This document shows, piece by piece, positions 1 to 9,014 of a stretch of DNA of 9,014 nucleotides. Origin of the DNA: a virus (Duplodnaviria > Heunggongvirae > Uroviricota > Caudoviricetes). The stretch is from IMG/VR virus record IMGVR_UViG_2636415610_000010. One strand, 5' to 3'. The notes beneath the pieces were generated by a model. That model saw only the letters and a list, made by a program, of their open reading frames with translations, was not told the origin of the DNA and did no database searches. Made by a program: the position numbers and the translations under genes. Each line of letters begins with the position of its first letter. Positions within the stretch are counted from its first letter, which is position 1.

Positions 1-221
1 ATGTTCAGGCTTGTTGTCCTGCGCGCGCGTATTGCTCGTGAAATTGCTGTACCCAATAGTGATGTCCGAAAAAACCTCCGTTCTCACATGAAACAGCCAT
101 ATGCAACTGGTAACTGAACAGACTGGTAGACCGTTCGTTCAGTAAATACCTGATATTTTCGCCAACGAGAAATTGCGTTGGCTGGCAGGGTGCAAATTTG
201 CACGATGGACTAACCCATTGA

Positions 222-246
222 TTCTTTCGAAAACCCCCATTGGGGG
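222..246 (-). terminator. Possible weak intrinsic terminator downstream of the PerC-like gene
   Basis: CCCCCA-t-TGGGGG hairpin at 234-246; on the minus strand it is followed by TTTTCGAAAGAA (complement of 222-233). Short stem and interrupted T-tract, so weak. Confidence 0.3.
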
Positions 247-362
247 AAAAGCCTAACTCATTGGTTTTCCCACAATCCTCAATTTGAGGAATGTACCTAA
301 AACCATTTTTATAGCTCCGATCCCTTCAAAGTGAGGGGTAATTTGCCAAAACAGAGAGAGCA

Positions 363-650
363 TTACTGTCTCTGGCAATCTTTATCGCGATAACGCCTGA
401 AGTACCCTCTCGCTTCCTCATCCATACCAAGAGCCGAATGAGTCCGCTTAACTGCCTGTCTTAAATCTCCGAATCTGTCTGTAGTTGCTGGTGGGCGTGC
501 CGCCTTACGGATACATTCAGAGCGTCTGTTTGCTGCATGTTCACGTTCTTTATCGCCATCTGCCAGCATCATGACTTCTGCCCATCGTGCGGCAGCTCTC
601 CGGTATAGCCCTTTTGACTCCAGCTCTTCAGCTTTCCTGTCCCTTATCAT
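363..650 (-). CDS. Small basic regulator, PerC/Pch-family-like (95 aa)
   Basis: ORF from track; GAGG Shine-Dalgarno 5 nt upstream of the ATG. N-terminal LESKGLYRRAAARWAEVM matches my recollection of the PerC-family signature (LE..GLWRRAA.RW). Family call is from memory, not a search. Confidence 0.55.
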   Translation of the reverse strand: MIRDRKAEELESKGLYRRAAARWAEVMMLADGDKEREHAANRRSECIRKAARPPATTDRFGDLRQAVKRTHSALGMDEEARGYFRRYRDKDCQRQ

Positions 651-686
651 TTCTGCCTCTCAGATTATATAGATAAGCAAAAAGGT

Positions 687-807
687 GTTGGTTCAGTTGG
701 TTCAGTTGGTTCAATTTGTAAAGATCGTTGTTTTTATTGTGTTTTTTCTGAAATATTGAACCAACATCAACTCATTTTGAACCAACACAGCCCAGCTCTG
801 AACCAAC
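687..807. repeat. Iteron-like array: 3 contiguous tandem GTTGGTTCA plus 3 inverted copies at exact 21-bp phasing
   Basis: Directly seen. GTTGGTTCA at 687-695, 696-704, 705-713; TGAACCAAC (reverse complement) at 757-765, 778-786, 799-807. A T-rich spacer lies between the two sets. Sits in the divergent intergenic region between the genes at 650 (minus) and 910 (plus). Confidence 0.85.
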
Positions 808-909
808 AACACAGCGATAGCTTTGTGATTGGCCCGTTATTTTCTGGCTGATATTTGAGCGTATAACAGTGTTATACAGTGGTATACTGTATGGATATTA
901 CTCACTGAT

Positions 910-1353
910 ATGGTCTTTGCAATGAGCAAATCTAATCTGGTCGCGTTCCGCATCCCATCTGAATTGCAGGATGAGTTTAATCGGTCTGTTCTCGCTTCTG
1001 GAGGGGATAAAACCTCCTGGCTTGTTGATGCGATTCGCATGAAGCTGGGACAGCCGGAAAAGTCTATTGATTCACGAATGCTTGGGCTGGTGGAGCGCAT
1101 GGAAAAAGCCGCTGCGTCGCTTATTGCCGGAAAGCCGAACATCCCACCAAAGCCATATAACGAAACGGCAGTTATAAAGATCATTGCCGATACCATCCGA
1201 CAGGGATTTGATAATGGGCGTGTGATAGCGGAACGGCTCAATGAAGCAGGCTATCAAACAAAAGCTGGTAAAGCATGGGATAAAGACATTTACAGCGCGT
1301 GGAAGCGTCAGGGAAGCAATGCTGAAAAGTTATCAGTGGCTCTAAGAATGTAG
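910..1353 (+). CDS. Arc/Mnt-type ribbon-helix-helix DNA-binding protein with C-terminal recombinase-like HTH segment (147 aa; alternative start at 922)
   Basis: N-terminus LVAFRIPSELQDEFNRSVLASGGDKTSWLVDAIRMKL has the strand-helix-helix pattern of Arc/Mnt/CopG repressors. C-terminal IAERLNEAGYQTKAGKAWDKDIYSAWKR resembles the recombinase-type DNA-binding motif. No clear Shine-Dalgarno at either candidate ATG. The overlapping minus-strand ORFs 837-1241 and 1072-1257 look like shadow ORFs. Confidence 0.7.
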   Translation: MVFAMSKSNLVAFRIPSELQDEFNRSVLASGGDKTSWLVDAIRMKLGQPEKSIDSRMLGLVERMEKAAASLIAGKPNIPPKPYNETAVIKIIADTIRQGFDNGRVIAERLNEAGYQTKAGKAWDKDIYSAWKRQGSNAEKLSVALRM

Positions 1354-1369
1354 CCCTATATTTTGATTT

Positions 1370-1747
1370 TTAGACGTGCTTGGAGAACAGGTAGCGTGCC
1401 ATCACTAAAACAATGCCAAAGACTTCAGCGAGGGTTCCCCCCATAAATAGGTTTATAACGAAATCACTAAAATGGAGCAGTTTTGCTCCAATAAGGACAA
1501 AAATCCCATTCATAACTAATAGCTGGCCTATCAGAATGCCGATAAACCACCGAGCAAACATTTTTTTCAGTTTTGTGTCTGTTTTTAAATCTTTTGTTTT
1601 TGCACGCTGATGGGCTTTGGCTGGATCCTCATCATTTAGATGTGTGAGGGTTTTTGCTGATGGTGATGAGCCAGAGGCTGGTTCACCTCTGGCTTGTCTT
1701 GCCGCTTGCTTTAGTTTTTCAGATATAGCGTAAGATCTAGACGTCAT
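1370..1747 (-). CDS. Small membrane protein: charged N-terminal ~60 aa plus two C-terminal transmembrane helices (125 aa)
   Basis: ATG at 1747-1745 lies 3 nt after the TGA stop (1753-1751) of the upstream peptidase gene, so the two are translationally coupled. Lys/Ala/Gln-rich N-terminus, then two hydrophobic helices (FARWFIGILIGQLLVMNGIFVLIGAKLL and FVINLFMGGTLAEVFGIVLVMARYLF). AT-rich coding sequence. Confidence 0.7.
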   Translation of the reverse strand: MTSRSYAISEKLKQAARQARGEPASGSSPSAKTLTHLNDEDPAKAHQRAKTKDLKTDTKLKKMFARWFIGILIGQLLVMNGIFVLIGAKLLHFSDFVINLFMGGTLAEVFGIVLVMARYLFSKHV

Positions 1748-1750
1748 TAC

Positions 1751-2233
1751 TCATCGAAGCCCTAAATTCTTTAGGCGATAACGTATAGCATCATCGGATA
1801 CACCAAAATAGGAAGCCATCATTACTGGTGCATATCCTGCATTGTTGAGGCGTCGAACCTCTTTTTCTGGCATGAGAAGACATGCTGCAAAGTTATTGGC
1901 GAATATTTCTTCGCTGTCTACACCTTGGCTTGCCAGTTTTCCGCGGTAATCAACAAACTCATATTCAAGTGGCTGACCGTTCTCAGTTCGTTTGACGTAA
2001 TGCCCTAACTCATGCGCACACGTAAATCGTTTGCGCACGTTACTATCATTACGATTGAGTATGATTACTGGATCTTGTTCTGGCTCTTTCAGCAATGCGC
2101 CTGAAACATCATCATCAAGCGTGGTTTCAACAACATCCAACCCTAACTCATTGGCAATCCATACTGGATCAACCGGGAATTTCCTATCGCCCCAGATATC
2201 TTTCAAGAGGGCATGTGCAGATGTATTCGACAT
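1751..2233 (-). CDS. ImmA/IrrE-family (M78, DUF955-type) zinc metallopeptidase, 160 aa from ATG at 2233
   Basis: HEXXH zinc-binding motif in FTCAHELGHYVKR. Strong AAGGAGGTGA Shine-Dalgarno 5 nt before the ATG at 2233-2231; the track's GTG start at 2239 falls inside that Shine-Dalgarno. Size and motif are typical of ImmA-like anti-repressor proteases. No HTH/XRE partner is encoded next to it. Confidence 0.85.
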   Translation of the reverse strand: MSNTSAHALLKDIWGDRKFPVDPVWIANELGLDVVETTLDDDVSGALLKEPEQDPVIILNRNDSNVRKRFTCAHELGHYVKRTENGQPLEYEFVDYRGKLASQGVDSEEIFANNFAACLLMPEKEVRRLNNAGYAPVMMASYFGVSDDAIRYRLKNLGLR

Positions 2234-2308
2234 GTTCACCTCCTTTGATTATGGTTAAATAGTCGAAATTTTCACCACTTCCCTTGTGGATATATTTACA
2301 TATAAAAG

Positions 2309-2330
2309 GTAACTAGTCACTAACCAACAC
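2309..2330 (-). promoter_or_regulatory. Operator-like site in the peptidase promoter region: imperfect palindrome GTAACTAGTCAC plus an iteron-related AACCAACAC
   Basis: Seen 75-95 bp upstream of the peptidase ATG, in an AT-rich stretch with -10-like hexamers. AACCAACAC (2322-2330) is identical to 9 nt of the iteron copy at 778-786 plus its flank. Confidence 0.3.
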
Positions 2331-2943
2331 AAATCTTTTTGAAGACAGATGGGGGGTGTTGAACGGTTTTTAAATGATTTCTTTGATTTTTAACAGCAAT
2401 AAGGAGCATTTTTAATGAAATTAGACGTTGATAATAACTTTTTGAGCAATCTTTACATATCATGGTAGCCTTCTATGCTGTTTTTCCAACTAAAAGATTG
2501 GCACATTTATCCGCTGGTAGTGGCGTTTTTTCGCCGCCAGCGCCTCTCTGGTTCCATTCCTTACATCTGTTCAAATTCAGCAACCCTTGCCGCGATCTTG
2601 CCGTTATCGAGAAGCTCTTTCGCTTTTCGGTTAATACTATCGGTCTTCATATTGCCAGCAGCATACGCCATCCGATAATTTCGATGCTACGCGCGCGTAC
2701 TTGTCGCAAAATATCAGGCAAAGGCCAGATTCAGAAAGTCGTGATAACCACCAGCACAACATGAGAGGTCATGTAACGCGATTTATCACACCAGATACAT
2801 GTGATTGGTGTACCCGCATAAAACATCGTCATAGCGCGTCCTGTGCGCATATACGCCGATAATCAACACATCACCACCACTCTGTCTTATGTAGAGAACA
2901 GTTTTATGGTGCTCCCCGCCATCGTGTGCGTACTGGTCGGACG

Positions 2944-2967
2944 CAGTTGCAAAAAATTTTGCAACTG
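2944..2967. promoter_or_regulatory. Perfect 24-bp palindrome CAGTTGCAAAA-aa-TTTTGCAACTG, candidate operator for a dimeric regulator
   Basis: Directly seen: 11-bp arms with a 2-bp centre, in a region with no convincing ORF. Shares the TGCAAA/TTTGCA half-site with the 14-bp palindrome GTGCAAATTTGCAC at 190-203. Confidence 0.4.
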
Positions 2968-3184
2968 ATACCCCTCGCGCGCGTACTGGTCACGAAATTG
3001 GTGTTTTGCTGTGGCAGTGATATCAGAAAAATCTTCCTGTTTCACATAAAGCGGATATGCGCGTACTGTAACGGCCCCATCAACGGGGATCGGATTTGAA
3101 ATCCTGACCCAAGCTATGTACCAAATGCCATGTCTTGGATATATGATGATTGCCATTCTAAACAAAGCTAAAGGGAGGGTTGGT

Positions 3185-3535
3185 GTGAATGCTCAGGCTG
3201 TCATCATGGTTTTCCTTGGTCTGATTGTCGCAAAACTATATCCAGACTGGTGGAAAGGGGCATTAGCAACTGTCGCCATCTATTTGCTTTTATCCGTCGT
3301 TAAGCGATCGTTCGTTAAGACCGTAAATCAAGCAAAACGTTTCTCATTTAAGAATTTAATAAACTATATTACTGGGCTTATTTTTTGCCTTTCAATTTTG
3401 ATCGCTTCAGCTTTTTTGCCCGTATCAATAGCTAATTTTTTTGGCGCACCATATGAGGTAGGTTATCTATTCTCTGTTTTTTGTCTTGTTCTTTCCCTTC
3501 TTTACCTATGGATGAGAGCAAAGAACAAAAATTAG
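3185..3535 (+). CDS. Small multi-pass inner-membrane protein, possible superinfection-exclusion (SieA-position) protein; 116 aa from GTG 3185, ORF open from 3116
   Basis: GGGAGGG Shine-Dalgarno (3173-3179) 5 nt before the in-frame GTG at 3185. Three to four hydrophobic helices. Markedly AT-rich (about 35-37% GC against about 50% in the flanking operon). Convergent with, and immediately downstream of, the gp16-like gene, as sieA is in P22. Confidence 0.6.
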   Translation: MNAQAVIMVFLGLIVAKLYPDWWKGALATVAIYLLLSVVKRSFVKTVNQAKRFSFKNLINYITGLIFCLSILIASAFLPVSIANFFGAPYEVGYLFSVFCLVLSLLYLWMRAKNKN

Positions 3536-3549
3536 CCATCCGTGGCTAA
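3521..3549 (-). terminator. Intrinsic terminator of the minus-strand ejection-gene operon
   Basis: Hairpin TTAGCCA-tccg-TGGCTAA (3532-3549) begins 5 nt after the stop of the 701-aa gene. On the minus strand it is followed by TTTTTGTTCTT (complement of 3521-3531). Confidence 0.6.
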
Positions 3550-3553
3550 CCAG

Positions 3554-5659
3554 TTATTGAGCTTCTTTTTGTGATGCCTGTGCGACTCTGGTGAGCGATT
3601 GTGTGACCGTACTGATCGCTCTGTCATATGCTGTGCTACCTTTTGGTGTATTTGCCAGACGTAACAAGGCATTTCGTATAACAGGGCTTTCGTATGCCTT
3701 CGCTGCTCCGCCTACGGCACCAGCAGCAGGAACAACAAACGCAGCTGTTTTTAGCATCCCCGCTAATACTGCTGCGTTTATGATGCCACCACCAACTAAC
3801 AATCCATAAAGCTGCTGACCATTTAAGTTTTGAACGTTCGCTTTTGCCGCGTGTCTTGTATCGTTGAGGTATTTAATAACGCCGTCCAGTTCCTTTCCAT
3901 GTACGCCTTTAAAGAAAGTTGCTGATTGCTTCCTGTTCCGGTGTAACGCATTAATAAACTTCTCAACACTGATATTTCCAGACGGATCAGTCGCCTTATC
4001 TACAGCATTCTGAACTATGGCTGCTCGTGCGTTTTGCCTACCATTGTCATCCAGAAGCCTGTAAAGCTGAGAACGTTCTGATGGGCTTTGGCTAAAAACG
4101 AGTTTTGTTACATCCTCAGGCGTGGCCTTGCCGCTGGCTATTGCCTTTTGAACGCGCGTTCTTCCCATCATGTCATTGAATTTAGACCATGAGCGATCAA
4201 CCCTTGCCATATTAATGGCTTCGTCTGCTCCAAGATTTTTGGCTACGGCTTTTTTCATATCCGCCGTATATGCCTTGTAGATAATATCGCTGGCTTTCTG
4301 GAGCGTATCTTTATCAACAGTGTCAGATGACGCCATAAATCGCTTTCGAAGATCGGTTCTGTTTTCCCTCGCCAGACGCAGGTCATTTGGTCCGCTGGTG
4401 ATATCGTCTTTAAATTGCTGCAAGACTTTTACCGCGGCTCTATCCTGAGATTTGCCCGGGCGGCTTAACACGGCAATCTGATTGTCGATAGCTTTTACCG
4501 TGTTTGAGAGATCGACAGGGGTATCCCCCATAGCGTCAATTATGCGGTTATATCGCTTTCCTGCTGCCTCAATGAATTTTTGTTGCCCTTTAGTCGCAGA
4601 TTCATAAAGCTGTTTATCAGAAATGCCACCCAGACCATCGCTAAATGTTCTGACTAAATTTTCTCGTGCTTGTTGTTGATTCAGCCGATTCTTACCGGTT
4701 CCAAAAAAAGGAACTCTTTCGCCTAATGTCTGAGCCTGACTCTGCATAAAGGTTTTATCTTTCAGCATGTCACTGGTCATTAACGGCAGATTTCTTTCCG
4801 ATGCAAAGTCGACAGCAGCCTTTGCTTCAGGCGACATATCACCACGAACAGCCCTCGAAACCGCACTCGCTGTATTTTCCAGCCCCTTACCAATACCACC
4901 AATGCCAGCAGAAATTACCGTTTGTAACGGATCAATATCTTCTCCACCAGCAAGGCTGGTGGCTCCCTGTAGTGCTAAATCTGTAGCTGCTGATTTTCCT
5001 ATGGCACCAAGCACCGTTCCAGCCCTGCCCGCTGGTGTAAACGCCAACGCATTAGCAAGAAACGAAGTCAGGTCTTGCGGTGATAAACCAGGCTTGTTTA
5101 GGGCATAATCACCTGATGGCAGAGAAACGATAGTATTCCCCTTCTCATCCTGCCTTAATGTCGCCCCCATTCCCTGGAGAATCTTTTCCTGAGACGCGTC
5201 AGAGCCGAAAAGTTGAGACCATCCAGCCTTTAGGGCATCCATGCTTAGTGAGTTCAATTCTGGGGCAGAGGCGACATTTTGCAGTCTCTCCATCTCTGGA
5301 GTCATTCGGCTTTCGCCTGTTATAGCATCCCGCATCGCAGCCCCAAGACTGGCTCCCTGTTCTGCTGAACGCTCAAGCCCCTCTCTTTGCTGAGTAGCTA
5401 ACTTTGCATACCCTGACGCAAGAGAATTATCAGATGATGTATGTTGAATATTTTGAGTTGCTGATTGGGATCGGTCTATTTCATTCGTTGATGGTAGTGG
5501 ATAGGCAGCATAAAAAGCCTGCTTAGCCTGCTCTACACTTTCTCCGGCTTGCGGGGCCACGACTTCATTGAAGTATTGATCCTGAGCCTGCGCTTTTTGT
5601 TCTGGTGCTAACGCCTGATACTGTGGAGAGGCGATAACATCTTTCCATGCTTTAGCCAT
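3554..5659 (-). CDS. Phage DNA-ejection (injection) protein, P22 gp16-like by position (701 aa)
   Basis: Last gene of a four-gene coupled operon; its ATG overlaps the upstream stop (ATG at 5659-5657, TAA at 5661-5659). Gly/Ala/Gln-rich with low-complexity segments. Assigned by size and order, not by alignment. Confidence 0.55.
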   Translation of the reverse strand: MAKAWKDVIASPQYQALAPEQKAQAQDQYFNEVVAPQAGESVEQAKQAFYAAYPLPSTNEIDRSQSATQNIQHTSSDNSLASGYAKLATQQREGLERSAEQGASLGAAMRDAITGESRMTPEMERLQNVASAPELNSLSMDALKAGWSQLFGSDASQEKILQGMGATLRQDEKGNTIVSLPSGDYALNKPGLSPQDLTSFLANALAFTPAGRAGTVLGAIGKSAATDLALQGATSLAGGEDIDPLQTVISAGIGGIGKGLENTASAVSRAVRGDMSPEAKAAVDFASERNLPLMTSDMLKDKTFMQSQAQTLGERVPFFGTGKNRLNQQQARENLVRTFSDGLGGISDKQLYESATKGQQKFIEAAGKRYNRIIDAMGDTPVDLSNTVKAIDNQIAVLSRPGKSQDRAAVKVLQQFKDDITSGPNDLRLARENRTDLRKRFMASSDTVDKDTLQKASDIIYKAYTADMKKAVAKNLGADEAINMARVDRSWSKFNDMMGRTRVQKAIASGKATPEDVTKLVFSQSPSERSQLYRLLDDNGRQNARAAIVQNAVDKATDPSGNISVEKFINALHRNRKQSATFFKGVHGKELDGVIKYLNDTRHAAKANVQNLNGQQLYGLLVGGGIINAAVLAGMLKTAAFVVPAAGAVGGAAKAYESPVIRNALLRLANTPKGSTAYDRAISTVTQSLTRVAQASQKEAQ

Positions 5660-7080
5660 TAATCACCCCATAGTGAAGAAAAGTTACTGCTGGCTGCTGG
5701 CTGTGATACCTGCTCAGATTGCGGCAATGTCTGCGACGAAGAAGAAGTTCCTCTGTCAACTGCTGAAATAACCCGCAAAGCATCATAAGCTCGACCAGAA
5801 GCAGCTTTCAGCGAATTGAACTGGTTTTCCATCTTCCGGCGCTTGGTATCAATGGTTTTTGTGGAGTCGCCAGGCTGAGGGAAATACATTTGATAATATT
5901 TTGACATTTCAGCAGGTACGATAGCTGCCCCTGTTTCCTGACGGAGTATTGCCATTATTGCGTCATTAGCATTAACAACGTATTGCTGCTCTGTTGGGCT
6001 GAGCGTTAAGTTAGCCAGCGTCCCATTACCCAAAGCATTATTAATGACCGCCACTCGCTGTGGGCTAAGCTGGTCTTTCAGTGTATCTATTGAATCAAGA
6101 GCATCCCTAACCCTGTATGCAAATCCAGCAGCTTTTTTAGCCCCTTCTGGCGACTTTTCCATGATCTTTTGGGCTGTTGGCAAAGCTATTGGACGAAATC
6201 CATCTCCAGATATTGGCTGGTTTAGTTTTCCCTGCTCTTCACTTCCGTCTGTGTAGTATTTTGTGACAGTGCCATCATCGTTTTCTCTAACACTCATTAA
6301 TTTTTTGGCGTTTGTATTAATTCCAGCCGCTGCCGCAAATGCCGCCGCCCCCTCTGGATCCGCCTTTAACATTTGAGCGTACTGATTGTAATTCTGCATT
6401 GCTGCTGTTGGTGCATATGCTGACGTTAACGCATTTGCTCGGCTAATATCCTGCCCTCTCGCCTGAAGTGCTTCGCCAGCCTGATTGCTGCGGATTGTCT
6501 CTGCCAACTTGCCACGCTCAATATCCCGACCTTCCATTTGATCTTTGATATCGAAATACTTCTCATGACCGAGAGAAAACAGTGCCATACTACCAGCAAG
6601 CCGCTGGAACCCCTGTGGATCATTAACATGCATTTCGGCAACAGACTCAGGAGAAATTCCCAAGCGACGCATTTCATCTTCGTTATCTGCTATGAATTTT
6701 CCAAATGCCCCAGTTCCGAGCGAAGATGCGATTTGAGCACTAGTCGCAAGATGACCAATAGAATTTCTCTGGTCGTCATCAATAAAGCCCATCCCTTTCT
6801 GAACGCTTTCAAATTCTTCTGGATACTCAGAAATAAGACTGCGCATTTTGTTTCTGTCTCCAGACTCAAAAGCCCCGGCATATGCTTTCTGAAACTCTGC
6901 TTTACGCTGTTGTTGACGTGCCTGCTGATTAATCTCAGCAACGCCTCTTAGCCCCTGTAGCGCCATTAAACCTACGTTTGGCTGCTGCTGATACTGCACA
7001 GGCTGAGGAACGGAAGAACGAGGAGCATTATCATTTTGCGGTGCCATGCTAGGCAGCCCGCCAAGTTGCCATGTCGCCAT
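5659..7080 (-). CDS. Phage DNA-ejection protein, P22 gp20-like by position and size (473 aa vs 471 aa)
   Basis: TAATG start/stop overlap with the upstream gene at 7078-7082. Gln-rich N-terminus (MATWQLGG...). Confidence 0.6.
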   Translation of the reverse strand: MATWQLGGLPSMAPQNDNAPRSSVPQPVQYQQQPNVGLMALQGLRGVAEINQQARQQQRKAEFQKAYAGAFESGDRNKMRSLISEYPEEFESVQKGMGFIDDDQRNSIGHLATSAQIASSLGTGAFGKFIADNEDEMRRLGISPESVAEMHVNDPQGFQRLAGSMALFSLGHEKYFDIKDQMEGRDIERGKLAETIRSNQAGEALQARGQDISRANALTSAYAPTAAMQNYNQYAQMLKADPEGAAAFAAAAGINTNAKKLMSVRENDDGTVTKYYTDGSEEQGKLNQPISGDGFRPIALPTAQKIMEKSPEGAKKAAGFAYRVRDALDSIDTLKDQLSPQRVAVINNALGNGTLANLTLSPTEQQYVVNANDAIMAILRQETGAAIVPAEMSKYYQMYFPQPGDSTKTIDTKRRKMENQFNSLKAASGRAYDALRVISAVDRGTSSSSQTLPQSEQVSQPAASSNFSSLWGD

Positions 7081-7757
7081 TAGAATCCAAGCCCCCCAAC
7101 AAGACCAATAAGCCCACCACCAATAGCGCCGGCCGCAGTTCCTATTCCAGGAACAACGGAACCAAGTTGCGCACCCGCTAAAGCGCCTGATGCTGCCCCA
7201 CCAATACCACGCGCAAGACTGGATGGCTGCTGCGCCTGACCTGCACGAATAGCGCCAAGCCCCTGCAAGAGTTGTCCGGTATTATTGGCGTAGTTTTGCC
7301 CTGCCGTTGCCTGCCCTGATGCCGCATTCATCCCGACATTTAGCAGGTTTCCATAATTTTGCATTTGCCCACTAAGCCAATTGTTATAAAGCATGGGCGC
7401 AATGGAAGATAACTGGTTACTGGTAGCTGTTGAGCCAAGCCCCCCGGTAGCTTCTGCTGAGACAAGGTTCTGATAACGGGCCTGATCTGCCTGTGTTTTA
7501 TATAAACCAGAACCAAAGAAATCATTCGCGGCTTTATTCTGCCCTTCCAGAGTCATCAGTCCTTGTAGTTGTTGTAAAGCAGGCAATCCGACTTCTGCAT
7601 ACGGCTTGAGATTATTCATCACCGTATTCCACTGCTCGCGCTGCAAATCAATTGCCTGCTGCTGGGCCTTCGCCTGAGCTTTAGAGGCACCACCATCACC
7701 GCCTTTTTCGTATACGGCACGATTGAGATGTTTATGAGCTATATGGGTAATTAACAT
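7080..7757 (-). CDS. Phage DNA-ejection protein, P22 gp7-like by position and size (225 aa vs 229 aa)
   Basis: Start overlaps the end of the 153-aa gene. C-terminus is a Gly-rich hydrophobic tail (GIGGAASGALAGAQLGSVVPGIGTAAGAIGGGLIGLVGGLGF), consistent with a membrane-inserting virion protein. Confidence 0.6.
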   Translation of the reverse strand: MLITHIAHKHLNRAVYEKGGDGGASKAQAKAQQQAIDLQREQWNTVMNNLKPYAEVGLPALQQLQGLMTLEGQNKAANDFFGSGLYKTQADQARYQNLVSAEATGGLGSTATSNQLSSIAPMLYNNWLSGQMQNYGNLLNVGMNAASGQATAGQNYANNTGQLLQGLGAIRAGQAQQPSSLARGIGGAASGALAGAQLGSVVPGIGTAAGAIGGGLIGLVGGLGF

Positions 7758-8212
7758 TCGCTGAATTCCTTATATTGTTGCCGAGTTAACTGATAAAGCG
7801 TTACGCCGACGGGTTTACCACATCTGATATAAGCATCATCAAGGTGACCAACACGGGTAGCGCCAAGCAAACGGATAATTGCCCGTCCGTATTTCGTGGT
7901 GTCAGGAACCATAGTGATGCTGTTAAGGAATGGTGAGTTTTCGAGAAGCCATTTGCAGAATAATCGATGTCCTTGCAGTGCATATTCACCACGGAATCCG
8001 GGGTCGTACACCGCATGGCATTCAACAACGCTATGCCAGAAGTTACGCACTTCATGAACGCCAGCCAGCACTAATCCTTCGTAGATGCCGAGATATACCG
8101 CATCAGGCTTGATGTAGTACGTGTGCCCCGGCTCAACAATATTTTCGGTATTGCCTGGCTCGTTAAGAAAGGCCTGTAATCGCACAGGGTTATCAATAAA
8201 TTTTAGTTCCAT
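7751..8212 (-). CDS. Phage protein at the P22 gp14 position (153 aa), function unknown
   Basis: First sizeable gene of the coupled operon; weak GGATGG Shine-Dalgarno 6 nt before the ATG. No motif I can name with confidence. Confidence 0.6.
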   Translation of the reverse strand: MELKFIDNPVRLQAFLNEPGNTENIVEPGHTYYIKPDAVYLGIYEGLVLAGVHEVRNFWHSVVECHAVYDPGFRGEYALQGHRLFCKWLLENSPFLNSITMVPDTTKYGRAIIRLLGATRVGHLDDAYIRCGKPVGVTLYQLTRQQYKEFSEC

Positions 8213-8228
8213 GCGATGCCATCCATTT

Positions 8229-8390
8229 TCACATACAGCCTGCCAGCGCCTTATCTATTAACCCTCGTGCAATTTCATGCAGAGTTGGCGCTACTCCAAT
8301 TCCTGATTTTTTACGCTGCTCTTCCTGAATTTTCTTTATCGCTTCCATTTGCTTCTCACTTATCAATACCGGCTTTACTGAAATAGCCAT
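8229..8390 (-). CDS. Small ORF, 53 aa (MAISVKPVLISEKQMEAIKKIQEEQRKKSGIGVAPTLHEIARGLIDKALAGCM), possible ribbon-helix-helix-like protein
   Basis: Below the track's length cutoff. Strong AGGGGG Shine-Dalgarno 4-5 nt before the ATG at 8390-8388. Stop lies 16 nt before the 153-aa gene start. Short strand-like stretch followed by two helical segments. Confidence 0.5.
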   Translation of the reverse strand: MAISVKPVLISEKQMEAIKKIQEEQRKKSGIGVAPTLHEIARGLIDKALAGCM

Positions 8391-8403
8391 AACGCCCCCT
8401 TAG

Positions 8404-8429
8404 AACTGTATAAAACAACAGTTATTATA
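8404..8429 (-). promoter_or_regulatory. Consensus -10 hexamer with an overlapping LexA-box-like site upstream of the 53-aa ORF
   Basis: Minus strand carries TATAAT (complement of 8424-8429) followed directly by AACTGTTGTTTTATACAGTT (8423-8404), which fits CTGT-N8-ACAG with an AT-rich spacer and resembles the umuDC box as I recall it. No good -35 hexamer. Confidence 0.35.
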
Positions 8430-8485
8430 GTTTCACAAATCGCAATATTCATCATCGTAATTGCAAAATATGAAACAAATAGCAC

Positions 8486-8518
8486 AAAAAAATGCCACCG
8501 CTCAGTAGCTGGTGGCAT
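8486..8518 (-). terminator. Intrinsic terminator for minus-strand transcription entering from the right
   Basis: Stem TGCCACC / GGTGGCA (8493-8499 and 8511-8517) with an 11-nt loop; on the minus strand it is followed by seven T residues (complement of 8486-8492). Confidence 0.55.
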
Positions 8519-8750
8519 CGTTCTGTGTGTCAGGTTTTGACAGGTTTTTTATGGACTCTAAAAACTATATTTATGGTGTCGCATTACTCTTCACGGCAGG
8601 CGCTTTTCAGTTCTGCCCTTGCTTCTGGCTCCATTGGTAATTTGATTCGCGATCAGCTATGCGGATGGTTTGCTGAACAGGCATAACAACTTCTCAGAGG
8701 CTGTTTTCTGAACTACGAAAATTTCGTAGTGCTCACTTTCAAAAACGTCA

Positions 8751-9014
8751 TGAACCGCCCCGGGAATCCTGGAGACTAAACTTCCTGAGAAAGAGGTAAA
8801 CAGGATGACTAAAAATACTCGTTTTTCCCCTGAAGCCCGTCAACGGGCAGTACGTATGGTTCTGGAAAGTCAGGGCGAATATGACTCACAATGGGCGACA
8901 ATTTGTTCCATTGCTCCAAAGATTGGCTGTACGCCGGAGACTCTGCGTGTCTGGGTTCGCCAGCATGAGCGGGATACCGGGGGCGGTGATGGTGGGCTCA
9001 CCACCGCTGAACGT
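8751..9014 (+). mobile_element. Left end of an IS3-family insertion sequence, IS629/IS1203-like; continues beyond the window
   Basis: Terminus TGAACCGCCCCGGGAATCCTGGAGACTAAACTTCC... begins with TG as IS3-family ends do and matches my recollection of the IS629 left end; orfA starts 54 bp inside. Confidence 0.8.
8805..9014 (+). CDS. IS3-family transposase OrfA (IS629-type), N-terminal 70 aa; truncated by the window edge
   Basis: Translation [70 protein letters not shown] is the HTH-containing OrfA I recognise from IS629-type elements. GAGG Shine-Dalgarno upstream. Confidence 0.85.

Follow-up and report, generated by a model that had tools for sequence, protein, structure and literature searches.

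A six-iteron array beside a PerC-family gene, probably a rep-distal origin unit of an EcCIMP1-like chromosomal island

In the 9,014-bp stretch of viral DNA analyzed here (the window), a 121-bp array of six 9-bp iterons is probably a complete origin iteron unit of the type found in phage-inducible chromosomal islands (PICIs), and the rep-distal member of a mirror-image pair. Based on sequence comparisons, we give this reading a probability of about 0.7. The identity of the array is largely conventional, namely a PICI-type origin iteron unit cognate to a DUF927 Rep, and its placement is the unusual part. A preliminary description had offered two readings, a cooperative operator for divergent control or an origin-like element; copies of the array adjacent to rep and the co-variation of its repeat word with Rep favor the latter, while a divergent operator appears unlikely. 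The array and the features around it are as follows.

363-650, minus strand: PerC-family gene (Pfam PerC, E=2.6e-33), the first gene past the tandem arm
687-713, plus strand: tandem arm, three GTTGGTTCA back to back, ending 37 bp from the PerC start codon
714-756, no strand: spacer of 43 bp, 79% A+T (window 54%), with GATC at 723-726
757-807, minus strand: phased arm, three inverted iterons (TGAACCAAC at 757, 778, and 799) with 21-bp phasing
910-1353, plus strand: 147-aa ORF, divergent from the PerC gene
910-3535: accessory genes, between the ejection cassette and the putative distal unit
3554-8390, minus strand: cassette between the two putative origin units (53-aa gene, gp14-like DUF2824, and P22-type gp7, gp20, and gp16 ejection proteins)
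8751-9014, plus strand: IS3-family element resembling IS629 (left end), filling the final 264 bp of the window; IS orfA starts at 8805

Exact copies of GTTGGTTCA were found on the plus strand at 687-695, 696-704, and 705-713, strictly in tandem with a 9-bp period, and its reverse complement TGAACCAAC at 757-765, 778-786, and 799-807, with start-to-start distances of 21 and 21 bp. The coordinates and geometry first noted for the array, three tandem and three inverted copies at 21-bp spacing within 121 bp, are thus exact. The count of the 9-mer agrees with this as well, as all six exact copies in the window lie within the array and the word is again confined to the array in a 41-kb relative. When at most one mismatch was allowed, we obtained 10 matches in the window against 2.15 ± 1.36 expected, and none of 200 shuffles reached 10. 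The spacer at 714-756 is presumed to be the DNA-melting region. Its initial 11 bp (ATTTGTAAAGA) are common to the rep-proximal twin described below, and its length and AT-richness are kept across iteron classes. The copy number of the tandem block varies by strain, with two copies in E. coli E1535, three in the window, and four in an IMG/VR locus (L043), and a tandem arm of the same kind is present in rep-proximal units.

The array's island is a ~20-kb PICI of the EcCIMP1 type, a satellite of P22-like phages, and the window corresponds to its right end. Positions 1-8750 are matched at 100% identity in E. coli cq9 and in roughly twelve further complete genomes, in which the ~20-kb island sits between yicC and yicG/dinD. 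Twins of the island that are free of the IS begin with an integrase, HTH, AntA/AntB, DUF4222, ash, and several small genes, followed by a 918-aa TOPRIM and DUF927 primase-helicase (Rep), the proximal array, the 53-aa gene, and the ejection genes, and end with accessory genes (ImmA/IrrE peptidase and others), the 147-aa ORF, the distal array, and PerC. Pfam matches within the cassette at 3554-8390 were to P22_gp7, Inj_translocase, and DUF2824. The IS629-like insertion lies 89 bp short of the position of the rep-proximal unit in the IS-free twins. Since it interrupts the island at 8751, the twin unit and rep fall outside the window, and because it separates the array from the sequence beyond 8750, the cognate Rep of the window's source is taken from the twins. 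Among complete E. coli genomes, the PerC-array region was present at ≥80% coverage in 335, and in part in 563 of 5,426. A near-identity search of a phage collection with window positions 300-1400 gave no match, and a distant search of this collection gave one, a Klebsiella 'phage' record with a segment resembling capsid-forming PICIs. Two other contexts were considered and rejected. A full P22-like prophage immI region does not agree with a ~20-kb integrase/primase island that has no capsid, tail, or lysis genes, and integrase arm-type sites do not agree with the absence of the word from the int-proximal end and the position of the array beyond PerC, away from the att end.

EcCIMP1 itself is a 19,963-bp PICI of E. 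coli MP1 with Kapi1, a P22-like phage, as the mobilizing helper. LEE1 is repressed/silenced by the PerC-like gene of this PICI (EcCIMP1_025); the paper describes no origin (PMC11773190). The window's island belongs to the same island family, shares its gene order and several identical proteins, and has both arrays in the same positions, with the PerC-like gene by the distal unit corresponding to the LEE1 repressor. EcCIMP1 differs in being integrated at tRNA-Thr, while the window's twins are found in the yicC/yicG region, and in the accessory genes to the right of the array as well as in the spacer and inter-iteron DNA (29 of 67 positions).

As read from the twins, the window array has a mirror-image counterpart 8 kb away, and the two units flank the ejection-protein cassette. 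In one IS-free twin (L127), we identified a second cluster with GTTGGTTCA at 22839, 22860, and 22871, a 43-bp AT-rich spacer, and tandem TGAACCAAC at 22923-22949, the proximal and distal units being 8.0 kb apart. This proximal array is located ~26 bp past the rep stop codon, both in the IS-free twins and in EcCIMP1. When reverse-complemented, it shares ~45 identical bp (aaaaggtGTTGGTTCAGTTGGTTCAGTTGGTTCAatttgtaaaga) with the window array, including the start of the spacer, and past this stretch come a diverged spacer and the phased iterons. EcCIMP1 carries the same array pair with a phasing of 21/21 in both units, and the pair was also found in L005, L086, and several IMG/VR loci. In addition, we identified a second split-pair lineage with a Rep that is ~81% identical and a cargo consisting of a Dit-like protein, baseplate plug, hub, and gpV-like spike; no PerC was detected in the loci of this lineage by tblastn. 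Split pairs are thus maintained in two or more diverged lineages that differ in cargo, at Rep identities of 81-100%.

Arrays of this type are otherwise found beside rep. Weak DNA matches to window positions 668-787 were obtained in capsid-forming PICI-like islands and in the Klebsiella 'phage' record. These elements carry both units back to back within ~290 bp directly 3' of a DUF927 rep, where one half of the double origin consists of three tandem iterons, an AT-rich stretch, and two inverted phased iterons, and the other of four to five direct phased iterons, an AT-rich stretch, and two tandem inverted iterons. The homology of the window to these double origins stops exactly at their center. 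Among 120 IMG/VR loci with the tandem 18-mer, nearly all arrays of at least four copies had the 3' end of a Rep homologue (63-100% identity) at a distance of 30-60 bp, the exceptions being PerC-linked distal units, while two-copy matches to the tandem 18-mer were unrelated chance matches. Many islands with the word and architecture directly 3' of a DUF927 rep have neither PerC nor the 147-aa gene. We also collected 80 Rep homologues with 40-100% identity from GTDB, using one genome per species, of which 67 could be scored for arrays. Most of these have 3-12 iterons just past the stop codon, and a common layout consists of two to three tandem copies, a ~45-bp AT-rich stretch, and inverted copies phased at 11 or 21 bp. 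At least 12 different iteron words were observed among the 67 homologues:

GTTGGTTCA: 35 loci
GTCGGTTCA: 9 loci
GTTGTCTCA: 8 loci
ACGGGTTA: 3 loci
GTGGGTTA: 2 loci
Other iteron words, including CGTGGTTCA, GTTGTACCA, AGTGTGTCA, and TTGGGACTA: 1-2 loci each

The Rep encoded by the 100%-identical twins is a Zn-ribbon/Toprim/DUF927 protein. A sliding-window comparison of the homologues showed that the iteron class follows the last ~50 residues of Rep, where identity is 0.75-0.84 within and 0.38-0.47 between classes, compared with a gap of at most 0.2 over the rest of the protein. The sequence QRKSPRI, part of a ~20-residue C-terminal motif, is present in all 35 Reps associated with GTTGGTTCA, while Reps associated with GTTGTCTCA have QGRV-RED or QGKT-PRL, and those associated with GTCGGTTCA have (Q/T)RK(T/S)-(P/L)RI. 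Two Reps (L134 and L135) that are 96% identical over 500 aa nevertheless differ in both C-terminal motif and iteron word. L134 is only 61-63% identical overall to Reps from Proteus and Morganella, yet 86-90% identical in the motif, and has the iteron word in common with them. Recognition of the repeats by the C-terminal end of Rep would be expected to produce such co-variation, and we infer that Rep binds the array. Rep residues 402-813 match 8tch_A, a chain of a solved staphylococcal 'Pathogenicity island protein' (E=1.4e-11). A profile of the C-terminal 140 aa gave no match to PDB sequences, and a winged-helix fold of this end is therefore unconfirmed. As a co-variation test among distal units, we searched for a class-C (GTCGGTTCA) distal unit paired with a class-C Rep, and found none. 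Mixed GTCGGTTCA/GTTGGTTCA distal units combined with GTTGGTTCA proximal units are present in L212 and L216, which as evidence of distal co-variation is suggestive, not decisive.

The Reps of SaPIs are self-loading helicases with a C-terminal winged-helix domain that recognizes the iterons, and SaPI origins are located 3' of rep, with an AT-rich center flanked by oppositely oriented iterons, at least two per side (Ubeda 2007, as cited in PMC9371898). The origins of Gram-negative PICIs are functional and of the same design, and a pri-rep-ori segment of EcCICFT073 replicates a plasmid (Fillol-Salom 2018, PMC6092414). The window array has three iterons on each side of a 43-bp AT-rich region, in opposed orientation, and resembles these origins in having opposed sets of short iterons around an AT-rich center, in a predicted initiator that would be a self-loading helicase, here fused to a primase, with a C-terminus that would set iteron specificity, and in being part of an integrase-bearing, phage-induced island. 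The co-variation of iteron word and initiator C-terminus is likewise shared. It differs in position, the window copy being ~8 kb away from rep and beside PerC, whereas PICI and SaPI origins are immediately 3' of the gene, and in that two mirror-image units bracket a cargo cassette. The iterons also differ, with 9 bp here compared to 5-6 bp in SaPIs, and with one arm in tandem at a 9-bp period and the other phased at 21 bp.

In the mechanism that we propose, helper-phage induction would lead to production of Rep, whose C-terminal domains (QRKSPRI) would bind the GTTGGTTCA words. The 43-bp AT-rich spacer would be melted by hexamers formed on either side of it, and Rep would then load itself as a helicase and prime synthesis. 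Rep might also be loaded at the distal unit, or this unit might act in cis as an enhancer that loops to the proximal one, as in P4 crr/ori. That the distal copy melts or takes part in replication is likewise an inference. The presence of an array is in itself no proof of activity, since it remains intact in two kinds of islands with no cognate Rep. One is represented by G749, where the GTTGGTTCA array is intact and the C-terminal half of rep is of the DUF5906 type, accompanied by two clusters of different iterons (TGGTAYAGGT). This combination of DUF5906-type Rep and intact array was found in about 3 of 19 sampled E. coli islands. The other is L006, a degraded island without rep in which the array is still present. 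A reading of the window array as the orphan origin of a foreign Rep, based on G749, was rejected since both the cognate DUF927 Rep and the twin array are present in the twins of 100% identity. G749 is a recombinant.

In the P4 GenBank record, crr is annotated immediately 3' of alpha, and ori at a distance of 4.7 kb; the two consist of the same type-1 repeats. The arrangement found here is similarly bipartite, with one cluster 3' of the primase-helicase gene and a distant one (4.7 kb in P4, 8 kb here); L127, and similarly EcCIMP1, have two separated clusters of the same repeat, one of them beside the initiator gene. The array's island also contains ash and Icd-like genes, and the primase domain of P4 alpha is homologous to that of Rep, with 34% identity over ~340 aa (residues 5-339). 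This homology does not extend over the origin-binding and helicase part, which is DUF927-type in Rep and D5_N/DUF5906/Pox_D5 in alpha. As the two proteins have only the primase domain in common, P4 is an analogy of design and not of membership. The internal layout of the clusters and the repeat word also differ, the latter being TGTTCACC in P4. The island has no sid, psu, or delta genes, and its helper is P22-like and not P2.

Whether the separation of the two units serves a purpose is a further question. It is possible, though we regard this as tentative, that the origin is deliberately split into two mirror-image Rep-binding units bracketing a virion DNA-delivery module, i.e. ejection proteins or baseplate hub and spike proteins. 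Such a pair could be a P4-like ori/crr couple with Rep-mediated looping, or could provide conserved recombination handles by which satellites of the same Rep specificity swap delivery cassettes. It could also link Rep loading at the distal unit to transcription of the PerC-like regulator, and thereby island induction to LEE-type genes. We consider it rather unlikely that the distal unit is instead an evolutionary relic, the passive half of a double origin that was split by insertion of the ejection cassette or by rearrangement, although perhaps still bound by Rep. In favor of a relic, adjacent double origins are common, and the window homology ends at their center. In a census of 68 islands, in which distal units were sought within 10 kb and were found 4.8-9.6 kb downstream, a distal unit was present in 15 of the 30 islands with a single-unit proximal origin and in none of the 38 with a double one (p=3.5e-7). 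This complementarity counts in favor of an origin unit that is more than a leftover, but it also follows from a simple historical split, which predicts distal units only together with single proximal origins. In the remaining 15 single-unit islands, a distal unit is absent within 10 kb, and since these make up half of the single-unit islands, one unit may suffice and the distal one may be dispensable. Its persistence without a cognate Rep in G749 and in the rep-less L006 also agrees with a relic.

The conservation of the array argues against a passive remnant. Compared with L005 and EcCIMP1, 0 of 54 iteron positions are changed in the window array, with no indels and with the spacing kept, whereas 28-29 of 67 positions are changed in the non-iteron DNA of the array (p~1e-9). 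Variants thus differ at 42% of the non-iteron positions but retain all six iterons and the exact 121-bp frame. This conservation could partly reflect mosaic recombination instead of independent divergence under selection. The maintenance of split pairs in the two or more diverged lineages with different cargo likewise speaks against a relic, as does the presence of three plus three iterons around the AT-rich center, which corresponds to the published minimum for a PICI origin (PMC9371898).

The flanking genes were considered as the basis for a multi-site operator acting on two divergent promoters and bound by the 147-aa or the PerC-like protein, a reading that we find very improbable. The array occupies most of the 259-bp divergent intergenic region, and every EcCIMP1-like island that we examined has PerC next to the array. 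A distance of 37 bp separates the tandem arm from the ATG; the PerC promoter must therefore be located within or beside the array, and it is possible that Rep binding secondarily affects PerC expression from it. A promoter scan detected no consensus sigma-70 site in the intergenic region, and a TATAAT at 669-664 on the PerC strand was rejected as the PerC promoter since it is too near the start codon to precede a Shine-Dalgarno sequence. An Rfam scan of the window gave no RNA families. Neither PerC nor the 147-aa ORF shows consistent linkage to the array, and we found no co-occurrence with, or specificity to, these genes of the kind expected of an operator. The same word and architecture occur beside rep in islands with neither gene, and the word co-varies with Rep and not with its neighbors. 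The right-hand gene varies between islands (L005, L006, and EcCIMP1), and homologues of the 147-aa protein are found without an adjoining array. PerC proteins that are 54% identical are found beside an identical array, and distal units of other lineages have no PerC. PerC is thus probably a neighbor of the array in EcCIMP1-like islands and not the repeat-binding protein.

The preliminary description had referred to two divergent regulator genes, which holds for the PerC family assignment and for the divergent orientation of the ORF, but the 147-aa protein has no family match. Its designation as a ribbon-helix-helix protein is unsupported, as a family search gave no ribbon-helix-helix or other match, and the C-terminal half gave recombinase-HTH matches that were all sub-threshold. 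The absence of a detectable DNA-binding family in this protein also weighs against an operator bound by it. Moreover, a separate perfect palindrome at 861-877, GTATAAC-AGT-GTTATAC, stays with the 147-aa ORF where the left part of the array is replaced, and is a better operator candidate for this gene than the array. A 'related' AACCAACAC in the peptidase promoter (2322-2330) had been taken to suggest one regulator for the whole accessory module. This extra site is at chance level, the 7-mer AACCAAC being seen once in the window outside the array against 1.11 expected, and the proposal of a common regulator, which rested on it, falls with it.

Clustered short direct and inverted repeats in the promoter region of divergent genes are typical of plasmid iteron operators and centromeres, such as ParR/parC and omega-binding heptads. 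Some other repeat-built cis site, for example a centromere for partition or a site used by the helper in packaging or recognition, is nevertheless the least credible of the alternatives, for although short direct and inverted arrays resemble centromeres, and a P22-like helper must package an island in whose maps terS was not noticed, the maps show no ParA/ParB-type genes (neither partition ATPase nor centromere-binding gene), repeat identity follows Rep and not a small DNA-binding neighbor, a helper-recognized site would not be expected to change its word together with the Rep C-terminus, as seen in at least 12 classes, and the same array type is found in capsid-forming PICIs, which have their own terminase.

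Origins of this type are already known, while the split layout appears not to have been described before. A full-text literature search for the tandem 18-mers returned no paper, and we found no paper with this iteron or a split PICI origin in searchable text; rep-proximal iterons may already be depicted in figures. PICI origins have been described as a single block directly after rep, and here two mirror-image units appear to be 8 kb apart. The island family is common, with the PerC-array region present in about 250-560 of 5,426 complete E. coli genomes, and includes the tractable EcCIMP1. If both units are active, they would constitute another case, independent of P4, of the ori/crr logic known to date from that satellite, and mosaic breakpoints inside the arrays would be explained. 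As a by-product, the analysis provides a simple rule to locate PICI origins and to predict satellites with a common replication specificity, which may cross-replicate or interfere with each other, together with a candidate Rep C-terminal recognition motif (QRKSPRI for GTTGGTTCA, QGRV-RED for GTTGTCTCA, and others). The distal unit abuts the promoter region of the PerC-like gene, and any effect of Rep at this site would tie satellite induction to virulence regulation.

A short motif in the last ~50 aa of Rep, the TOPRIM-DUF927 primase-helicase of the island, was found to track the iteron word among the Rep homologues (loci L129-L208), with at least 12 classes. The pairing of motif and word is a candidate recognition code.

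Rep C-terminal motifs and the iteron words with which they occur
QRKSPRI: GTTGGTTCA, the word of the array in the window
QGRV-RED or QGKT-PRL: GTTGTCTCA
(Q/T)RK(T/S): GTCGGTTCA
K(R/K)KAL: xxGGGTTA
QAFT: GTTGTACCA
KKRT: AGTGTGTCA

The island of E. coli G749 (L001) is a recombinant, in which the PerC-adjacent distal unit of GTTGGTTCA copies occurs without its cognate Rep. The rep gene present encodes a protein with a C-terminal half of the DUF5906 type, like P4 alpha, and the accompanying iterons form a pair of clusters that are separated by 1 kb and surround two small genes. Recombinant islands of this type make up about three of the 19 sampled E. coli islands. The relevant features of L001 are:
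29603-29698, first cluster of TGGTAYAGGT iterons
30720-30822, second cluster of TGGTAYAGGT iterons
30852-33203, rep

The following features of the window are considered below:
687-713, tandem arm of the array
861-877, perfect palindrome GTATAAC-AGT-GTTATAC, just upstream of the 147-aa ORF
881-887, additional GGTATAC near the palindrome
1370-2239, ImmA/IrrE (M78) peptidase gene
3554-8390, P22-type ejection-protein genes (gp14-like, gp7, gp20 and gp16)
8751-9014, IS629-like element of the IS3 family (left end)

Strains differ in the tandem arm by whole 9-bp units (window, locus L302 and the IMG/VR contig L043), with two copies in E. coli E1535, three in the window and four in the IMG/VR contig. 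Comparison of island variants also places mosaic breakpoints inside the array, where homology either stops at ~787 or begins at ~774. The palindrome, within which strain PKF11 has a 10-bp duplication, moves with the 147-aa ORF and not with the iterons. It probably serves this ORF as an operator of its own. The top match of the neighboring peptidase in a defence-system library was CapP, a protease regulator of CBASS-type systems, and its gene is co-transcribed with that of a 125-aa predicted membrane protein.

The inverted repeat of the IS629-like element starts TGAACCGCCCCGGG, and its orfA starts at 8805. The insertion point lies 89 bp short of the site of the rep-proximal origin unit, and the insertion at 8751 was absent from all complete E. 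coli genomes searched.

In the 106-kb 'phage' record of Klebsiella phage P12620-1 (L002, PQ569648.1), the final ~11 kb (94970-106503) resemble a capsid-forming PICI, with genes for major capsid protein, protease, portal and a DUF927 Rep, together with a double GTTGGTTCA origin. Possible sources of the segment are a join made during assembly and a satellite that was packaged along with the phage.

The ejection-protein genes of the window are located exactly between the two origin units of the PICI. In the second-lineage island L212, the equivalent bracketed position (3856-9579) is occupied by genes for Dit-like, baseplate plug, hub and gpV-like spike proteins. DNA-delivery proteins appear to be supplied by these satellites themselves, encoded in a cassette that can be swapped.

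Follow-up and report, generated by a model that had tools for sequence, protein, structure and literature searches.

The locus described here raises the question of what an ImmA/IrrE-type metalloprotease does when the gene translated with it encodes a small membrane protein. Both genes lie in the window, the whole stretch of 9,014 nucleotides that was analyzed (IMG/VR virus record IMGVR_UViG_2636415610_000010). A sequence-only reading of this stretch had proposed either a protease-type antirepressor acting in trans on a prophage repressor, or an abortive-infection or exclusion system of two genes, the protease acting as sensor and the membrane protein as effector. Its range of 1370-2420 holds both genes plus ~190 nt of upstream sequence, yet falls short of the mobile cassette to which they belong (Table 1).

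Table 1 Features of the protease/membrane protein locus (window coordinates).
Feature	Position	Strand	Description
Mobile cassette, whole	1333..2680	.	1.35 kb; unrelated 332 bp instead in E. coli XH987 island
RmrT_D5-like toxin gene (putative)	1370..1747	-	125 aa; basic N-tail, then two-helix membrane hairpin
Transmembrane helix 2 (predicted)	1394..1462	-	~residues 96-118; conserved motif GGTLAEVFGxV
Transmembrane helix 1 (predicted)	1484..1552	-	~residues 66-88; conserved motif WFIGILIGQLxxMNxIF
3-nt spacer, protease stop TGA to toxin ATG	1748..1750	-	From sequence
RmrA-like antitoxin gene (putative)	1751..2233	-	Stand-alone 160-aa Peptidase_M78 (ImmA/IrrE) zinc metalloprotease
Shine-Dalgarno AGGAGG	2239..2244	-	5 nt ahead of ATG at 2233; from sequence
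Upstream part of cassette	2240..2680	-	AT-rich (38% GC); promoter presumed here

At the protease start the minus strand reads AAAGGAGGTGAACATG, with AGGAGG at 2244-2239 and ATG at 2233, in line with the near-consensus Shine-Dalgarno sequence described earlier. The longest open reading frame (1751..2239) begins with a GTG that overlaps this Shine-Dalgarno sequence, and the ATG was therefore taken as the start, yielding a product of 160 aa, the same length as in the RefSeq annotation (WP_000072645.1). The product matches Pfam PF06114 (Peptidase_M78) over profile positions 2-123 of 123 (E 9.6e-20; 71.1 bits against a curated cut-off of 22 bits) and PHROG 87 'metallo-protease' (1.3e-25). Its zinc motif H74-E75-x-x-H78 and the downstream Glu ligand E109 are invariant across 48 homologues with 48-86% identity, a conservation that indicates an intact active site. 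An AlphaFold2 model (pLDDT 87.6) was compared with the PDB via Foldseek, which returned CapP (7T5T; E 2.4e-7, query-normalised TM-score 0.69, residues 66-174 of a 291-residue chain) and IrrE/PprI (1e-5). The modeled fold is thus that of the ImmA/IrrE/CapP protease core, and the earlier assignment as a HEXXH peptidase of the ImmA/IrrE type was confirmed.

Among PADLOC profiles, capP matches best (4.9e-25, model positions 5-150 of 242), followed by RmrA models (9e-14 and weaker), in all cases via the protease domain only; the RmrA models comprise 357-400 positions, of which only ~165-292 are matched. Its length of 160 aa and the partial coverage of capP and 7T5T show that the protein lacks a C-terminal sensor domain; it has no helix-turn-helix (HTH) either. 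A CapP identity, the top match in PADLOC and PDB alike, was rejected, since CapH, CBASS and the C-terminal domain are all absent. The protein shares its fold and its HEXXH...E active site with the proteases of ImmA/ImmR (ICEBs1), IrrE/DdrO (Deinococcus) and CapP/CapH (CBASS regulators). Unlike it, these carry a C-terminal sensor domain (GAF-like in IrrE and CapP) at a total length of ~240-290 aa, adjoin an XRE-type repressor substrate and regulate transcription, whereas the partner of the E. coli protease is a membrane protein.

This partner was correctly recognized in the sequence-only reading as a protein with a charged N-terminal domain and two transmembrane helices. Residues 1-62 contain 14 K/R versus 7 D/E, hydropathy delineates two hydrophobic helices (~66-88 and ~96-118), and the AlphaFold2 model places helices at 42-87 and 95-122, with a pLDDT of 73-86 over the membrane part. 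The N-tail (1-62) is cytoplasmic and largely disordered; it is long and variable, and the juxtamembrane motif behind it (D57, L60, K61, K62, A65) is strongly conserved. The protein matches PHROG 5346 (6.7e-23), and no Pfam, PADLOC or NCBIfam profile matches it, including the RmrT models of PADLOC-DB v2. At E<=1e-3, its family comprises 1480 clusters at 50% identity. In the phage collection, nothing was found by megablast with the cassette, nor by tblastn with the membrane protein or an actinobacterial homologue.

The junction of the two genes reads CGA TGA gta ATG ACG on the minus strand, the 125-aa frame starting 3 nt past the protease stop. This spacing implies translational coupling, as had been claimed; among homologous loci, the two frames overlap by up to 4 nt or lie up to 9 nt apart. 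Upstream of the protease gene, promoter-like and terminator-like matches occur at background frequency, the former being no commoner than in shuffled sequence; Rfam gave no match at E<=0.1 and the only repeats are short and probably due to chance. Pfam detected no HTH domain in open reading frames of at least 40 aa between 2240 and 3165 or in the flanking genes (overall 910-3535), which upholds the earlier remark that no HTH substrate adjoins the protease.

The genomic setting differs from the P22-like prophage that had been envisaged. The host element is an EcCIMP1-like phage-inducible chromosomal island (PICI) of E. coli that carries P22-like ejection genes, with an integrase, an AlpA-like HTH protein, AntA/B, Ash, a TOPRIM/DUF927 primase, the ejection genes, cargo and PerC. 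Its own AntA/AntB-type antirepressor gene lies away from the protease pair, which sits at the accessory end of the island, adjoining the ejection genes. As in the P22 immI region (sieA-mnt-arc-ant), accessory or regulatory cargo directly follows a gene-16 homologue. Unlike immI, the pair has no Ant, Arc, Mnt or SieA homology, and the element is a satellite; Pfam and PHROG searches returned no Ant, Arc or Mnt matches for the pair and no similarity to Sie families.

A blastn comparison of the window with the E. coli XH987 island (L004) aligned 372-1332 and 2681-6030 at 98.8-99.2% identity and nothing in between. This sister island is otherwise collinear, so that the cassette is an indel between near-identical PICIs, and EcCIMP1-type islands without the cassette exist. 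As sister PICIs lack it entirely, the cassette stands outside the core PICI regulatory circuit. The pair was found in 69 of 5426 complete E. coli genomes, always in single copy and at least 99.5% identical; it behaves as a selfish cassette.

We then asked what the two genes have in common across their relatives. A short protease gene lies directly upstream in 13 of 13 IMG/VR loci with a true member of the membrane protein family, and likewise in Methylobacter, Methylococcaceae, Plesiomonas and Pseudoalteromonas loci, in a contig of actinobacterial type, in a lambdoid prophage and in an actinophage-like contig. The contexts are unrelated, comprising phages, satellites and chromosomal sites without phage or repressor context, for example in methanotrophs, where cysD-like and cysN-like genes flank the inserted pair; in most cases the pair occupies an accessory or moron position in a phage or satellite. 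None of the homologous loci examined has an HTH gene as conserved neighbor, the membrane protein being the sole conserved partner. In four loci (L015-L018) the toxin frame is split over two frames beside an intact protease gene, which we count as indirect support for toxin and neutralizer roles. Judged by gene neighborhoods, protease and two-helix membrane protein appear to form a large, strictly coupled family.

The closest characterized counterpart is a pair from Gordonia phage Kita, the RosmerTA system RmrA_D25 (gp32, YP_009301393.1) and RmrT_D5 (gp33, YP_009301394.1) (Ernits et al. 2023, PNAS; PMC10440598). In that study, the Kita membrane protein alone was toxic, causing membrane depolarization, pore formation and growth arrest, and the protease acted as antitoxin that neutralizes only partially; no reliable complex of the two could be predicted, and in E. 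coli the pair conferred narrow defense, against two BASEL phages only (Bas54 and Bas59). The E. coli protease aligns with gp32 at 43% identity over 160 columns (blastp; query residues 2-159, E 3e-44) and, in tblastn, at 43.1% over 99% of the query. RmrA_D25 also gives the same PADLOC pattern, with capP best and RmrA models next, the latter again matched over their protease part only, and both proteins are HTH-less.

The link to Kita was reached through the protease only, and the membrane proteins fall into separate PHROGs (13343 for gp33, 5346 for the E. coli protein). Direct comparison nevertheless relates them, by blastp (E 2e-5, ~25% identity) and by hhalign (probability 85%, E 6e-6, 74 columns covering both helices). 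As a homologue search from gp33 gave three proteins only, an enlarged family HMM was used in place of a Kita-side profile-profile test. It scores gp33 at 35.8 bits (E 6.5e-10 in a set of ~1,730 sequences), a value that is not significant at whole-database scale, and gp33 relatives at 46 bits. All matches at E<=1e-3 are Kita-family proteins or products of the frame that immediately follows an M78 protease gene, and every other frame scores below 5 bits. On this basis, the membrane protein is a remote but significant homologue of RmrT_D5, and this distant relationship is the least secure part of the assignment.

Architecture follows the same pattern. In both pairs, a short HTH-less Peptidase_M78 gene is followed by a tightly coupled gene (~120 aa) whose product combines an N-tail in the cytoplasm with a two-helix membrane hairpin at the C-terminus, and the locus is placed as an accessory where a virion-structural gene block ends. 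They differ in the junction, a 3-nt gap in E. coli and a 4-nt overlap in Kita, and in their hosts, which belong to different phyla (Kita being an Actinomycetota phage, the present pair residing in an E. coli PICI). Canonical RosmerTA systems (Millman et al. 2022) likewise consist of two genes, a PF06114 Zn-peptidase and a partner without known domains; their logic of toxin-antitoxin plus defense is proposed here too. RmrA, in contrast to the 160-aa core found in E. coli, is there ~360-400 aa long with an N-terminal HTH. In the NetFlax dataset, the D5 membrane-toxin node is also paired with Panacea-domain antitoxins (PanA:D5), illustrating partner swapping of this toxin type; this pair, set beside ours by description only, has a DUF4065/Panacea protein as antitoxin in place of a protease. 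WP_000072645 and WP_000204054 are not among the NetFlax supplement rows listed, a literature search on both accessions found nothing, and a 2026 preprint on P2/P4 defense hotspots makes no mention of Rosmer or ImmA.

Collectively, these results make it probable that the pair, accessory cargo of an EcCIMP1-like PICI, belongs to the RmrA_D25:RmrT_D5 subclass of Rosmer-type toxin-antitoxin/abortive-infection modules. This assignment draws on full-length protease homology to Kita, toxin homology and the same gene order with tight coupling, together with strict two-gene coupling, selfish-cassette behavior and the conserved active site and fold. By analogy to Kita, the E. coli pair may act as toxin and neutralizing protease with anti-phage protection. 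The two genes would be co-transcribed and translationally coupled, and the 125-aa product would enter the inner membrane and form a helical hairpin with both termini inside (N-in/C-in). Unless held in check, this toxin would oligomerize and depolarize or permeabilize the membrane, and the zinc protease would keep it harmless. Since the family shows no variation at the catalytic residues, the most likely route would be cutting of the exposed cytoplasmic tail or juxtamembrane segment of the toxin rather than binding alone; because neutralization is partial in Kita and no reliable complex is predicted there, both cleavage and binding are compatible with the available evidence. If protease supply or activity ceased, upon infection by a phage or when the cassette is lost, the toxin would act, the membrane potential would collapse and an infecting phage could not finish its cycle. 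Kita-like behavior of the E. coli pair, neutralization by proteolysis, the trigger and the affected phages are the parts of this scheme that we infer. Of the earlier abortive-infection hypothesis, a two-gene module with a membrane effector holds in outline, whereas a protease sensor finds no support, the protease being the antitoxin in the Kita homologue.

A rather unlikely alternative is that the pair serves addiction through post-segregational killing, being selected to stabilize the PICI or the cassette instead of defending against phages. The selfish indel, the occurrence at non-defense sites such as that between cysD-like and cysN-like genes and the narrow Kita phage range all agree with it. 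Residence mostly in phage and satellite accessory or moron positions is, however, typical for defense cargo, and a defensive role is on record for RosmerTA systems. One role need not preclude the other. The logic could also be gasdermin-like, with an infection-activated protease removing the N-tail of an inactive pro-form and thereby freeing a pore-forming hairpin. A long, variable and disordered tail ahead of a conserved juxtamembrane motif would suit such activation, as would invariant catalytic residues. We consider it improbable, as the full-length Kita toxin needs no protease to be toxic and becomes less so in its presence, attempts to delete rmrA from a canonical RosmerTA system failed, possibly because of toxicity, and a sensor domain is missing from the 160-aa protease.

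The hypothesis that the protease cuts a prophage or PICI repressor in trans, doing the work of a binding-type Ant, has in its favor that the ImmA, IrrE and CapP relatives all cleave XRE-type repressors and that the life cycle of the host element depends on de-repression. It has become very improbable: neither the cassette nor the conserved neighborhood of homologous loci provides an HTH partner, coupling of protease and membrane protein is strict in the loci examined, chromosomal sites without phage or repressor context included, the PICI already has its AntA/AntB gene, and sister PICIs do entirely without the cassette. Proximity to the ejection genes could further suggest a SieA-like membrane protein that blocks DNA entry in superinfection exclusion, with the protease serving its maturation or turnover. 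The existence of EcCIMP1-type islands devoid of the cassette, the membrane depolarization and growth arrest caused by the Kita homologue and the missing similarity to Sie families leave this explanation with hardly any probability. The probable Rosmer-type module is the reading that we retain.

Its class is already characterized, by the Kita pair (Ernits et al. 2023, PMC10440598), and the E. coli pair appears to be a further, homology-assigned member; the sequence-only reading had named a known characterized system as grounds for withdrawing its proposal, and this applies to the class. PADLOC-DB v2 cannot call the system in E. coli because no model matches the toxin. The class has so far been validated with an actinophage pair expressed heterologously, to which the present locus would add an enterobacterial, satellite-borne representative. 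As cargo of a PICI with P22-like ejection genes, it fits the view of satellites carrying defense cargo, and the invariant active site of a protease that lacks a repressor substrate suggests an enzymatic mode of antitoxin action open to experimental test. More speculatively, and in our view with a limited chance of being correct, HTH-less 160-aa proteases might mark a large unrecognized minimal Rosmer-like branch (at least 327 and up to ~1,480 toxin clusters at 50% identity, from Gammaproteobacteria to Actinomycetota and phages), in which an enzymatic antitoxin continuously clips the cytoplasmic tail of a two-helix pore-former and the PICI copy shields satellite and host together from competitors of the P22-like helper. 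If true, this would open the neutralization and trigger mechanism of Rosmer systems to direct experiments in a native E. coli system.

The protease matches Peptidase_M78 in Pfam with 71 bits (cut-off 22), and residues H74, E75, H78, and E109 are invariant in 48 homologues of 48–86% identity. Its AlphaFold2 model (pLDDT 87.6) superposes on CapP (7T5T), IrrE/PprI, and related structures, with a match at the sequence level too. This superposition is limited to the protease core of the CapP/IrrE structures, and the C-terminal sensor domain is absent from the 160-aa protein when its model is compared with CapP and IrrE/PprI. By sequence, active site, and fold, the protein is a Peptidase_M78 member. 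The ORF can be read from GTG 2239, but this codon overlaps the ribosome-binding site, and the ATG at 2233 lies 5 nt behind AGGAGG on the minus strand (AAAGGAGGTGAACATG); the product is therefore 160 aa long.

The protease TGA is followed by gta and then by the ATG of the 125-aa ORF. Both ORFs are on the minus strand, and the 3-nt gap described in the sequence-only reading is confirmed. The second protein has a basic N-terminal tail of ~62 residues (14 K/R versus 7 D/E) and two hydrophobic helices (~66–88 and ~96–118) joined by a short loop; AlphaFold2 models the tail at low confidence and the hairpin with pLDDT 73–86. Both ends carry basic residues, and hence an N-in/C-in topology is predicted, which would place the tail in the cytoplasm, the same compartment as the protease. 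Across the family, the N-tail is variable and the C-terminal hairpin strongly conserved (D57, L60, K61/K62, A65, Q75, N80, G104, T105, E108, G111).

Features of the window and of compared loci (window coordinates unless a locus, L, is named)
Feature	Coordinates	Strand	Remarks
PerC-family regulator	363-650	minus	PF06069, E 2.6e-33
147-aa protein gene	910-1353	plus	converges on toxin gene
Membrane protein (putative toxin), 125 aa	1370-1747	minus	WP_000204054.1; ORF after protease stop
Protease, 160 aa	1751-2233	minus	WP_000072645.1; Peptidase_M78; length as in RefSeq
36-aa ORF MAYAAGNMKTDSINRKAKELLDNGKIAARVAEFEQM	2563-2673	minus	followed by terminator-like hairpin 2511-2525
139-aa multi-pass membrane protein	3116-3535	plus	divergent from, directly downstream of gene 16 homologue
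P22 gene 16 homologue	3554-5659	minus	PHROG
P22 gene 20 homologue	5659-7080	minus	PHROG
P22 gene 7 homologue	7080-7757	minus	PHROG
P22 gene 14 homologue	7751-8212	minus	PHROG
Whole element	L001 ~19000-34200; L002 ~12300-30850		
Pair at cysD-like/cysN-like site	L005/L006 5512-6348; L010 5497-6348		
Short M78 protease / 159-aa partner (PHROG 8096)	L022 2998-3483 / 3695-4174		212-nt gap

One E. coli phage fragment aside, the best phage-genome matches of the protease by tblastn form a Gordonia phage block, with 43% identity to Kita gene 32 over 99% of the query (blastp E 3e-44). Kita gp32/gp33 correspond to RmrA_D25/RmrT_D5 of Ernits et al. 2023 (PMC10440598), as the accessions in its supplement confirm. 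D5, a protein without recognizable domain but with a C-terminal membrane region, is toxic in E. coli, where it depolarizes and permeabilizes the membrane and shuts down translation, transcription, and replication; its protease partially neutralizes this toxicity, the operon protects against BASEL phages Bas54 and Bas59, and no confident complex model was obtained for the pair (PMC10440598). Gene order in Kita is the same, with a 4-nt overlap, at a site between tail genes and the integrase region. The 125-aa protein aligns with gp33 across both helices (25% identity, E 2e-5), and its family alignment matches gp33 with 85% probability (hhalign, E 6e-6). When a family HMM built from ~200 members was run against ~1,730 six-frame ORFs, gp33 scored 35.8 bits and its two relatives 46 bits; all matches at E≤1e-3 were either Kita-family proteins or ORFs that immediately follow an M78 protease gene, and the remaining ORFs each scored <5 bits. 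The relationship between the toxins is real but remote. In PADLOC, Kita gp32 and the window protease share one pattern, capP scoring best and RmrA models next, in the protease domain only; the window toxin (PADLOC-DB v2) and gp33 match no model. As defined by Millman et al. (2022 preprint), RosmerTA couples a Zn-peptidase antitoxin to a toxin whose function is unknown; the window pair fits this general definition and, more narrowly, the HTH-less D25:D5 subclass exemplified by Kita.

Homologues of the membrane protein occur in Pectobacterium, Serratia, Plesiomonas, Methylobacter, and many metagenomes; when 1.84 billion cluster representatives were searched with a profile, 1480 clusters matched at E≤1e-3, 327 of them at E≤1e-10. 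At every family-anchored locus with upstream sequence, including 13 of 13 IMG/VR contigs, the gene immediately upstream, in the same orientation, encodes a 160–170-aa Peptidase_M78 protein; the two genes overlap by up to 4 nt or stand up to 9 nt apart. Anchoring on remoter protease homologues returned the same downstream partner in Pseudoalteromonas and an actinobacterial-type contig. Genomic contexts vary. In Methylobacter and a Methylococcaceae metagenome contig, the pair is positioned between cysD-like (PAPS_reduct, 302 aa) and cysN-like (GTP_EFTU, 541 aa) sulfate-activation genes with just ~60 nt of upstream spacer; read-through from the host operon is probable. In Plesiomonas, the pair lies among the cargo of a P4/PICI-like element with AlpA, Bro-N, Ash, and a DUF927 primase, one metagenome contig carries it beside an AbiEii-like gene, and lambdoid prophage and actinophage-like contexts were found as well. 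No conserved HTH neighbor was present among the homologous loci examined. At protease-anchored loci L015–L018, an intact protease gene is followed by a toxin ORF broken across two frames (~5510–6200 in L015); the toxin thus appears to decay first, the order to be expected if harm comes from the membrane protein. The short-protease/two-helix-toxin architecture is a large, strictly coupled family. A related short M78 protease (36% identity) is located at the cargo end of Peduovirus P2 variant NC_070905 (L022), where the differing 159-aa partner suggests that partners are swapped while the short-protease scaffold is kept.

By analogy with Kita, a toxin-antitoxin or abortive-infection module is the best-supported reading of the pair. 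A two-helix membrane toxin would be kept in check by the co-translated zinc protease, and interruption of this control during infection or on cassette loss would depolarize the membrane. We infer that neutralization is proteolytic, because the catalytic triad is invariant, the protease has neither a repressor substrate nor a further domain, and the toxin tail would be exposed in the cytoplasm. Less probable rival readings are an addiction module, a pro-toxin activated by the protease, and Sie-like exclusion. Least compatible is the trans-acting, protease-type antirepressor proposed from sequence, which fits poorly with the strict coupling of protease to membrane protein, including in non-phage contexts. 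A regulator pair of the ImmA/ImmR, IrrE/DdrO, or CapP/CapH type was ruled out, since searches for an HTH substrate and a sensor domain found neither.

The pair forms a discrete cassette. Compared with the collinear XH987 island (L004), window 372–1332 and 2681–6030 align at ~99%, whereas 1333–2680 is replaced there by an unrelated 332 bp; a third island variant carries yet other cargo. Of 5426 complete E. coli genomes, 69 carry both genes, in each case as one chromosomal copy with ≥99.5% identity. The cassette is AT-rich (41% GC overall, 38% upstream of the protease), and Pfam detected no HTH domain in the ORFs of window 910–3535. The N-terminus of the 147-aa protein looks like a ribbon-helix-helix fold, with sub-threshold Pfam matches only; its gene is also found in the cassette-free XH987 island and is therefore no part of the protease-toxin module. 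The 36-aa ORF is probably the remnant of a gene; it straddles the region beside the cassette boundary and reads like a small-terminase-like protein reduced to its N-terminal part. The spacer that separates the cassette from the gene for the 139-aa membrane protein contains three copies (2686–2705, 2919–2938, 2972–2991) of a ~20-nt motif with a CGCGCGCGTACTKGTC core, the first of which adjoins the boundary at 2680/2681. The 139-aa protein has no family match and is a possible exclusion protein, as P22 carries sieA at the same position.

Window 1–8750 is 99.98% identical to E. coli chromosomes, where it makes up the end of a ~19 kb island between yicC and dinD. The island comprises, in order, an integrase, a small HTH protein, an AntA/AntB antirepressor, Ash, a TOPRIM/DUF927 primase, homologues of P22 genes 14, 7, 20, and 16 (assigned by PHROG matches), a variable segment, and a PerC-family gene. 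A sister island lies at tRNA-Thr between proA and yagU; this site and its gene content are as described for the PICI EcCIMP1, which is mobilized by the P22-like phage Kapi1 (PMC11773190). Kapi1 and the window have DNA in common. The island is an EcCIMP1-like phage-inducible chromosomal island, a phage satellite, and the window represents its accessory end. The P22-like synteny claimed downstream of gene 16 is thus valid at the local scale, but the element itself is no P22-like prophage; it is a satellite whose antirepressor gene lies elsewhere. Its P22-type ejection/DNA-transfer genes adjoin a PICI-type core (integrase, AlpA, AntA/B, Ash, primase); it is unusual for a satellite to bring ejection proteins of its own, and in the EcCIMP1 paper the genes receive only a brief mention as ‘DNA transfer’ genes (PMC11773190). 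The EcCIMP1 PerC orthologue is reported to repress, not activate, LEE1 expression. Window 8751–9014 holds the terminal part of an IS3-family element (IS629/IS1203-like); the insertion lies upstream of the ejection-gene block and is missing from the closest complete genomes (cq9, B4103-1). An 88-bp inverted repeat (84–86% identical; window 680–766 and the IS-free equivalent of ~8870–8956, L001 27571–27657) encloses the entire block, with one copy upstream of perC and the other upstream of the ejection operon, and could be a regulatory or recombination site.

These results locate a RosmerTA-type pair on an E. coli PICI, reveal its architecture as a large, strictly coupled family, and identify a putative toxin that matches no model in PADLOC-DB v2. 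An enzymatic-antitoxin mechanism, or a role in conflicts between satellite, helper, and competitor, would, if true, be of greater interest.

Follow-up and report, generated by a model that had tools for sequence, protein, structure and literature searches.

A LexA-box-like palindrome lies over the promoter of a 53-aa ORF that is followed by genes for virion ejection proteins, and the locus raises the question of whether this palindrome is a true SOS operator and what it would control. A first-pass annotation of the DNA assumed a prophage setting, regarded SOS control ahead of a virion-gene operon as unusual, and left the choice between a damage-inducible regulator and a chance match. We analysed the window, that is, the whole stretch of 9,014 nucleotides, together with related loci. 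With a probability of roughly 0.75, positions 8404–8423 are a working LexA operator that would make a five-gene operon of a phage satellite SOS-inducible; both LexA binding and induction are predicted from sequence comparison.

The predicted operator and its operon

The promoter region and the transcription unit contain the following features, given by their positions in the window.

8484–8509, minus strand: intrinsic terminator, with a stem at 8509–8494 followed by the T-tract ATTTTTTTGT; folding of the region gives the same hairpin
8461–8475, no strand assigned: distal 15-bp palindrome TTTCA-N5-TGCAA, upstream of the −35 hexamer and exactly 30 bp from the proximal palindrome
8447–8452, minus strand: weak −35-like hexamer ATGAAT, read directly, 17 nt upstream of the −10 hexamer; its TGA is conserved in the alignment
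8431–8445, no strand assigned: proximal 15-bp palindrome TTGCG-N5-TGAAA in the −35/−10 spacer, with one mismatch to TTKCA-N5-TGMAA
8424–8429, minus strand: −10 hexamer TATAAT, read directly (ATTATA on the plus strand), abutting the operator and kept in nearly all related loci
8404–8423: predicted LexA (SOS) operator, AACTGTATAAAACAACAGTT on the plus strand and AACTGTTGTTTTATACAGTT on the gene strand, based on core pattern, matrix score and conservation
8395–8401, minus strand: Shine-Dalgarno sequence AAGGGGG, read directly, 4 nt before the ATG
8229–8390, minus strand: 53-aa protein with a ribbon-helix-helix (RHH) fold, WP_001018524.1, first gene of the operon and always linked to the promoter
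7751–8212, minus strand: P22 gp14-like protein (DUF2824; Pfam 1.5e-61; PHROG 651; 84% identical to Kapi1_055)
7080–7757, minus strand: P22 gp7-like ejection protein (Pfam P22_gp7 6.6e-73; 58–70% identity to P22-like phages)
5659–7080, minus strand: P22 gp20-like ejection protein (Pfam Inj_translocase 4.5e-58; PHROG 917)
3554–5659, minus strand: gp16-like DNA transfer protein (PHROG 770 and 29864), last gene of the operon
3520–3551, minus strand: terminator-like hairpin directly after the last gene, end of the transcription unit

The order on the minus strand is terminator, ATGAAT, 17-nt spacer, TATAAT, box, AAGGGGG and the ATG of the 53-aa ORF at 8390, which is located 13 nt past the box. The elements described by the first-pass annotation are indeed present here, namely the CTGT-N8-ACAG site (the 20-mer at 8404–8423, so that 8404–8429 comprises the box plus the −10 hexamer), the perfect TATAAT just upstream of the box (8429–8424) and the intrinsic terminator ahead of the promoter. 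This terminator isolates the promoter from the replication module that lies upstream. A simple consensus promoter scan called no promoter at this site because the −35 hexamer, with its 17-nt spacing, is weak. Just upstream of the terminator, a stretch of ~50 nt (ATAGTTTTTAGAGTCCAT on the gene strand; window 8545–8600) is conserved among E. coli, Serratia and Citrobacter-like islands (L002 and L008–L010). It overlaps a non-conserved 29-aa plus-strand ORF and has no Rfam match, and a Rfam scan of the whole window returned no family.

The CTGT-N8-ACAG core with its A+T-rich spacer, CTGTATAAAACAACAG (8406–8421), occurs once in the 9,014 bases of the window. The expected number is 0.09, and at least one such core was found in 17 of 200 shuffled sequences, so the bare core alone is just mildly unusual. 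The full 20-mer scored 20.7 bits on a matrix built from 30 E. coli LexA operators, a mid-range value for real operators that ranks between those of sulA/ssb and yebG/uvrA. This score was attained in none of 300 shuffles of the window, and the probability that a random 20-mer attains it is ~1e-6 per position, even at 70% A+T. Of the operator sequences behind the matrix, only those of dinD and yebG were re-read in genomic sequence; the dinD operator, re-found beside the island, scored 27 bits on the same matrix. The heterology-index-like value of the 20-mer is ~4.2 (8.7 in the opposite orientation). Both the matrix and the heterology-index scoring that had been proposed as a check thus place the site within the range of real operators. 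In addition, 23 of the 24 bases at 8405–8428 (ACTGTATAAAACAACAGTTATTAT) are identical to the yebG operator region (ACTGTATAAAACCACAGTTATTAT), and a short-query search with the box region also returned the yebG operator in ~530 E. coli genomes. In Salmonella, the classical SOS gene yebG has one box, located 17 bp from the ATG, from which it is induced 41-fold, and the tightest LexA control has been found for boxes that lie near the ATG and overlap the start site (PMC8072944). As a binding site, the predicted operator is an ordinary Gammaproteobacterial SOS operator.

The 53-aa ORF is separated from the gp14-like gene by 16 nt, and from there on the start and stop codons overlap. With terminators at both ends, the unit is therefore a 4.9-kb operon of five genes. 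The gp14, gp7 and gp20 proteins of the island are 84%, 58% and 35% identical, respectively, to their counterparts in the P22-like phage Kapi1. The earlier description of the 53-aa product as RHH-like stands at the level of the fold, which is a strand-helix-helix arrangement of ~45 residues (MetJ/Arc/CopG), and does not extend to a curated RHH sequence family, since no match was obtained among Pfam, PHROG or PDB sequences, even with a 35-member profile. Homologues of the protein number 59 among 1.8 billion representatives. Those with readable context are located after a DUF927 primase gene in int-alpA islands of Enterobacterales, and no phage encoding the protein was found in phage records. Within the operon, a second LexA-like site (CCCTGTATGCAAATCCAGCA, 6111–6130; 16.1 bits) is present inside the gp20-like gene. 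Its score was reached in 3 of 300 shuffles, and the site is kept in the same gp20 allele (L001, L013, and L033) and absent from the EcCIMP1 allele.

The satellite that carries the operon

Gene order and a shared protein accession identify the element as a phage satellite of E. coli, namely a phage-inducible chromosomal island (PICI) of the EcCIMP1 family. It is neither a phage nor, as the first-pass annotation had assumed, a prophage. The region is present in ~500 of 5,426 complete E. coli genomes (~9%). In the uninterrupted copy L001, the island is located between yicC and dinD with the order integrase, AlpA-type HTH, AntA, DUF4222, TOPRIM/DUF927 primase, iterons (GGTTCAGTTGGTTCA), terminator, promoter plus operon, ImmA/IrrE, and PerC. 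The complete copies L001 and L030 show the features by which PICIs are recognized: an integrase, alpA, a primase/replicase followed by an iteron origin, a length of ~15–20 kb, and no capsid, tail or lysis genes. The window itself covers the island from the late promoter to PerC only. Direct and inverted iterons (GGTTCAGTTGGTTCA / TGAACCAAC) were observed right after the primase gene at 12600–12830 in L001 and 11190–11430 in L030, which is the position expected for a PICI origin. The LexA operator of dinD (27 bits) is located ~0.7 kb beyond the PerC-gene end of the island (L001 3518–3537; L031 415–434).

EcCIMP1 encodes the same protein accession, WP_001018524.1, and has an identical terminator, promoter and LexA 20-mer. 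It shares with the window's island the order int, alpA, antA, primase, ori, RHH gene, gp14/gp7/gp20/gp16-like genes, and PerC. The two differ in their integration site (tRNA-Thr in MP1, yicC/dinD in the closest complete genomes to the window), in the gp20 and gp16 alleles and accessory genes, and in an IS3-family insertion that is present in the window's copy. In E. coli MP1, excision, packaging and transfer of EcCIMP1 take place only with the P22-like helper Kapi1, and its alpA promoter does not respond to mitomycin C alone, excision requiring the helper (Pick, Stadel and Raivio, 2025, PMC11773190). The same paper notes "DNA transfer" and DUF2824 genes beyond the primase gene and does not describe the RHH protein, the promoter or the LexA box; neither it nor the later MP1 transcriptome paper mentions LexA.

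The IS3-family element (left end plus orfA; window ~8749–9014, plus strand) lies between the origin iterons and the late-operon terminator, 320 bp upstream of the site, and leaves the terminator, promoter and operon intact. We take it to be IS629-like. Its exact junction at ~8749 was not found among complete E. coli genomes.

The accessory region contains further regulatory genes. An ImmA/IrrE metalloprotease gene (1751–2239, minus strand; PADLOC CapP model, 4.9e-25) has a partner gene for a 125-aa protein (1370–1747, minus strand). CapH/CapP and ImmR/ImmA are known DNA-damage-responsive regulatory pairs, and by analogy these two genes may form a second DNA-damage-responsive pair. A PerC-family regulator gene is present at 363–650 (minus strand); the PerC homologue of EcCIMP1 has been reported to silence LEE1 expression in Citrobacter rodentium (PMC11773190).

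Conservation of the promoter region

The promoter can be aligned across E. coli, Serratia, Klebsiella, Pantoea, and others. Loci with ejection-protein cargo were picked by tblastn on protein content and not by the box. In every one of these P22-type loci (E. coli, Citrobacter-like, and Serratia), the box is intact and right after TATAAT, with the following versions on the gene strand.

E. coli (window): AACTGTTGTTTTATACAGTT
L033: GACTGTTGTTTTATACAGTT
Serratia nevei: TACTGTGTCTATATACAGTT
L008/9: AGCTGTATCGTTATACAGTG
L010: GTCTGTATCGTTATACAGTG
L011/12: TACTGTATCGTTATCCAGTG

Among the 6 distinct box versions of the ejection-cargo islands, CTGT and CAG are invariant and 9 of the 13 other positions are variable. 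Under a hypergeometric model, all 9 variable positions would miss the 7 core positions with a probability of 715/167960 (~0.004). The base before CAG alternates between A and C, as in real LexA operators. Intact boxes were also found in Pantoea, Lonsdalea, and Photorhabdus islands, and the intact versions score 15–21 bits on the LexA matrix. Across nine orthologous boxes, the more informative a position is in the LexA motif, the better it is conserved (Spearman coefficient of 0.86). Since only intact boxes entered this set, the value is in part circular; the loci defined by their cargo provide the comparison free of this bias. In ~500 E. coli genomes, no more than one mismatch occurs in the 42 nt around the box, while half of these genomes are just 90–95% identical over the surrounding 302 nt.

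The matrix score, the near-identity to the yebG operator, the position in the promoter and this phylogenetic footprint agree with the earlier suggestion of a LexA operator over a damage-inducible 53-aa gene and the ejection operon, which we retain as a prediction. The competing suggestion of a chance origin is rejected in view of the full-site score, its low random probability and the conservation of the core across islands. A broader form of that view, in which the site is LexA-like and functionless in the window's copy, either as a chance match or as a relic in a decaying island, is consistent with the frequency of the bare core in shuffled sequences, with the interruption of this copy by the IS3-family element and with the loss of the box in half of the family (see below). 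We regard it as quite unlikely, because the full-site score was never attained by shuffles, the same 20-mer is present in EcCIMP1, whose mobility has been shown experimentally, the core has stayed invariant in at least 5 lineages with diverged spacers, the 42 nt around the box surpass their flanks in conservation, and the IS does not touch the terminator, promoter or operon.

A competent box is missing in ~14 of 24 distinct related promoters, mostly by a spacer that is 1 bp shorter (CTGTATAAATAT-CAGG). This shorter spacer was observed in Klebsiella, Raoultella, Cedecea, Rahnella, Serratia silvae, Chimaeribacter, two Pantoea, and E. coli LR-33, the last of which also has CTGT mutated to CTTC. 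The Leclercia and Pectobacterium promoters have core mutations in the box. These losses indicate that LexA control would be a dispensable, lineage-specific layer, and the predicted control is gained or lost by very small sequence changes. Outside the ejection-protein clade, no correlation was found between box status and cargo type, the box being intact in some tape-measure islands and not in others.

The shorter element, CTGTATAAATATCAGG, is itself well conserved. This could point to another ligand, in which case the palindrome would be the operator of a different protein (the 53-aa RHH protein, or a regulator from the helper or the island) and its likeness to a LexA box would be incidental. 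The RHH gene and the promoter always travel together, and the near-constancy of CTGTATAAATATCAGG in Klebsiella, Raoultella, Cedecea, Rahnella, and Serratia silvae suggests a constraint other than LexA. However, the intact versions score as LexA operators, the invariant positions are the LexA-critical ones only, and the identity to the yebG operator region is 23 of 24. The shorter version may also owe its conservation to the likely start site and the Shine-Dalgarno sequence (CAGGAGG), both of which it overlaps. Moreover, a separate pair of palindromes in the same promoter is a more natural operator for the RHH protein. We therefore consider an incidental likeness unlikely and prefer LexA as the ligand of the box.

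The paired TTKCA-N5-TGMAA palindromes recur with the same 30-bp spacing at the same place in the promoter in L002–L007, L015–L018, L025, L026, and L032, and the pairing crosses genera. Elsewhere in the related loci, the pattern is almost absent. The pair is present in box-intact and box-broken relatives alike and is better conserved than the box. It is a candidate operator for a second regulator, most likely the 53-aa RHH protein, which would probably bind it. As the RHH gene alone is found with the promoter in every case, RHH autoregulation would be the simplest reading. In the helper phage Kapi1, no paired TTKCA-N5-TGMAA palindromes were found (one copy is present, unpaired), and no LexA site reached 12 bits. 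These results indicate that the promoter elements were not copied from the helper and give no indication of a helper-borne cognate regulator.

The box may also be read in the other direction, with LexA controlling a plus-strand transcript that leads away from the operon, for example one for an SOS-induced hydrophobic peptide of the type I toxin kind (tisB, dinQ). TATTAT at 8423–8428 with TTAGAA 18 nt upstream is readable on the plus strand, and the 29-aa ORF at 8551–8640 (MDSKNYIYGVALLFTAGAFQFCPCFWLHW) is hydrophobic, with a similar MDSKNY... ORF in Serratia. However, the start codon of this ORF is lost in EcCIMP1 and L013, in which the box is unchanged, and the type I toxin reading was rejected on this ground. 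In L008–L012, the upstream DNA differs except for short weak matches, and the box and the minus-strand promoter are kept. The upstream region matches no Rfam family and has an unremarkable folding z-score of −1.76. A plus-strand target is thus very unlikely, and we retain the minus-strand operon as the target of the predicted operator.

Further LexA boxes and other cargo were observed in the related islands. Extra boxes of 16–22 bits are located right after the integrase stop codon in L002 (2686–2705), L003 (2845–2864), L008 (8–27), L009 (748–767), and L006 (149–168), and this post-int box is conserved in Serratia, Citrobacter-like, and Klebsiella islands. It is absent (decayed) in the E. coli yicC/dinD copy, with a 10.9-bit remnant in EcCIMP1, and hence it lends no support to the window's site. 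Tandem pairs of LexA boxes between internal genes are present in L032 (10266–10307) and L028 (11565–11606). The promoter-plus-RHH cassette heads P22 ejection proteins in E. coli, Citrobacter-like, and S. nevei islands, tape measure proteins in Pantoea, Lonsdalea, and Chimaeribacter, internal-head/injection transglycosylases in Klebsiella, Raoultella, Pectobacterium, and Leclercia, and a baseplate hub in Rahnella and K. michiganensis. No description of such a cassette with varying genome-delivery modules was found in the papers searched.

Proposed mechanism and comparison with known systems

We propose the following sequence of events. In the undamaged cell, a LexA dimer would occupy the box, at approximately −6 to +14 of the ATGAAT-17-TATAAT promoter, and block RNA polymerase. 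Upon DNA damage, activated RecA would lead to self-cleavage of LexA, and the same signal would induce a resident P22-like helper prophage. The operon would then be transcribed, supplying the RHH protein and the gp14/gp7/gp20/gp16-type ejection proteins during assembly of the helper capsids. A second regulator, most likely the RHH protein, probably acts on the two palindromes 30 bp apart, which would render the promoter double-gated or self-limiting; feedback of the RHH protein on the promoter of its own gene is probable. Because the alpA switch is helper-dependent and not SOS-dependent, the box would not induce the island but time one operon. Foreign sets of ejection proteins enter P22 virions, function there and alter the sensitivity to SieA exclusion (PMC10883804), which makes it plausible that the ejection proteins of the island are used in transducing particles. 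Exclusion of the SieA type depends on the gp16/gp20 alleles (PMC10883804).

A wider reading, which we offer tentatively and would not expect to hold in all its parts, joins these observations. LexA and the RHH protein would form a double gate on a portable promoter-regulator cassette that heads a virion module across Enterobacterales satellites. The cargo would consist of delivery proteins matched to the helper type (P22 ejection proteins, tape measures, internal-head/injection transglycosylases, or baseplate hubs), and direct SOS control would be toggled by a single-base change in the spacer. Satellite injection proteins loaded into helper particles could let satellite DNA enter cells whose prophages exclude the ejection proteins of the helper.

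If LexA truly gates the operon, Gram-negative PICIs share the solution of the staphylococcal SaPIs. The induction switch of the island would sense the helper phage, and the virion-acting operon would directly sense the DNA-damage signal of the host, so that SOS-triggering antibiotics would directly raise the expression of transfer-related genes of the satellite. E. coli MP1 and phage Kapi1 form a tractable system with an identical promoter, in which the prediction is easily tested. The locus also draws attention to a widespread island that encodes its own DNA-injection proteins. LexA control appears to be unreported for Gram-negative PICIs; in the key papers on these elements, no LexA box is reported and the SaPI LexA work is present in the reference lists only.

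Among chromosomal SOS genes, yebG is the closest parallel, with a single box close to the start codon and an operator region that differs at one base. Unlike that of yebG, the window's box is on a mobile element, has the opposite strand orientation relative to the gene, and precedes virion-protein genes instead of a repair-related gene.

A second parallel is found in temperate phages. Coliphage 186 tum is a LexA-controlled antirepressor, and the Gifsy prophages reportedly carry LexA-controlled antirepressors as well (Lemire et al., 2011, cited in PMC8072944). In these systems, as predicted for the present one, a mobile element places a small regulatory gene under a host LexA box, and damage is sensed without a cleavable repressor of its own. 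Antirepressors inactivate a repressor and thereby induce the prophage, whereas the window's box heads an ejection-protein operon of an island whose induction switch, alpA, responds to the helper and not to SOS.

The third parallel is operon I of the staphylococcal island SaPIbov1, which is reported to be LexA-regulated and is located downstream of the replication module (Ubeda et al., 2007, cited in PMC3152322). The first-pass annotation regarded SOS control ahead of virion genes as unusual; as the element is a satellite, LexA control of a post-replication operon is not so unusual, and SaPI operon I provides a precedent. The host is Gram-negative here, the LexA motif is CTGT-N8-ACAG and no sequence homology is present. 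Operon I encodes a small terminase and proteins for capsid-size redirection, neither of which is found in the window's operon with its RHH protein and gp14/gp7/gp20/gp16-like ejection proteins, and the analogy is one of logic only. Both are operons of a phage satellite (PICI) placed after the replication module under host LexA control, which is predicted in our case. Operon I acts on helper virion assembly, as the window's operon would, with expression tied to the SOS signal that also induces the helper prophage.
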